Below are positions 1 to 64,000 of a DNA stretch of 64,000 bases, in pieces. Source of the DNA: an uncultured Candidatus Saccharibacteria bacterium (GTDB lineage Bacteria > Patescibacteriota > Minisyncoccia > Phycocordibacterales > SBAW01); assembly GCA_964459335.1 (NCBI GenBank), contig CAYWJX010000001.1, positions 33,642 to 97,641 of the forward strand. Reading direction: 5' to 3'. The first letter of the stretch is position 1. The number at the start of each line of letters is the position of its first letter. The notes beneath the pieces are model-generated. The model did no database searches. It saw only the letters and a program-made list of their open reading frames with translations, and was not told where the DNA came from. Position numbers and translations under genes: made by a program.

Positions 1-571
1 ATATCGCCCAAAAAACACAACCCTTGGCTGTCGGGGCGCGTAGCATTGGGTAATCCAAACTTTGCAGCCAATGCGCGCACTTCCGGTTTGCGCATTTCTC
101 CTATCGGGAAAAATGTGTGCTGCAACACCTCTTGTGGCACCATCCACAAAAAATAACTTTGGTCTTTTTCGGTATCGACTCCTGTATAGAGCAGTCCGTT
201 TTTTACCCGCGCGTAGTGCCCCGTTGCGACACACTCGGCGCCATGTGCGCGGGCAAAATCATAAAAAGCCCCGAATTTTATTTTTTGATTGCAAAGCGTA
301 TCCGGGTTTGGCGTCCTCCCCTTTCGCAGTTCGGAGATGGTGTGCGCAAATACTTCGTCCGCGTACTCTTTCGACAAATCAATTTCAATAAAAGGAATCT
401 TGAGGTGCGCAGCAACACGTTGAGCACTTATCTTATCCTCGCCCGCGCTACACGGATAGCCAGGTAGAGCAATGCGTATAAAAACACCGGTCACTTCATG
501 CCCCTGTTGTTGCAAAAGAGCCGCCGAAACAGCGGAGTCGACTCCTCCTGAGAGGCCTACAAATACTTTCA
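1..571 (-). CDS. mnmA: tRNA 2-thiouridine(34) synthase MnmA, C-terminally truncated by the window edge
   Basis: The reverse translation from about 571 starts MKVFVGLSGGVDSAVSAALLQQQGHEVTGVF and continues with the PP-loop SGGxDS and later MnmA motifs (CNQKIKFGAFYDFA, ATGHYAR). The plus-strand ORFs at 62..391 and 117..467 are antisense artefacts. Confidence 0.85.
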
Positions 572-590
572 TAAGATTGTTATAGCCTTT

Positions 591-676
591 TTATACAAAA
601 AGAAAAAGCCCCGGACACTGTGTTATCCAGGGCTTAAGTTGCAAAGCCCGCTTATACTGCGCGGGTTGTTATTTTT
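591..676. terminator. Intergenic hairpins with flanking T/A runs between mnmA and the downstream hypothetical gene; likely a rho-independent terminator or terminators
   Basis: On the minus strand, the hairpin aagccccgg..ccagggctt (606-636) is followed by a T-rich run (rc of aaaaagaaaaa at 591-607). A second hairpin cccgc-N9-gcggg (647-665) is followed by ttgttattttt on the plus strand. Confidence 0.45.
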
Positions 677-1209
677 CAAGCGTGGCGTAGAGTTCGACGA
701 GATTCCCGCCTTTTTTTCAAGAGGGGGAACTCTATGTCCATATTCTTAAGCCTACGACAGCTTTCGAGGTCGGACTCACGTGCTTTCTCAATTACCACGT
801 AGGCCTCTTTGTACAGATAAATACGACCTTCTCGAGTCGTCGGGTCATATTTCACTGCAACAAAGAGTTGCTGGGCGTCCGGGGTATTCGTCCCGGCCTG
901 CTCTTGGATAGCAAACCAATAGTCATGCGCGATGAAACCGAATATTAGATCGTCGCCACCGTTGTCAGTGTTGACCACGCTGACCATAATACTAATCTCT
1001 TCCGTCACCCAGTCTTCAAGGACGAAGGTGTAAAGCGCAGGAATATTATTGCGGTGCGTGTTGCGCGGCGGATAGAGCTGATAGATGAGATCTAGCTTGC
1101 CAGCCGCCTTACCTTTAACCAACGGCAGGCAGATGGCTTTTTTCGGGTCCGACAGATCTAACAACGCTCGGACGATTCGAGGATGAAAAAGTGCATATCT
1201 TGCGGTCAT
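676..1209 (-). CDS. Hypothetical protein; the probable ATG start is at MTARYALFHPRIV inside the longer 676..1293 ORF
   Basis: Long ORF with a terminator-like hairpin downstream. I recognise no family. Confidence 0.45.
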   Translation of the reverse strand: MTARYALFHPRIVRALLDLSDPKKAICLPLVKGKAAGKLDLIYQLYPPRNTHRNNIPALYTFVLEDWVTEEISIMVSVVNTDNGGDDLIFGFIAHDYWFAIQEQAGTNTPDAQQLFVAVKYDPTTREGRIYLYKEAYVVIEKARESDLESCRRLKNMDIEFPLLKKRRESRRTLRHA

Positions 1210-1339
1210 AACGACCTCCCACTTGTTGCCTTTCTGAGAGGCAGGAAAGGCGTCTGCCCTTCTCTTGACCTCACGGCCAAGCGACCAGTTCATAACGAAC
1301 TGGAATTCTGGATTGATTATACAATTTTCAAAACAAATG

Positions 1340-2389
1340 TCAATTGTTTAAATATTTTTTCTCGTTTGCCAATTGACAGGCAAAGGTTGCGCAGTAATGC
1401 ATCGTGCCATTGAGATCGGAGAGGTAATACAGATCTTTGGTTTTAGTTGGCATTACTGCGGCTAAAATCGAGTCGAGGCTCGGGTTCGATATCGGCCCCG
1501 GCGGCAACCCTGCGTATACATAGGTGTTGTAGGGCGAGTCGGTTTGCAAGTCGGCGCGGGTCAATTGGAGCGAATTGACGCCGATAATGTAGGGGAACAC
1601 CGAGTCGACCTGGAGCTTCATGCCGATTGCGATGCGATGCCACAAAATACCCGCTATCATCTCGCGGTCTTTGGTGGTGGCGCCTTCTTTTTCCAAAATA
1701 GAGGCCATAGTAAGAATCTGATTTTGTGATTTGCCAAATGTAGCTATCGCGGCGGCCGTGCTCGAGGCGGTTATATGATTTTGAAAGTTGGTAAGCAGAG
1801 CGTTTAAGACTTCGTCCGAATTTTCGCCCGGCAAAAAGAGATACGTATCCGGAAACAGCATGCCTTCGTCTGGTTTTGCCGCTTGCAAAAACGCGTTTGC
1901 ATCAAAGTCCGGGATATCTTGCGCAAGGAGCGCGGCTATTTGAGTTGAAGTTGCCCCCTCGGGGATGCGCACGCGCACCGGCGAAAGTTCCCTATCGCCG
2001 TGTACCAAACGCCACACCACAGTAAAAAGATTTTCCGAACCCGGGAAAAAGTACTCGCCCGACACAAGAGGGGCATTGTGACCATAAAAATGTAACACCA
2101 ACCTAAACAAATACGGAGAGTTTATAACATGTCGCTCTTCGAGCAATGTAGCCACCTGACTCGGCGTTGAACCGCTTGGTACGTTAAGAAGTGACGCGTT
2201 TGGAAAATTAAGAGGTGCAGCTATGGTAACAAAATAGATGAGAAAAATGAGAATGCCGCCCAAAAACGCGGCCGGTAACACGCGGTCATACATGCGCGCT
2301 TCGCGGCACCACGCGTCGCATACGTCTTTGGTGCGGATTATATGCTGACGCACACGATGATGGAAGGGGGCCGGTTTTTCTGGGTCCAT
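1340..2389 (-). CDS. mltG: Endolytic murein transglycosylase MltG (YceG-like)
   Basis: 349 aa with one N-terminal TM helix. It carries the C-terminal YceG signature NTYVYAGLPPGPISNPSLDSILAAVMP. Confidence 0.8.
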   Translation of the reverse strand: MDPEKPAPFHHRVRQHIIRTKDVCDAWCREARMYDRVLPAAFLGGILIFLIYFVTIAAPLNFPNASLLNVPSGSTPSQVATLLEERHVINSPYLFRLVLHFYGHNAPLVSGEYFFPGSENLFTVVWRLVHGDRELSPVRVRIPEGATSTQIAALLAQDIPDFDANAFLQAAKPDEGMLFPDTYLFLPGENSDEVLNALLTNFQNHITASSTAAAIATFGKSQNQILTMASILEKEGATTKDREMIAGILWHRIAIGMKLQVDSVFPYIIGVNSLQLTRADLQTDSPYNTYVYAGLPPGPISNPSLDSILAAVMPTKTKDLYYLSDLNGTMHYCATFACQLANEKKYLNN

Positions 2390-2407
2390 GAAAAAAAGAA
2401 AGGATGA

Positions 2408-3754
2408 TTATATCGGTAAATTTGCCGGAGCTTCGGCGCGACGGCTGGGCATGCGCTGTAAGGTTGGCGTATGCGCCACCTTGCCCGGCAAGTGCCACAA
2501 CGAAGCAAGCTCTTCGGTATTGAGCGCGATGTGGAAGTCTTTGTTCGGAGGATAAAAATACTGCCTTGTCACGTAACCTTGATAAAACTTTTTCTTAAGC
2601 CAGCGTCTGCGGATACCCATAAAATCATGCCATGGAACGTTAAAAGGGCCTACCCAAAAAATAGGTTTAAGACCATTAAGCCCTATACCGTTGGAACCGT
2701 GTTCAAACGAGCGGAACATGGTCGGGATAGGACTGTTGCGAATACTGCCCTTCCACACCTCTTTGCGCGCAATATAAAAAGTGCGGATGCCAACATCAAA
2801 AATGGGTTTATTGAGCTTCTCGCCTATTGCTTTAATAGCCTCTTTGTCTTCATCCGGCACACGCGAAAAGTTTGGAATAGCTTTGCCTTCGGCTGTTTTG
2901 TCGACATTATATTTTTTGCCGATTTCATCTACGACGATTCGGGCCCAATGATCGAGACGCAGGGCGTGATAATGTGCTTCTTCACTGTCTTCCGACCAAT
3001 AGCACTTGGTGTGGCCCCTAATGATGATTTGTGACCATACATGCTCGCCCGGACCGATGGAGCCCATAAACTCAATAACCGAGTTGAGCGGGTCGGTCTT
3101 AAACTCCTCTTTCATGTCGGCCTTGTCCAAGCCCCATGCCTTGTAAGTCATGATGGGGTACGGGTCGGGTTTTTGCAGTTGCTGTTCAACTCCCCACAAA
3201 TCGTACTCGCCGGAGCTCCACGGCACGGCGAGCGTGTAATCGGGCACTTCCGCCACTTGCACCGATGGGTAGTGCGCATACAGTTGCGACTTGATCCTTT
3301 CTTTGAATTTATCGCGAGTCCAAATATAAAAGCGAACTGCGCCTTCGGTCGAAACTATCTCAAGTGAGAACCACGGTTTGGTAAAGCCAAGCCATCCATG
3401 CAACGGTGTATCAACCTCGCCGGTATCGTATAGCGTACGGATAACCAGCTCGGCCGCAGCGGGGCTCTGGGTAATTTCCTCTGGAAGCTTGATTTCAAGC
3501 AATGTGTGCTTGGTGCTCCAGTATTTTTTTTGCTGCCGGTATTCAAGCCCTGCATTGTTTGCTAACAGATACAGTAACACCGGCAACACAAACGGCGCCG
3601 ATGCGAGCAAAAACCCCCATATTAAAATCCATTCATCAAAATGGAAGGGTATCCACACCACCATAAAATACAACAACACCAGCGTAACGTACGGGACGTC
3701 CAACGCATATGTCATGAGATTTTTACGGAACGTCTCCTTATAGAACTCTCCCAT
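2408..3754 (-). CDS. Hypothetical polytopic membrane protein (448 aa), function unknown
   Basis: The N-terminus has several hydrophobic helices and is followed by a large soluble domain. I recognise no motif. Confidence 0.5.
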   Translation of the reverse strand: MGEFYKETFRKNLMTYALDVPYVTLVLLYFMVVWIPFHFDEWILIWGFLLASAPFVLPVLLYLLANNAGLEYRQQKKYWSTKHTLLEIKLPEEITQSPAAAELVIRTLYDTGEVDTPLHGWLGFTKPWFSLEIVSTEGAVRFYIWTRDKFKERIKSQLYAHYPSVQVAEVPDYTLAVPWSSGEYDLWGVEQQLQKPDPYPIMTYKAWGLDKADMKEEFKTDPLNSVIEFMGSIGPGEHVWSQIIIRGHTKCYWSEDSEEAHYHALRLDHWARIVVDEIGKKYNVDKTAEGKAIPNFSRVPDEDKEAIKAIGEKLNKPIFDVGIRTFYIARKEVWKGSIRNSPIPTMFRSFEHGSNGIGLNGLKPIFWVGPFNVPWHDFMGIRRRWLKKKFYQGYVTRQYFYPPNKDFHIALNTEELASLWHLPGKVAHTPTLQRMPSRRAEAPANLPI

Positions 3755-3795
3755 GCAAATATCTTAGCACACGAAAAATCCCCTTTCGGGGGATT

Positions 3796-4839
3796 TTATT
3801 TCAATAAAGTAAACTTGCCGTCTTTGCCGCGCTTAAAGTATTTTTGATTTTGGAGGTTGACCACCACCGTGCCCGGTTTTACATGGCGCTCTTTAAGCAC
3901 CTTTTCGACAATTTGCTCGCGGGTCAAGGGGCCGGTTTCGCGCAAGATGTTGCGGATAACGTCGCGCACGACGCCCTCGGCATATCCCCACTCCTTGAGC
4001 GCGTACATGCCGCGGCCCACCAACACAAAGCGGTCGTCTTTGATAAGCTCGTTGTGCGTAGTGGCCACGTGCGCCGCGCGGTTAAACATCTTTTCGATAA
4101 GCGCGGCAACTTCTTTAAAATGGAGCGGTGAGCCGTGTTTTTTAACCGCCAAATAAGCATAGTCACGAATGCCTTTAGTCCGCACATTGCTCGAGTGCGC
4201 CTGACCCCACTCGCCGAGCGGATTTTTGCCGACTTTTTTAGAAATTTTAAGCCAGCGCTTGATGACCTCGTCGTTGCGATGCTTGTCGTTAACCTCTTGG
4301 AGCTCTTTGAGGAAGCGGTCTATCATCTCGCCCTCGGGTATCAAGTCTTCGTCGGAGAGGCCTTCGTATAGATTTTTGAGCGCGCTCTCAACTTTGGTGG
4401 CAAGCTCCAGGTCGACATACCAACAACGATTGATTTCGTCGTCCTCTTTTTTGTATTTAAACGAGTCGCCAAGCACGAGGAGGAAGTAGATGTGATTTTG
4501 CATCGACTTGTCTTTGGTGATGAAATTAAGCAAATCATCCTCGCATACGATGCCGCCCAAGCTGTCGACAATGCGCTCAAGCTCGTGGAAGGCGGCTTCG
4601 GCCTCGCCAAAAGCAGGCGATTTTTTAAGGGTGCCTAGTGCGTGATTTTCAATCTGGCGAACGCGCTCGCGTGTGATGCCGTATTTTTTGCCTATCGACT
4701 CGAGCGTGACGCGCTCGGGGAGCACGCCCAAACCAAAACGCGCCTCAAGCACCGTGCGCGAGCGCTCGGGGAGGCTCTGGAGCAATTTGCGCACTATTGC
4801 TTTGGGTTTAAAACCGGTTTTGTCGCCTGTGGGTGCCAT
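3796..4839 (-). CDS. Sigma-70 region-4-like HTH protein with a C-terminal winged-helix (HARE-HTH-like) domain
   Basis: The N-terminus SRTVLEARFGLG..LESIGKKYGITRERVRQIENHAL is a typical sigma-70 region 4 / LuxR-type HTH. The C-terminus AYLAVKKHGSPLHFKEVAALIEKMF...VGRGMYALKEWGY resembles the RNAP delta / HARE-HTH fold. Confidence 0.55.
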   Translation of the reverse strand: MAPTGDKTGFKPKAIVRKLLQSLPERSRTVLEARFGLGVLPERVTLESIGKKYGITRERVRQIENHALGTLKKSPAFGEAEAAFHELERIVDSLGGIVCEDDLLNFITKDKSMQNHIYFLLVLGDSFKYKKEDDEINRCWYVDLELATKVESALKNLYEGLSDEDLIPEGEMIDRFLKELQEVNDKHRNDEVIKRWLKISKKVGKNPLGEWGQAHSSNVRTKGIRDYAYLAVKKHGSPLHFKEVAALIEKMFNRAAHVATTHNELIKDDRFVLVGRGMYALKEWGYAEGVVRDVIRNILRETGPLTREQIVEKVLKERHVKPGTVVVNLQNQKYFKRGKDGKFTLLK

Positions 4840-4917
4840 ATCGTGTGTCTTAATATATCACACTCTACTGCGGGGGTCAAACACTGTCAACTCCGACGCT
4901 TTGGTCGGAGCCCCGAC

Positions 4918-7260
4918 CTATGCGTCGGGGATCTCTTCCATTACTACGAAGTTAATAATCCGCCCCGGGACATAAATTGTCTTAACTTCCTTGCCCTTTG
5001 CGAGCCAAGCGGCCACAGCCGGGTTGGCGCGGGCTGCCGCCAGAGCCTCCGCCTCCGGAGCATCCGTAGCGAGTTCAATTGAGCCGCGCACCTTGCCGTT
5101 TATTTGTAGGGCAATAGTAACCGTTGCCGAAACGAGTTTTGAAACATCTGCCGAAGGCCAAGCGGATATGTGGATAGACTCTGCATGCCCAAGATCCTCC
5201 CACAGCTCATCGGCAATGTGCGGCGCAAAGGGCGCGAATATTTGTAAAAACTTTTCCCACTGCATGCGACCGACCGTGCCCTCTTTTTCGAAAGCATTGA
5301 GACAAATCATCATCTGACTTATTGCCGTATTAAATTTAAACGCCTCAATATCTTCACTCACCTTTTTAACCGCCTGCTCAATAATGGAGTCGAGCGCCGG
5401 TACTTGCTCATCCACGATCTTTTCGTGCAGCCTCCACACACGCTCGACAAACCGTGCGGTGCCAACGATTGCATTAGTATTCCAGAGGGTAGTGTTTTCG
5501 AACGGACCTATAAACATCTCATATAAACGGAAGGTGTCGGCGCCATACTGAGCCACTACATCGTCAGGGTTGATGATGTTGCCGTATCGTTTGCTCATTT
5601 TGCGCCCGTCTTCGGCCAAAATAAAACCAAGGAACTCAAGCCGCTTAAATGGCTCCGGCACAGTCACCGCGCCGATGTCATACAAAAATTTGTGCCAAAA
5701 TCGCGCGTAAATAAGATGCCGGACCGCATGGTCACCGCCGACATACACATCTACCGGGTCCCAATACGCCTCACGTTCTTTGCCGACCAGTACTTCTGTA
5801 TTGCGCGGGTCCATAAATCGCAAATAGTACCAGCTTGAGCCTGCCCATTGCGGCATGGTGTTGGTCTCGCGCTTGGCAGGGCCCCCACATGTGGGGCACG
5901 TGGTATTGACCCACTCGGGAATGTTAGCCAACGGTGACTCGCCGGTGCCGCTTGGTTCGTAAGCCTCTACATCAGGCAAAAGCACAGGCAAATCTTTTTC
6001 GGGTACGGCAACGGCGCCATCTTTAGGACAGTGGATTATCGGTATAGGCTCGCCCCAATATCGCTGGCGCGAAAAGACCCAATCTTTGAGCTTGTACATG
6101 GTGGTCATCCGGCCGCCAACCTGCTCTGTTATTTTTTTGCCGTCAACAAATGGCTCATCTTTTACCGGCAAATCAAATTTTTTGGCAAACTCCGCGTCAC
6201 GCTCGTCGTGCGCGGGCACGGCCATAATAGCTCCGGTGCCGTAGCCGTCGAGCACGTAATCGGCAATAAACACCGGGATCTCTTCTTGATTGGCAGGATT
6301 GATTGCTTTGATTCCTTTAAGCTCAATGCCGGTTTTTTCCTTCCCTTCCGCATTGCGCTCGATATCGCTTTTTGCTCGGGATGCTTCGATATATCGAAGT
6401 ACCTCGTCTTTATTTTGTATCTCCGCCAAAAGTTCTCGTATCAGCATATGCTCCGGTGCAAGCACCATATAGGTTGCACCGAAGAGCGTATCCGGCCGCG
6501 TGGTAAACACTTTTATTTTTTTGTCCGAGCTTTTGATAGCAAAATCTATTTCGGCGCCTTCGCTCCTGCCAATCCAGTTGCGCTGCGCTTCTTTGATATG
6601 CTCGGGCCAGTCGAGCAAACTAAGGTCGTCGAGCATGCGGTCGGCGTAGGCGGTTATTTTAAGTACCCATTGCGGGAGTGCCTTTTTTTCCACCTTAGTG
6701 CCGCAACGCTCACACAAGTCGCCGTCCAAGTCTTCGTTGGCAAGGCCGGTCATACATGAAGGACACCAATTGATGGGCTCGTTTGACTGGTAGGCCAAGC
6801 CTTTTTTAAACAGTTGCAAAAAAATCCACTGCGTCCATTTGTAATACTCCGGGTCGGTCGTGTTAATCTCGCGGCTCCAATCGTAGTCAAAACCAATTTT
6901 AGAAAGCTGTGATTTAAAATTGGCTATATTTTTTTCGACCGCCTTGCGCGGGTGCACGTTATTTTTGAGCGCGTAATTTTCGGCGGGAAGGCCAAAGGCG
7001 TCCCACCCCATCGGATGTAAAACATTTTTGCCTTGCATGCGGCAGTGGCGCGAGTAGATGTCGGTTGCAATATATCCGCGCGGGTGCCCCACGTGGAGCC
7101 CCTCCCCCGACGGGTACGGAAACATATCGAGCACAAATGTTTTTGGCTTATCCGAGTTTTCGGCTGTTTTGTATATGCCGGATTCTTCCCACTTTTTTTG
7201 CCACTTTTTTTCGATTTTTTTATGGTCGTACGTACTCATGCGCAAAGGTTCTGTAGACAC
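4918..7260 (-). CDS. leuS: Leucine--tRNA ligase
   Basis: The ORF is 780 aa. It has the class I HIGH motif (PYPSGEGLHVGHPRGY) and a KMSKS motif (KMSKRYGN) and is LeuRS-like throughout. The true start may be the second Met (MSTYDHKKIEKKW, about 7239). Confidence 0.95.
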   Translation of the reverse strand: MSTEPLRMSTYDHKKIEKKWQKKWEESGIYKTAENSDKPKTFVLDMFPYPSGEGLHVGHPRGYIATDIYSRHCRMQGKNVLHPMGWDAFGLPAENYALKNNVHPRKAVEKNIANFKSQLSKIGFDYDWSREINTTDPEYYKWTQWIFLQLFKKGLAYQSNEPINWCPSCMTGLANEDLDGDLCERCGTKVEKKALPQWVLKITAYADRMLDDLSLLDWPEHIKEAQRNWIGRSEGAEIDFAIKSSDKKIKVFTTRPDTLFGATYMVLAPEHMLIRELLAEIQNKDEVLRYIEASRAKSDIERNAEGKEKTGIELKGIKAINPANQEEIPVFIADYVLDGYGTGAIMAVPAHDERDAEFAKKFDLPVKDEPFVDGKKITEQVGGRMTTMYKLKDWVFSRQRYWGEPIPIIHCPKDGAVAVPEKDLPVLLPDVEAYEPSGTGESPLANIPEWVNTTCPTCGGPAKRETNTMPQWAGSSWYYLRFMDPRNTEVLVGKEREAYWDPVDVYVGGDHAVRHLIYARFWHKFLYDIGAVTVPEPFKRLEFLGFILAEDGRKMSKRYGNIINPDDVVAQYGADTFRLYEMFIGPFENTTLWNTNAIVGTARFVERVWRLHEKIVDEQVPALDSIIEQAVKKVSEDIEAFKFNTAISQMMICLNAFEKEGTVGRMQWEKFLQIFAPFAPHIADELWEDLGHAESIHISAWPSADVSKLVSATVTIALQINGKVRGSIELATDAPEAEALAAARANPAVAAWLAKGKEVKTIYVPGRIINFVVMEEIPDA

Positions 7261-7276
7261 GCCGTGTCTACCAAAT

Positions 7277-8317
7277 TTATTTAACGGGAGTAGTGGCGTT
7301 TACCGGATACAGCGCCGGGTCGATAGTGCGGATAAAGCATGTTTGGCCCGTGCCATGCTGCCAATTGTTGCCCATCGAAAGAGTACCACCCACGCTGCCC
7401 GCCGGCACGGGCACACTTGCGTAGCCGCTCGTTGGCTGAGGCTCGCCGTTGCTATCGCGGCCAAACGTGGCGCATAACTCAAAAGTATGAGCACCATCGA
7501 CAACATATCGATATGATTGCCCATTTTGCGGGTCGGTGGGCACGCTGTAGTTGGAGATAGAGTCGTTGAGTTCTGCAATCCCGCCGGGTAGTTTGCCCTC
7601 GTGCTGCCAGTAATACAACACTTGCGATTGAATATTTTGAAGGTCGGCCACGCGCTCCGAGTCGAGGAGCGCAACGCGTGCTTGCATCGGCGTGCCGACG
7701 ATAAAAAATCCCGCGCCGATGGCGAGCACTACTAACAAGCCCGCACCATAGCCCACGCGATGCAAGCGCTCAGGGAACTCTCCCCAATATCCCCACAAGT
7801 CGGCAATAAAGTGCATACACACCCCCGCCGATACCAAAAACACCAGCGCCACTTTAAAGAGGAAGGGTGTTGTAAGCGTCTCACCACTGAGAAAGGTGTT
7901 AAGCAACACAATGAGGTCAATGGCCATGGTGATGCCCGCTATAAAAAGCGTAAACACCAGCGCCCATCGGCGTACCCACACCTCGCTGCGATTCCGGTCG
8001 CGCGCAATATCGCGATGTATCAAGTACATAAGCACAAAAAAGAGCGGGAACATTACAATGAGCGATGCCATGTAGTAGCTAATGCCGCTTTGATAGGGAT
8101 CGACATAATATCCTTGGAACAGATTGGGAAACGCGTAGTCGAGATATTTAAACAAGAGGCTCAAAAAAGAAAAAACACTCATGTAAAGCGACACCATCGC
8201 TCCCGCCCAGAGAAAGAAATCTTTTGGTGTTGTCCGTGGCTTGTCCATATATAAAAAATAATTAGAGAATATGTTTACAGCATAGCATATTTGAGCTTCT
8301 GTCAAAATCTGGTACAA
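7277..8317 (-). CDS. Hypothetical integral membrane protein (about 7 predicted TM helices plus a C-terminal extracytoplasmic domain)
   Basis: The hydrophobicity pattern supports several TM helices. An alternative start is MDKPRTTPKDFF near 8248. No family recognised. Confidence 0.5.
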   Translation of the reverse strand: MYQILTEAQICYAVNIFSNYFLYMDKPRTTPKDFFLWAGAMVSLYMSVFSFLSLLFKYLDYAFPNLFQGYYVDPYQSGISYYMASLIVMFPLFFVLMYLIHRDIARDRNRSEVWVRRWALVFTLFIAGITMAIDLIVLLNTFLSGETLTTPFLFKVALVFLVSAGVCMHFIADLWGYWGEFPERLHRVGYGAGLLVVLAIGAGFFIVGTPMQARVALLDSERVADLQNIQSQVLYYWQHEGKLPGGIAELNDSISNYSVPTDPQNGQSYRYVVDGAHTFELCATFGRDSNGEPQPTSGYASVPVPAGSVGGTLSMGNNWQHGTGQTCFIRTIDPALYPVNATTPVK

Positions 8318-8328
8318 AGATAGTAGAT

Positions 8329-8592
8329 TTGACCTTGAAAGGCTCTATCATGACCAAAGAACAGCTGAGGCAACTGCCACTAACTAGCCAGGAAGACATC
8401 TATAGGCAATTTTATTCGGCTTATCTCATTGCAGTCGAATCAGATCAAATGGATTTGGAAATACGTTACGTCAAATGTATTAACCAGTTTCGTGAGATAT
8501 TTAATTTCTCAACTGCGACTATAGAAAAACTGGAAGCGGCCGTACGCTACTCCCATAAATGGGCCGCAAAAATTCTTCGGGAGCACAGATAG
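8329..8592 (+). CDS. Small hypothetical protein (87 aa)
   Basis: A lone plus-strand ORF between two minus-strand genes. It is followed by a hairpin plus T-run at 8593-8620. Confidence 0.3.
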   Translation: MTLKGSIMTKEQLRQLPLTSQEDIYRQFYSAYLIAVESDQMDLEIRYVKCINQFREIFNFSTATIEKLEAAVRYSHKWAAKILREHR

Positions 8593-8620
8593 TCTGTACT
8601 ATATGTACGGACTTTTTTAT
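8593..8620 (+). terminator. Putative rho-independent terminator
   Basis: Hairpin gtctgtac-tatat-gtacggac (one G:U pair) followed by tttttt. Confidence 0.4.
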
Positions 8621-8623
8621 TTA

Positions 8624-9601
8624 CTAACTGTGTAAAAACTCTATCACATCGCCGTCTTTGACGACGTACTCCTTCCCTTCTGTTTTGAGGAGGCCAAGCT
8701 CGCGCGCTTTTGCGTACGAGCCCGCATCAAGCAACGTTTGCCAGTTGATCACCTCGGCGCGGATAAACTTATGGTAAAAGTCGGTGTGTATCGCCGCGCC
8801 CGCCTCGGGCGCGGTAGAGCCTAAGGGAACAGTCCACGCACGGCTCTCGTCGGCGCCGGTGGTAAAAAAACTCATAAGGCCGAGCAATTGGTATGCGCCA
8901 ACGATAAGCCCGCCCACACCGTCATCAAAGACGCCGTACTCTTGCCTAAAACTTGCTTTATCGTCGCCTTGCAAATCGCGTAACTCGTTTTCGATGTTGG
9001 CATCGACGACCACCCATTGTTTGTCCGCCAAAAAATCCATGAGCCTCATCCAGCGCTCGTCATGCGGTGTCTCGTCCAAATTGTGGCCGCCCGCTTCGCG
9101 GTTGAGTACGTACAGCATCGGTTTTTCGGATAATTTTTTGAGCGGCGGCAACTCCTTGCCTTTTTTTGCTTCGCGTCTTTCTTCTTGTTCCAAATCGGCG
9201 AGTTCGAGCTCGGTGTTAACAAGCCCGATGTCATGCACCGGATCAAGGTAAGGCTGCGTGCTGGCGATGTTGGGGTTTTCGAATATCCGCACCACGTGCG
9301 CAATGGCATCAACCTCGCGGATGTGGGATAAAAATTGATTGCCCAACCCCTCGCCCTCGGAGGCACCCTTAACGAGGCCGGCAATATCGACAAACTCGAT
9401 AGCCGCCGGCACCACTTTTGCCGAGCTCGAAAACGCGGCAAGCTTGTCGAGCCTCTCATCCGGCACGGCAACAACACCCACCGACGGGTCAATGGTTGCA
9501 AAAGGATAGTTGGCAATCAGTACGCTCTTTTTGGTAATAGCCTGAAAGAGCGTCGACTTGCCGACATTGGGCAACCCCACGATGCCTACCGATAATCCCA
9601 T
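8624..9601 (-). CDS. ychF: Ribosome-binding ATPase YchF (Obg-like GTPase family)
   Basis: The N-terminal G1 motif GIVGLPNVGKSTLF, DIAGLVKGAS, and the C-terminal TGS-like domain (YVVKDGDVIEF) are present. Confidence 0.85.
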   Translation of the reverse strand: MGLSVGIVGLPNVGKSTLFQAITKKSVLIANYPFATIDPSVGVVAVPDERLDKLAAFSSSAKVVPAAIEFVDIAGLVKGASEGEGLGNQFLSHIREVDAIAHVVRIFENPNIASTQPYLDPVHDIGLVNTELELADLEQEERREAKKGKELPPLKKLSEKPMLYVLNREAGGHNLDETPHDERWMRLMDFLADKQWVVVDANIENELRDLQGDDKASFRQEYGVFDDGVGGLIVGAYQLLGLMSFFTTGADESRAWTVPLGSTAPEAGAAIHTDFYHKFIRAEVINWQTLLDAGSYAKARELGLLKTEGKEYVVKDGDVIEFLHS

Positions 9602-9654
9602 AGATGCCTTGCACTATATACTTTTTTTGCCTATTCGGCCAATTGGGTGAGTTT

Positions 9655-10596
9655 TTATTTCTTTGCTTCTAACTCCGCGGGATTTTTAGGCATGACATTA
9701 AGCGCCATTGCCGAGGTTCCGCCGGGGAGCGTGGTGAGCGTCGATTTTGGCTCCGGAGATGGCACCGGCGTGGTTGGCGTTGCGGGGAGCGACACGGTAT
9801 CAGAGCCGGGGGTTGCGGGTATTGGTTGGAGTGCCGGTACCTTTGGCAAAAACGGCGTGTCGGTTACTTTGATGCCGGGCGAAGCGGGGCTGGTGGGCAC
9901 AGGCGCAGACAGATCCGGAATAATTTTTATCTCTTTGGGCGGAATAAAATCTTTGGGCAAGGAAATCGGTTCGGGCATAGGAGGTGGCGGTGGCGGAGGT
10001 GCAACTTTAACTGGTGCAGGTGTAGGAATAGGTGCAGGAGCTGCATGAGGTATTTTTGCGGGAGGAGGTGGTGTCGGTTTTTTTGTTAGTGTTGTTTTTT
10101 TGTCACGGCGCATGACTACCAGTGCCTCCCAACACAACACAAAGCCGACAAGCCACACAGCATAGAGCGTGCCGAGATTAAACCACGTAGTGACCGGTGC
10201 CAAAATGTGTACCAAAAAAAGCGCGTACCACGTGCCGCCGATAATCCCCTCGACAACACTGAGTTTGCTTACGCGGCGTAATAAGGTAAGCGCTATTGCC
10301 AACACTATGAGCACCCACTTAAAGAGGAAGGCCGAGGCAAACACGGTGGCACTCTCCCCCGCTGTGAGATGCAGCGCTGTGATGCCGAGGCCCGAGAGGA
10401 CGATGAGCCAAAGTGCAACGACCATTACGCGCTTTATTGCGCGGGCGTATTGCGTCTCCTTCTCGTCCACTATGCCGTCGCGCATTGAGATGAGGTAAGC
10501 GGCAAGCATGATGGTCTCAGCCCCAACGCCGAGTGTTACGCCGAGTTGCTGTGCACAATAAAAAATGAGATTTAAAAAATCAGCACTCAAAAACAT
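9655..10596 (-). CDS. Hypothetical membrane protein with a Pro/Thr-rich C-terminal low-complexity tail
   Basis: Four to five N-terminal TM helices, then a tail of PPPPAKIPHAAPAPIPTPAPVKVAPPPPPPP. The overlapping plus-strand Gly-rich ORFs are artefacts of this GC/Pro-rich stretch. Confidence 0.5.
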   Translation of the reverse strand: MFLSADFLNLIFYCAQQLGVTLGVGAETIMLAAYLISMRDGIVDEKETQYARAIKRVMVVALWLIVLSGLGITALHLTAGESATVFASAFLFKWVLIVLAIALTLLRRVSKLSVVEGIIGGTWYALFLVHILAPVTTWFNLGTLYAVWLVGFVLCWEALVVMRRDKKTTLTKKPTPPPPAKIPHAAPAPIPTPAPVKVAPPPPPPPMPEPISLPKDFIPPKEIKIIPDLSAPVPTSPASPGIKVTDTPFLPKVPALQPIPATPGSDTVSLPATPTTPVPSPEPKSTLTTLPGGTSAMALNVMPKNPAELEAKK

Positions 10597-10621
10597 ACCA
10601 AAATTGTATCATGAGTTTTTT

Positions 10622-10695
10622 GTGGTGGACCTACGGGGAGTCGGACCCCGACCTCGTCCATGCCATGGACGCGTTCTACCGCTGAACTATAGGCC
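10622..10695 (-). tRNA. tRNA-Ala (anticodon GGC), CCA encoded
   Basis: The reverse complement GGGCCTATAGTTCAGCGGTAGAACGCGTCCATGGCATGGACGAGGTCGGGGTCCGACTCCCCGTAGGTCCACCA folds as a cloverleaf. G3:U70 is the Ala identity pair and the anticodon loop is ATGGCAT. Confidence 0.8.
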
Positions 10696-10792
10696 CAGAA
10701 TACGGAGGTTAAACCTTCGTAAGTTTGAATAATAACTTAAACAGGAATCGAAACCAAGAAAAATGACCCAGCCTAAGCTGAGTCATCAAATG

Positions 10793-11035
10793 TCATCGGC
10801 CTTCTCGCCGACGTAAGTTGTCATCGAGGAGACCAAAGTCATCCTCTTTTGCAAGATGCTTGTCATTCCACCGGTTGCTTCGCTCGACAATCTCGAGAAA
10901 ACCGCCGAGCATAAGGGCTATCACAGTTGCCCACCACGGTACGGTTATAATCATGGAAACCCTCCCCCAAACAAACTCGGGAACCGATCCGCGAGATATT
11001 ATACCACTTATATAAAAATAGAAAAGCCCCAGCAT
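10793..11035 (-). CDS. Small hypothetical membrane protein (80 aa)
   Basis: Two predicted TM segments. It is bracketed by copies of the hairpin motif acggaggtt(t)aacctccgt. Confidence 0.3.
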   Translation of the reverse strand: MLGLFYFYISGIISRGSVPEFVWGRVSMIITVPWWATVIALMLGGFLEIVERSNRWNDKHLAKEDDFGLLDDNLRRREGR

Positions 11036-11076
11036 ATGGAGGTTTAACCTTTGACGGAGGTTTAACCTCCGTAAGG

Positions 11077-11313
11077 TTACAAAACTACGGTCGCACCGTC
11101 GCGGCGGACTTCTAGGACGCCGCCAAGGATTTGGAAGGTTTGGTCGGGCTCCTCGCCACCCAACCTTACTGTTATCACGCCCGCTTTGAGCGTGGTGATG
11201 AGCGGCATGTGCTCCGGGAGTACCGTCAACTGCCCTTCCGCGCCGGGCAAGGTCATTGAGACGGCTTCGCCGTCAAAAAGATTTTCGTTTACTTTTGCAA
11301 TTACAACTTTCAT
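11077..11313 (-). CDS. atpC: F0F1 ATP synthase subunit epsilon
   Basis: MKVVIAKVNENLFDGEAVSMTLPGAEGQLTVLPEHMPLITTLKAGVI is typical of the epsilon N-terminal beta-sandwich. It lies immediately downstream of atpD. Confidence 0.85.
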   Translation of the reverse strand: MKVVIAKVNENLFDGEAVSMTLPGAEGQLTVLPEHMPLITTLKAGVITVRLGGEEPDQTFQILGGVLEVRRDGATVVL

Positions 11314-11403
11314 GTTATTAGTTCCTGCCGCCAAAGTTTAAAAGAGTGCACTCCGGGCCGCTAGGCCAAGTCTAACCCTCTTTTAAACTTCGTCGTCATA
11401 CAC

Positions 11404-12786
<1,383 letters not shown>

Positions 12787-12798
12787 TTATATTTTTAT

Positions 12799-13818
12799 TT
12801 AGTTTGCCATGGCCTCCATACCGCCGGTAATTTCGCTCACTTCGCGCGTAATCGACGCTTGTCGCGCTTTGTTAAATTGGAGCGTAAACGAGGTCTCAAG
12901 CTCCACCGCTTTGTCCGAAGCCGACTTCATCGACACCATCCGGGCGCTGTGCTCGGAGGCTTGCGACTCGAGCAATGCATGGTAAACAAAAATAGAAGCA
13001 AGACGCGGAAGGATGGCGGCAAGCACTTCGCCCTCGGACGGTTCTATGGTGTAGTTTAGGCGGGCTGCAGTTACTATGCCTCCGCCCTCGTCATCGGATG
13101 CGCGCGTCAGCATAGTAACTGCAACCCGCTCCTGCGTGGCAGGTGACCCGCGCCTTATTTGAATATCATCCACCACCCTTTCGAGCTCGATGAGCGAGAG
13201 TGGAAAAATGACGCGCAACGTGGGGCGCTGCTCAAAGGTTGAAATAAAATTTTGATAGGCAACTTTAACGACATCAACCCCACCCTGCGCAAAGCGCGCG
13301 GCCGCTTCGTGCACGAGCTCGGCGATAAATACCGAGTCGAGCTGGTCGGTGTTGGCATGATGCAAATCAACCGCAAATCCGCGCGCCACAAAAAAATCGT
13401 TGGCTTTGCGGCCGATTGCAACAATCGAAATATGTTCTTTTGAAAGACCGCTTGCCGCAATGTCGGCAGATGTTGCGCGGAGCACCGCTGAATTTAATGC
13501 GCCAGCCAAGCCTTTGTCGGATGTGATAACAATGTAGAGCGCTTGGCGCGGAGCAGTTGCCATGATGCCGTGCGCATCCGATGACGAGGACGGCAGCGTG
13601 GCAACTGCTCCGCGCGTCAACGGATTGTTTACAAGTTCACGCGCACCCGAAACGCGCACGAGGATTGAGACGGCCGCGCGAGCGTACGCGCGGCCTGCAA
13701 AAGCCCTACTCTGTGCCTTGCGCATTTTTGCAGCCGAAACCGCCTCCATGGCTTTGGTCACCTTTTGAGTTTTTTCGATCGAACGTATTTTTGTTTTTAT
13801 TGCTTTGAGTCCTGCCAT
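12799..13818 (-). CDS. atpG: F0F1 ATP synthase subunit gamma
   Basis: The N-terminus MAGLKAIKTKIRSIEKTQKVTKAMEAVSAAKMRKAQ is the gamma signature, and the C-terminal helix ITREVSEITGGMEAMA matches too. Confidence 0.9.
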   Translation of the reverse strand: MAGLKAIKTKIRSIEKTQKVTKAMEAVSAAKMRKAQSRAFAGRAYARAAVSILVRVSGARELVNNPLTRGAVATLPSSSSDAHGIMATAPRQALYIVITSDKGLAGALNSAVLRATSADIAASGLSKEHISIVAIGRKANDFFVARGFAVDLHHANTDQLDSVFIAELVHEAAARFAQGGVDVVKVAYQNFISTFEQRPTLRVIFPLSLIELERVVDDIQIRRGSPATQERVAVTMLTRASDDEGGGIVTAARLNYTIEPSEGEVLAAILPRLASIFVYHALLESQASEHSARMVSMKSASDKAVELETSFTLQFNKARQASITREVSEITGGMEAMAN

Positions 13819-13821
13819 ACA

Positions 13822-15381
13822 TTATTGGAAGAGGTCGGGGTGTGTCTCTTTAAACGCACCAAGTTGCGTTTTAAGTTCTGCCTCTGTTTGTGCCGCCAAG
13901 TCGCGCGAGATTGCAATGCTACTCAGAATTTCTGGCGCCTCGGCTTGCAAAAACGCGAGCAATTTTTGCTCAAACTCGCCAATACGCGCCACTGGCACTT
14001 GTGCAAGGTAGCCGTTGACTGCCGCGTAAATGACGACAGCTTGTTCTTGAAACGGCAGTGGCTCCGCATTTTTTTGGCGAAGCACTGCCGTGAGGCGCTG
14101 GCCCGACTCGATGCTACGTTTGGTGTCGGCATCCAAATCTTGGCTAAACTGCATAAACGCCTCGAGCTCTCTAAATTGTGCGAGCTCAAGTTTTATTTTG
14201 CCGGAAACCTTTTTCATCGCTTTGGTCTGTGCGCTTGAGCCCACGCGCGACACCGAGTTGCCCACGTTGATAGCGGGGCGCGAGCCTTTGTTAAAAAGGT
14301 CGGTCTCCAAAAAGATTTGCCCGTCGGTAATCGAGATGACGTTGGTTGGGATGTAGCCCGAGATGTCGCCTTCTTGCGTTTCGATAATCGGGAGTGCAGT
14401 GAGCGAGCCGCCGCCGTTTGCTTCATTTAATTTTGCAGCGCGCTCAAGCAAGCGTGAGTGGAGATAAAACACATCGCCCGGATATGCCTCGCGGCCCGGC
14501 GGGCGGCGGAGGAGTAGCGATAGCTGGCGGTAGGCCACGGCATGCTTGGAGAGGTCGTCATATATAATGAGCGCGTCCATGCCTTTTTGCATAAAATATT
14601 CGCCGATGGCGGCGCCTGCAAACGGTGCCAAATATTGGAGCGCCGCCGGAGCCGACGCGCCTGCGTTCACCACAATCGTGTACTCCATCGCACCTGCCTC
14701 TTTAAGGAGCCCCACGAGGCGCGCGGTCTTGCTCTCTTTTTGACCTATAGCAACATAGATGCACACCGGGCGCGTTTCTTTGGGCTCGTTCTTTTGATTT
14801 AAAATCGTGTCCGTTGCGATGGTGGTTTTACCGGTGCCGCGGTCGCCGATGATAAGCTCGCGCTGTCCCCTGCCAATCGGGATCATCGAGTCGATTGCTT
14901 TAATGCCCGTATGGATCGGTGTGTTAACTCCTTTGCGGTCCATCACGCCGTAGGCCTCGCGCTCAACCGGATTGCGCTTTGTCGTTTCCATTTTACCAAG
15001 GCCGTCTTGCGGCTCGCCCAAGGGCGACACCACGCGGCCGAGCAATGCCTCGCCCACCGGTATCGAAAGTATCTCGCCTGTCGATACAACGGTCATACCC
15101 TCTTTAACTTTGCCCGCGTCGCCCAAAATAATTGCGCGGATCGACTCTTCCTCAAGATTTAAAATAACGCCAAAGACTTCGGAAACGGAATCAAGCGCGT
15201 TGGCAAGCGGCTTGCCTTCGTAGGTTTCAAAACGGATCATCTCGGACATCACCGCGCCTTCTAACCCATCGATTTCGGCAACGCCGTCGCCGACGCGTAT
15301 CACGTGGCCGAGGTTGTACGGCATCGCCTCGGGCGTAAATCCTTGTATCTCTTTTTTAAATTGTTCTATAAAATTTTCCAT
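13822..15381 (-). CDS. atpA: F0F1 ATP synthase subunit alpha
   Basis: Walker A GDRGTGKTTIA is present and the sequence is alpha-like throughout. The start is chosen at MENFIEQFKKEIQ. The longer 13822..15420 ORF would overlap atpH. Confidence 0.95.
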   Translation of the reverse strand: MENFIEQFKKEIQGFTPEAMPYNLGHVIRVGDGVAEIDGLEGAVMSEMIRFETYEGKPLANALDSVSEVFGVILNLEEESIRAIILGDAGKVKEGMTVVSTGEILSIPVGEALLGRVVSPLGEPQDGLGKMETTKRNPVEREAYGVMDRKGVNTPIHTGIKAIDSMIPIGRGQRELIIGDRGTGKTTIATDTILNQKNEPKETRPVCIYVAIGQKESKTARLVGLLKEAGAMEYTIVVNAGASAPAALQYLAPFAGAAIGEYFMQKGMDALIIYDDLSKHAVAYRQLSLLLRRPPGREAYPGDVFYLHSRLLERAAKLNEANGGGSLTALPIIETQEGDISGYIPTNVISITDGQIFLETDLFNKGSRPAINVGNSVSRVGSSAQTKAMKKVSGKIKLELAQFRELEAFMQFSQDLDADTKRSIESGQRLTAVLRQKNAEPLPFQEQAVVIYAAVNGYLAQVPVARIGEFEQKLLAFLQAEAPEILSSIAISRDLAAQTEAELKTQLGAFKETHPDLFQ

Positions 15382-15406
15382 GGCTATGTATGGTGAGCTT
15401 GTCGAA

Positions 15407-15667
15407 CTATTTTGTTTCAATCAGTTTTTTGTAGAGGCCGAGCAGGATGCGTGTGCGTTCTTTTAGGGGTGTGACGGCACTGCTTCGTGCCGCCCGCTCG
15501 GCTCCAATCTCGAGCTTTTGATACTCGCTTACTATTTTTGGCAGCAGTTTGAGATGCCCGCGCTTTGCCAAACTCGCGCGCAAGTTGGCAATGTATGTTG
15601 CACTCTTGCTTGGATTATTTAATACCAATTGGTGGAGCGCTCGTGCGTAGGATGCGGCGATAGTCAT
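15407..15667 (-). CDS. atpH: F0F1 ATP synthase subunit delta (OSCP), unusually short (86 aa)
   Basis: It sits between atpF and atpA. The N-terminus MTIAASYARALHQLV resembles the delta N-terminus (YAxALfeLA). Confidence 0.55.
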   Translation of the reverse strand: MTIAASYARALHQLVLNNPSKSATYIANLRASLAKRGHLKLLPKIVSEYQKLEIGAERAARSSAVTPLKERTRILLGLYKKLIETK

Positions 15668-15670
15668 ATA

Positions 15671-16135
15671 TTATTTTGTGAGCACTTGTGCTGAGTCTTG
15701 TCGAAGCATCTTTTCCATCCCCAACACGACCAGCTTTGCAACTTCTTGCTTGCTCTCCTCGATGGCCTGCGTTTTGAGCTCAACCGCCGCCGCTGCCGCC
15801 TCGGCAGTGGTGCGGGCCGCCGCCGCCTCGGCGGCGGCTACCATAGCGCGCTCCTTTTCCTCTGCGGATTTGCGCGCCTTTTTGAGCATCTCATCAGCCT
15901 CCTGCCCTGCCTCCGCAAGGATGCCGCTCTTTGCCGCCTCTATCTCGCGCAATTTAATCCCCGCCTGCTCGGCATTGTGCACGCCCTCGGCCACCTTTTG
16001 CCGGCGAGCTTCAAGCACACGCATGAGCGGCGCATAGAGAAAGTACCACAGCGCAAGCACTAAAAGCCCGAAGTTAATCGAGTCGATGAGGAGGAGTCTC
16101 CAATCAATGCCAAATGCTGCAAATACCGCGGACAT
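15671..16135 (-). CDS. atpF: F0F1 ATP synthase subunit b
   Basis: One N-terminal TM helix, then a long Ala/Glu/Lys-rich helix. It lies between atpE and atpH. Confidence 0.8.
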   Translation of the reverse strand: MSAVFAAFGIDWRLLLIDSINFGLLVLALWYFLYAPLMRVLEARRQKVAEGVHNAEQAGIKLREIEAAKSGILAEAGQEADEMLKKARKSAEEKERAMVAAAEAAAARTTAEAAAAAVELKTQAIEESKQEVAKLVVLGMEKMLRQDSAQVLTK

Positions 16136-16184
16136 CAGTTAATTCAGATAAACCAGTAAATTTAATTCTTCTTATATTGCATCA

Positions 16185-16421
<237 letters not shown>

Positions 16422-16447
16422 CTATTTAATGCTAACTAATAAATAAT

Positions 16448-17218
16448 TTAATGTGCTCCTTCCCTATGGGCCTCTTCTCCATGAGGTTCCATAATGGCCA
16501 ACTTGATAAACACCAAGGTGAGAAGCGCAAATATAGCCGCTTGGAGGAGACCGACAAAGGTCTCAAACAACATGAGCGGTACCGGGAGAAGATACGGCAA
16601 AAACGCCATTGCCACGGCCACCAGCACCTCGCCGGCGAAGATATTTCCAAAAAGACGGAAGGAAAACGATACGAGGCGCGCAAGATTGCCGATGATCTCC
16701 AAAAGCCCGACAAAAAAGCCCATCACGCCAGTTTTAAAGTTAACAAATTTTGAACCATACTTCAAGATGCCGAGCGCCACGATGCCGGAGACTTCGATGG
16801 TGACAAACGAAATAATTGCGAGCGCGAGCGTCATGTTGAGGTCGGCAGTGGCGGCGCGGAGTATCGGCACAAACACGCCGTTTTGCGTAACGCCTACCGA
16901 GCCAATGAGCGGAAAAAACTCAAGCTCGTTGGCGGTAAATACAAAAAGAAAAATCGTCACAATGAGAGGAAAAAAGCGTTCTGCAAGCGCGCGCGAGCCA
17001 AGTGTCTCTTCCATATAGTTGAGGACAAACTCAAAGAGCATCTCAAACACGTTTTGCATCTTGCCAGGTATCAAAGTAGGCCTGCGGCCGATAAAAAAAG
17101 CCGCAACAATAAGAACAATGATAGTAGCCCATGCGGCCACGAGCCCGTTGGTGATGGGGATACCAAACACACTCCCTAAGCGCTCCGCTGCGAGCGAAAT
17201 ATGCAAACCACCGCTCAT
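16448..17218 (-). CDS. atpB: F0F1 ATP synthase subunit a
   Basis: Polytopic, with the conserved Arg region LVSFSFRLFGNIFAGEV. The start is chosen at MSGGLHIS. Confidence 0.85.
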   Translation of the reverse strand: MSGGLHISLAAERLGSVFGIPITNGLVAAWATIIVLIVAAFFIGRRPTLIPGKMQNVFEMLFEFVLNYMEETLGSRALAERFFPLIVTIFLFVFTANELEFFPLIGSVGVTQNGVFVPILRAATADLNMTLALAIISFVTIEVSGIVALGILKYGSKFVNFKTGVMGFFVGLLEIIGNLARLVSFSFRLFGNIFAGEVLVAVAMAFLPYLLPVPLMLFETFVGLLQAAIFALLTLVFIKLAIMEPHGEEAHREGAH

Positions 17219-17228
17219 ATATGGCCCA

Positions 17229-17735
17229 CTATAACATAAAAACGCCAAAGATTCCTAACACCACCACTGCCACAATGAGGCCTGCTTCGCGGAGTAAATA
17301 CAGCGGATTGGTAGACTCTTTTTGAATTGCGGAGTGGAACTTTTGCAATGGCTCCATCCAATGCCAGCGCATTGTATAGTAGACAAACTGCAAGCCATCA
17401 GGCATCTGCCCTGCAAATGCACCGAGAAGTACGATGTAGAGCGGCACGTGGAAAAAATAAAAAAGAATGAGCGTTGCGAGTGCAAAGCCGAGCAAAGAAT
17501 CGGCAAGCACTATCGCAATGTCGTGCAAAAAATTTATACCGTGTTGTATGTGTGTTTGCAAAACGTCCTGCTTATTTTTTACCATCGAGCGCATAAAAAA
17601 GTGGCCCTCGTTCCAATGCGGGATAGAGTCGATAACAAAATGGCTTGCAAAGCCTAAAGCAAACCCAATCAAAGGCTGGCTAGGCACCAAGCTAGCGCAA
17701 GCAGCACCAACAACAGCATGAGTCGTTAAAGTCAT
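17229..17735 (-). CDS. Hypothetical membrane protein upstream of the atp operon; possibly a membrane-bound metal-dependent hydrolase (YdjM/DUF457-like)
   Basis: Multiple TM helices with His-rich motifs (DSIPHWNEGH, HIQHGINFLHD). The assignment is weak. Confidence 0.4.
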   Translation of the reverse strand: MTLTTHAVVGAACASLVPSQPLIGFALGFASHFVIDSIPHWNEGHFFMRSMVKNKQDVLQTHIQHGINFLHDIAIVLADSLLGFALATLILFYFFHVPLYIVLLGAFAGQMPDGLQFVYYTMRWHWMEPLQKFHSAIQKESTNPLYLLREAGLIVAVVVLGIFGVFML

Positions 17736-17862
17736 ATACTCAGTATAAACAAAATCATGGACAAAAGCATGCTCGTGTTATATCGTGTGGGCGGAGTCTA
17801 AGGACTCCTTGCCCTACGGGGCCGGTGGAACCACGGTTCCTTGAAATAGGTGGAGAAGATCG

Positions 17863-18588
17863 ATGTCTAAGGTCGGATTGGAACGATTTCGTGAAGATAA
17901 TCGCAAACTCGAAGAAATCAAACTCCAAGAACGCAAAAATCTTTTGGAAGACATGATTACGGACGAGAAAGAAGAGGGCGCTGCAAGCTTGCTCTCTTAC
18001 GTCAAAGAAGGTGTCTTGGGGTGCGCAAAATACAAAGAAGGAGAACATGATTGGGCTCTCTATGCGGTTACCTTGATGCCCTCTCTGTTCAAATTTGAGT
18101 ATTACGACCGTTTTGCGGAGTTAAAATACGCAATTTGGAAAGATGTAGTCGAGGCATGGCTCACTACTCCAACGCCGGAAGAAGAAAGGTTATTCTTGCA
18201 AGCTCTGCTTGGCAAACCGCACGAACAACCACGTGCCGATCAACCAGAAGGGCGGAAAATATGCGAAAAGCTCAAATCGATTATGCGCGATGCGATTAAC
18301 GCACATACGCACTATGGGAACATTGACAGGCTCGTACGAGCGCTCACGGCAGGGGCGGTCGAGGGTAATCTGCTTATTGACTCGCGTAACTATGATTTTG
18401 TGAACCTAATCAGCATGGCAATTGCCAAGCACTCAAGCCATTACCAAAATCGAGTCGCTGCTTTGTTTCTCGAGTTGTTTGGTATGAGTACCACTCCCTC
18501 AGAGGTAACTGATATAGCTCTCTACAAAGCTTTGGAACAAAACAAAGAATTGATAGCACAAGAGATTGCAAAATCTCAAAAATCTTAA
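17863..18588 (+). CDS. Hypothetical protein (241 aa)
   Basis: Clean ORF followed by a strong terminator. No family recognised. Confidence 0.5.
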   Translation: MSKVGLERFREDNRKLEEIKLQERKNLLEDMITDEKEEGAASLLSYVKEGVLGCAKYKEGEHDWALYAVTLMPSLFKFEYYDRFAELKYAIWKDVVEAWLTTPTPEEERLFLQALLGKPHEQPRADQPEGRKICEKLKSIMRDAINAHTHYGNIDRLVRALTAGAVEGNLLIDSRNYDFVNLISMAIAKHSSHYQNRVAALFLELFGMSTTPSEVTDIALYKALEQNKELIAQEIAKSQKS

Positions 18589-18606
18589 CTCAAGTACTTT
18601 AACCAC

Positions 18607-18645
18607 CCCGCGACAAAATTCTGTCGCGGGTTTTTATTTTTTTCT
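18607..18645 (+). terminator. Rho-independent terminator
   Basis: Perfect hairpin cccgcgacaaaattctgtcgcggg followed by tttttattttttt. Confidence 0.65.
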
Positions 18646-18718
18646 GTGGACCGTAGCGGAGTCGAACCGCTGACCTCGTCAATGCGAATGACGCGCTCTA
18701 CCAGCTGAGCTAACGGCC
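18646..18718 (-). tRNA. tRNA-Ala (anticodon CGC), no encoded CCA
   Basis: The reverse complement GGGCCGTTAGCTCAGCTGGTAGAGCGCGTCATTCGCATTGACGAGGTCAGCGGTTCGACTCCGCTACGGTCCA has G3:U70 and the anticodon loop TTCGCAT. Confidence 0.8.
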
Positions 18719-18952
18719 CAATTTTTTCTTGAGAAAACGTCTGCCGGCCGCAGATTTAAAATAAACTTCACGCTTTCTCGCCTCTACAAAGGTATCAAAT
18801 TTTTCAACGTATACAACTGCCAATTCTTTCATGCGAGAAGTTGTCTTTGTTTTTCCTTGGGAATGTTCGATCAGTCTTCTTGGTAAATTATTTGTTACTC
18901 CCTTGTAAAATTTACCCTTATTATCCTGTAACACATATGCACTATATTCCAT
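18710..18952 (-). CDS. GIY-YIG nuclease family protein (small, UPF0213-like)
   Basis: YVLQDNKGKFYKGVTNNLPRRLIEH matches the GIY-x10-YIG motif. Its 3' end overlaps the tRNA-Ala(CGC) 5' end by about 9 nt. Confidence 0.65.
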   Translation of the reverse strand: MEYSAYVLQDNKGKFYKGVTNNLPRRLIEHSQGKTKTTSRMKELAVVYVEKFDTFVEARKREVYFKSAAGRRFLKKKLGR

Positions 18953-18972
18953 ATTTTATTTTTGCCTCAGCA

Positions 18973-19064
18973 ACCCGCCCGTACCGGACGTAGTCCGCTA
19001 CGTTCGGGCGGGTGCGAATGCAGCGTTTCCCGCCCGAACGACTGAGCTCGTTCAGTCGGGCGGG
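18973..19064. repeat. Two tandem GC-rich hairpins that share outer stem sequences (cccgcccg / cgggcggg)
   Basis: 18973-19013 is acccgcccg..cgggcgggt with an inner acgtag/ctacgt stem. 19029-19064 is cccgcccga..tcgggcggg with an inner actga/tcagt stem. They lie downstream of tRNA-Pro on the minus strand. Confidence 0.45.
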
Positions 19065-19117
19065 TACCACTTAACTACGGGCCCTAATATAAAAAAATAT
19101 ATTAGTCAAAATCTAAG

Positions 19118-19188
19118 TCGGGGCGCCGAGAATCGAACTCGGGTTTCACCCACCCGAAGGGTGTATAATGCCACTATAAGACGCCCCG
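19118..19188 (-). tRNA. tRNA-Pro (anticodon CGG), no encoded CCA, atypical D-arm
   Basis: The reverse complement CGGGGCGTCTTATAGTGGCATTATACACCCTTCGGGTGGGTGAAACCCGAGTTCGATTCTCGGCGCCCCGA has the anticodon loop TTCGGGT (G37), a normal T-arm TTCGATT, and flanks that extend the acceptor stem. Confidence 0.7.
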
Positions 19189-19206
19189 ACTTAGATTTCG
19201 ACCGGC

Positions 19207-19235
19207 TGTATAACTCCACTATAAGACGCCCCGAC
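19207..19235. repeat. 29-nt direct repeat (2 mismatches) of 19162-19190, the 5' acceptor and D-arm portion of the tRNA-Pro gene
   Basis: tgtataatgccactataagacgccccgac is matched by tgtataactccactataagacgccccgac, 44 nt further right. Confidence 0.55.
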
Positions 19236-19329
19236 ACTGCCTCCGACTAACGTTGCAAATATAGCAATAAAAAAAGGGCCGAGCAACGCTCGACCCTTAA
19301 AGCATTCCGCATTTGTTTCTGAAATGCGG

Positions 19330-19698
19330 CTAATGGGGCGCCAAGCCATTGATCATATTACCAAGACAAGTGGCTGCGATTCCTAAATGTTTAGCGAAGG
19401 GCAGAAATTCCTTAATACGCCGCAGATGTTCTACTTCTGCAACGCGCCGCGGTTTGTTCTCTTCCATGATAAGTATGCTGCGGATCTCCCAATGATGTTC
19501 TTTGCGTCCGCCGTCGACAGCGCAAACGACCACCCTAACGTTGAGATGCTTGTCCGCCTTGCGATAAAAATCGAGTTCAACGCGGTCAACGTCGTCAGAA
19601 AAGCTTCCGAAAACGGTAGCCGATCTTACGATTTTGAATTCATTTCCTCCCACCACAACAGGGACGCGACTTTCTGTCTCTCGAAGCCGGAAGTCCAT
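19330..19698 (-). CDS. Hypothetical protein (122 aa), low confidence
   Basis: An ORF only. The surrounding region is rich in hairpins and tRNAs, and the overlapping plus-strand ORF 19387..20010 runs through tRNA-Val and is rejected. Confidence 0.3.
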   Translation of the reverse strand: MDFRLRETESRVPVVVGGNEFKIVRSATVFGSFSDDVDRVELDFYRKADKHLNVRVVVCAVDGGRKEHHWEIRSILIMEENKPRRVAEVEHLRRIKEFLPFAKHLGIAATCLGNMINGLAPH

Positions 19699-19901
19699 TT
19701 TTTCTTTTCCTTCCCCAATGTTCTTGTTGTCCGCTTGGCCTCATGTCAGCGGCACGGTAAAAACTTTACCACTAAATTTAGCCCTGTCCAGTTTTATTAT
19801 GAACAGACAACTTTGTGGTCACGAGTCGACTTTGCTCGTCAGCAAAGTCGCTCGCTACCCCGCCTCACTGCTACGCAAATGCGTAGCAACGTTCCGGCCT
19901 G

Positions 19902-19949
19902 CACCAAGACAAAAGAATCTGCCGCAGGGCAGATTCTTTTGTCTTGGTG
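19902..19949 (-). terminator. Long perfect hairpin at the 3' end of tRNA-Val (22-bp stem) whose right arm includes the encoded CCA end
   Basis: caccaagacaaaagaatctgcc-gcag-ggcagattcttttgtcttggtg. It lies immediately downstream of tRNA-Val on the minus strand. Confidence 0.45.
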
Positions 19950-20019
19950 CACCCTTCAGGATTCGAACCTGAGGCCTCACCCGTGTGAAGGGTGCGCTCT
20001 AACCAACTGAGCTAAGGGT
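19944..20019 (-). tRNA. tRNA-Val (anticodon CAC), CCA encoded
   Basis: The reverse complement GCACCCTTAGCTCAGTTGGTTAGAGCGCACCCTTCACACGGGTGAGGCCTCAGGTTCGAATCCTGAAGGGTGCACCA is a canonical cloverleaf. Confidence 0.85.
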
Positions 20020-20071
20020 GCAAACATATACAGATTGCAATATATAGAGATTTTAGTAAAGTAATGAAGCA

Positions 20072-20144
20072 AGGGCCCTTAGCTCATTTGGTAGAGCGCC
20101 TCATTTGCAATGAGGAGGTGACCGGTTCGATCCCGGTAGGGTCC
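20072..20144 (+). tRNA. tRNA-Ala (anticodon TGC), no encoded CCA
   Basis: GGGCCCTTAGCTCATTTGGTAGAGCGCCTCATTTGCAATGAGGAGGTGACCGGTTCGATCCCGGTAGGGTCCA has G3:U70 and the anticodon loop TTTGCAA. Confidence 0.85.
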
Positions 20145-21637
20145 ACAGAAGCAGACATCGGAGACAAAACTAGGTCTTTCGCCTTGAAAACAGAGGATAT
20201 TTTGTTGGTTCCAAAAACTTTGCCATCAAACGTCATACCTAAGGGGAATTGGAACCATTGCAGCTTGGTTTGTGTTGCAATACTAGCTTTTTTCCATATT
20301 TTGCTTGGCGCTTGCAGATACTCTGACGTGAAGTCGATTGCCTCCTCCGGCGATATATCGATATTGTTCAAGAGTGCAAGGCTCGCGTGTGCGTCGGTAG
20401 TTTCTTTTTCTACAAGCGCGAGCTGTTGCTTTAGTACAGCATCGCTTAACACGCCCTGTATATTTTTCTTAACAAGAGCTGTTTGTTGCTCGGCGAGTTG
20501 CTCTATATGTTTCTGTAATCTCTCAGCTTCCTTTCGTGCATCCGCCGTAGCCTCATAAAACTCTTTCTTAACCAAACGCTTAAGCTTGGCAATATGTTCG
20601 TTCTCAAATGCGTAAGAGTCCATCTTAAAGGCAAACTGCCGCTCGAACTCATCCCGCTGGTAGTTGCTACCTTTGCCTCCAAAGCGATAGAAAGCATATT
20701 TGGTGCCGGAGCGCCCGCTCGACCAGCTCCCCGTCAATTTCAAGCCCTCAGGATTGAATATAAAACGGCGGAGGGGAAAGTCGGCATTATCCTTTTTGTA
20801 CTCGTTTACCTTGTATCCTTTGTTTTTGAGTACGCGCTGCACTTGTTCAAATAAAGTATCGGTTACTATCGCTTCAAACAATCCTCGATGACTCTCTCCA
20901 AACTTCTCTATAACACGCGTATAGAGCCTATTACGCAGCATCTCGCGGAAGTATTGGCTAGAGACAGGCCTGCCACCTTTTACTTTCAAACCATCTTTTA
21001 CCATCCTGCGCCAAACGTCCTCTGTGGTGTACAAGCCTGTGGCGATAAGCTGAAAACTCCTTAACACGAGCGGAGCCATTTCGTTAGGAGCGATAGTGGG
21101 CTTGCCGTTGAGTTGTGCTCCATTTGAGTAACCGACTGGGGCACCCCATACATAGCGTCCATCGCGTACCGCATCGCGCATACCGTTGGAGCAACGCTCG
21201 GCACGTACCTCGTTATCAAACTGCGCGATGCTTGCCATCGTATTTTCCATGAAGCGTCCTGCGGGATTGTTCTCAAAAAGCTCAGTGGTGGATTTAATTT
21301 CCACTCCGTAACGCTTTAACAAGATGCGGAGCTGGCTGTAGTCATCGGTGTTGCGGGAGAGACGGTCAATTTTGTATACGATAACTGCGGATATTTGATT
21401 TTTCTTTTGAGTACAATAACCGAGCATCTTTTGGAGCTGTGTACGGTCTGCGGTCTTAGCACTCTCGCCACGCTCGATGAATACCTCCACAACGTCAAAA
21501 CCATTTTTACTCGCATACTCGCGGCAAATCTTTTCCTGCGTGGCAAGAGAGTTACCCTCCTCGGCCTGCTCCATAGTGGAGACACGGACATAGACAACGG
21601 CTCGCTTATTATTTGGTTGGCTGTTTGATTGGTACAT
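20084..21637 (-). CDS. Large serine recombinase (resolvase/invertase N-terminal domain plus recombinase and zinc-ribbon domains)
   Basis: The N-terminus AVVYVRVSTMEQAEEGNSLATQ carries the catalytic Ser, and VIVYKIDRLSRN is the resolvase motif. Total length is 517 aa. The last 19 codons (DPTGIEPVTSSLQMRRSTK) are the reverse reading of the tRNA-Ala(TGC) 3' half. Confidence 0.85.
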   Translation of the reverse strand: MYQSNSQPNNKRAVVYVRVSTMEQAEEGNSLATQEKICREYASKNGFDVVEVFIERGESAKTADRTQLQKMLGYCTQKKNQISAVIVYKIDRLSRNTDDYSQLRILLKRYGVEIKSTTELFENNPAGRFMENTMASIAQFDNEVRAERCSNGMRDAVRDGRYVWGAPVGYSNGAQLNGKPTIAPNEMAPLVLRSFQLIATGLYTTEDVWRRMVKDGLKVKGGRPVSSQYFREMLRNRLYTRVIEKFGESHRGLFEAIVTDTLFEQVQRVLKNKGYKVNEYKKDNADFPLRRFIFNPEGLKLTGSWSSGRSGTKYAFYRFGGKGSNYQRDEFERQFAFKMDSYAFENEHIAKLKRLVKKEFYEATADARKEAERLQKHIEQLAEQQTALVKKNIQGVLSDAVLKQQLALVEKETTDAHASLALLNNIDISPEEAIDFTSEYLQAPSKIWKKASIATQTKLQWFQFPLGMTFDGKVFGTNKISSVFKAKDLVLSPMSASVDPTGIEPVTSSLQMRRSTK

Positions 21638-22295
21638 AATTTTTTTGTTCCAAATATGCCTCTACAATAATTTTTGCAAGATACGCCAAGGCATCATCCT
21701 CATTAGTAATTATACCCTCGGCCATAGATGTTGGAGGGTCATGTTTATTGTCTGGTTTATAAGGCTTGTCGGGTAACATAAAGATAAAAAATTATGTACA
21801 CCCAAAGGAGTAGCTCCAATGGTCGACTCTCCAAAACATTTGAAGAGCCGACTTCTAGTGCCCTCGCAGTCAGGGCAGAAGAAATAAAAAAGCCCGACTG
21901 AATATCAGCTAGGTTTTTTGGTAAGCGCACAAAGTGTGCTCAAGCAAAATACCTAAGTTAATCTGAATCCAGCCGGGGGGACATCACATGCAAACTTCTT
22001 ACGTTGCTTTATAGTTCCAGGCTATAGCCCTTACCGCTTCAACACACCCTAAGGCCACAGACATATCCATGACGTTGTGACTTCCATGCACTAGGGTGGC
22101 TCCATCACGCTAAAGACCCGTTTATGTTTAACATCTAACTGCCATCAGTGTATTCCTACCAGACAGAGGGGTAAACTTTACACGGCAGCTCTAACCGTGT
22201 CGTGGTATCAACCCCTTTGCCGATGTCATGTAAATAGAATGAGGAGACATGGAAGCAGCTGGACAGCGCAGCGGCGGCGCAGTAGGATTTCCCCG

Positions 22296-22631
22296 ATGTC
22301 CGTAGATACCTATTCCTACTTCCTCATCATCCTGTCCGGCTTTTTTACCGTATGGGGGTACCGCAAAGCGAGCCAATGGATGCTCGTCTCAAACAAAAAG
22401 CCAAGCGACTTTGAATACCTCGCCTACAGCGCTTTCTGGGGCATCATACTTCTCGCGTTGTACGAGGAAATTGAGCGCCATCATCCCGACCAAATATCTA
22501 AGCTCCTTACCAACCCATATTCTGCAGGCGTGTTACTTTCCGTATTGGGCATGGTCGTGGGAATCTGCACATTCTTTACCCTCGTCATGCTAAAAACTTT
22601 CTTCAATAACTTTAGAGGCTCACGTTTTTAA
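22296..22631 (+). CDS. Small hypothetical membrane protein (111 aa from the internal Met)
   Basis: Three predicted TM helices. It is convergent with, and overlaps, the 3' end of the tyrosine recombinase gene. Low confidence. Confidence 0.3.
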   Translation: MSVDTYSYFLIILSGFFTVWGYRKASQWMLVSNKKPSDFEYLAYSAFWGIILLALYEEIERHHPDQISKLLTNPYSAGVLLSVLGMVVGICTFFTLVMLKTFFNNFRGSRF

Positions 22632-23517
22632 AGCACCGAAATACCTCTCTCGACTGTAACTTGGCATCCAGCTCGTCGTTATACACCAGTAACATGTCGA
22701 GCGAGTGATGGCGTGTAAACTTTCGCGCATCCATCGGGTTAAGCCTCCGCAGTATAGTGGTCGCATAATAGTGTCTGCACCCGTGCACCACTTTTTTAAT
22801 GCCGAGCGGCTTCATAAGCCGGTGCATGTCTCTCTTTATAGTCATGGTGCTTAGCCGCGCCGCTTTGCGGTTGCTAAAGCTTCTGAACAGCACCCCCGAA
22901 GATATCCCCGCAGCTCGTAGATATTGTCGCAATGCTGTTACTGTCTGTGGTGCGAGGTATATAGGTTCTTTATCATCGCGGCCTTTGCCTTGTATGTATG
23001 CGATGCCAGTTGGCAGGCGCAAGTCTTCCACATCGAGCCTTGTAACTTCTATTTGCCGCAAGCCCTGCACGATTAGCAGAGCAAAAACGGCTCGAAGTCG
23101 GGCATTGTATGGTGTTGGCGGCAACTTCCGCATCATGCGTGCCATTGCCTGCACCTCCTCCTCGGTGAGCCCCTCCCTGCGGTGCAGTTTACTTTGTCGA
23201 AAGCCTTTGATGCCTGCGGATATGTCGGCGGGTATTGCTCCTATGCGGTATAGCTCGCGCACAAACACCTTCGCCACGGTAAAGTATTTATTTTTACTCG
23301 CGATAGATAGCCGTTCATCCCGCGCTAGCATCCGCTTGTACTCAACAACTGAGTTTCGATTAAAGCCGATCCGGCCGACAAAAGACACAAACAGCTCCAC
23401 CCGTTGCCGGTACTCTTTGCGCGTTCCCTCGCATACATCGAGCCCGTCAAATACCTCGGTAAGTTTGTCCGCAGCGTTTGGTTTTAAAAGTATCGCCAAC
23501 TGCGGAGTAGTGGTCAT
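22612..23517 (-). CDS. Tyrosine-type site-specific recombinase / integrase (XerC/D-like)
   Basis: The C-terminal catalytic region is HGCRHYYATTILRR (HxxR) ... LLVY (Tyr nucleophile), with an N-terminal SAM-like domain. 301 aa. Confidence 0.85.
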   Translation of the reverse strand: MTTTPQLAILLKPNAADKLTEVFDGLDVCEGTRKEYRQRVELFVSFVGRIGFNRNSVVEYKRMLARDERLSIASKNKYFTVAKVFVRELYRIGAIPADISAGIKGFRQSKLHRREGLTEEEVQAMARMMRKLPPTPYNARLRAVFALLIVQGLRQIEVTRLDVEDLRLPTGIAYIQGKGRDDKEPIYLAPQTVTALRQYLRAAGISSGVLFRSFSNRKAARLSTMTIKRDMHRLMKPLGIKKVVHGCRHYYATTILRRLNPMDARKFTRHHSLDMLLVYNDELDAKLQSREVFRCFKNVSL

Positions 23518-23519
23518 GG

Positions 23520-23933
23520 CTAGTGTTCACCCTCTTCGTAAAGGATATGCCGCATCTCAACGCCATGCTGTGCAAAAGGCGGTTCCAACATTTTGCTTCG
23601 GTGGCATTTTGTCGGGTCGCTCTCACTGCATAGCACGCACATTTGCTCCCCGCGCTGTACCATGCGCACCAATTCTTTTATAGCCCCCTCGTAATCACGG
23701 TTAGCGCCTCGTCCACCGAGTCTGTCGCCATAGAAGGTGTATTGGATATGTGCCAGTGTAAGCGCCTCTTGTAAGGGCTTCTGAGAAAAATGCGGGTGTC
23801 TGTGACTGAAGGGATAGGAACGTACGTCTATAACATGCTCGACGCCGTTGTCGCGGAGCTTGTCTAAAAAAGTGGAGAGAGAATGATTACCGTGCCCAAG
23901 AGATTTAAGAAATAACTGACGTTGTTTTTGCAT
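23520..23933 (-). CDS. DUF488 family protein
   Basis: LKSLGHGNHSLSTFLDKLRDNGVEHVIDVRSYPFSHRHPHF...YTFYGDRLGGRG matches the DUF488 (YeaO-like) pattern. It lies directly upstream of the integrase with a 2-nt gap. Confidence 0.6.
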   Translation of the reverse strand: MQKQRQLFLKSLGHGNHSLSTFLDKLRDNGVEHVIDVRSYPFSHRHPHFSQKPLQEALTLAHIQYTFYGDRLGGRGANRDYEGAIKELVRMVQRGEQMCVLCSESDPTKCHRSKMLEPPFAQHGVEMRHILYEEGEH

Positions 23934-24041
23934 ACTTTAATCCTAAGAGACACCAGACCAAATGCAATCAAGCGACTAAGTTTAGCCACTTTTAAAGCGT
24001 AAAGGTTTTCCAGTCTCTGTGGACAACTTTTCCCCATTAGG

Positions 24042-24215
24042 TTACTCGGACTTTGTTTCCCAACACGTGATTGCGATAAGCATGGCACTGAGGAGCCAAA
24101 ACACAGTTGCGGATACGTTCCCAAATATCGCCGTTATGGCACCTATAACCCAAAAAATACCAATGATGTTGCCCTGTGCGGTTGTGTAATGGTTTTTTAA
24201 CTTATTTTTCCCCAT
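24042..24215 (-). CDS. Small membrane protein (57 aa)
   Basis: MGKNKLKNHYTTAQGNIIGIFWVIGAITAIFGNVSATVFWLLSAMLIAITCW has two TM helices. It is in tandem with the frameshifted gene below. Confidence 0.4.
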   Translation of the reverse strand: MGKNKLKNHYTTAQGNIIGIFWVIGAITAIFGNVSATVFWLLSAMLIAITCWETKSE

Positions 24216-24217
24216 AA

Positions 24218-24396
24218 CTATTTTTTTACCGCCCACACTAAGGCAACTACCCACCCTATAAGGGTCCAACCCAAAAAGAAGTTCAACACAGCTATTGCAA
24301 CCCTATTCTCTTTTTCGTAAGTAAAAGCAATAATACTCGGAAGCCAATACACACCTCCTACTACTAGTACAAGAAGCGCTACCAATATTCCAGCCA
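24218..24396 (-). pseudogene. Superinfection-immunity-like (Imm_superinfect family) small membrane protein gene, disrupted by an apparent 1-nt frameshift
   Basis: One frame gives MAGILVALLVLV then a stop. The other frame gives ...GGVYWLPSIIAFTYEKENRVAIAVLNFFLGWTLIGWVVALVWAVKK, which matches the family signature (LPSIIA...LGWTxIGWxxALxWA). The 179-nt span is not a multiple of 3. Confidence 0.45.
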
Positions 24397-24800
24397 TAGA
24401 TTAATACATTTAGCTATTAATCCTAGTGATGAACACAAAGCCCGCCACCAGGAGGCCTTGCGGCCCTATACAAGTTTCCCTGTATAACGTAAGTCACGCC
24501 CTGATAACGGGTTTTCTGTGACTTACGATTTTCGCCCTTACCCTAGCACTGCTAGGGGTTAGGACCTTACTCCTATTAAGTTTTTACATCTGTAATCATA
24601 CCAAACCAACCGCAAGCGTCTATAGGCATTGTTAGAAAGGCTCTATCCCGCGCTAGCTCCCTCTAAGCCTACACAGCTGTTGCTGTGTGGAGTAAGTATA
24701 CTTTTTATAGAATACACTTCTAAATGCTTAAAATGGGAGGCAATACGGTCAAACCTCTTCCGATGGATAAAAATTTCGAACGAGCGTATCATTCTTGCTA

Positions 24801-27416
24801 ATGGATGACATCTATCAGCAAATAGTCAAATGGTCATCTGATAGACCCCTTTGGCTGCGTGATGCTCTGCGTCGCCTTGTTCTCAATGGTTCTTTGGAAC
24901 AAAGGGACTATAACGAACTGGCGGATATCTGCAAAACACAGCGTGGAATTGATGTTGGTCATCCTGTTCCCAAACCACTACCTTTGACCGCCGAACATGT
25001 TCCAAACGCTACAAGCTTGGGTGGCTCTATTGCACTCACGGAGTTGCATAATTTTCGAGGTATAAACCGTATCTCACAAGAAGCTAAACTTAGCCTTGAA
25101 CCTGTTGGACTCAATGTCGTATATGGCGAGAATGGAGCTGGCAAGTCGGGATATACTCGTGTGCTTAAAAAAATCTGTCGTGCACGTGGTAACAACGATG
25201 AAGAAATATACCAAGATATATTTTCCGAGGATGAGGAAGAGCAAGGTGCAGAGGTCAATTTTACTGAAGGCGGTCAAGTAAGAACATTTAAATGGGAGCC
25301 TGATGCGCTAGTTCCTCAAGAGCTCTCAGCTATAAGTGTTTTCGACAGCGAGTGCGCACTTGTGCATGTAGATGGAAGCAACGAACTTGCATACCAACCA
25401 TTTGGTTTGGACTTGATGACACGAGTAGCAGAAGTTGCCACTACACTCAGCGCCCGCTTTAGAGCCGACTATGCAGTCTCTAAAAAAGCCGCGGACAATT
25501 TTAGTGACTTTCTGGCAGGCACTCAAACCTACGGCAAATTGAATAATCTACACGCAGGCTTGAGCGAAACCACTCTTAAAGAGCTGTTTGAGTTTACCGG
25601 TGCAGAAAAAAAGGAGTTAACAGCTGTAGCCAAGCAATTATCTGACTTTAAAACAAACGACCCTGGTAAAAAAATCCTTGAACTGAGTGGCCAAATAAGG
25701 CGGCTAGAAGAGCTCAACACTCATCTCGACACTTTGGTTCGTACTTATTCAAAACCAGCACTAGACCGAATCGTAGTGCTCAGAGAAAAGCTTTTCGCCG
25801 CAAAAGAAACCGTAGCCCTAAGCAGAAAGAGCTTCGAGGACGCTTCAGTACAAGGTGTCGGAGGAGACGCCTGGATGCAGTTATGGGAATCAGCTCGTCG
25901 CTACTTTGAGCATGAAGCGTACCCAACTAAAACTTTTCCTGTAGACCGAGGTGTTCGGTGTGTTCTCTGCCAACAGGAACTTTCCACCGAGGCTAAAGAC
26001 AGGCTTCGTCACTTCGAGGGGTTTGTACAGGCGGAAGCCCAGCAAGCGTATGATGTAGCTCAAGAAGCGCTTGTAGAAGCGCAGGAAGCGTTGGAAGGGA
26101 TAGAAATGCTGCCCGCGCACATAAAACCTACACTTCAAGAAGATATCCCTGCTCTGCATAAACAACTTAGTGGCGAGATAACAGAGATTCTAAAAGGCAT
26201 AAAAATACTTCAAACATCGGTACCGTATCTTGCGGCAGAAAGGTGCAGTGCTTTGGAACTTAAGGTAACAAACACGGTTACGCTCACTATAAAGAAGTTG
26301 GTGACCGCGCTGGAGAAGGAGCGTAATACTTATATAAAATTGCAAAATGACAGTACTGCTGTAATACGGCCATTAGAACACCAAGCGAATGAGCTACAAG
26401 CAGCCCAACAAGCCGCTCGCTCCTTTGAACGTATAAGGAAGGAAATATCTCGCCAAAAGCTTGAGAACAAACTTGAGTCTTGCATTGCCGACACTGATAC
26501 TACAGGTATAACACGCAAAGCAGATGCTTTGAGCAAAGTAATAACCAAAGACTTATGCCAACGGTTTTCTGCAGAGGCAAAAGGGCTGGATGTTGGAAAT
26601 AAGATAGACATTAGTCTTGAAGTGTCAGAGGCGAAGAAGGGAGCCTCATACCACCAGATTGTCCTTTCCTCCTCCACCCAAGATGTTCCCGTGAGCAAGA
26701 TATTAAGCGAGGGAGAGAATCGTGCAATAGCGCTTGCATCTTTTTTAACAGAGGTAGCGCTGGCTCCTTTTCCATCAGCCATTGTGTTGGATGACCCAGT
26801 TTCTTCTCTTGACCACAAGCGGCGAGAAAGAATTGCTCGCCGACTAGTTGAGGAGGCAACCAAACGCCAAGTTATTGTTTTCACGCACGACTTGCGCTTT
26901 GTGTTTGACCTCCAAAACGCTACTGATACAGTTGGAGGTTCAGTAAACTTTCAGACTGCTTATGCCACCAACAGCGATACTGGTCGTATTGATGAGGGAT
27001 TGCCTTGGGAAGGTATGACTGCAGAAGCTCGCTTGAAGACGTTGCGGGGTCATTTACAACGAGCTGGAGCCTTGTATAAAGCTGACGAGATTAGAGAGTA
27101 TAAACGAGATGTAAAGCAAATATATCGCGACCTGAGGGAAACATGGGAACGAGCTGTCGAGCTTAATCTTCTAGGAGGCGTAGTAACTCGCTTTAATGCT
27201 GATATTCGTACGAAAAAGAAAGGACTTATGCCGTTAGTAGATATATCAGCAGAAGATTGTGAGATAGTTGATGCAGCGGTAACTCGTTGCAGCAACTTTG
27301 CACACGATGCAGCCTTTGAAGGTGTTCCATCTATACCACCGCCCGATGAGGTTAGCCAAGACATAGAGCAACTTTGGTCGTGGATTTCTGAAATTAAGAC
27401 TCGGCGTGCGCATTAA
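24801..27416 (+). CDS. Rad50/SMC-like AAA ATPase of the AAA_13 (RloC/PrrC-like) type, with a coiled-coil insert, a CxxC zinc hook and an uncharacterised C-terminal domain of about 170 aa
   Basis: Motifs: Walker A GENGAGKSG; a long coiled-coil insert between the ATPase lobes; CVLC (DRGVRCVLCQQEL) in mid-coil; the ABC signature LSEGENRAIALASFL; Walker B IVLDDPVSSLD; and the H-loop VIVFTHD. The ATG at 24801 is used rather than the TTG at 24795. Confidence 0.8.
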   Translation: MDDIYQQIVKWSSDRPLWLRDALRRLVLNGSLEQRDYNELADICKTQRGIDVGHPVPKPLPLTAEHVPNATSLGGSIALTELHNFRGINRISQEAKLSLEPVGLNVVYGENGAGKSGYTRVLKKICRARGNNDEEIYQDIFSEDEEEQGAEVNFTEGGQVRTFKWEPDALVPQELSAISVFDSECALVHVDGSNELAYQPFGLDLMTRVAEVATTLSARFRADYAVSKKAADNFSDFLAGTQTYGKLNNLHAGLSETTLKELFEFTGAEKKELTAVAKQLSDFKTNDPGKKILELSGQIRRLEELNTHLDTLVRTYSKPALDRIVVLREKLFAAKETVALSRKSFEDASVQGVGGDAWMQLWESARRYFEHEAYPTKTFPVDRGVRCVLCQQELSTEAKDRLRHFEGFVQAEAQQAYDVAQEALVEAQEALEGIEMLPAHIKPTLQEDIPALHKQLSGEITEILKGIKILQTSVPYLAAERCSALELKVTNTVTLTIKKLVTALEKERNTYIKLQNDSTAVIRPLEHQANELQAAQQAARSFERIRKEISRQKLENKLESCIADTDTTGITRKADALSKVITKDLCQRFSAEAKGLDVGNKIDISLEVSEAKKGASYHQIVLSSSTQDVPVSKILSEGENRAIALASFLTEVALAPFPSAIVLDDPVSSLDHKRRERIARRLVEEATKRQVIVFTHDLRFVFDLQNATDTVGGSVNFQTAYATNSDTGRIDEGLPWEGMTAEARLKTLRGHLQRAGALYKADEIREYKRDVKQIYRDLRETWERAVELNLLGGVVTRFNADIRTKKKGLMPLVDISAEDCEIVDAAVTRCSNFAHDAAFEGVPSIPPPDEVSQDIEQLWSWISEIKTRRAH

Positions 27417-27450
27417 TTAATGGAAATGATTGAGGTTAAAATATAAATCT

Positions 27451-27855
27451 ATGCACCGATACCTTGCCTATGGCTCAAATATGAGCGCAGAACAAATGGC
27501 TAAAATAGACCGCGCACCCGATTCGCACAAGTTAGGTGTGGCGGAACTCCCAAACTATGAGTTTTTTATAAACGCCCGGGGCGTCGCTTCCATCCGAGAA
27601 AAACAAGGCAAAATAGTATGGGGAATACTGTATGAGCTTTCGGAAATGGACGAAGCAAGGTTGGATAAAAAAGAGGGTATCCCTAGATTTTATGTAAAGA
27701 AAAACCTACCAACTCTCAACGCTTTTTCTTATATTGCCCAACCAGCCGACGACGGCAGGCCGCGAGAGGGATATTTGGAGAGAATAATAAAAGCTGCACA
27801 GGACAATGCATTTCCGGTTGAGTACGTTGAGGAGTTAAAGGAATGGAGTGATTAA
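27451..27855 (+). CDS. Gamma-glutamyl cyclotransferase-like (GGCT/AIG2 family) protein
   Basis: The N-terminus MHRYLAYGSNMSAEQM has the YxAYGSNM motif of the GGCT fold. It starts 35 nt after the ATPase stop on the same strand. Confidence 0.7.
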   Translation: MHRYLAYGSNMSAEQMAKIDRAPDSHKLGVAELPNYEFFINARGVASIREKQGKIVWGILYELSEMDEARLDKKEGIPRFYVKKNLPTLNAFSYIAQPADDGRPREGYLERIIKAAQDNAFPVEYVEELKEWSD

Positions 27856-28313
27856 TGCCTTGTAATGGGAATGAGGTAACATGGAACCTATGGCCGACCA
27901 TCCCGAGGACACTCCACTTGATGAGGAGGATATAGCCCAACTTGCCCAAATCTTTGACCTACTAGCGCAATGGGACTGGGAGCAAAAAGAGCGCGAAAGA
28001 GGGCCCCATTGACCTACGGTTGCATTATATGTTTTTAGCCACATTTTGGTTGCGGTGTCCTGTTTTATTTTTTGACGCCCTTATCAATACCTTCGACCAA
28101 CTTTTCTGCGGCGTGCTCAATGTAACCTCCTACACTTAGACCCATCTTTTCTCCTTTCTTAAGACTGTTGTTCTAACTCTCTACTGTAGTTACCCTCCGC
28201 CGATAAAACTGGGCTCTATAAGACCACCATGTTCACTCTTAAGTATGTCTGCTAGTTGATTGCACTCTAGCGCAAAGTGGTTCCAAAATGCTACGCTGGA
28301 GTCCACCATAGTT

Positions 28314-28661
28314 TTACGCAGTTGTGCCAATGGCGTCGATTTTGGCTGCAAGGATGAAGTCATTCATTGAGAGGCCTTTTGTTGCGTGTGTTGAAAGATC
28401 AACTTTTACTTTCCCATAACTCACTGCAAGGTCGGGATGGTGACCCTCCTCTTCAGCAATTGCCGCGATTTTATTTACAAACACCATTGTCGCTTTAAAG
28501 TCGGGGAAGATATAATTCTTACTGATTGAGAGCGCGTCGTTTGCAAGCGTCCAGCCTTGGAGCCTCTCCAGCAACGCTTTTGCATCGGCAGGCACGATAG
28601 GCGCCGTGCCGCCTTCGCATGGGATGCACTTTTGCTCGGTAAGTGGTTTTTCAATTTCCAT
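28314..28661 (-). CDS. Pterin-4a-carbinolamine dehydratase (PCD/DCoH)
   Basis: EEEGHHPDLAVSYGKVKVDLSTH is the PCD signature. Confidence 0.8.
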   Translation of the reverse strand: MEIEKPLTEQKCIPCEGGTAPIVPADAKALLERLQGWTLANDALSISKNYIFPDFKATMVFVNKIAAIAEEEGHHPDLAVSYGKVKVDLSTHATKGLSMNDFILAAKIDAIGTTA

Positions 28662-28665
28662 ATTT

Positions 28666-29655
28666 TTATTCTGTCTCTACTTTCGGTTTGAGCGCGAGCG
28701 TTATCACATGGTCGACAAACTGCGAGAGCGTTGCGCCACCTGCTTTAAGCGCTTTGGGCAGGAGCGACTCGCCGGTAAGCCCCACAGCCGGCGCGCTGTT
28801 GATTTCCAAAAAATAAATCCCGCGTTTGCCGACAATAAAGTCGGAGCGCGAGTAGTGCAAGAGGCCTAAGCTTTCGTGCACCGCTTTGGCAATGGCAATG
28901 AGTTGGTCTTTTTCGTCGCGGCTAAAGTTGCCCGGCACGCGCTCGATTGTCTCGCCGCCGTATTTTGCATCATACGAAAAAAAACCATGGCCTTTGGGCG
29001 GCACTATCTCAACCGGCATCAATGCATAAAATTTTTCGTTTCTAAAATTGTCGATGACACCCACGGTTGCCTCTTTGCCGAGGATATATTCCTCAATAAG
29101 TATTTGTGGCCCCACAGCACTCGCGCGCTCGAGCCCGCGCAGGAGTGCCTCAAAGCTGTTAGCGATGGTGACGCCCACCGACGAGCCGGCGGCAACTGGC
29201 TTAACCACCGCCGGATGTGGAAACGAGCGGAAGATGTTTTGCGCTGTTTTATCGAAGTCGGATATTTTTGAAGCGTCAACAACAATACCGTGCGCAACTT
29301 TAACGCCAAGCCTTGCAACAGCCTCTTTGGTGCGTTGCTTATCAAATGAAAGCTTTGACACCGCGGCGCTCGAGCCCGTGTACGGGATATTAAACGCGTC
29401 GAGTATCTCGTGCAGGCGGCCATCCTCGCCATACTCGCCGTGTATGACGTTAAACACCACGTCGGCTTCGCGCAGTGCCCTCTCGGGCAACACCGGTACG
29501 CCGTGCAAGTGCCATTGCCCGTCGCGCGAGACAAATAAGTCGAGCGGCTCGTATTTTTCTTGGTCGAGCGCCGCAAGCACACTCGCGCCGCTTTTAAGCG
29601 ACACCTCATACTCGCTCGAGGGCCCGCCGCGTAACACTCCTACTACGGTGCGCAT
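28666..29655 (-). CDS. ddl: D-alanine--D-alanine ligase
   Basis: From MRTVVGVLRGGPSSEYEVSLKSG the protein is Ddl-like, including the ATP-grasp region EEYILGKEATVGVI and FLEINSAPAVG. The longer ORF extension (to 30042) overlaps uvrC in another frame and is rejected. Confidence 0.9.
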   Translation of the reverse strand: MRTVVGVLRGGPSSEYEVSLKSGASVLAALDQEKYEPLDLFVSRDGQWHLHGVPVLPERALREADVVFNVIHGEYGEDGRLHEILDAFNIPYTGSSAAVSKLSFDKQRTKEAVARLGVKVAHGIVVDASKISDFDKTAQNIFRSFPHPAVVKPVAAGSSVGVTIANSFEALLRGLERASAVGPQILIEEYILGKEATVGVIDNFRNEKFYALMPVEIVPPKGHGFFSYDAKYGGETIERVPGNFSRDEKDQLIAIAKAVHESLGLLHYSRSDFIVGKRGIYFLEINSAPAVGLTGESLLPKALKAGGATLSQFVDHVITLALKPKVETE

Positions 29656-29662
29656 ATGCGTA

Positions 29663-30976
29663 TTATAACCCCATTTCTTTGTTGCGAAGTTTCCGATGAT
29701 ACGCAATCGCAAAACGATGAGCCTCCGCGTTGGCGAGCAAGATGTCGTGTTCGTGGCCAGTGATAACTCCCCTGTCGCCTTGTATCGCCCGCGGACGATG
29801 CTTGTCGTCTTTGGTGACACCAACCACCGGTATGCGGACGCCGAACGAGGCGAGCACTTTGTCGGCGGCATTAAGCTGAGCCGCACTGCCATCAACCACA
29901 ATAATGCGGGGGCTCGGCCACTCGTTGTGCGCCAGGCGGCGCGAGAGCATCTCGCGCAAAGCTCCAATGTCGTCGCCAGCGCCTGCGGCTTTGATTTTAA
30001 ATTTGCGGTACTCGTTTTTGAGCGCCGTGCCATTTTCGACAACGGTCATCACGCCCACCATCGCACTGCCGCCCAAATGTGCCGCGTCGTAAGCCTCGAT
30101 TCGTGTCCCGCGAATCGCCCCGAGGGAAGTCGAGGGGCTACGAAATTCTTCTTTTATCAAAGAGATATCTTGGATGTGCTTAAGCGCAAATAGTTGGCTA
30201 CGTAACTTGGCCGCCTCTTCAAACCGCTCGGCTTTTGCAAGCTTTTTCATGTCGCGCTCGAGCGATTTTATCAACTCACTTTTTTTACCTTGAAAGAGCA
30301 TCACGATGCGGCGCACAATTTTGCGATACTCTGTTTTATTAATCGCGCCAGAACATACGCCAGGGCACAATCCTATCGCGGCGTTAAAACAGGCTTTGGT
30401 ATGTGGTGTACACGTATCGCGGTACGGAAATATCTTTCGGATAATTTTTAAAGCTTCTTTGAGTTGCGCGCCGTGTGGAAATGGACCAAATGTATGAGCA
30501 GCAGGAAAAGCTCGCGGCTGTTTATGCACGAGCGCAGAAAAATCCTGCGTCTGCTCACCTTGGCAGCTCGCAGCGTGAGCCGCCACAGAATTTTTCTGCG
30601 CTAATTCCTTTCCTCTCACTAACAACACTCTTGGAAAATCCTCTTTAGTAACAACTACGTAGTTCCACGATTTGTCGTCTTTTAAATCGGTGTTGTGTTT
30701 GGGTTTGTGGCGCTTAATTAAATTGGCCTCGAGTATCAACGCCTCCAAAACCGAGTCGGTTGCACGCCACTCGATGCTCGCGGCTTTTTTAACCATCTCG
30801 ACAATGAGCGGCCCGCGCGAGCGGTGGAGGTCGGCGGCAAAGTAGCTGCGCACGCGGCTGCGCAAGCTGGTGGCTTTGCCGATGTACAAGATTTTTTTAC
30901 GCGCATCCAAAAAAAAGTACACACCCGGCCCATCGGGCAAAGTACTCATCCGTTTTTTAAACTGCTCAAGCGTCAT
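29663..30976 (-). CDS. uvrC: Excinuclease ABC subunit C (short form lacking the C-terminal (HhH)2 domain), with an in-frame element of about 23 aa
   Basis: The N-terminal GIY-YIG domain (GPGVYFFLDARKKILYIGKATSLRSRV) and the RNase H-like endonuclease domain (IEAYDAAHLGGS) are present. The inserted peptide is VAAHAASCQGEQTQDFSALV. Confidence 0.9.
   Translation of the reverse strand: MTLEQFKKRMSTLPDGPGVYFFLDARKKILYIGKATSLRSRVRSYFAADLHRSRGPLIVEMVKKAASIEWRATDSVLEALILEANLIKRHKPKHNTDLKDDKSWNYVVVTKEDFPRVLLVRGKELAQKNSVAAHAASCQGEQTQDFSALVHKQPRAFPAAHTFGPFPHGAQLKEALKIIRKIFPYRDTCTPHTKACFNAAIGLCPGVCSGAINKTEYRKIVRRIVMLFQGKKSELIKSLERDMKKLAKAERFEEAAKLRSQLFALKHIQDISLIKEEFRSPSTSLGAIRGTRIEAYDAAHLGGSAMVGVMTVVENGTALKNEYRKFKIKAAGAGDDIGALREMLSRRLAHNEWPSPRIIVVDGSAAQLNAADKVLASFGVRIPVVGVTKDDKHRPRAIQGDRGVITGHEHDILLANAEAHRFAIAYHRKLRNKEMGL
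30532..30601. repeat. Hairpin element copy A (core variant 1) inside uvrC
   Basis: The inverted repeat gcgcagaaaaat / atttttctgcgc flanks the core tgctcaccttggcagctcgcagcgtgagc. The uvrC reading frame is preserved through it. Confidence 0.7.
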
Positions 30977-30985
30977 AGGCTTATC

Positions 30986-33589
<2,604 letters not shown>

Positions 33590-33842
33590 ATGTTGTTTAC
33601 CTTAGCCTCTTTCTGCAATGCGCGGTACACAAATTTCTGTGGACAAACGCCATAATAGCCCCGAGGCATGTCCTAGGGGTTATCTATGTCACTTTAGTAT
33701 AACAGAAACAGAGAGGGGCGCACGCTTGAAAGCGCGCGCCCCAAGGCCCGGGGACCAACGAGCGACCCGGACCTCTCACCGGGGGTGGTAAGTCCCCAGT
33801 GGAACGTTCTGCAAGATACAATACACAGATTGATGATTATTG

Positions 33843-36014
33843 TCAAGCTTTTGTCTTTTTTGATTTTTTTGCAGATGCGCCGCCCATTAAGGCCGCTATT
33901 TCGTCTCTTAGGATGGCGGCAGTTTCGAAGTCGAGGTTTTTAACGGCTTCGGCCATGTCGCGCTTTTTTTGCGCAATAAAGCTGCGCGGATTCTTTTTGT
34001 ACTCGCCCTGCTCTATCTCGAGCATCTCGTGCACTGCCTTGCCGTGCTCGGTGCGCAACTCGTCGGTAATGTCTCGTATTGCTTTGTGGATTGAGACCGG
34101 CGTGATGTGATGCTCTTTGTTGTACGCAACTTGCACCGCGCGGCGGCGGTTGGTCTCGCCTATCGCTTTTTTAAGCGAGTCGGTTTCTTGGTCGGCATAG
34201 AGTATCACGCGACCCTCAATGTTGCGCGCGGCGCGGCCGATGGTTTGTATCAGCGACGTTTCGGAGCGTAAAAATCCTTCTTTGTCGGCGTCGAGTATCG
34301 CCACCAACTGCACCTCGGGCAAGTCGAGCCCTTCGCGCAAAAGATTGACGCCCACGAGCACGTCATAGGCGCCCTTGCGCAAGTCGGTGAGCGTCGTGAT
34401 ACGGTCCAACGTTTCGATATCGCTGTGCAAATAGGCCGCTTTAATCTGCCTATCTTTTAAATAGTCGGCCAAATCCTCAGCCATTTTTTTGGTGAGTGTC
34501 GTGACCATCACGCGCCCGCCATTTTTAATCACCTTTTCAGCCTCATTTAAAAAGTCTTGCACTTGGCCTAGAGAAGGCCGATTCTGTGAGCGCTGCGAGC
34601 TGCCAAGGGGAGCAGAATCGGCCTTCTCTAGGCTTTCAACTGGCAATGAAGAAACCTGCTGATACTCACCTTGGCAGCTCGCAGCGTGAGTCTCATCAGG
34701 TTTCTTCATCGCTCCTCCCGTGACCGGTCGCACAATAATCTCCGGGTCAATCAAGCCGGTGGGCCTAATGATTTGCTCGACCACTTTGGTGGAGTGCGCT
34801 TTTTCATACGCGCCCGGCGTGGCGCTGGTGTAGATGGTCTGCCCCACATTTTTTTCGAACTCATCAAACATGAGCGGGCGGTTGTCGACAGCCGACGGCA
34901 GGCGGAATCCAAAGTCGACTAAATTTTCTTTACGCGCTCTGTCGCCTGCATACATGCCGCCAAGTTGCGGCACGGTGACATGGCTCTCGTCGATGATTGT
35001 CAAAAAGTCGGGCGTGCCATCGGCCTTGTGCGGGAAGTAGTCGAGCAAGGTAAACGGCGGTTGGCCGGGGCTCCGGCCGTCAAAATGCCACGAGTAATTC
35101 TCTATCCCGTTGCAATAGCCAATCTCGCGTATCATCGCGAGGTCGTAGGTGGTGCGGCGTTTTAAACGCTCGGCCTCAAGTAACTTGCCAGCGCGTTCAA
35201 ACTTTTTTAACTGTTCTTTAAGCTCAAGTTTAATATCCTCCACCGCTCGCGCGCGCTCGTCCTCGGGCGTCACATAATGTTTTGCCGGGAAAAGAAATAG
35301 CGACGCCTTTGGCTCAAGCTCGGCGCGCGTTATAGCATCAATCACGCGCACTTTCTCAATAAAATCTCCGTTGAACTCTACGCGATACAGCACGCGTTCG
35401 CCTGTCGGCATTATCTCAACGCTGTTGCCGAGTGCACGAAACGTACCCGGCGTTACATCGGCCGTCGTGCGCGTAAAATATACGCCAATGAGATCGCGGA
35501 TGAGCTCGGCGCGATTTTTTTTGACGCCTGCGGCAAGCTCGAGATGCACTTTGCGATATTGCTCGGGCGAGCCCAAACCATAAATACACGAAACGCTTGC
35601 TACAATTATTACATCACTACGGCTAAGCAGAGCCTGTGTTGAGGCATGGCGGAGCCTGTCAATCTCTTCGTTTATCTGCGCTTCCTTCTCGATATAGGTG
35701 TCGCTCGTGGGGATGTACGCCTCGGGCTGATAATAGTCGTAATACGAAACAAAATATTGCACGGATGCGTCGGGGAAAAACTCTCGATACTCCTGCGCGA
35801 GCTGAGCCGCGAGCGTTTTGTTGTGTGCAATCACGAGCGTAGGCTTTTGCGTTTGCGCAATAACATTGGCCACGGTAAAAGTCTTGCCCGAGCCGGTAAC
35901 ACCGAGTAAAGTTTGATGCCGCTCTCCACTCTTTAGCCCTGCCACGAGCTCGGTAATGGCCTTGGGCTGGTCGCCCGCCGGCTGATAAGGTGATTTGAGT
36001 TTAAACGTTGCCAT
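33843..36014 (-). CDS. uvrB: Excinuclease ABC subunit B, with an in-frame insertion of about 47 aa made of two hairpin elements
   Basis: The helicase motif GVTGSGKTF and the UvrB-specific domains are present throughout. The segment KKPDETHAASCQGEYQQVSSLPVESLEKADSAPLGSSQRSQNRPSLG replaces the short loop between VRPV and QVQDFLNEAEK. Confidence 0.95.
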   Translation of the reverse strand: MATFKLKSPYQPAGDQPKAITELVAGLKSGERHQTLLGVTGSGKTFTVANVIAQTQKPTLVIAHNKTLAAQLAQEYREFFPDASVQYFVSYYDYYQPEAYIPTSDTYIEKEAQINEEIDRLRHASTQALLSRSDVIIVASVSCIYGLGSPEQYRKVHLELAAGVKKNRAELIRDLIGVYFTRTTADVTPGTFRALGNSVEIMPTGERVLYRVEFNGDFIEKVRVIDAITRAELEPKASLFLFPAKHYVTPEDERARAVEDIKLELKEQLKKFERAGKLLEAERLKRRTTYDLAMIREIGYCNGIENYSWHFDGRSPGQPPFTLLDYFPHKADGTPDFLTIIDESHVTVPQLGGMYAGDRARKENLVDFGFRLPSAVDNRPLMFDEFEKNVGQTIYTSATPGAYEKAHSTKVVEQIIRPTGLIDPEIIVRPVTGGAMKKPDETHAASCQGEYQQVSSLPVESLEKADSAPLGSSQRSQNRPSLGQVQDFLNEAEKVIKNGGRVMVTTLTKKMAEDLADYLKDRQIKAAYLHSDIETLDRITTLTDLRKGAYDVLVGVNLLREGLDLPEVQLVAILDADKEGFLRSETSLIQTIGRAARNIEGRVILYADQETDSLKKAIGETNRRRAVQVAYNKEHHITPVSIHKAIRDITDELRTEHGKAVHEMLEIEQGEYKKNPRSFIAQKKRDMAEAVKNLDFETAAILRDEIAALMGGASAKKSKKTKA
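34568..34631. repeat. Hairpin element copy B (core variant 2, opposite orientation) inside uvrB
   Basis: The inverted repeat ctagagaaggccgattctg / cagaatcggccttctctag flanks tgagcgctgcgagctgccaaggggag. Confidence 0.7.
34646..34709. repeat. Hairpin element copy C (core variant 1) inside uvrB, 14 nt from copy B
   Basis: The inverted repeat atgaagaaacctg / caggtttcttcat flanks ctgatactcaccttggcagctcgcagcgtgagtctcat. Confidence 0.7.
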
Positions 36015-36019
36015 CCAAT

Positions 36020-36703
36020 TTACTGTACCGCATTTCGTTCAAACTTGGGAGTTAAACTCCCAAGTAGCCATTGCATTTCCTTTTCTTGCTTTTTACGCTC
36101 AACAATCATTTCTAGAGCTTCATTAGCAAATTTTTTATACGCATCTGGACTCTCAAACTGTCCTAAAATAACTTCCTTTTCGCATATAGATCCCATATGA
36201 CCCAATTCTGAGTCCATATATTCCGTCCAGCTTGAAGCACTGAGCTTGGGAGTTAAGCTCCCAAGCTGGTTATTAAGATTTACATAAACGCTTGTGTGCA
36301 AAAGCTGCTCGTTTGATTCGACATGAACAGATTTATACGTGCCTTGGAATAGGCCGCCGGACCTTGAGTATTTTTCATTGAAATAGTTGGTGTAACCGGT
36401 TCCAAGCCTCTGCATAAATTTTTGAATTCCTTTTTCGGACGTTTGCTTCAAAAGCAAATGAAAATGATTTGGGTTAAGACAATAACACACCACATCAACC
36501 AATTTGGGAGTTAAACTCCCAAGTTGTGTTTCTTTTTGGAAGCGATGTTCAAACAAGCTGCCAATAGGATTAGGCAAATTAAATGCTTGGATACTCTCTA
36601 AAAATCTGCTCAGATCATCTGCGTCTGAGAATATGTCGCGTTTTTCGACGCCACGATTAAACACGTGGTAAAATTCCCCTTGCTCTAAAACTATCGGTCT
36701 CAT
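36020..36703 (-). CDS. IS200/IS605-family HUH (Y1) transposase / REP-associated tyrosine transposase-like
   Basis: GEFYHVFNRGVEKRDIF, the HUH motif NHFHLLL, and the catalytic-Tyr region GTYKSVHVESNEQLLHTSVYVNLNN are present. The ATG start is at MRPIVLEQ. The ORF-track TTG start at 36739 lies inside palindrome P4. The ORF carries three in-frame palindrome copies, each translated LGSLTPK. Confidence 0.75.
   Translation of the reverse strand: MRPIVLEQGEFYHVFNRGVEKRDIFSDADDLSRFLESIQAFNLPNPIGSLFEHRFQKETQLGSLTPKLVDVVCYCLNPNHFHLLLKQTSEKGIQKFMQRLGTGYTNYFNEKYSRSGGLFQGTYKSVHVESNEQLLHTSVYVNLNNQLGSLTPKLSASSWTEYMDSELGHMGSICEKEVILGQFESPDAYKKFANEALEMIVERKKQEKEMQWLLGSLTPKFERNAVQ
36043..36065. repeat. Palindrome P1 (acttgggagttaaactcccaagt)
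   Basis: Perfect palindrome at the 3' end of the transposase CDS. Confidence 0.8.
36243..36267. repeat. Palindrome P2 (agcttgggag-ttaag-ctcccaagct)
   Basis: 10-bp arms. Internal to the CDS and translated QLGSLTPKL. Confidence 0.8.
36501..36525. repeat. Palindrome P3 (aatttgggagttaaactcccaagtt)
   Basis: Imperfect, with one mismatch. Internal to the CDS. Confidence 0.7.
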
Positions 36704-36716
36704 GGCCGCGACTATA

Positions 36717-36743
36717 CCACTTGGGAGTTGAACTCCCAAGTGG
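36717..36743. repeat. Palindrome P4 (ccacttgggagtt-g-aactcccaagtgg)
   Basis: 13-bp perfect arms, immediately upstream of the transposase ATG. Confidence 0.8.
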
Positions 36744-37997
36744 TTAGCGAAATTTATACTGCTCTAAAAAATCGTTTTTAAATTGTGAAAAAGTGCCGTT
36801 TAAAATACTTTCGCGGGCTTGCTCACACAGGCGCGTCAAAAAACGGATGTTGTGCTGGCTCGCGAGGATTTGCCCCAGCATTTCGTGCGTCCGAAAAAGA
36901 TGGTGCACGTAGGCGCGGGTGTGATGCGTGCACACGATGCAATCGCACTCTTTGTCTATCGGGCCAAAGTCGCTTATATACTCCGCATTGGGTATCTGTA
37001 TCTTCCCTTTTGTTGTAAACAACCCGCCGTTGCGGCCGTTGCGCGTGGGGATGACACAATCAAAGGTGTCGACGCCATACTCGATGCCGAGCAAAATATC
37101 CGCGGGCTCGCCAACGCCGAGCCCATGCACCGGTATGTCCTCCGGCAACTCGGCAAGCATCGCAAGCGCCGACTCGAGCGAGTGTTCGCCGTATTTTTTA
37201 CTAAATGAGCCGCCGAGCCCAAAGCCGTCAAAGCCCATCTCGCCGATGGTTTGCGCACTCTTAAGGCGCAAGTCGTCAAACTGACCGCCTTGCGCGATGC
37301 CGTATATCATTTGCTTTTTATTTGCCTCAAAATTTTGACGGTGAGCGGCGAGACTCCGTTTGGCCCACGCATGTGTGCGCTCCATTGCTTCTTTTTGAAA
37401 CTCATAGGTGGCGGTGGGCGCGGTGCATTGGTCAAACGCAAAAAAGATATCCGCGCCAAGCTTGTGTTGTATCTCGACCGAGCGCTCGGGCGTAAAGCGA
37501 TGGAGCGAGCCGTCGATATGCGAAGTAAACGTAACACCGTCGTCGTCGATAATGGCGAGCTTGCCGTGGCTGGTCGCAAGTTCTTCGTCCCAAAAAGCCG
37601 GAAGAGGAAGTGAAGCTGGAGGAGGAGTTGCCGTCTGCTCACCTTGGCAGCTCGCAGCGTGAGCATCCAACAACTCCTCCTCCGGTTCCGGTTTTGAGAA
37701 TTTTGATATCTTCTTTCCAAATCCTTCTCCCAATGAAAATACTTGAAAGCCACCCGAGTCGGTCATGATGGGGCCGTCAAATCCCATAAACTTGTGGATA
37801 CCGCCCGCTTGGGCTATCAACTCCTCGCCCGGCGATAAATATAAATGATATGTGTTGGCAATGACCGTTTGCACGCCGAGCGCGCCAAATTGCGTTACAT
37901 CGACGCCTTTAACATCGGCTTTGGTAGCCACGGCAACAAACGCCGGCGTGTTGATGTCACCGTGCGGCGTATGTATTACTCTGGCTCTCGCTCGCAT
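36744..37997 (-). CDS. tgt: Queuine tRNA-ribosyltransferase, with an in-frame hairpin-element insertion
   Basis: The N-terminus IHTPHGDINTPAFVAVATKADVKGV and the zinc site CDCIVCTHHTRAYVHHLF are present. The inserted segment is ...EEELLDAHAASCQGEQTATPPPASLP... Confidence 0.9.
   Translation of the reverse strand: MRARARVIHTPHGDINTPAFVAVATKADVKGVDVTQFGALGVQTVIANTYHLYLSPGEELIAQAGGIHKFMGFDGPIMTDSGGFQVFSLGEGFGKKISKFSKPEPEEELLDAHAASCQGEQTATPPPASLPLPAFWDEELATSHGKLAIIDDDGVTFTSHIDGSLHRFTPERSVEIQHKLGADIFFAFDQCTAPTATYEFQKEAMERTHAWAKRSLAAHRQNFEANKKQMIYGIAQGGQFDDLRLKSAQTIGEMGFDGFGLGGSFSKKYGEHSLESALAMLAELPEDIPVHGLGVGEPADILLGIEYGVDTFDCVIPTRNGRNGGLFTTKGKIQIPNAEYISDFGPIDKECDCIVCTHHTRAYVHHLFRTHEMLGQILASQHNIRFLTRLCEQARESILNGTFSQFKNDFLEQYKFR
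37618..37683. repeat. Hairpin element copy D (core variant 1) inside tgt
   Basis: The inverted repeat ggaggaggagttg / caactcctcctcc flanks ccgtctgctcaccttggcagctcgcagcgtgagcatc. It is 66 nt long and frame-preserving. Confidence 0.7.
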
Positions 37998-38477
37998 TTA
38001 TTGCGCCGCCGCACCCTCCGGCAATGGTGCCGTATCGGTCGCGACCGTAACATTTAGGAGATCTACCTCAAAGGTGAGTGTCGAGTTGGCCGGTATGGGG
38101 CCATACGCTTGCGAGCCATAGGCAAGATTAGGTGGGATGATAAGTATGCGCTTGCCGCCAACCTTCATGCCGACGAGGCCTTGGTCCCATCCGGGGATAA
38201 CATTGCCTGCGCCGAGTACAAATTGAAACGGCGCTTTGCCGATGGAGGTGTCAAACACCGTGCCGTCGGCGAGCTTGCCCGTGTAATTGACAGTAACCGT
38301 GTCGCCTGCCTGTGCCACTGGCCCAGTGCCCACAACCTCGTCTTGTACGACCAAACCACCGCTCGTAGCGGAATTAGAAGAAGTATTTTGCATAAACGGA
38401 TTAAAAATAAAAAAGAGAACAACGACCACAATCGCGGCCGTAACCGCAATGGCTACTTGCATGGTGCGTGATGACAT
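37998..38477 (-). CDS. FKBP-type peptidyl-prolyl cis-trans isomerase with an N-terminal membrane anchor
   Basis: [21 protein letters not shown]...[38 protein letters not shown] is a canonical FKBP domain. Confidence 0.85.
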
Positions 38478-38491
38478 ATCTATATATTACT

Positions 38492-39568
38492 CTACTTGGA
38501 GCTCCGGCGTAAAGGAGTGTAAGGGAAAAGCGCGTAGCCCACTTCGGCGGCGTCGGTATTGATAACGACACCCGAGGATGCTGTGGCTTCAAGCGGGCTG
38601 GCCATTTGCGATGTACTCCGCCCGTTGCCTCCCCCGCCGCCCGTGAGGAGCGAGTTGATACCCAAAAGTGAGAGTGCCAAGAGTGCAACAAATGCACCGT
38701 TAATAAGCAAGTGCACCGGTTGAATTTGCAGATGCGTAAAAAAGGTAAGCGCGACAGCCAACACGAGTATTGCAGCGCAAAATCCCAGTATCCAATTGCT
38801 TGTGGTGACCGGCTCGGCAAACGCGCGCAAAGCTTGTTTTACAAACGACTGTATATTGGAGTTAAAGTCATTGGCCGCAATCGAAACAGGCGCTATTTGT
38901 ACCGATGCGCCCTCCACTTGTGCACCGGAAGGTAAAGGCGAGGTTACAGAAACGGTAGTGGTTGGCGCCGATGCCAAAACAGATGTAGTGCTCGAAGTTG
39001 CTACAGACACCGGTTGCACCGCGACAACTTGTTCAACCGAAGCACTCTCAAGCGGCGCGGCAAAATATTGCACAACATACGTTGCGCTTTGCCCTTCATA
39101 CATACCTTGCGCCACGCCGACGCCAATGGAGGTGTACACCGGCTTTACGATATTGGCGCGATGCGAGGGCGATGCCATCCACGCGTTGACCACATCCGAG
39201 GAGTCGATAAAACGCACGGCCAAATTCTCGCCCGCATATTGATATTGATAGCCTGCCTCCGTTATCCACTGCCACGGCGTTTTGCCGTCGGGCCCGACGT
39301 GGGAAAAATAACCGTTTTGCGCCATGTCGTCGGCCTTTGCCTGCGCGGCTTTGTCGAGCAATGCGTCTTCGGAGAGAGCTCCGACATTGTTTTGCGCGCG
39401 CTCGGAGTTGGTGAGCGCAATAATCTCGGCGGGAACCACGGCGGCCAAAAAAGTTTGGCTCGTTTGTCGCGCGATAAGATTGGAGACCAAAAAGCCCTCG
39501 GTGGCGAGGATAACGACAAAAAAGACAATAAGCCATTGCCGGTGCAAGATATGCCCTAAAGGCTTCAT
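38492..39568 (-). CDS. CAP/SCP/PR1-like (YkwD-type) domain protein with a Thr/Ser-rich linker and a C-terminal TM segment
   Basis: GYFSHVGPDGKTPWQW...AGENLA...AWMASPSHRANI are CAP-domain motifs. Confidence 0.65.
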   Translation of the reverse strand: MKPLGHILHRQWLIVFFVVILATEGFLVSNLIARQTSQTFLAAVVPAEIIALTNSERAQNNVGALSEDALLDKAAQAKADDMAQNGYFSHVGPDGKTPWQWITEAGYQYQYAGENLAVRFIDSSDVVNAWMASPSHRANIVKPVYTSIGVGVAQGMYEGQSATYVVQYFAAPLESASVEQVVAVQPVSVATSSTTSVLASAPTTTVSVTSPLPSGAQVEGASVQIAPVSIAANDFNSNIQSFVKQALRAFAEPVTTSNWILGFCAAILVLAVALTFFTHLQIQPVHLLINGAFVALLALSLLGINSLLTGGGGGNGRSTSQMASPLEATASSGVVINTDAAEVGYALFPYTPLRRSSK

Positions 39569-39623
39569 ACGCCTATTTTAACATAAAGAAAAAGGCGCCC
39601 CACAAAATGCGGAGCGCCCTGCG

Positions 39624-40652
39624 TCAACGAATGTTCATCACGCTCTTTTGGAAGTCGCCGAGGCTTTGGCCCCAGAGCATTTTAAAAGCGCGGCGCATCT
39701 GCTTGAGATAGTCTTCGATAACGCTTGCGGGAGCGACCATGCTGCGCACCCTTGCAACATGCTCCGGATTCGTGGGATCGAGTTTATCGATACCCATCTC
39801 AATCCCCCAAATACGAAGCGCTTGCTTGTCCATGGGCGCCGGCAGGCGTGCCGGAAAACATGCCTCGTATTCCGCAAGACTCCAAAAACGAGTGCAGTCC
39901 GGCGTCCATGCCTCGTCTCCCAAAACGAGATCGCCGAGCTTGCCGTTTGCTAATCGTCGGCGCCCATACTCACATTTAGAATCGGCGCCGATAACACCGC
40001 GTCCGAGAGAATACCCCGCAAAGAGTTCGAAGTCTCGGAGCGCTGTTTCTTCGAGCTCTATGCCATGACTCTCGCGAACTTTTCGGTAGTTAAGAGGCTT
40101 ATCGTGGCCAACCTTTGCCTTGGTTGTCGGAGTAAAGAGAGGCTCTTGAAGTTTTGCTCCCTTGATTAAGCCTTCCGGCAAAAGGTGCCCGCAATAGGTA
40201 CGCTTGCCTTTTTTGCCTTTCTTGTAGGCCTTCATTAAATTGCCGACCGCATGGCCGCGAACGACGCACTCTATATCTTCCATGGTGAGCACATGGACGA
40301 CCGTGGCACACTGATGAAGCTCAGGATTCCCCCGCAGTTTAACCGGGAGAAAATGGTCGATATCGGGACCATAGGCAAGCAAATCATCTTGAGAAGCCGG
40401 GTCTGCGATTCTCCTGTAGAGTCTGGCGGCAATGTTAAACGCATTGAGTATCTCCCCCTTGCCGGGGATAAGAAAGCCGAGCCTAAAGTCAAAGATGCTT
40501 GCGCGGTGGCTCACAATCGGCAGTGCATTCGGCAGATTATGCCACTTGCCCGGCAAACGATAGGTATCGCGCACCTTCCCCACGCGAGGAAGATGCAGAG
40601 ACTCCACCAATTGCACGCGCAACGGTGACGAGTCGAGCGTTATGTGGGGCAT
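39624..40652 (-). CDS. purC: SAICAR synthetase-like protein (PurC family, long form)
   Basis: GKVRDTY, then IVSHRASIFDF, resemble the PurC GKVRDxY and TDRISAFD motifs. 342 aa. Confidence 0.55.
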   Translation of the reverse strand: MPHITLDSSPLRVQLVESLHLPRVGKVRDTYRLPGKWHNLPNALPIVSHRASIFDFRLGFLIPGKGEILNAFNIAARLYRRIADPASQDDLLAYGPDIDHFLPVKLRGNPELHQCATVVHVLTMEDIECVVRGHAVGNLMKAYKKGKKGKRTYCGHLLPEGLIKGAKLQEPLFTPTTKAKVGHDKPLNYRKVRESHGIELEETALRDFELFAGYSLGRGVIGADSKCEYGRRRLANGKLGDLVLGDEAWTPDCTRFWSLAEYEACFPARLPAPMDKQALRIWGIEMGIDKLDPTNPEHVARVRSMVAPASVIEDYLKQMRRAFKMLWGQSLGDFQKSVMNIR

Positions 40653-40761
40653 CTTCTCTTTCTCCTCTAACCTCTAGAGACAGTAACTAGTCCTCACATA
40701 CCTTAGTTTTTTTCCACTTTTCTGTCAAAGGAAGCCAAAAAGTTGAGGTATACTTTTACAT

Positions 40762-41220
40762 ATGAAAAAAACAGTGATAATACTCTTTTGTACGTGCTCT
40801 ATACTGTTCGGGCTCCCCGCCCTCGCACTAGCTTCATCGGTAGACTCTTCGGCGCCGATTCAAAAAGACATTGCCAATGTCTCGCCCACCGCGGCACAAG
40901 ATGCACAACCGCTCTTTGTCGCGCTCGACAGCTTTCGCTCGTCAATGGCCGGCGTGCTCGACTCACAACTTGCTTTTGCACAAGCAAAACTTGCCGGCAC
41001 ACCTCAACTGTCTATCACTGACATCTCTGCAACCAAAGACGCCGCAGTTTCAAATCCGTGGAGTACGTTTTGGTATGCGTTATATATGCTGTATTTTTAC
41101 GCACTCACTGTCCTGCGCTGGGTAGTCGGCAACGCGATAGTTTTTTATCCTGTCTTTGTATTGCTCGTGTTGTATATCCTCCTGCGCCTGTTTAGCTGGT
41201 GGCGCCGTCCGAGGTACTAA
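40762..41220 (+). CDS. Hypothetical protein with a signal peptide and a C-terminal TM region
   Basis: N-terminal signal-like MKKTVIILFCTCSILFGLPALALA and a hydrophobic C-terminus. Confidence 0.45.
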   Translation: MKKTVIILFCTCSILFGLPALALASSVDSSAPIQKDIANVSPTAAQDAQPLFVALDSFRSSMAGVLDSQLAFAQAKLAGTPQLSITDISATKDAAVSNPWSTFWYALYMLYFYALTVLRWVVGNAIVFYPVFVLLVLYILLRLFSWWRRPRY

Positions 41221-41235
41221 TACTCAAAGTATTTA

Positions 41236-41340
41236 GCGCGCAACTAAAAAAGAAAAAGCCAGGCGGGGGCGTGCCGCTTTTTAAGGAGCGAAGCGACTAT
41301 AAAAAGTGGGGTTAAAGCTTTTTCTTTTTTAGTTGCGCGC
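41236..41340. repeat. Large inverted repeat (24-bp perfect arms, about 57-nt spacer) between convergent genes; a bidirectional terminator or structured RNA
   Basis: Arms gcgcgcaactaaaaaagaaaaagc and gctttttcttttttagttgcgcgc. Confidence 0.5.
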
Positions 41341-41772
41341 TATTCTCCAATGCCAAAGCGCTATCCCAAACAGCACCAGCGTTGTCACGGCCGAAAGGCC
41401 GCAATAGAGGCACAGCGCGTGTATCACGATATATTGAAACAGCTCAAAACAAATCGAGCACACAAGGCCGATTGTTGCATACGCGAGCACATAAAGGCGG
41501 AGCTTTTGTGAGAGCGGTTTTATAGCAAGAAACGTAGCAAGTCCGAGCATGTATATATAGTAGAAGAGTCCGATGTAGGCAAAAGGCACGCCAAACGGCG
41601 TGGCATAAGGGCTGGAGAGCACAATCTCGCATCCACCGACGGCACAGGTGGGTATGATGCCAAGGAGGTGATAATACGAAAGATACAGCGTGTCACCCAA
41701 GCCAATAAAGGTGGCTGCAATGAGCCAAAAAGGCGTGAGCAAAACTTTTTCAACCGCATTTTGTGGAGGCAT
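41329..41772 (-). CDS. Vitamin K epoxide reductase (VKOR) family membrane protein
   Basis: Polytopic, with CAVGGC and the TM CxxC site (LCLYCGLSA). It lies adjacent to msrA. Confidence 0.6.
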   Translation of the reverse strand: MPPQNAVEKVLLTPFWLIAATFIGLGDTLYLSYYHLLGIIPTCAVGGCEIVLSSPYATPFGVPFAYIGLFYYIYMLGLATFLAIKPLSQKLRLYVLAYATIGLVCSICFELFQYIVIHALCLYCGLSAVTTLVLFGIALWHWRIARN

Positions 41773-41776
41773 ACTT

Positions 41777-42334
41777 TTATTTTAACAGATTCTTAAATTT
41801 GTCCTGCACCTTCTCGACTTTGGGGGTAATTATCAATTGACAGTACGGCGCGTTTTTGTGATGCTCAAAATATTGTTGGTGATAGTCCTCGGCTTTGTAA
41901 AATTGCACAAGTGGCTCGACCGACGTAACAATTTTTTTCGGCACGAGCATTTGGATGTTGGTTATGTATGTCTCCGACATTTGCTTTTGCCGCTCCGTGG
42001 TGTAAAAAATCGCCGAGCGATATTGCGGCCCCACATCGTTGCCTTGGCGGTTGGGCATGGTTGGATCATGGCTCGCAAAATATATTTGCAAAAGCTCGGG
42101 GAAGGCTATGAGGTCGGGGTTATACACAATTTTTGCCGACTCAACATAGGGAGTGGTGCCGGTTGAGACTTCATCGTAGCTCGGACCCTGCCTACCGGCA
42201 GGCAGGCCTATGTCATTTTTGTATACAGGCCCCGCGTATCCGGGCTCGACGCTCTCAACTCCCTTGATCATCAAAAAAACCGCCTCGGTGCACCAAAAGC
42301 ATCCTCCTCCAAAAACAATAGTCTCGGTATGCAT
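41777..42334 (-). CDS. msrA: Peptide-methionine (S)-S-oxide reductase MsrA
   Basis: The N-terminus TIVFGGGCFWCTEAVF has the GCFWC active site. Confidence 0.9.
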   Translation of the reverse strand: MHTETIVFGGGCFWCTEAVFLMIKGVESVEPGYAGPVYKNDIGLPAGRQGPSYDEVSTGTTPYVESAKIVYNPDLIAFPELLQIYFASHDPTMPNRQGNDVGPQYRSAIFYTTERQKQMSETYITNIQMLVPKKIVTSVEPLVQFYKAEDYHQQYFEHHKNAPYCQLIITPKVEKVQDKFKNLLK

Positions 42335-42416
42335 AAAAATAGTTTTGACTTATCCGGCAAACATAAGTATTATACCGCGCGGAACCGATCTAAGGCGAAA
42401 TACGGGGGAAACGTAA

Positions 42417-42647
42417 ATGAAGGTCATCATTCACACTAACAATGAGCTTACAAAGTCTCGTTTGTCGCAAGAAGCAAAACGTCTATATCCTGAGGACGAA
42501 AGGCTCTTCACGAAGACACTCGACGAACTCAAAAAAGTTCTCGACGAACATTGCCCCGGAGTTGTCAGAATCTTCTTCGCTGGCGCTCAACTCGACGTCT
42601 TTGAAGCTCGCGAACACATTGAGCGGGCACGAGGCGTGCAAGTATGA
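42417..42647 (+). CDS. Small hypothetical protein (76 aa)
   Basis: An ORF only. Confidence 0.3.
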   Translation: MKVIIHTNNELTKSRLSQEAKRLYPEDERLFTKTLDELKKVLDEHCPGVVRIFFAGAQLDVFEAREHIERARGVQV

Positions 42648-42677
42648 GCATTCAACTCCGCATCTTGCGGAGCTTTT

Positions 42678-43868
42678 TTATTTTAGATATTTTTTATTTT
42701 TTAATTTGTCGGGCAAATAGCTTTCTTTGTCGTACATTTTATAGCCTTTGTGGTAGCCGATATCCTTCATCAACTTTGTCGGTGCGTTACGCACCTTCAT
42801 GGGGATTGCCAGATTGCCGAGCTTTTTAACATCGTCAGCCGCCTCAAAATACGCGTCATATGAACGGCGCGATTTTTTGCACTGAGCCAGGTAGGCAACG
42901 CCGTGCGCGAGGTTGATGGCGCACTCCGGATAGCCAATGGTTTCGCACGCGCGAAAGACCGCGTTGGCAACAACGAGCGCGGTGGGCACCGCGAGCCCCA
43001 CATCCTCGCTCGCAAACACCACCATGCGCCGCGCGATAAACAGCGGGTCCTCCCCTGCTTCGACCATGCGCGCAAGATAGTAGAGCGCCGCGTCGGGCTG
43101 TGATGCGCGCATGCTTTTAATAAACGCACTGATGGTGTTGTAGTGCTCCTCGCCCATTTTGTCGTAGCGCAGATGTTGGGATTGTATGGACCGCTTGAGC
43201 GTGTCGACATTTATTGTGCCATAAAACATATGCGCGTTTTCGATAGCGTTGAGTGCCTGTCGCGCATCGCCTTGTGCAAACGCCACAAGCCAGTTGCGCG
43301 CGTCTTTGGGGACTTTCATTTTTGTATGCACGATTATTTTTTCTATCTCCTTTTCGCTCAGCTCATTGAGCACAAACACGCGGCAGCGCGAGAGGAGCGC
43401 ACCAATCACTTCAAAGCTCGGATTCTCGGTCGTGGCACCCACCAAAGTTAAATCGCCGCGCTCGACAAACGGTAACAAAAAATCCTGTTGCGCTTTATTA
43501 AACCGGTGGATTTCGTCGATGAACAAAACTTTGGGACGGGTAGCAACCGTGCTGGTAGCAAACGGTAGACTCACGCCTAGCGGCCCGGAGCGCCGTTTGT
43601 CTCCGGCACGGTTGCTACCCAACACATTTTTAATATCGTCCTTGCCTGCATCAACCGCCGAAAGCTCATAAAAATCGGCGTTGAGCGCGTTGGCGTAGAT
43701 ACGCGCAAGGGTTGTTTTGCCGCTCCCTGGTGGTCCCCACAAGATAAAAGAAAAAAGATGTTTGCCCTCGATAGCCTCGCGCAAAGGCTTGCCTTTTCCT
43801 ACCAGATGCTCCTGCCCCACAAACTCATCCAAGCTTTTGGGGCGGATTTTGTTCGCCAAAGGCTCCAT
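42678..43868 (-). CDS. rarA: Replication-associated recombination protein A (AAA ATPase, MgsA/WRNIP family)
   Basis: Walker A GPPGSGKTTLA, Walker B LFIDEIHRFNKAQQD, and a MgsA C-terminal domain. Confidence 0.9.
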   Translation of the reverse strand: MEPLANKIRPKSLDEFVGQEHLVGKGKPLREAIEGKHLFSFILWGPPGSGKTTLARIYANALNADFYELSAVDAGKDDIKNVLGSNRAGDKRRSGPLGVSLPFATSTVATRPKVLFIDEIHRFNKAQQDFLLPFVERGDLTLVGATTENPSFEVIGALLSRCRVFVLNELSEKEIEKIIVHTKMKVPKDARNWLVAFAQGDARQALNAIENAHMFYGTINVDTLKRSIQSQHLRYDKMGEEHYNTISAFIKSMRASQPDAALYYLARMVEAGEDPLFIARRMVVFASEDVGLAVPTALVVANAVFRACETIGYPECAINLAHGVAYLAQCKKSRRSYDAYFEAADDVKKLGNLAIPMKVRNAPTKLMKDIGYHKGYKMYDKESYLPDKLKNKKYLK

Positions 43869-43934
43869 ATATATAGTATACGCTTCGCGTGTAAGAGCGG
43901 TACACTTATTTTAAGAAACCCTTAGCGGGGCTTG

Positions 43935-44219
43935 TTATTGGCAATTGAGAGCCGCTAGGCACTGCGCTTTTTGAACACCTTGATACTCGCCGCATGCGGC
44001 GCATTGCTCGGCAGTACCCTTTGGTGCATTGGGGTCGTAGACACCGCCGGCGCCTTGGTCGGGTGCGGGTTTTTGCTCTGCAGACGACGTTTGCGTTGCC
44101 GCTTGCGGTGTTGTCGTTGCCACCGTTGGCGCGCTGGTTACGGTTGGCTCACTCGTATACGCATACACGGCTCCTCCGATAACAATAAGCGCGACAAGAA
44201 TAAGCACTTTCTTATTCAT
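43935..44219 (-). CDS. Small secreted Cys-containing hypothetical protein
   Basis: Signal/TM N-terminus, a Thr/Pro/Gln-rich region and a C-terminal CAACGEY...CLAALNC. Confidence 0.4.
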   Translation of the reverse strand: MNKKVLILVALIVIGGAVYAYTSEPTVTSAPTVATTTPQAATQTSSAEQKPAPDQGAGGVYDPNAPKGTAEQCAACGEYQGVQKAQCLAALNCQ

Positions 44220-44248
44220 ATGCAGTAAGTATACAATAGTCAGTATCC

Positions 44249-44818
44249 ATGGACACGAGCGATGAAGAACTCATACGCGCTTATCTTGGCGGTAACGAGA
44301 GTGCTTTTGCGGAGCTTACCAAACGACACCTAAGCGGCGTCTATTCTTTTGTCGTGCGTTTTGTGGGCAATGCCGAGGAAGCCGAGGACATCACGCAAGA
44401 GACATTTCTCAAGGCGTGGAAGAACCTCAAAAAATACGATTCTTCCTCGAGTAAATTTAAAACATGGCTCTTTCGGATTGCGCGCAACACCGCCATCGAC
44501 TTTTTGCGCAAAAAAAAGCACGTGCCATTTTCGCAATTTGATACGGAAGGCGGCGTCAATGTGCTCACCGAAACCATCCCCGACACCGAGGAGCTCCCCG
44601 ACGAGACTCTCATGAAGCTCGAAGACGCCAACGAACTCCACGCCGTCCTCGAGCGCCTGCCTCCCAAGGGGCGCGAAATTTTGTTGTTGTATTATACCAA
44701 TGAGCTCACGTTTGAGGAGATAGGCGAGGCTTTAGGAGAGCCGGCAAACACGGTTAAAAGCCGGCACCGGAGAGCCTTACAGACGCTCCGTAAAATATTG
44801 GAAGAACCTCCGGAGTGA
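44249..44818 (+). CDS. RNA polymerase ECF-type sigma-70 factor
   Basis: Region 2 (DITQETFLKAWKNLKKYD) and region 4 (LTFEEIGEALGEPANTVKSRHRRAL). Confidence 0.85.
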   Translation: MDTSDEELIRAYLGGNESAFAELTKRHLSGVYSFVVRFVGNAEEAEDITQETFLKAWKNLKKYDSSSSKFKTWLFRIARNTAIDFLRKKKHVPFSQFDTEGGVNVLTETIPDTEELPDETLMKLEDANELHAVLERLPPKGREILLLYYTNELTFEEIGEALGEPANTVKSRHRRALQTLRKILEEPPE

Positions 44819-44866
44819 TAAGGCCTGTAGTTGCACCAAATATAAGCTAACAGACGTATAAAAGGT

Positions 44867-45277
44867 ATGGAAAAAGGGCAAAAAATAAGCGTATATCTCC
44901 AAACTATCGAACCCGCGGCGGGTCTCTATGGCGCCGTTATGGAACGCATTGCCTACGCCAAGCGCCGCCAGGCACGCATGAGGAGCGGCCTTTTTGCCGC
45001 GCTTGCCATTGTGTCTGGTGCCGCGTTGGTGCCGGCGTTTCAATACACAGCCGAGCAATTTTATGTGTCGGGTTTTTACGATTATTTTACGCTCGTATTT
45101 TCCGACCGCGGATTTGTGCTCACCTATTGGCGGCAGTTTAGCCTCTCTCTTGTAGAGTCGCTGCCTTCTTTGGCACTCCTTTTGCTCTTGCCGATCGTAT
45201 GCGCACTCGGGTACTCACTGTATCGTTTGACGCAAACGAGCCGCATTGCGTTTACCGCCGTGCATGCAAGCGCATAA
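44867..45277 (+). CDS. Putative anti-sigma factor (membrane protein) downstream of the ECF sigma gene
   Basis: Short cytoplasmic N-terminus plus TM helices. Assigned by position. Confidence 0.4.
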   Translation: MEKGQKISVYLQTIEPAAGLYGAVMERIAYAKRRQARMRSGLFAALAIVSGAALVPAFQYTAEQFYVSGFYDYFTLVFSDRGFVLTYWRQFSLSLVESLPSLALLLLLPIVCALGYSLYRLTQTSRIAFTAVHASA

Positions 45278-45284
45278 TTATCGT

Positions 45285-45755
45285 ATGCTTGAAGATTATT
45301 TTTTTACCAAACGTACAAAGTGGGTGCTGTGGGGATTGCTCGCGCTCATCGTGGCCGCACTCATCTTCCACGCGGGCGTCGTGGTGGGACTCCACGACCG
45401 CGGCATGCCCGGCCACGATTTTGATAAAAGTTGGTTTGATGCACAAATACCGTTTGGTGGAGGAATTCTCCCCCTGCCGCAAGGTTTTATACCGGGCGGC
45501 CATGGGGCGTTTGGCACGATTGCCTCCATTACACTGCCTGCCGTCACGCTTACCACACGCGACGGCGTTACACTCACGGTTAAGGTTGATGAGGACACGC
45601 AAATTGTGGGTGCCACTCCCGAGGGCACGAGTAGCCCCACAGCGCTTAAGGTGGGAGACGTGATAGTTGTGCTCGGCGATCCGGATGATATAAGCTCAAG
45701 TAGCACGGTAGACGCACGGCTTATCCGCATATTACCTCCTCCTATTAATAAATAA
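45285..45755 (+). CDS. Hypothetical membrane-anchored protein
   Basis: The internal Met start MLEDYFFTKRTKWVLWG is followed by a TM helix and a Gly-rich domain. Confidence 0.4.
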   Translation: MLEDYFFTKRTKWVLWGLLALIVAALIFHAGVVVGLHDRGMPGHDFDKSWFDAQIPFGGGILPLPQGFIPGGHGAFGTIASITLPAVTLTTRDGVTLTVKVDEDTQIVGATPEGTSSPTALKVGDVIVVLGDPDDISSSSTVDARLIRILPPPINK

Positions 45756-45760
45756 TATAT

Positions 45761-47545
45761 ATGATCAAAAAAATAGCGGCCTGGTTTAACGCAGTTAAAA
45801 AATATGCATTCGCACACAAAATAATAAGTGCGATTGTGCTTGTCGTAGTGCTCGGCGGCGCGTGGTATATCTATGGGGCCACTACCTCGACGAGCGGTCA
45901 AACCCGCTATGTGCTCGGTGTAGTGGCAAGCAGCACCATTATCTCGACCGTGTCCGAGAGCGGACAAGTGAGCGCGAGCGATACGCTCACCATTACACCG
46001 CAAGTTTCCGGACAGGTGATATCGGTCAATGTGACGCCTGGGGAAGAAGTACATGCCGGGCAACAGATTGCCGAAATCGACCCTACTAATGCATTGCAGG
46101 CGGTGCAAAGCGCCAAAGAAAATTTGCAGAGCGCTCAGCTCGCTTTGCAAAAATTGCAGGAGCCGGCCACCACGCTCACGCTTACGCAACAGCAAAACAA
46201 CATTACGCAAAGCCAGCAAAGCCTTACCACGCTCTATCAAAGCAGTTATAGCGACGTCATCAATACCTTTGTCGACTTGCCCGCTATCATATCGGGGCTC
46301 CAAGATGTTGACCTCGGTAACGAGGCGGCGGGCGCATCCCAATGGAACATCGACTACTACTCGAGCCAGGCAAGCAAATATAATAGCCAGGCGAGCACCT
46401 ATCGCAATACCGCGTATAATGACTATCTTGCCGCACGCGCTTCGTACGACCAGACCTTTGCCGACTACCAGGCGCTCCCTTCCGTTCCCGACCAAACCAC
46501 TATCACCAACATTCTGCAGGAAACGTCGAGCACGACAGCCACCATTGCGACCGCCGTTAAAAGCGCCAACAACCTTATACAATTTTACAATGATCAGCTG
46601 ACCGAAAACGGCGGCACTCCTAAAGCTATCGCCGCTACACAAATAACCAATCTTAACTCCTATTTGAGCAAGGCGCAGACGCACATCAATACGCTCCTCG
46701 GCGACACAAACAGTCTCGTTAGTGATCAGCAAAGCATCACGATAGCCGAGCAAACACTTGCGCAAACACAAACAGGCGCCGACCCGCTCGATGTGCAAGG
46801 CGACCAGCTCAGCGTGCAAAAAGCACAGGAAGCACTCGACCAGGCCAACCAAACGCTCGCCGAATATTATGTCACCGCTCCGTTTGCGGGCCAGATAGCA
46901 TCGGTGCCGGTTAACCAATACGACCAAGCCGGCAGCGGCACCACGCTCGCAACGTTGGTGACGACACAGCAATACGCCGACCTTTCGCTCAACGAAGTGG
47001 ATGCGGCAAAAATACAGCTGGGCAATAAAGCAACAATTACTTTTGACGCGATACCGAGCCTCACCTTGACCGGCACGGTGGCTCAAATCGACCCGGTCGG
47101 CACCGTTTCGCAGGGTGTGGTTACCTACGACGTAAAAATTTCTTTTGACACGCAAGACTCGCGCGTTAAAACGGGCATGTCGGTCAATGCCAACATACAA
47201 ACCGCTGTTGCCGAAGGGGCACTCACGGTGCCCTCGGCAGCAATTAAAACAACCAACGGCGTGAGTTATATACAAGTGTTTAACCCGCCGCTCTCGACTA
47301 CGGGCGCAACGGTGAGCCAGGGCGTCGTCTCGGTTACCGCTCCTCAAAATGTCATGGTAACGACCGGCATCTCCGATACCACCAACACGCAGATTCTCTC
47401 CGGATTAACTCCCGGTGAGCAGATAGTGGTGCGCACAACGACGGGTAGTACGGCAACGGTAAGCGCCGCGGCGGCCGCAACGAGCCGCACCGGTGGCGCA
47501 GGCGGAGGGTTTGGTGGTGGAGGCGGTGCGGCGGTGCGATTGTAG
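45761..47545 (+). CDS. HlyD-family periplasmic adaptor (membrane fusion protein) of a MacAB-like efflux system
   Basis: N-terminal TM helix, a long coiled coil (Gln/Ala-rich heptads), barrel-sandwich and lipoyl-like motifs, and a Gly-rich C-terminus. The 683-aa antisense ORF at 45296..47347 is rejected. Confidence 0.75.
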   Translation: MIKKIAAWFNAVKKYAFAHKIISAIVLVVVLGGAWYIYGATTSTSGQTRYVLGVVASSTIISTVSESGQVSASDTLTITPQVSGQVISVNVTPGEEVHAGQQIAEIDPTNALQAVQSAKENLQSAQLALQKLQEPATTLTLTQQQNNITQSQQSLTTLYQSSYSDVINTFVDLPAIISGLQDVDLGNEAAGASQWNIDYYSSQASKYNSQASTYRNTAYNDYLAARASYDQTFADYQALPSVPDQTTITNILQETSSTTATIATAVKSANNLIQFYNDQLTENGGTPKAIAATQITNLNSYLSKAQTHINTLLGDTNSLVSDQQSITIAEQTLAQTQTGADPLDVQGDQLSVQKAQEALDQANQTLAEYYVTAPFAGQIASVPVNQYDQAGSGTTLATLVTTQQYADLSLNEVDAAKIQLGNKATITFDAIPSLTLTGTVAQIDPVGTVSQGVVTYDVKISFDTQDSRVKTGMSVNANIQTAVAEGALTVPSAAIKTTNGVSYIQVFNPPLSTTGATVSQGVVSVTAPQNVMVTTGISDTTNTQILSGLTPGEQIVVRTTTGSTATVSAAAAATSRTGGAGGGFGGGGGAAVRL

Positions 47546-47657
47546 TAGAAATTAAATTTATGGAGTGTTCGCAGGCCTGACGAGGCCGGAGATAGGAAAT
47601 TTTCAGCAGAAAATTTCTGCACTCCAGAAAATTAATTTCTACGAAAAACAAAATACC

Positions 47658-48371
47658 ATGATCGAAGTAAAAAACATCACCAAAACATACGGCTACGGCG
47701 ACACGGCCTTCCAAGCGCTTAACGGAGTTTCCTTTACGATTGAAGACGGCGAATTTGTCGCCATTATGGGACCTTCGGGCTCGGGCAAGTCGACGATGAT
47801 GCACATCCTCGGTTGTCTCGATACACCCACCTCCGGCACGTACCACCTCGACGGCAAGGACGTATCAAAGATGGACGACGAGGAACTCGCCGAAATTCGC
47901 AAAGATAAAATCGGATTTGTCTTCCAAGCATTCAACCTTCTTCCGCGCACCACGGTGTTACGCAACGTCATGTTGCCGCTTATGTATGCCGGTGTACCCG
48001 AGGACGAGCGCGTGGCGCGTGCCAAAGAGGCGCTACATTCCGCGGGTATGGTGGAGACGCATTTTATGCACAAGAGCAATGAGCTCTCGGGCGGCCAGAT
48101 ACAACGCGTCGCTATCGCACGCGCGCTTGTTAACGACCCATCACTTATTTTGGCCGACGAACCAACCGGAAACCTCGACACTAAAACGGGCGAGATTGTT
48201 CTCGGCACCTTTCAAAAACTCAACAAAGACTTTGGCAGTACTATCGTACTCATTACCCATGAGCCCGACATTGCCGAGCATGCCGAGCGCATTATTATGC
48301 TCCGCGACGGCGTGATTGTTTCGGATACCAAAAATCACAAACAAAGGCTCGCCCCTATTCATGAAAAATAA
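47658..48371 (+). CDS. ABC transporter ATP-binding protein (MacB/LolD-like)
   Basis: [24 protein letters not shown] and [11 protein letters not shown]. Confidence 0.9.
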
Positions 48372-48412
48372 AAAAGATTTATATTAAATCTTTTTATTTT
48401 CTTTAAAATTAT

Positions 48413-49660
48413 ATGACTTTCAAAGATACACTCGAAGAAACCTATGCCGCACTCTCCGCAAATAGAGTGCGTTCGAGTCTCACGATACTTGGCATCGTCA
48501 TCGGCATCTCATCGGTTATTGCGCTTGTCTCGGTGGGTCAAGGCGCATCGGCATCCATATCCTCCAGTGTCAATGCACTCGGCTCCAACCTGCTTGAAAT
48601 AACACCGGGCGCCACGCGCCAAATAGGCGCAGGTGTCTCCGCTGGGCGCGGTACGGCACAGACGCTAACACAAGGCGACTCCGATGCCATATCCGCACAG
48701 GTTGCAAATGTACAATCGGTTGCCGACGAAGTCACCGGCAACTATCAGGTCGTGGCGCAAGGAAACAACACACGCGTTACCGTCGATGGCGTGAGCGAGG
48801 ACTATCCGCAAATACGCAACGTTGCCATCGACCAGGGCGCATTTGTTACCGACCAGCAAAGCATATCGCTCAACAAAGTGGCCGTGCTTGGTCCTACCGT
48901 AGCCGCCGACCTCTTTGGGACCGATACAACGCAGCCTGATGGGCTCCCAACCGGCATCGTGGGCCAAACCATCCGCATCAACAACATCGATTTTACCGTC
49001 ATAGGCATCGATGTTGCCAAGGGCGGCACGAGCTTTGGCTCCCAAGACAACGAGGTTTTTATTCCCGTTCAAACCGCTCAGCGATTTCTTACCGGCAACA
49101 ACTATCTCTCGACCATCGACGTACAGGCAAATAGTTCAACCGTGATGACGCAGGTACAAAACGATATCACCACTCTCCTTTTGGCCCGGCACAACATTAC
49201 CAATCCGACGCTGGCCGATTTTAGCGTGCTCAATCAGGCCGACATTTTGGCAAGCGCCTCATCAATCGGTACCACGCTTACGTATCTCCTTGGCGCCATT
49301 GCGGGCATCTCGCTTTTGGTGGGCGGCATCGGCATTATGAACATGATGCTCACCACCGTGACCGAGCGCACGCGCGAGATCGGCTTGCGCAAAGCTATCG
49401 GCGCGCGCAAGAGCGACATCAGCACGCAATTTTTAGTGGAGGCGGTCGCGCTTACGGTTATCGGCGGCATTATCGGCATTGTGCTCGGGGTTTCGATATC
49501 ACTTGGGGTGTCGTGGTCGGGACTCATCACCACCAGTATCTCGTGGGAGGCCATCGTACTCGCGTTTGGCGTCTCCGCCGCTATCGGTATCGCGTTTGGT
49601 TGGTATCCCGCGCGCCGCGCCGCCGGGCTCAACCCAATTGAGGCTCTGCGTTTTGAGTAG
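48413..49660 (+). CDS. ABC transporter permease, FtsX/MacB-type
   Basis: N-terminal TM helix, a large periplasmic domain, and a C-terminal FtsX four-TM bundle. Confidence 0.85.
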   Translation: MTFKDTLEETYAALSANRVRSSLTILGIVIGISSVIALVSVGQGASASISSSVNALGSNLLEITPGATRQIGAGVSAGRGTAQTLTQGDSDAISAQVANVQSVADEVTGNYQVVAQGNNTRVTVDGVSEDYPQIRNVAIDQGAFVTDQQSISLNKVAVLGPTVAADLFGTDTTQPDGLPTGIVGQTIRINNIDFTVIGIDVAKGGTSFGSQDNEVFIPVQTAQRFLTGNNYLSTIDVQANSSTVMTQVQNDITTLLLARHNITNPTLADFSVLNQADILASASSIGTTLTYLLGAIAGISLLVGGIGIMNMMLTTVTERTREIGLRKAIGARKSDISTQFLVEAVALTVIGGIIGIVLGVSISLGVSWSGLITTSISWEAIVLAFGVSAAIGIAFGWYPARRAAGLNPIEALRFE

Positions 49661-49695
49661 CAAAAAGCCTCTATGGTACACTTATAATTCTCACT

Positions 49696-50493
49696 ATGGC
49701 TGAACGCGCAAATATTATTGACGTAAAAAATCTTACCAAGACATTTGGGGAGATGCGCGCGGTCGACAATATATCTTTTTCCGTTGCCGAGGGCGAGCGG
49801 TTTGCCTTCCTCGGTCCCAACGGCGCCGGCAAGTCGACAACAATAAAAATGCTCACCACGCTACTTTCCCCCACTTCGGGCAGTATTGTACTTGCGGGAC
49901 ACAATCCGGTCGAGGATGCCGATGCCGCGCGCAAAAGCTTTGGCATCGTCTTCCAGGACCCGTCGCTCGACGAGGACTTGACCGCGTGGGAAAACATGGA
50001 GTTCCACGGCGTACTTTACAGCGTGCCAAAGGAAACGCGCCGCAAACGCATCGACGAACTTCTCAATTTTGTCGAGCTCTACGACCGCAAAGACAGTTTT
50101 GTGCGCGACTTCTCCGGCGGCATGAAGCGCCGGCTCGAGATAGCGCGCGGCCTTTTGCATCATCCAAAAATAATCTTCCTCGACGAGCCGACGCTCGGCC
50201 TCGACCCGCAAACCCGCAATCACATGTGGCAATATTTGGAAAAGTTAAACAAAGAGGAGGGTATCACCGTATTTTTTACTACACACTACATGGATGAGGC
50301 CGATAGGGTTGCCGAGCGCATTGCTATTATCGACCACGGCAAAATCATCGCTACCGGGAGCGGCGAAGAGTTAAAAAAGCAAACCGGCACCGCAACACTC
50401 GAAGACGCCTTCCTCAAACTCACCGGCAGTGAGATACGCGAAGAAGGCGCCGACTCGCTCGCGCATATGCGCATGCGGCACGGCGGAAGATAA
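49696..50493 (+). CDS. ABC transporter ATP-binding protein (ABC-2/DrrA-like)
   Basis: GPNGAGKSTT, FSGGMKRRLEIARGL and IFLDEPTLGLD. Confidence 0.9.
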   Translation: MAERANIIDVKNLTKTFGEMRAVDNISFSVAEGERFAFLGPNGAGKSTTIKMLTTLLSPTSGSIVLAGHNPVEDADAARKSFGIVFQDPSLDEDLTAWENMEFHGVLYSVPKETRRKRIDELLNFVELYDRKDSFVRDFSGGMKRRLEIARGLLHHPKIIFLDEPTLGLDPQTRNHMWQYLEKLNKEEGITVFFTTHYMDEADRVAERIAIIDHGKIIATGSGEELKKQTGTATLEDAFLKLTGSEIREEGADSLAHMRMRHGGR

Positions 50494-50503
50494 TTCACTA
50501 TAT

Positions 50504-51250
50504 ATGAACGCAATTTACATCATGTGGCTCCGCGAAGTTAAGCGTTTTTCGCGCTCCAAGTCGCGTATTGTAGGCTCGCTTATGCAACCGCTCCTCTTTT
50601 TAATTTCGTTTGGATACGGCTTTGGCGCGGTGTTTGCGGCGGCAGGCCAAGGCAGTTACATCAGTTTTTTGGCGCCCGGCATCATTGGCATGAGCATCAT
50701 CTTTACCTCCATCTTTAACGGCATGCAGGTCATTTGGGATAGACAATTTGGATTTCTCAAAGAAACGCTCGTAGCGCCCGTGCCACGCATCGCCATCATG
50801 TTTGGCCGCACATTGGGCGGCGCCACCGTGGCAACGCTCCAAGGCTGTATCGTGCTCGTGATGACGCTGTTTGTCGGCTTCCACCCCGTGTCGTGGGTGC
50901 TGGTCGTGCCGGCGATACTCATCATGCTTTTTATCGGGACGCTCTTTTCGGCGCTTGGCATGATGGTCGCCTCGCTCATGCGCGACATGCAGGGCTTCCA
51001 GCTGGTGATGAACTTTATGGTTATGCCGCTCTTCTTTCTCTCCGGCGCGCTCTTCCCGCTCACCTCGGTGCCGCAAGTCTTGCAGTGGATAGCGGCGGCC
51101 GACCCGCTCTCCTACGGCATCGACGCGATGCGCATCCTGCTCATTAACAACGCACACTACGGTTTGCCGCTCGACTTGGCCGTACTCACCGCTTTTACGC
51201 TCCTCTTTTTGAGCCTTGGTTCTTACTTCTTTTCAAAAATCCAAGTATAA
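50504..51250 (+). CDS. ABC-2 type transporter permease
   Basis: Six TM helices. The start is at MNAIYIMWLREVKRF. It is paired with the upstream ATPase. Confidence 0.8.
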   Translation: MNAIYIMWLREVKRFSRSKSRIVGSLMQPLLFLISFGYGFGAVFAAAGQGSYISFLAPGIIGMSIIFTSIFNGMQVIWDRQFGFLKETLVAPVPRIAIMFGRTLGGATVATLQGCIVLVMTLFVGFHPVSWVLVVPAILIMLFIGTLFSALGMMVASLMRDMQGFQLVMNFMVMPLFFLSGALFPLTSVPQVLQWIAAADPLSYGIDAMRILLINNAHYGLPLDLAVLTAFTLLFLSLGSYFFSKIQV

Positions 51251-51304
51251 TGGTGCGCACTGGAGCCGTGCACCTTCTTATAAACCTTTAACGTATACAG
51301 TGAT

Positions 51305-51751
51305 ATGAATAAAAACCAATTAATTGGGGTCATTGTCGCTTTAGTTGTAGTGGGCGGAGGAGCTTTTTATGGTGGTATGAGTTATGCGGGGAGTCAGACG
51401 CCTGCAAAGAGCAACACTTTTGCGGCGGGCGCGGGCGGCTTTGCGGGGCGCACCGGTGCTCGCGGCGCCGCGGGAGGCGGCTTTACGGCAGGTACCATCG
51501 TGGCAAGCAGTAACGGCAGTATCTCGATACAACAGCAAAACGGCTCGAGCACCGAGATAGTGCTTGTTGGTCCATCAACACAAATACTCAAGACAGTCGC
51601 GGGCAGTGCAAGTGATTTGAGCGTCGGTACCACGGTTACGATTACGGGCACCGGGAACAGCGACGGTTCAATGACCGCCAACTCAATCCAGATCCGCCCT
51701 GCAGGTATGGGTTTGCCCGGCCGCACTGCAACACCCGCGTCGGGACAATAA
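51305..51751 (+). CDS. Hypothetical secreted Gly/Ala-rich protein
   Basis: N-terminal TM/signal helix, then Gly-rich low complexity and a beta-rich domain. Confidence 0.4.
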   Translation: MNKNQLIGVIVALVVVGGGAFYGGMSYAGSQTPAKSNTFAAGAGGFAGRTGARGAAGGGFTAGTIVASSNGSISIQQQNGSSTEIVLVGPSTQILKTVAGSASDLSVGTTVTITGTGNSDGSMTANSIQIRPAGMGLPGRTATPASGQ

Positions 51752-51767
51752 TATATAGTTAGGAGTC

Positions 51768-52205
51768 ATGCTTCATCCTGTTGTTGTTTTAATTCATTTA
51801 ATGGCACTCGCAGTTGCCGGGTGCGGCGTACTTGTCGCCGACAAAGTAGGCCTTTCGTGGATACGCGGTAAAACGCGCATGCTCTCGCGCCGCACCCTGC
51901 ACATCCTGCACAAAACAATCTCGTATGCGCTTGCCACGCTCATTTTGAGCGGCCTCTATCTTTTTTGGCCTGTACGCGATTATCTGTTGCACCAAAATCT
52001 GTTTTTGTTAAAAATGTTTTTTGTTGCGGTACTCGTTATCAACTCACTAGTGATCGACAGGCTCATGTTGGTGGCAACTAAAGTGCCGTTTACGATGATA
52101 AGCGGCAAAGGCAAAGTGGTGCTCCTTATGAGCGGGGCAATTTCTTTTATCTGCTGGACTGGAGCGTTCATTGCCGCAGTACTCCTCTTTTTCTTTGGAC
52201 TATAA
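51768..52205 (+). CDS. Hypothetical membrane protein (145 aa)
   Basis: Four predicted TM helices. Confidence 0.4.
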   Translation: MLHPVVVLIHLMALAVAGCGVLVADKVGLSWIRGKTRMLSRRTLHILHKTISYALATLILSGLYLFWPVRDYLLHQNLFLLKMFFVAVLVINSLVIDRLMLVATKVPFTMISGKGKVVLLMSGAISFICWTGAFIAAVLLFFFGL

Positions 52206-52298
52206 AAATCAGCAAAAATAATGTCCAGAGAGGGTTAGACTGGGGGCTCGGCCCGGAGCGCGCTCTCGGGAGATTATTTTGCGGGGTTTTTATGTTGC

Positions 52299-52372
52299 TA
52301 GAAAAGCAAAAGTTTAATTTTGCTCCCCTTGGCAGCTCGCAGCGCTCCCAAAATTAAACTTTTGCTTTTCTA
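52299..52372. repeat. Hairpin element copy E (core variant 2), intergenic
   Basis: A perfect 24-bp inverted repeat tagaaaagcaaaagtttaattttg / caaaattaaacttttgcttttcta flanks ctccccttggcagctcgcagcgctcc. The right arm supplies the stop codon of the MBL gene. Confidence 0.75.
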
Positions 52373-53014
52373 AAATTCTCTACTTTCGCCGTCGGCTAGG
52401 CTCACATACTCGGTTTCGGGCACAAAGTTTTTTATAATCATCCCAACAAAGCCGCGTGAGCTTGGGGCTATCATGCCATCATGCACACCAAGAGCAATGC
52501 GCGCCTTAATTGCTTTTGCAAAATCGATGCACTCACTGAGCTTCATCCACGGGCCGGCAACCGGTAGTGCCAGCACCTCAACCGTTTTGTGCGGTTGCTC
52601 AAAATTATCGCCCGGGAAGTAAAAAGCGTTCGCCACCATATAGCCGGTGTTTTCGCACAGCCCCATGTTGGGCGGATACACGAGCGCGTGGTCTTTTCCA
52701 AAACCCTCTATCAACACTCCTTTTATGGAGACACTTTCTCCATCCCCCACTATCGTTACCGCGGGAGCTACATTGTCTTTTTTGACGAGTGCGGCAACGG
52801 CATTGTTGCACACCACGGTCGCATGGGGATTGTTTTTGAGCACGGCCGCAACCGACTCCGCGTGAAAGTGGTCACCATGCTCATGCGTAATAAGCACAAT
52901 ATCAATGCCGGTCAAATCATTTTGCGCGGTCGTATAACTCCCCGGGTCGGTCAACATCTTAACGCCATTGATATCCAATACTAAACAGCAATGTCCAAGT
53001 TTGGTGATAGTCAT
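52370..53014 (-). CDS. MBL-fold metallo-hydrolase
   Basis: LITHEHGDHF (HxHxDH) and downstream His/Asp ligands. Confidence 0.8.
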   Translation of the reverse strand: MTITKLGHCCLVLDINGVKMLTDPGSYTTAQNDLTGIDIVLITHEHGDHFHAESVAAVLKNNPHATVVCNNAVAALVKKDNVAPAVTIVGDGESVSIKGVLIEGFGKDHALVYPPNMGLCENTGYMVANAFYFPGDNFEQPHKTVEVLALPVAGPWMKLSECIDFAKAIKARIALGVHDGMIAPSSRGFVGMIIKNFVPETEYVSLADGESREF

Positions 53015-53036
53015 CGCTCCATTATACCAAATCTGC

Positions 53037-53327
53037 TTATTTATCTTCTCGATGGATACGAGTATGAATTTCTAATGCTTTAACTCGATGCCCTAAATTG
53101 GAAAGTTCCTCATGGTGATAGCCGAGACGCTTATGTACCTCGTCAAATTCTTCATGCATTTCAGTACCGAGTTTTTTGACTTCTGCCCGAATTAAAGTAG
53201 TTTCCCCAAAGAATTCTTCGCGCACTTCTTGAAAACCGCGTGCGGTCATAGCTGCCAAATCATCTATTGACTTTGCCACGGTTTCTAGTGTTATTTTTTT
53301 CTTCGCCATACATAAAGAGTATAGCAA
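53037..53327 (-). CDS. Hypothetical coiled-coil protein (96 aa)
   Basis: An ORF only. Confidence 0.4.
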   Translation of the reverse strand: MLYSLCMAKKKITLETVAKSIDDLAAMTARGFQEVREEFFGETTLIRAEVKKLGTEMHEEFDEVHKRLGYHHEELSNLGHRVKALEIHTRIHREDK

Positions 53328-53416
53328 CTATTTTCCTGCCTGCAAACGCAACGATTATGTTGGGACCATGACTGTAAAAGAAAATGCCACCTTGCGGGTG
53401 GCTTGAGGAAATTAGG

Positions 53417-53857
53417 TCACATCATCCCCTCAGTTAAAGACATAAGTTCTTGGGGAGGGATGAGCGACACAGCTTCGACTGTTGGTTGTGGAACAGTAGT
53501 ACACCAGAGTCCGGGTCCGCTATCCCTAACTCTTTTGAATATCGACGGGTCAACACGACATTTGTAGGGTGCAATTGGATTACGCGTCGCATCTTCCGCA
53601 GGACAAGCAAAGCTGTCCGGAACTTCGTTGGGCATTTGCCCCCAATACTGACGAATACATTTCTGCAACTGTTTTTCGTCGGTATGAAGGGAACAGAATT
53701 TGCCCTCGATTGTTGGGTTGCCAGATTTCTTGATAGACCAGAGTTGGCACACCAGTACGTTGTCCATCGATGCTTCGAGTTGACACTCGGATGGTTTGTC
53801 CTCTTCTCTTGAAGCTGACCTGATCAGCGTTTCATCGGAGAATCCTTCGGCTATCAT
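53417..53857 (-). CDS. Hypothetical Cys-rich protein (146 aa)
   Basis: An ORF only. Confidence 0.4.
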   Translation of the reverse strand: MIAEGFSDETLIRSASREEDKPSECQLEASMDNVLVCQLWSIKKSGNPTIEGKFCSLHTDEKQLQKCIRQYWGQMPNEVPDSFACPAEDATRNPIAPYKCRVDPSIFKRVRDSGPGLWCTTVPQPTVEAVSLIPPQELMSLTEGMM

Positions 53858-53967
53858 GACTTTCTCCCGTATTTGCTCATCGGGTAACTAACCAAAAAAG
53901 ATATTACAACAATATACTTAAAAAATCGATAGCATCGATTTTACAAAATTATTGCTATACTTATGGT

Positions 53968-54780
53968 ATGTCCGCACGACATATTGGCACGCATCATCAC
54001 CGCATGATGAGTTATCCGCGCTCGCTTGTCCAAAGCGTGTATACGATCTTTTTCTTCCCGCTCCTCACCGTGGCACTAGCGGCGGTTTTTTTGCGCGGGT
54101 TTGCCGCTGTGGTGCCTGCCGAACAGCTTTCGTTCGGCGCCGTGCTGGTTGCGCTTGCCCTCACGTTTATAAGGCTCCTGATTGCTTATCTTTTTTCAAT
54201 TGCCTTTGCCATCCCGCTTGCGCTCCTCGTAACCGAGAGCGCGTGGGCCGAGCGCGTGTTTTTGCCCGTGTTTGACATCATGCAGTCGGTCCCGGTGCTC
54301 GCGTTTTTCCCCGTCATCATCGTCTTTTTTGTGCACTACGGTCTCTACAGTAGCGCCGCTATTTTTATCCTTTTCCTCAGCATGCTGTGGAACATTGTGT
54401 TTTCGCTCGTGGGAGGCTTGCACTCGATACCCACCGACATCAAGTCGGTTGGCGCGCTCTTTGGCTTGCGCGGGTTTGCGTATCTTAAAAAAATCATCTT
54501 GCCAAGCGTCTTCCCCTACCTCATAACCGGCTCGCTCCTCGCGTGGGCGCAAGGATGGAACATTGTGATTGTTGCGGAGGTGCTCCATGTGTACATCCCC
54601 GGCGCTACGGCAAGCAGTGATATTGTGGGTATCGGCAGTATGTTGGTGCACGCATCGGCGGCGGGGGCTACGCAGGCGTTTCTTTTAGCGATAGCCGCGC
54701 TCGTGACCGCTGTTGCACTTATAAACTTTTTTGTCTGGCAGAGACTCTTAAAATATGCAGAACGATTTAGATTTGAATAA
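53968..54780 (+). CDS. ABC transporter permease (binding-protein-dependent, NitT/TauT-like)
   Basis: Six TM helices and an EAA-like loop. It overlaps the start of the downstream ATPase. Confidence 0.75.
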   Translation: MSARHIGTHHHRMMSYPRSLVQSVYTIFFFPLLTVALAAVFLRGFAAVVPAEQLSFGAVLVALALTFIRLLIAYLFSIAFAIPLALLVTESAWAERVFLPVFDIMQSVPVLAFFPVIIVFFVHYGLYSSAAIFILFLSMLWNIVFSLVGGLHSIPTDIKSVGALFGLRGFAYLKKIILPSVFPYLITGSLLAWAQGWNIVIVAEVLHVYIPGATASSDIVGIGSMLVHASAAGATQAFLLAIAALVTAVALINFFVWQRLLKYAERFRFE

Positions 54781-55492
54781 AAACAAAGATGCCATCGTGC
54801 TCGAGCACGTAAGCAAACTCTACCCCGAGGCCGAGAGCTCCGCACTGGTAGGCGTTTCGCTCACCGTAAAACCAGCCGAGTTTGTGTGCATCATCGGGCC
54901 CTCGGGCTGCGGCAAATCAACCTTGGTAAAAATAATCGCGCGGCTCGAGCGTGCAACCACCGGCACGGTGGAGTTGCCGCAAAAAGTGGGCCTCGTGTTC
55001 CAAAGCGGGGCGCTCCTGCCGTGGCTCACGGTTGAGGAAAACGCCGCGTTTGGCCTCCGTGCCGAGCATGCGGCCGAGGCAGTGGTGCGGGAGCGCGTCA
55101 AAAAATATCTTGCAATGGTCGGGCTCGAAGCGTTTGCAAAAAAATATCCGCACGAACTCTCGGGCGGCCAGCGCCAGCGCGTGGGCATTGCGCGCGCACT
55201 CGCCCCGGAGCCGCAAGTGCTTTTGCTCGACGAGCCTTTTTCGGCACTCGACCCAAAAACAACCGAGGAGCTCCATAAAGACGTCTTGGCCATTTGGCGC
55301 GAGACAAAAATTACCGTCGTGATGGTCTCGCACCTCATTGAGGAGGCAGTATCGCTTGGCGAGCGCGTCGTGCTGATGAAAGACGGCAAAATTGAGGAGA
55401 TATATACCATCGGCCTCCCCTATCCGAGGCGCGAGAGCGGCATAGCCTTCCACGACACGGTCCAAAAAATCCGCGCCAAATTTTTTGCCTAG
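54755..55492 (+). CDS. ABC transporter ATP-binding protein (NitT/TauT family)
   Basis: GPSGCGKSTL, LSGGQRQRVGIARAL and LLLDEPFSALD. Confidence 0.9.
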   Translation: MQNDLDLNKNKDAIVLEHVSKLYPEAESSALVGVSLTVKPAEFVCIIGPSGCGKSTLVKIIARLERATTGTVELPQKVGLVFQSGALLPWLTVEENAAFGLRAEHAAEAVVRERVKKYLAMVGLEAFAKKYPHELSGGQRQRVGIARALAPEPQVLLLDEPFSALDPKTTEELHKDVLAIWRETKITVVMVSHLIEEAVSLGERVVLMKDGKIEEIYTIGLPYPRRESGIAFHDTVQKIRAKFFA

Positions 55493-55494
55493 TA

Positions 55495-56127
55495 TTATTT
55501 ATTTTTAACGCGCAGTAGCCACCACAATACAAAGCTTGCTACCAGGAGACATCCTAAAGTAAAGGCCCATGCGGCGGCGACTATCAATGTCAGTGCACCT
55601 TCGCGCACCTCAACCTCGCGCAAGCTCCTGCCTGCGGCCACGTAGAGCGGGCCATCTGGCGCGGGGATGTACACCAGCACAACTGCTTGCCGCACGCTAG
55701 GCGTTGGTTGCCACGTAAAACGGTACTCATCATTCTTCCATACGGGCTCATCTATCAACGCATGGGCATGCGTGTCAAACACGCCTTGCGGCAAGCTGGG
55801 CGCACTGCCGCCGAGCGTTGCATTGGAGCCAATAATGTTGCCATAGCCGTTGTAAACGGCCACCCACGGCGCGAGCGAGTTGGCAACATCAACCGTACCA
55901 CTTGGCACCACGAGGCTCGGGCTTGTGCCTGCCACAATCTGTGCGGCCGCGTCCTCGGCCATTTGTATTTGCGGGTCGTTGGCGTTTTGCCGATAGTTTT
56001 GTTGTACCGCGCCGTATATCAAGGCGCATATACCTGTGACGGCAATTGCCGCGTATAGCCACCACAAGAACGGCTCCCACAGAGTGTTTTTAATCATATC
56101 TAGATGATAACGCGCCAGAGAGCACAT
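55495..56127 (-). CDS. Hypothetical membrane-anchored protein
   Basis: N-terminal and C-terminal TM helices with a periplasmic middle. The start is possibly MIKNTLWEPF. Confidence 0.45.
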   Translation of the reverse strand: MCSLARYHLDMIKNTLWEPFLWWLYAAIAVTGICALIYGAVQQNYRQNANDPQIQMAEDAAAQIVAGTSPSLVVPSGTVDVANSLAPWVAVYNGYGNIIGSNATLGGSAPSLPQGVFDTHAHALIDEPVWKNDEYRFTWQPTPSVRQAVVLVYIPAPDGPLYVAAGRSLREVEVREGALTLIVAAAWAFTLGCLLVASFVLWWLLRVKNK

Positions 56128-56148
56128 GCGTTACGGGAGTAGCAAATG

Positions 56149-56298
56149 TTAGAGCGGATTTTCGCCGCGGATAAGACGGATGAGTATCATGATAATTGCC
56201 AACACGAGCAGTATATAAATAAACCCGCCGAGCGTGTACGAGGTTACGACACCGAGGAGCCACAAAATGATAAGAATGATCGCGATGGTGTATAGCAT
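56149..56298 (-). CDS. Small membrane protein (49 aa); below the ORF-track cutoff
   Basis: MLYTIAIILIILWLLGVVTSYTLGGFIYILLVLAIIMILIRLIRGENPL, with two TM helices. Confidence 0.45.
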   Translation of the reverse strand: MLYTIAIILIILWLLGVVTSYTLGGFIYILLVLAIIMILIRLIRGENPL

Positions 56299-56371
56299 AC
56301 GAAAAAAGTTATTTAATAAAGATATCTCAGTATGCCGACATCTTCATGTGGTGTAGATGAAGAGCTCAGCT

Positions 56372-56677
56372 TTACTTCTCTCCGGACAGCATCTGCGCGG
56401 TTTGCTCTTTGAGTGCCTTTTCTATCCGGCCTTCAAACATCCGCATCATGAGGGGGAGTTTTGCGTTGATATCAAACACCGTGTCGCGCACCTCGAGCGT
56501 GCCACCAATGCTTTGCCCTTGGATGTCGGCCACAAAGTTGAGCGTGTCGCCTACCCACTCCTCCTTTTCGATCTTCGCTTTGTCGCCAAGATGCGGGCGC
56601 ATTTCAATAAGTGCGGCTTTAACGCGAGCCGTCGCCTCGGTTTTGGTTTTAAACTTGTGCGGGATGTCTAGATGCAT
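56372..56677 (-). CDS. Polyhydroxyalkanoic-acid-system (PHA_gran_rgn)-like small protein, tentative
   Basis: About 100 aa. The N-terminus MHLDIPHKFKTKTEATARVKAAL fits that family pattern, but the assignment is weak. Confidence 0.35.
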   Translation of the reverse strand: MHLDIPHKFKTKTEATARVKAALIEMRPHLGDKAKIEKEEWVGDTLNFVADIQGQSIGGTLEVRDTVFDINAKLPLMMRMFEGRIEKALKEQTAQMLSGEK

Positions 56678-56693
56678 AGGTTTGTTAGTATAT

Positions 56694-56767
56694 CAAAAAA
56701 ACAGAAATTTGATTTTGTGAGCGCTGCGAGCTGCCAAGGGGAGCAAAATTAAACTTTTGTTTTTTTG
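56694..56767. repeat. Hairpin element copy F (core variant 2, opposite orientation to E), intergenic
   Basis: The inverted repeat caaaaaaacagaaatttgattttg / caaaattaaacttttgtttttttg (3 mismatches) flanks tgagcgctgcgagctgccaaggggag. The arms are related to those of copy E. Confidence 0.7.
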
Positions 56768-56785
56768 AAAACTCAGCATGTTCTT

Positions 56786-57556
56786 TTATATTTGCGAAAC
56801 ATCCCTACGCGCTAGCGCTTCGGGATGTTTCGCACTCCACGCAAAGAGCGCAACCGCCGCCGAGGCGGCCACGTTGAGCGACTCGCAGCGCGGGTGCATC
56901 GGTATAGAGAGTGTTGTGTCACAAAGCGCGCGAACATTGGCCTCAATGCCGGCTCCTTCGTTGCCAAACACAAAGAGCCCCGCCTTTGCAAAAGGCTCAG
57001 TCTCGATGCTGTGCGAGCCTTTGCCGGCCAGCGCGTAGATGGTCATGCCGCGTTTTTTGAGCATCGCCAAGGCTTGCGGGACGTTCTCTACCATCACGAG
57101 CGGCACTCTAAAAGCCATGCCCGCCGACACTTTGATAACTGCCGCGGTAACCGGCGAGGCGCCTTGCGCTTGCATGAGTACTCCGCTCGCGCCAAACGCG
57201 GCGGCCGAGCGGATAATCGCGCCGGCGTTGTGCGGGTCTTGCACGCCGCTCAAAAAAACGAGGCTAGTCGATGGCGTAATTTCGAGCCCTTCTAAAAACT
57301 TTTCAAAAGGTACTACCAAATTTTGCAAAGAAAGTTGCGCGACAATCCCCTGCTGGGCGTTGCCGCCTTTAATGTCGGCGCGCGTGACACCTTTGTTGAG
57401 CGGCGCTTTTTCGACTCCGCTCTGTTCAACAAACTTCATGAGCTCGGGGTCGGTAAACCCGCGCTCAACATAAACGCGCACCACCGCGTGGGGCGAGTGT
57501 AAAATAGCCTCCCGCACAGCATGCTTGCCATATATATAGAGCTTGTTTGTTTTCAT
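56786..57556 (-). CDS. rlmB: SpoU/TrmH-family RNA 2'-O-methyltransferase (RlmB-like)
   Basis: An N-terminal substrate-binding domain plus SPOUT motifs (LSGVQDPHNAGAIIRSAAAFG, LFVFGNEGAGI, ESLNVAASAAVALF). Confidence 0.8.
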   Translation of the reverse strand: MKTNKLYIYGKHAVREAILHSPHAVVRVYVERGFTDPELMKFVEQSGVEKAPLNKGVTRADIKGGNAQQGIVAQLSLQNLVVPFEKFLEGLEITPSTSLVFLSGVQDPHNAGAIIRSAAAFGASGVLMQAQGASPVTAAVIKVSAGMAFRVPLVMVENVPQALAMLKKRGMTIYALAGKGSHSIETEPFAKAGLFVFGNEGAGIEANVRALCDTTLSIPMHPRCESLNVAASAAVALFAWSAKHPEALARRDVSQI

Positions 57557-57818
57557 AGCAGCGTAATATCCCCAAGATACAGCAAATATGTCTAACTAGC
57601 CACCCAGCAAGCAAAAAGAAAACAGCCCTTTTGGGCTGATAAGATAAGTGGCGAGTGGGGACAAGGCCGCACATCAACGCATGCCAAGTTCCTTCTCTTC
57701 CCCGGATTGTCACGCGCACATAGAACCGCGCTTTTACCTTTTAAGAAAGATCGGGTACTCTCGCCACCCAAAAGTATACAAGTTTTAAGGGCGATATTGA
57801 AGCATCTATATTAAAAAG

Positions 57819-58127
57819 TCACTTTTTTGTCTTAGCTCTTTTATTAAGTATCCCTTGTACCGAGGGGCTGATTTTTTTGTCGGTACGATGAATACACCCA
57901 ATCCAACAACACGGCCGGCGCATGCCCTCTTTAAGCTCCGACACCACTCTCTTTATATGATTGCTCCTCGTCTCCGGCGTTTTAACGGAGATAGTCCAGC
58001 AAATCCACTCATTGCGCGCAAGCGGTGTGAGGCTCTCCCACACGGCGAGCGCTTTGGTGTCGGCAGCAAGAGCTTTCCGCAAATCCGGCGGCAAGGTGTG
58101 CACGACACCTCCGGCAAGTTTTTTCAT
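57819..58127 (-). CDS. YdeI/OmpD-associated family protein
   Basis: LPPDLRKALAADTKALAVWESLTPLARNEWICWTISVKTPETRSNHIKRVV fits that family. Confidence 0.55.
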   Translation of the reverse strand: MKKLAGGVVHTLPPDLRKALAADTKALAVWESLTPLARNEWICWTISVKTPETRSNHIKRVVSELKEGMRRPCCWIGCIHRTDKKISPSVQGILNKRAKTKK

Positions 58128-58130
58128 ACG

Positions 58131-58310
58131 CTACTTCCAGCGGTAGACGTGGGCTGCAATGTACATCGCGAGCATCCCGATGAAAAATCCGGCGCACACG
58201 CCAAGCGCATCATGGAAGCGGGGCGCACCCCACATCCACACTCCATACAGGAGCACTACCCACACAACAATGCACGCGAGTACATACACATAGAGAGGGC
58301 GTTTGTTCAT
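58131..58310 (-). CDS. Small membrane protein (59 aa); below the ORF-track cutoff
   Basis: MNKRPLYVYVLACIVVWVVLLYGVWMWGAPRFHDALGVCAGFFIGMLAMYIAAHVYRWK. Confidence 0.4.
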   Translation of the reverse strand: MNKRPLYVYVLACIVVWVVLLYGVWMWGAPRFHDALGVCAGFFIGMLAMYIAAHVYRWK

Positions 58311-58342
58311 AAAGAAATTATATCATTTAAACGCGTATGCCA

Positions 58343-59020
58343 TTACCACACAAACGGCACCAAGCGGCATCTCACTTGTCTTTTGTACTCGAGATAACCG
58401 GAAAGATCTCTTGCTAAAACTCGTTCTTCGTCGAGGAGCCTCCAGATAATAACAGCCGTTATGGGGATGATTGTTAAGACTCCCCACCACGAACCAAGCG
58501 CAAGGGGTGTACCTATGAGGAGAATAAGCGCCCCAATGTACATCGGATGGCGCACCCATGCATACGGCCCTGTTGCTATGACCTTTTGTCCGGTTGTCAC
58601 TTCTACCAATGCCGATGCATACGTATTTTCTTTAAATACGAGAAATACAATATAGAAACCGATAACAACAAGGATGTCACCCGCTATGTTTACATACGGC
58701 GGTACTATGGACCATCCGAAGCGATGATCAAGCACCGGGAAAATGATCACCAAGAGAAATGAGGCTTGGGCGAGCGATTGTATTATCTTTTGGCTTGTCT
58801 CTTTCTCATCGGTGGGACCGACGGTGATGCGCCGTTCCAAGAGCGCAGGATCCATTTTCATCAGATAAATCGTGATCGCGAAGGCAGACCCGAAGAACGC
58901 AATAAGAAAGACCCAGGCCTGCCAGTAATCGAGTGTCCATGCCGAGCCAAACAGTACTGCCGCGGTAATAACGAGAAGTGTAAAAGATCCAATAAACGCT
59001 TTTACGTTAACTCTTTTCAT
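58343..59020 (-). CDS. Isoprenylcysteine carboxyl methyltransferase / phospholipid methyltransferase family protein
   Basis: GPYAWVRHPMYIGALILLIGTPLALGSWW is the ICMT/PEMT C-terminal signature. Confidence 0.75.
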   Translation of the reverse strand: MKRVNVKAFIGSFTLLVITAAVLFGSAWTLDYWQAWVFLIAFFGSAFAITIYLMKMDPALLERRITVGPTDEKETSQKIIQSLAQASFLLVIIFPVLDHRFGWSIVPPYVNIAGDILVVIGFYIVFLVFKENTYASALVEVTTGQKVIATGPYAWVRHPMYIGALILLIGTPLALGSWWGVLTIIPITAVIIWRLLDEERVLARDLSGYLEYKRQVRCRLVPFVW

Positions 59021-59178
59021 TATTTGAATGCGTAAGCCATCAATACGATAGTCAAAGCATTCAAAATTACCAACGCTGTCGCTGTCTGCACGCGTGTTGG
59101 TAAAGGGTTCATCAAGATATAAACCGTGTAAAGTATTGCGACAATCGCCGCACCAATAAAATTTCCTCTTATTATCAT
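59020..59178 (-). CDS. Small membrane protein (52 aa); below the ORF-track cutoff
   Basis: MIIRGNFIGAAIVAILYTVYILMNPLPTRVQTATALVILNALTIVLMAYAFK. Its stop overlaps the ICMT start. Confidence 0.35.
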   Translation of the reverse strand: MIIRGNFIGAAIVAILYTVYILMNPLPTRVQTATALVILNALTIVLMAYAFK

Positions 59179-59275
59179 ATAGTGTCGCTTAGATTAGTTA
59201 ATACCCTAAGTATAGCAGAGCATTTACACGGCGGGAGCAATGTGGCAGAATGGCGCCGGACAGATCAACGCGAGA

Positions 59276-59836
59276 ATGGAGGGAACGATGAAGAAGAGGT
59301 GGTTCAAAGGAAAACGGAAGATTGTGACCTTAATCGGCATGCCTACTGCACGCAAGACCAGCATTGGCCGCTTGGTTGCAGAAGAGCTCGGATGCGCCTT
59401 CGCCGACATCGACGACCGCATCATAGACCATTTTCGAGTAAGCGGAGTGCAGGAGGTGGTCGACCGTCTTTCGGCAAAAGATTTTGCTCTTGCCGAGGAG
59501 TCAATCGCGATACTGACGGCAATGACCTTGCCGTCACCGGGGATTATTGCAACCGGCGGCAGCGTGGCCTGCTGCAAAAAAGCCATGAAGTACCTCAAAA
59601 AAATCTCGCGTGTTGTACGTCTACACGCCTCGCTCAAGAAGATCACAGAAAGGATCGCGAAGCACCCGAACCGCGGCATTACCTTCAAAAAGGGCGAGAC
59701 TCTTCCCGATTTGTACAAGAGGCGCAAGCCTCTCTACAAAAAGTGGGCGGACGAAACATTGTCGTCCAATGGCAATCGAGCAAAAGTTGCTCGAAAGCTC
59801 AAAAAGAAGCTCATCAGTCAAGGATTCGTCTCATAG
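59276..59836 (+). CDS. aroK: Shikimate-kinase-like protein with a degenerate P-loop
   Basis: IVTLIGMPTARKTSIGRLVAEELGCAFADID aligns with the shikimate-kinase pattern I recall (IVLIGMPGAGKSTIGRLLA..LG..F.D.D), but the Walker A is GMPTARKTS rather than GxxGxGKST. Confidence 0.6.
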   Translation: MEGTMKKRWFKGKRKIVTLIGMPTARKTSIGRLVAEELGCAFADIDDRIIDHFRVSGVQEVVDRLSAKDFALAEESIAILTAMTLPSPGIIATGGSVACCKKAMKYLKKISRVVRLHASLKKITERIAKHPNRGITFKKGETLPDLYKRRKPLYKKWADETLSSNGNRAKVARKLKKKLISQGFVS

Positions 59837-59846
59837 ACACACCGAC

Positions 59847-59888
59847 CCCCGTCGCGGCTTAAGCCGCGACGGGGATTTTATTTTTATT
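59847..59888 (+). terminator. Rho-independent terminator
   Basis: Perfect 12-bp stem ccccgtcgcggc-ttaa-gccgcgacgggg followed by attttatttttattt. Confidence 0.7.
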
Positions 59889-60514
59889 TACTGCGTAAAC
59901 GTAAACGAATTTTGGAACGCCGTGTAATCACTTTGTGACAACCCATAGGCACTCACCACGTAGGTGTTGTGATTATGCGTGGTGATGAGCACATTTCCCG
60001 ATGTCGGCGCCCCCATAAACGGCACCACGACCGAAGCAGAAATCGCGGCATTACCCAAAAACTGCGACTGCGGCTCCGCCGTGACTTTGGTCCCCGGATA
60101 TTTGGAGTTGATTATCGTACCAAACATCTGTAGCGCGCCGGTCAGATAATTGCTCGAAAATTGGTAAGTCGCCGGATAATGGAAGACCACGATCATATAC
60201 AGTACCCCCTTCCCATTTGCCGAGGACACGAATGTATAATCCGTTTCCGAAATCGAGCCGGCGGATGGTGATGTAATCGTTTTCGTATTCGCTTGTGGAG
60301 TCCCCGGCAAGTTTACCGAGAAGCCGCCGTCAGACGACGTATAGAGACTTGCGGATGCAGGTGTCGGTTGCCCGGGTTGTGTTTGGGTAGTTGCGCCGGT
60401 TTGTGCCGACTGTGGCTGTGGTGTTTGAGAAGCACCATGACTCCCCAACATAAAGAACGCGGCAATTAAAACAACGGCAACTACAACAACGGCAATGATA
60501 GTATTTTTGTTCAT
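59888..60514 (-). CDS. Hypothetical secreted protein (208 aa)
   Basis: N-terminal TM/signal helix, then a Gln/Thr/Pro-rich linker and a beta-rich domain. Confidence 0.45.
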   Translation of the reverse strand: MNKNTIIAVVVVAVVLIAAFFMLGSHGASQTPQPQSAQTGATTQTQPGQPTPASASLYTSSDGGFSVNLPGTPQANTKTITSPSAGSISETDYTFVSSANGKGVLYMIVVFHYPATYQFSSNYLTGALQMFGTIINSKYPGTKVTAEPQSQFLGNAAISASVVVPFMGAPTSGNVLITTHNHNTYVVSAYGLSQSDYTAFQNSFTFTQ

Positions 60515-60588
60515 AGATTTTTATTAAAAAACTTTTAAAAACTTAAACATTTCGATCTCTGCAATTATATACCTATATATACTTATCA

Positions 60589-60987
60589 CTATTTCTTATT
60601 CATTACCGTGACGGTGAGTTGGAGCACCGAGGCAAAGCTTACCCACGCCAGATATGGCAGGTTGATATACGCAACCCATGGCACGAGCGGCAGCACCGCA
60701 AGCAACGCCCACACCAAAGTCACCCACACCGCCAGCACATCCAAGGCCGCGAGTGTAAAATTGTGCCAACGGAACTGAATAGTGGTAAACAGAGCATTAA
60801 AAATAAGGTTGAGCGCAAATGGAAGCTCAACACTCGCGGAAAGAACGCCCGTGGCCCACATATAGCCGACATAGCCAAACGATATCGCTATCAGGATATA
60901 CAGCACGGTCCATACCGGGCCAAAAGCCCACGCCGGAGGCGCCCACGAGGGTTTTTTGTACGAGCGATATTGAGAATACGTGCGCAT
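60589..60987 (-). CDS. tspO: TspO/MBR family tryptophan-rich sensory protein (short form)
   Basis: PSWAPPAWAFGPVWTVLYILIAISFGYV is the TspO N-terminal signature. The protein is Trp-rich. Confidence 0.75.
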   Translation of the reverse strand: MRTYSQYRSYKKPSWAPPAWAFGPVWTVLYILIAISFGYVGYMWATGVLSASVELPFALNLIFNALFTTIQFRWHNFTLAALDVLAVWVTLVWALLAVLPLVPWVAYINLPYLAWVSFASVLQLTVTVMNKK

Positions 60988-61090
60988 GTGAGTAAGTATA
61001 TCTCACTGCGGGTCGATGTTGGAACCATTGTCGCAAAAGAAAAAGCCGCCCACACTCCAGTTGGAGGGAGCGGCCAAAACGCGGTGGTCT

Positions 61091-61333
61091 TTACTGCTTC
61101 TTCTTCGCGAAGGGGGCAAAAATCCATGCAACGCCCGCGTACGAAATCGCGAAGAGCGTTAGCAGGGACAGGGCAACCTTCCACCGCGGGGCATCTTGCA
61201 GGACCTCCCACACCACCTGTTTTGATTGGTCCCACGTAAGACCGCCGAGGTGGTAGGTGTAGTCGGCGAGCGAGTAGAACGATGACACGGCCAACATCAC
61301 AAAAAAGGCCAAGCAAGCAAGAATGAAGCGCAT
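61091..61333 (-). CDS. Small hypothetical membrane protein (80 aa)
   Basis: Two TM helices. Confidence 0.4.
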   Translation of the reverse strand: MRFILACLAFFVMLAVSSFYSLADYTYHLGGLTWDQSKQVVWEVLQDAPRWKVALSLLTLFAISYAGVAWIFAPFAKKKQ

Positions 61334-61454
61334 GGGATTCTCCCGTATTAGTCCGAATATATAATAAATACAAACGTATTAAAAGTCAATAGCTGGCCGT
61401 CTGGGACGATATCCGAACTATTTTAAGCCATTAATTGAGTGTTTTGAGACTTTT

Positions 61455-61895
61455 CTAATTGCTCATCAATGATTTAAAGAGCGTATTATACTCGTCTGCA
61501 GTTATTTGTGTAGATGAAGCTTCATCGCTTGAGTACTCTTGATAGAGATCATTGATTTGACCAAGGACTGTATCATCTTCTAAAACGATTGTATTCTCAT
61601 AAATATTGTAAAGGAAATTGCTATATGCAATTCCTGTAGTTGTATTGTTCCAATCTTCTGTCATCGTGGCGTAACAATTTCCATCTTGTGTGTTGTAGTG
61701 ATCGAAGTAGTCAGGACTAATTTGATACTTGATTGTCGCCATAGTTTGCACTTGTTGGTCGTGCCAGCTTTTTGCCGCTGTTGAACATTCAACTGACATT
61801 TCCTGTTCGTGAGTGGTTTTGATGTAATTTAAGTATAAAAATCCAACTAGAGCCAAAACGATGATGCTACCAGAAATGACAAGTGAGGATTTCAT
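61455..61895 (-). CDS. Hypothetical secreted protein (146 aa) in an AT-rich segment
   Basis: N-terminal signal/TM helix. Codon usage is AT-rich, unlike the bulk of the window. Confidence 0.4.
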   Translation of the reverse strand: MKSSLVISGSIIVLALVGFLYLNYIKTTHEQEMSVECSTAAKSWHDQQVQTMATIKYQISPDYFDHYNTQDGNCYATMTEDWNNTTTGIAYSNFLYNIYENTIVLEDDTVLGQINDLYQEYSSDEASSTQITADEYNTLFKSLMSN

Positions 61896-61975
61896 GATTG
61901 GTCTTTATTAATATAGCTTAAATATTAGCACTTAGCATTGATTGGCCGTCTAGGATGATATCTGAACGGCTTTGC

Positions 61976-62509
61976 TCACTCTTTAGGCATCAGAGAAGCG
62001 ACGTAATCATCAAAGTCTTTTTTAGCTCTATCGTACTCAAAAGGATCACCCCCGATCTTCATTTTTTCATTGGCCTCATTTGCTCTCTTCGACAGTTCCA
62101 TTATCTTCTGTGTTTCGTCGAGTGTCACACCTACACCAAGCTTCAAGCGAGTAAGCTTTTCAATAAATGAATCCATTTCACCCTCACTTAGAGGTTTGTT
62201 TAATATGGATATTTCTCTGGTTATTTCCTTACGCCACTTAGGTTCAACATCTTTTTCGCTATTGATCCAATTCGTCAGTCCCTCTTTTTGACTTTTTAAA
62301 ATTATGTCTGTTTCGAACCGCGAATTAACAAAAGCGGCCTTTTTTTCGCCAAATAGTTCGGAAAAAACTTTTAGGCGTTGTTCACTATTCATGTTAAAAA
62401 TCGAGTCAAAATCTAGACCCAACAATTGCGCAGCTTCTTGTTTGGTTAGACAATCCTCAATTGCAATAATTGGACTGCCCTTTTTAAACCAGTTAAATGT
62501 GATTTTCAT
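61976..62509 (-). CDS. Hypothetical protein (177 aa), AT-rich
   Basis: An ORF only. It lies directly downstream of the nuclease-like gene on the same strand. Confidence 0.4.
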   Translation of the reverse strand: MKITFNWFKKGSPIIAIEDCLTKQEAAQLLGLDFDSIFNMNSEQRLKVFSELFGEKKAAFVNSRFETDIILKSQKEGLTNWINSEKDVEPKWRKEITREISILNKPLSEGEMDSFIEKLTRLKLGVGVTLDETQKIMELSKRANEANEKMKIGGDPFEYDRAKKDFDDYVASLMPKE

Positions 62510-62514
62510 TTTCT

Positions 62515-62955
62515 TTAGGGTTTTTGAGTTACTTCTTCAGGGACTCGATATTCATGCCAACGCACCCTTTTCTCATTTACGACATCGCGTAATTTTCTTT
62601 GATTGGGGTTGAGTTGAGAGTTTCCGGATTTTATTTCAACAAAGACAACTTCGCTTATATCTTGCTCATCCATTCCTTTGAAGATAATAAAGTCAATCGG
62701 TTTTCCTATAAACCGTGCCTCGGAAGCTTTTAAATCTAATGGAAAATCAGGAAGGAACGGAGCAACCTGTTCAGAGATTAAACCTCCTAGAATTGACCTA
62801 GATTTTTTCTGACCACGTTTCCACAATTCTGATTCATTCGCTTTGCCGTAGAAAAAACCAATAAAAAATACTAAAGTTCCAGCGATAATCAAAATCACTA
62901 TGACTATCAAAAGCCAAGAAAGTCCGAAAACAAGAGGGTTTAAATTGAGTACCAT
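62515..62955 (-). CDS. Membrane-anchored PD-(D/E)xK-fold nuclease-like protein (Hjc/NucS-like core), tentative
   Basis: Two N-terminal TM helices, then ...PIDFIIFKGMDEQDISEVVFVEIKSGNSQLNPNQRKLRDVV, which has the D...(E/Q)xK arrangement of restriction-endonuclease-fold enzymes. Confidence 0.45.
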   Translation of the reverse strand: MVLNLNPLVFGLSWLLIVIVILIIAGTLVFFIGFFYGKANESELWKRGQKKSRSILGGLISEQVAPFLPDFPLDLKASEARFIGKPIDFIIFKGMDEQDISEVVFVEIKSGNSQLNPNQRKLRDVVNEKRVRWHEYRVPEEVTQKP

Positions 62956-63018
62956 ACGCTGTTGTAACCATTATGCAATCATGCTATGGTGTTGTCCAGA
63001 TAAGACAGAGAGGCCAAA

Positions 63019-63255
63019 ATGGCAAACTTCGATGAAGCAACCGAGCAGACACATCCTCTGCTCGATCAGTACAAGAAAGCATGGACGACCATTTACGATC
63101 CCGCCAAAGTTGCGGAGCTGAAATTGAAACTCAAAAAGCAGGTAGCCCAGCTCCCCTTGCAACATCCCGAGCTTGTGGAATATTTTGAGAGCCAATGTTG
63201 GCAAATTGAACAACGCTGGGCTCGGCCACAAGAAAAAGACCACTCGGTCAATTGA
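63019..63255 (+). CDS. Small hypothetical protein (78 aa)
   Basis: An ORF only. Confidence 0.3.
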   Translation: MANFDEATEQTHPLLDQYKKAWTTIYDPAKVAELKLKLKKQVAQLPLQHPELVEYFESQCWQIEQRWARPQEKDHSVN

Positions 63256-63355
63256 TACCTCAACGAACGGAAGCCCACCATGGTGGGCTTTTTATTTTTG
63301 TACAAGTTCCAACCATCTTAATCCCTTATCTAAAAAATTCTTATGTCTTAACGAG

Positions 63356-63426
63356 CTGCCCGACAGGGATTCGAACCCCAATTAATGGCTTCAAAGGCCA
63401 CTGTCCTACCATTAGACGATCGGGCA
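63356..63426 (-). tRNA. tRNA-Gln (anticodon TTG), no encoded CCA
   Basis: The reverse complement TGCCCGATCGTCTAATGGTAGGACAGTGGCCTTTGAAGCCATTAATTGGGGTTCGAATCCCTGTCGGGCAG has a 7-bp acceptor, U8, D-stem GTCT/GGAC, anticodon loop CTTTGAA and T-loop TTCGAAT. Confidence 0.75.
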
Positions 63427-63497
63427 ATACTCAAAAGAGTACACTTTTTAAGGACTTTTTTCCACTCCCCCAGTTTGGCAAAATGATATAGTAATTT

Positions 63498-64000
63498 TAT
63501 GGATATAAAAATTGTTTCCTGGAACATCTGGTGTGATGGTCACTTTGACCAAATCGCAGAGTTTCTTAAAGGTTGCAACGCGGATATTATCGGCCTGCAA
63601 GAGGTGCTCTCCCACAGCAAGCAAATACCGGTTGTTGATTTACTGACATCGCTCGGCTATACGCATGCCTATGGGCAGGCGTTTACCATGTCGCTCGCCA
63701 ATGGCAAGACTGAAGAAATGGGCAATGCGGTATTTAGCAAATATCCGATTGTAGGCAGCACAGTTCATGCGCTGTCTGAAGAAAAGAAGCGTATTGCCGT
63801 GCAAGCTGATATTAATGTGTCAGGAACAGTATTGCATGTGTTTTCTACGCATTTGGTACACAGCCATCAGCAGCCTTCAGAGATCCAAGAGTTGCAGGCG
63901 GAGACTCTCATAAAAGCGCTTCCAAAAGAAAAGACGATTGTCATGGGAGATTTTAATGCAACCCCCGATAGCAATGCGGTAAAACAAATGAGGAGCGCAC
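63498..64000 (+). CDS. Endonuclease/exonuclease/phosphatase (EEP) family protein, 3' truncated by the window edge
   Basis: MDIKIVSWNIWCDGHF...IIGLQEV...VMGDFNATPDS are the EEP motifs (catalytic N, E and D residues). Confidence 0.75.

Follow-up and report, generated by a model that had tools for sequence, protein, structure and literature searches.

We describe a gene family of the Patescibacteria in which a short DNA hairpin is kept at four sites of a single gene: at the predicted promoter, in two protein loops and at the stop codon. This layout is conserved across a large clade. In the window, by which we mean the whole 64 kb stretch of DNA that was analysed, the gene and its hairpins occupy positions 36020-36744 on the minus strand, and we hold with moderate confidence that this unit is a RAYT-like Y1 HUH gene cassette carrying four copies of its presumed cognate hairpin. 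The peptide LGSLTPK, which recurs in the encoded protein, is what the hairpin of this lineage spells in frame (CTT GGG AGT TTA ACT CCC AAG). Since the hairpin layout is shared by relatives and co-evolves in them, what is conserved is a DNA signal, and these peptides are its by-products and not damage. The features are as follows, with the strand given where one was assigned:

33843-36014, uvrB, flanking the unit
36020-36703, minus strand, CDS of the RAYT-like Y1 HUH protein, 227 aa, from the ORF and the alignment with homologues
36043-36065, hairpin D, at the 3' end of the CDS, -9.7 kcal/mol
36243-36267, hairpin B, inside the CDS, -11.2 kcal/mol, 5-nt loop
36504-36522 as a perfect hairpin and 36500-36526 with one mismatch, hairpin A, inside the CDS, -8.5 kcal/mol
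36711-36739, minus strand, promoter-like site inside the hairpin U region, with -35 TTGGGA, a 17-nt spacer and a TG-extended -10 TATAGT
36716-36744, hairpin U, ACCACTTGGGAGTTCAACTCCCAAGTGGT, stem 14 bp, loop 1 nt, just upstream of the ATG
36744-37997, tgt, flanking the unit

The palindrome, ACTTGGGAGTT-N-AACTCCCAAGT of 19-23 nt, is present four times in the 64 kb window and always at this one minus-strand gene. A search for TTGGGAGYTNARCTCCCAA with up to three mismatches found it at 36045, 36246, 36504 and 36721 and nowhere else in the window, while 0.09 matches were expected from shuffles and none of 100 shuffles reached four. A scan for perfect hairpins gave 36043-36065, 36243-36267, 36504-36522 and 36716-36744. 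The four copies reported at the transposase gene by the first-pass annotation were thus recovered by the pattern search, the shuffles and the hairpin scan alike. When the hairpins are folded as single-stranded DNA, their free energies range from -8.5 to -14.7 kcal/mol and their z-scores from -3.2 to -7.7, the latter value of each pair belonging to hairpin U, whose last base overlaps the tgt stop codon (36744-36746). LGSLTPK is encoded in frame three times, at residues 61-67, 147-153 and 214-220, and the translations read Q60-LGSLTPK-L68 for hairpin A, Q146-LGSLTPK-L154 for B and L213-LGSLTPK-F221 for D. It had been stated that every copy encodes this peptide in the transposase frame; this holds for A, B and D and fails for the upstream copy, which is not translated from the ATG and which, within a TTG-extended ORF, lies in another frame. 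Nor is the sequence uniformly cttgggagtt-N-aactcccaag as described, because copy A ends in AAA instead of AAG and copy B has a loop of 5 nt. At hairpin D, most homologues have their stop codon in the loop or just before it. In the window the loop base gives TTA (Leu) and hence a read-through tail, LTPKFERNAVQ; in this tail the AF2 model has a pLDDT of at most 60.

The protein that carries these peptides is intact and under purifying selection, with a dN/dS of 0.119 against its closest relative, the locus L080 (79 % aa identity, dS ~1, pS 0.57). Judged by the alignment of homologues, its true start is the ATG at 36703 and its stop lies at 36020-36022, so that the product is 227 aa long and not 228 as first counted. 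Pfam Y1_Tnp (PF01797) matches with 31.3 bits against a cut-off of 23, aligning residues 69-142 with profile positions 41-119 of 121, and the match begins just after hairpin A. The HUH motif is H80-F81-H82 (36458-36466) and the catalytic tyrosine Y140 (36284-36286), the codons of both being confirmed in the sequence, and N144 is the probable third metal ligand. Among 117 family sequences H80, Y140, N142 and N144 are invariant and H82 is kept in at least 90 %. An AF2 model of the 227-aa protein (pLDDT 85.9) places H80-F-H82 on strand 80-87 and Y140 and N144 on or after helix 131-142. With this model the best Foldseek match in the PDB was 4ER8_A, the E. coli RAYT-REP complex (E 7e-6), followed by the TnpA proteins of IS608 and ISDra2 (E 3e-5 to 8e-4; the top matches include 2A6M and 2XM3); the matches to RAYT/TnpA structures have a probability of 1.00 and TM scores, normalised to the target, of 0.50-0.65. 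The family profile found no match among PDB sequences, so the similarity to solved TnpA is undetectable by this route. Assignment to the Y1 HUH transposase family is therefore upheld by the Y1_Tnp score above cut-off, by the invariance of the HUH and Tyr motifs (H82 apart) and by the RAYT/IS608 TnpA fold.

How does such an enzyme accommodate palindromes within its own coding sequence? In the AF2 model the peptide of hairpin A belongs to the coil that joins helix 50-56 to strand 69-77 (coil 57-68, with a dip in pLDDT), and that of hairpin B forms the coil 147-155, a linker that follows immediately on the catalytic Tyr helix (131-142) and leads to the C-terminal domain. Because the encoded peptides sit in predicted loops, the protein appears to tolerate them, as had been proposed. 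The palindromes do not explain why the protein is larger than TnpA, however: homologues are 205-239 aa long whether internal hairpins are present or not, and the three inserts add 21 aa in total. The surplus consists mostly of an insert that follows helix 1 throughout the family, together with the conserved C-terminal domain.

We then turn to the relatives of this gene, a set of 79 Patescibacteria loci (80 with the window) in which sites A and B were placed through a MAFFT alignment. A scan of these loci and the window shows that hairpins recur at about -40, +175-195, +430-500 and approximately +640-700, which at the protein level puts the conserved sites at aa ~60, aa ~148 and the stop codon, with the upstream site at about -40. 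Site U is occupied (at least 10 bp) in 70 of the 80 loci as against 3 % of control windows, site A in 47 (controls 3 %), site B in 42 (controls 2 %) and site D in 64 (controls 6 %), and hairpin density in the homologous loci is 3.24 per kb at the genes versus 0.26 per kb elsewhere. A clear hairpin A or B is missing in 25-45 % of loci, and the internal copies are thus dispensable. P0045 (181 aa) was considered as a hairpin-to-hairpin deletion variant and rejected, as it is simply truncated at its N-terminus. No repeated hairpins were seen in or beside the gene in remote relatives outside the Patescibacteria (24-25 % identity; Pseudoalteromonas, Skermanella, Collinsella).

Seen from the window alone, four near-identical copies in one gene look recent, and the first-pass annotation had suggested either that the palindromes had invaded the transposase gene or that the gene was decaying. 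The comparison with relatives makes a recent invasion of a normal gene, or decay, extremely unlikely. The same sites recur among the 79 distant loci, at 44-59 % aa identity, and region A is of similar length with or without its hairpin. The ORF is intact, its catalytic residues are invariant, and its dN/dS is 0.12. None of the four stems has changed between the window and L080 at dS ~1, despite a pS of 0.57.

When the hairpins are aligned between loci, double-sided changes are found at 11 of the 12 stem pairs (174 cells). The covariation score is 0.539 versus 0.19 in shuffles, none of 500 shuffles reaching that value, and it falls to at most 0.12 in slid registers. The structure placed two columns out of register, which serves as a negative control, is 34 % paired; as the aligned hairpins came from the hairpin finder, the percentage paired is partly circular, a circularity from which the slid-register and shuffle controls are exempt. 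The presumed cognate core, ACTTGG-N11-CCAAGT, is 23 nt long. Cores from one locus have a median identity of 0.957, cores from different loci one of 0.652; the copies of one locus are thus kept almost identical, which is concerted evolution. Hairpin identity also tracks protein identity (r = 0.39; 0 of 2000 permutations), and the loops of U and D have the same or the flipped orientation about equally often. The encoded peptides differ between loci (LGGSTSK, LGHRMSK, LRGSASK, LGNPVSK, CGGPTAT, YRGPTSI, NGHPVSI). They change together with the compensatory stem changes, which indicates that selection acts on the DNA palindrome and not on the peptide.

Could LGS-x-TPK nevertheless be a native functional motif of the protein, its palindromy at the DNA level being incidental? 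The protein alignment does have the consensus QLGSxxxKL at both internal sites. The first-pass annotation had named orthologues with LGSLTPK as a native motif, lacking palindromic DNA, as a finding against it, and the outcome was unexpected: an LGS..K-like motif is conserved in orthologues, but the palindrome is always there and the peptide follows it, so the motif is a by-product of translation. We give the native motif almost no credence, since the DNA remains palindromic however freely the peptide varies, the hairpin is translated in a different frame at a few loci (HLEASLPS), the same sequence is found in the non-coding copies U and D, and the conserved L, G and K are no more than the conserved outer bases CTTGG and CCAAG.

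The upstream copy, hairpin U, is the predicted promoter of the transposase gene. The promoter-like sequence reads TTGGGA-17-TGgTATAGT (9 of 12 matches, TG present) and is identical in L080. It ends 7 nt before the ATG, which makes a leaderless mRNA likely. In a survey of 73 loci, TAnnnT begins 2 nt past the hairpin core in 28, and the distance from core to ATG has its mode at 14 nt. Hairpin U covers the promoter from -35 to -14, so transcription would be switched off if this copy were bound or extruded. The same overlap would be expected if the palindromes served in double-stranded form as operators, recognised by a symmetric dimer of the Y1 protein or of a host factor that acts by cooperative repression or looping, with hairpin formation irrelevant. 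A two-fold symmetric site would likewise show seemingly compensatory changes in its half-sites, and the loop orientation is indeed arbitrary. We nevertheless find such operators quite improbable. Complementarity runs unbroken to a centre of 1-3 nt, where operators normally have a free spacer; the only protein conserved beside the palindromes is an HUH enzyme, and its relatives of solved structure recognise hairpins in single-stranded form; and operators inside the loops of a regulator's own CDS would be an arrangement that is not known.

The hairpins might instead act in the mRNA, on the translation rate, stability or processing of the transposase message. Copies A, B and D are transcribed, stable stems of 10-14 bp within a CDS would impede ribosomes, and IS200 is regulated by an mRNA hairpin. 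We consider a function in the message very unlikely, however, because hairpin U lies upstream of the predicted start site (-35 to -14) and is still identical to the other copies. The sense strand has no excess of G.U-compatible mismatches (at A and B together, A.C 18 versus G.T 6), wobble pairs make up about 1.6 % of cells in the hairpin alignment, and either loop orientation occurs.

As described previously, the unit lies between uvrB and tgt, both of which carry another element, CTTGGCAGCTCGCAGCGTG. A link between it and the Y1 gene was considered, but this second element is not a simple palindrome and shares only CTTGG.AG with the hairpin of the Y1 gene, or 11 nt with that of the locus L005, and the window has no further Y1 gene. 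A CRISPR array, attC sites and terminators were dropped as interpretations of the repeats: the spacing is ~200-260 nt, the 'spacers' are conserved CDS, and the gene strand has no T-tract.

A more serious alternative is that the unit is an active insertion sequence of the IS200 type, ~730 bp long, in which U and D are the left- and right-end hairpins for single-strand excision and insertion and the internal copies are tolerated neutral duplicates. The unit is IS200-sized with hairpins exactly at its bounds, and the similarity between L080 and the window starts exactly at hairpin U. Genomic context varies among distant species: a tblastn search with the neighbours in the window (uvrA, uvrB, tgt, FKBP and others) found no conserved context among the 79 loci. 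At least seven MAGs hold two family members, whereas the window has one. We still judge an active insertion sequence unlikely. L080 keeps the gene at the same uvrB junction, which at 79 % aa identity and dS ~1 points to vertical inheritance; as this junction is kept in the closest relative only, synteny as a sign of domestication was rejected. The paralogues within one MAG are diverged (at most 75 % identical, with no identical copies seen) and have different hairpins, which argues against recent copying, and the genes lie inside long contigs, mostly one contig per protein cluster. Moreover, neutral internal palindromes should decay or be lost, yet these are perfect and matched to the ends, and U and D are one symmetric hairpin and not distinct left and right ends.

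Solitary copies of the hairpins do exist. In 1.2 Mb of homologous flanks we counted 24 of the locus's own family (0.02 per kb), mostly intergenic. Among metagenome 19-mer matches 83 of 111 were not next to a Y1 gene, some of which may be chance matches or another repeat family, and one hairpin variant was multi-copy. With none outside the gene in the 64 kb window and 24 in the flanks, abundant extragenic palindromes (tens to hundreds) were not found here.

The family therefore has to be compared with several known systems. It resembles the RAYT or TnpA(REP) proteins (E. coli YafM, PDB 4ER8; Pseudomonas RAYTs) in its Y1 HUH fold, for which 4ER8 was the closest structure, in being flanked on both sides by its short palindrome, in an apparently low copy number (one or a few) with probable vertical inheritance over short distances, and in having a species-specific palindrome that co-diverges with the protein; solitary intergenic copies are likewise a trait of REPs. 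Unlike in RAYTs, two conserved in-frame positions of the CDS and the stop codon carry the hairpin as well, and the predicted promoter is the upstream copy itself. The protein, of ~215 aa, also departs from RAYTs in the additional stretch that follows helix 1 and in a helical domain at its C-terminus. Against the NCBIfam equivalog REP_Tyr_transpos (NF047646) it scores 21.8 bits, far below the cut-off of 80. REPs are imperfect and GTAG-tagged, whereas the palindromes here are perfect over 23 nt and have the foot ACTTGG, more fully (C/A)ACTTGG or ACTTAG, and no GTAG or GTGG guide was found; their copy number is very low compared with the hundreds of classic REP systems. With the IS200 group (IS200, IS608, ISDra2 TnpA; PDB 2A6M, 2VJV, 2XM3), whose structurally solved members recognise single-stranded hairpins, the family shares Pfam Y1_Tnp, the HUH motif with a single Tyr and a single-gene unit of ~0.7 kb with subterminal hairpins. 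It differs from that group in showing no sign of multi-copy transposition, in having one near-perfect symmetric hairpin at its ends in place of distinct imperfect LE and RE, in the internal copies of the end hairpin and in a protein ~70 aa longer. The Rickettsia palindromic elements (RPEs) are a third parallel, as they too are short palindromic DNA that is translated in frame, on the exposed surface of a protein that still functions. As invaders, RPEs have spread through many unrelated genes, and no cognate enzyme is linked to them. Here, by contrast, a single gene family has the palindrome, at orthologous codons, the host gene encodes the enzyme expected to recognise it, and it evolves in concert with the gene's flanking copies. 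Coding palindromes are also known in the mitochondria of Nematomorpha (PMC6649704). Studies of RAYTs (Nunvar 2010, PMC2817692; Bertels 2017, PMC5581495) analysed extragenic flanks only. In a literature search of incomplete coverage, neither REP copies within RAYT genes nor this Patescibacteria Y1 family were found described. On our best reading, the gene is RAYT-like and has presumed cognate hairpins, conserved intragenic ones among them.

By analogy with E. coli RAYT-REPs and the end hairpins bound by IS608 TnpA, we propose that the cassette is a single gene for a RAYT-like Y1 HUH endonuclease/transposase plus four hairpin copies, whose product would bind, and probably nick, the hairpins when the DNA is single-stranded or extruded. 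At hairpin U such binding or extrusion would act as autorepression. The flanking copies U and D may be the counterparts of the REPs that flank ordinary RAYT genes, and the solitary copies elsewhere may be products of mobilisation. The two internal copies would have settled in frame long ago, in loops that tolerate them, and gene conversion or enzyme-mediated replacement would keep them the same as the flanking ones. They may act as extra binding sites.

Is it possible that the hairpins are working recombination joints, the Y1 enzyme cutting and rejoining between any two of them? A few observations hint at this: the hairpins fall exactly at module boundaries in the AF2 model, two types of hairpin coexist in some loci, arranged for example as U=B and A=D, and the identities of the three modules are only weakly correlated between loci. 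We regard it as decidedly doubtful. Were it true, the copies would be homogenised, and there would be programmed in-frame deletions or exchanges of three protein modules, namely residues 1-57, the HUH-Tyr core 69-144 and the C-terminal domain 153-215. Such a self-editing gene could exchange modules with paralogues, or it could inactivate itself, for example through the in-frame excision of the 258 nt between A and B that encode its catalytic core.

What the cell gains from a domesticated transposase, and how enzyme and hairpin co-evolve, are the long-standing puzzles of the RAYT/REP systems. The present family would be a minimal version of such a system in very small genomes, with the presumed cognate hairpin tied to the gene at four sites. 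It offers about 80 natural presumed protein-hairpin pairs, and probably hundreds, with compensatory variation, which may be used to study HUH-hairpin specificity and to develop HUH-tag and single-strand DNA tools. It also provides a testable model, autoregulation by hairpin extrusion at a promoter. For annotation it is a caution that repeated peptides such as LGSLTPK here need not be domains, repeats or signs of pseudogenisation. Finally, it is a clear case in which selection on DNA structure overrides protein sequence at defined codons.

A conserved, covarying and concertedly evolving hairpin is found at four fixed positions of a functional HUH gene, the minus-strand Y1 gene at 36020-36703 between uvrB and tgt. 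The first-pass annotation had recognized a Y1 (HUH) transposase here, and the profile search bears this out, with a Pfam Y1_Tnp match over residues 69-142 (31.3 bits against a curated threshold of 23). Homologues are numerous in the database (2516 at E <= 0.001), the best of them belonging to Patescibacteria/Paceibacterota and being annotated as transposase or RayT. Aligning 117 sequences showed no variation at H80, Y140, N142 or N144 and hardly any at H82, and the AlphaFold2 model built from this alignment (pLDDT 85.9, pTM 0.83) has HUH on strand 80-87 and the tyrosine on helix 131-142. Among solved structures, this model comes closest to the E. coli RAYT-REP complex 4ER8 and then to the TnpA proteins of IS608 and ISDra2; the NCBIfam equivalog for RAYT, the REP-associated Y1 transposase, matched only weakly (21.8 bits against a cut-off of 80). 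Comparison with P0002, the protein of the closest relative's locus L080 (79 % identity), gave a dN/dS of 0.119 at a dS of about 1.06. Judged from its sequence, the Y1 gene encodes a functional enzyme and is not decaying. Alignment with homologues places the start at the ATG at 36703, so that the product (MRPIVLEQGEFYHVFNRG...) has 227 aa and not 228 aa as first proposed; the listed ORF (36020-36739) begins at a TTG within the upstream palindrome. The protein had also been described as larger than TnpA of IS200 (about 140 aa). The palindromes supply only 21 residues, and the best 120 of the 2516 homologues are similar in length (205-239 aa, one 181 aa), so the length is a family property and not an effect of the palindromes.

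The palindrome TTGGGAGYTNARCTCCCAA has four matches in the 64 kb window at up to 3 mismatches, all at the Y1 gene, the only one of its kind there; shuffles gave an expectation of 0.09, and four or more matches in 0 of 100. The four copies described originally are all present, but LGSLTPK is read in frame from A, B and D and not from U. As single-stranded DNA the four hairpins have z-scores of -7.7 to -3.2.

Hairpins of the Y1 gene, with folding energy as single-stranded DNA
Hairpin U, upstream of the ATG: 36716-36744, perfect 14-bp stem, -14.7 kcal/mol, untranslated
Hairpin A, within the CDS: 36504-36522 perfect, 36500-36526 with one mismatch, -8.5 kcal/mol, LGSLTPK at residues 61-67
Hairpin B, within the CDS: 36243-36267, perfect, -11.2 kcal/mol, LGSLTPK in frame at residues 147-153
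Hairpin D, at the 3' end: 36043-36065, perfect, -9.7 kcal/mol, LGSLTPK in frame at residues 214-220

Read antisense, on the plus strand, 36500-36536 consists of hairpin A followed by TGTTTCTTTT and was scored as intrinsic-terminator-like in a scan.

The hairpins are a conserved architecture of the Y1 gene family. A hairpin scan covered 79 homologous loci, taken from species-representative genomes and at 44-59 % amino acid identity, and found hairpins in nearly all of them at about -40, +175-195, +430-500 and +640-700, the last at or just past the stop codon. The sites were then mapped through the protein alignment, and a hairpin was counted if it had 10 or more pairs and no more than one mismatch. 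On this basis site U was occupied in 70, A in 47, B in 42 and D in 64 of 80 loci, against 3.1, 3.4, 2.2 and 5.6 % of size-matched control windows from the same loci. Perfect hairpins are 12.6-fold denser at the genes than over the other 1.2 Mb. The core unit is 23 nt long, ACTTGG-N11-CCAAGT, with its outer bases kept and its inner bases free to vary. Among 67 U hairpins, both-sided changes occur at 11 of the 12 stem pairs (174 cells), and covariation scores 0.539, compared with 0.19 after shuffling (reached in 0 of 500) and at most 0.12 in slid registers. Set out of register, the structure pairs at 34 %; the hairpins in the alignment were chosen by a hairpin finder, which makes the percentage paired partly circular, but not the register and shuffle controls or the 2-6 % control occupancy. 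The proposal of an invasion or of gene decay is contradicted by occupation of the same four sites across 79 loci, by the low dN/dS of 0.119 and by the invariant catalytic residues. Could the hairpins act at the RNA level? This is unlikely, because U is upstream of where transcription is predicted to start, few of the pairs are wobble pairs, and on the sense strand of the internal sites A.C mismatches outnumber G.T (18 vs 6). Head-to-head double hairpins, two-unit palindromes of 34-42 nt resembling REPIN doublets, were seen at U and D in four loci (L036, L039, L054 and L068), and site A of L070 has a 52-nt palindrome within the CDS.

Selection acts on the DNA and not on the peptide. In most homologues the two internal positions read QLGSxxxKL and the C terminus reads LLGS. 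The first-pass annotation had named a conserved native LGSLTPK motif without palindromic DNA as evidence against its own reading; the motif is conserved, but as a shadow of conserved palindromic DNA. The variants LGSSASK, LGGSTSK and LGSRAPK are the expected spelling of compensatory palindrome changes, and over the family the peptide shifts with the palindrome (LGSLTPK, LGGSTSK, LGHRMSK, LRGSASK, LGNPVSK, LGCRTPK, CGGPTAT, YRGPTSI, NGHPVSI), a few loci reading the hairpin in another frame. The non-coding copies at U and D match the coding copies in sequence, and none of the four stems differs between the window and L080, yet 57 % of synonymous sites do. The AlphaFold2 model puts the peptides of A and B in coil (57-68 and 147-155), where pLDDT dips, and that of D in a disordered tail. 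Compared across the different sites of one locus, the 23-nt cores reach a median identity of 0.957, with 42 % identical, against 0.652 and 0.24 % between loci; between copies, same and flipped loop orientations are about equally frequent. Hairpin identity tracks protein identity (r = 0.39, 0 of 2000 permutations), and close pairs, including paralogues in one MAG, show single compensated hairpin differences. In L002, L006, L025 and L040 two or three hairpin types share the four sites (in L006, U=B and A=D), each perfectly palindromic, so palindromy is kept site by site and hairpins are replaceable, which suggests individual replacement rather than slow divergence. In some pairs (L055, L065, L069; L016, L040) the N-terminal module is 0.53-0.64 identical against 0.82-0.86 for the HUH core. 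This may point to mosaicism, with breakpoints close to hairpin A, though the segments are short and this could be noise.

The outer hairpins coincide with the ends of the gene. A scan placed a predicted promoter on hairpin U (36739-36711: TTGGGA and TATAGT separated by 17 nt, with TG upstream of the latter), identical in L080, and a TAnnnT box, often with TGn, starts 2 nt past the U core in 28 of 73 loci. From this core to the ATG the modal distance is 14 nt, so that the mRNA would be leaderless. At the other end, most homologues have their stop codon within the loop of hairpin D and end in ...LLGS. In the window and L080 a loop base gives TTA (Leu) and 11 extra residues are translated (LTPKFERNAVQ), which accounts for the third copy in frame. 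The final base of hairpin U also belongs to the tgt stop codon, and the uvrB ATG (36014) lies 5 nt past the Y1 stop codon. A -10-like TACAGT is found 7 nt upstream of this ATG, within the Y1 C-terminal tail (36020-36045), and the sequence GCGGTA(C/A)AGTA is shared with L080. A predicted promoter inside the tail may thus also express uvrB as a leaderless mRNA.

The tgt/uvrB context is not common to the distant loci among the 79. In L080 the Y1 gene meets uvrB at the same junction, and one additional gene separates tgt from the cassette; similarity to the window starts exactly at hairpin U. This gene (L080 3110-5920; 936 aa, PG_binding/HYR/Big_7) is absent at the corresponding place in the window, 36744-36746, and the indel boundary coincides with the 5' edge of hairpin U. 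Outside the genes, 24 own-family hairpins occur in 1.2 Mb, mostly intergenic. An exact-match scan of metagenome contigs found the lineage 19-mer in at least 119 stretches; in 80 of these, 83 of 111 matches do not adjoin a Y1 gene, some possibly by chance in so large a collection, and they include copies with the family AC...GT extension. A multi-copy REP-like family, GAATGTTTGGGAGTT(A/T)AACTCCCAAACATTC, has the window's 19-nt core with a different foot and reaches 4 copies in 7.8 kb (L091, L101, L121, L157, L159, L161 and others, metagenome contigs Ga03022xx). Among metagenome relatives at 35-37 %, two of three have only an upstream hairpin of unrelated sequence, and in the third, L141, site A carries a hairpin of the family type; three remote non-Patescibacteria relatives have no such hairpins.

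The window also holds a second repeat, GCTCAC-CTTGGCAGCTCGCAGC-GTGAGC, in 6 copies (0.02 expected), three intergenic and three translated in frame.

Second repeat: 30559-30577
Second repeat: 34589-34607
Second repeat: 34670-34688
Second repeat: 37643-37661
Second repeat: 52328-52346
Second repeat: 56720-56738

Tgt has one copy (HAASCQGE), and UvrB has an inverted pair (HAASCQGE ... PLGSSQRS) nested with a 16-bp inverted repeat, GAGAAGGCCGATTCTG / CAGAATCGGCCTTCTC, which together add about 50 aa between RPVTG and QVQDF. This repeat and the cognate hairpin of the L005 homologue have 11 nt (CTTGGCAGCTC) in common; no link to the Y1 gene was established. Other palindromes are a 24-bp perfect stem with a 4-nt loop at 19900-19951 (within ORF 19387-20010), the 14-bp zero-loop CCCCGTCGCGGCTTAAGCCGCGACGGGG at 59847-59874 (end of ORF 59182-59862), and the intergenic ACGGAGGTTTAACCTCCGT at 11054-11072, which adjoins a direct repeat of GAGGTTTAACCT and whose inner stem resembles hairpins of other family members.

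The system belongs to the Y1 HUH superfamily and would work like a RAYT and its short palindromic REP, but the protein fails the curated RAYT sequence model and the hairpin has neither a GTAG foot nor a high genomic copy number. The RAYT, REP and HUH papers searched, which are concerned with extragenic flanks, describe no conserved intragenic in-frame copies, no hairpin doubling as a promoter and no stop codon in a hairpin loop. Solved relatives recognise single-stranded hairpins (PMC2817692, PMC5581495), and by analogy the Y1 protein would bind, and probably nick, its cognate hairpin. Less probably, the palindromes are a symmetric double-stranded operator. With recognition of single-stranded hairpins, U and D would be counterparts of the REPs that flank RAYT genes, and the promoter would be repressed when U is bound or extruded. 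A and B would be of ancient origin, lying in frame in loops that tolerate them; conversion or enzyme-mediated replacement would keep them matched, and they may serve the enzyme as extra binding sites.
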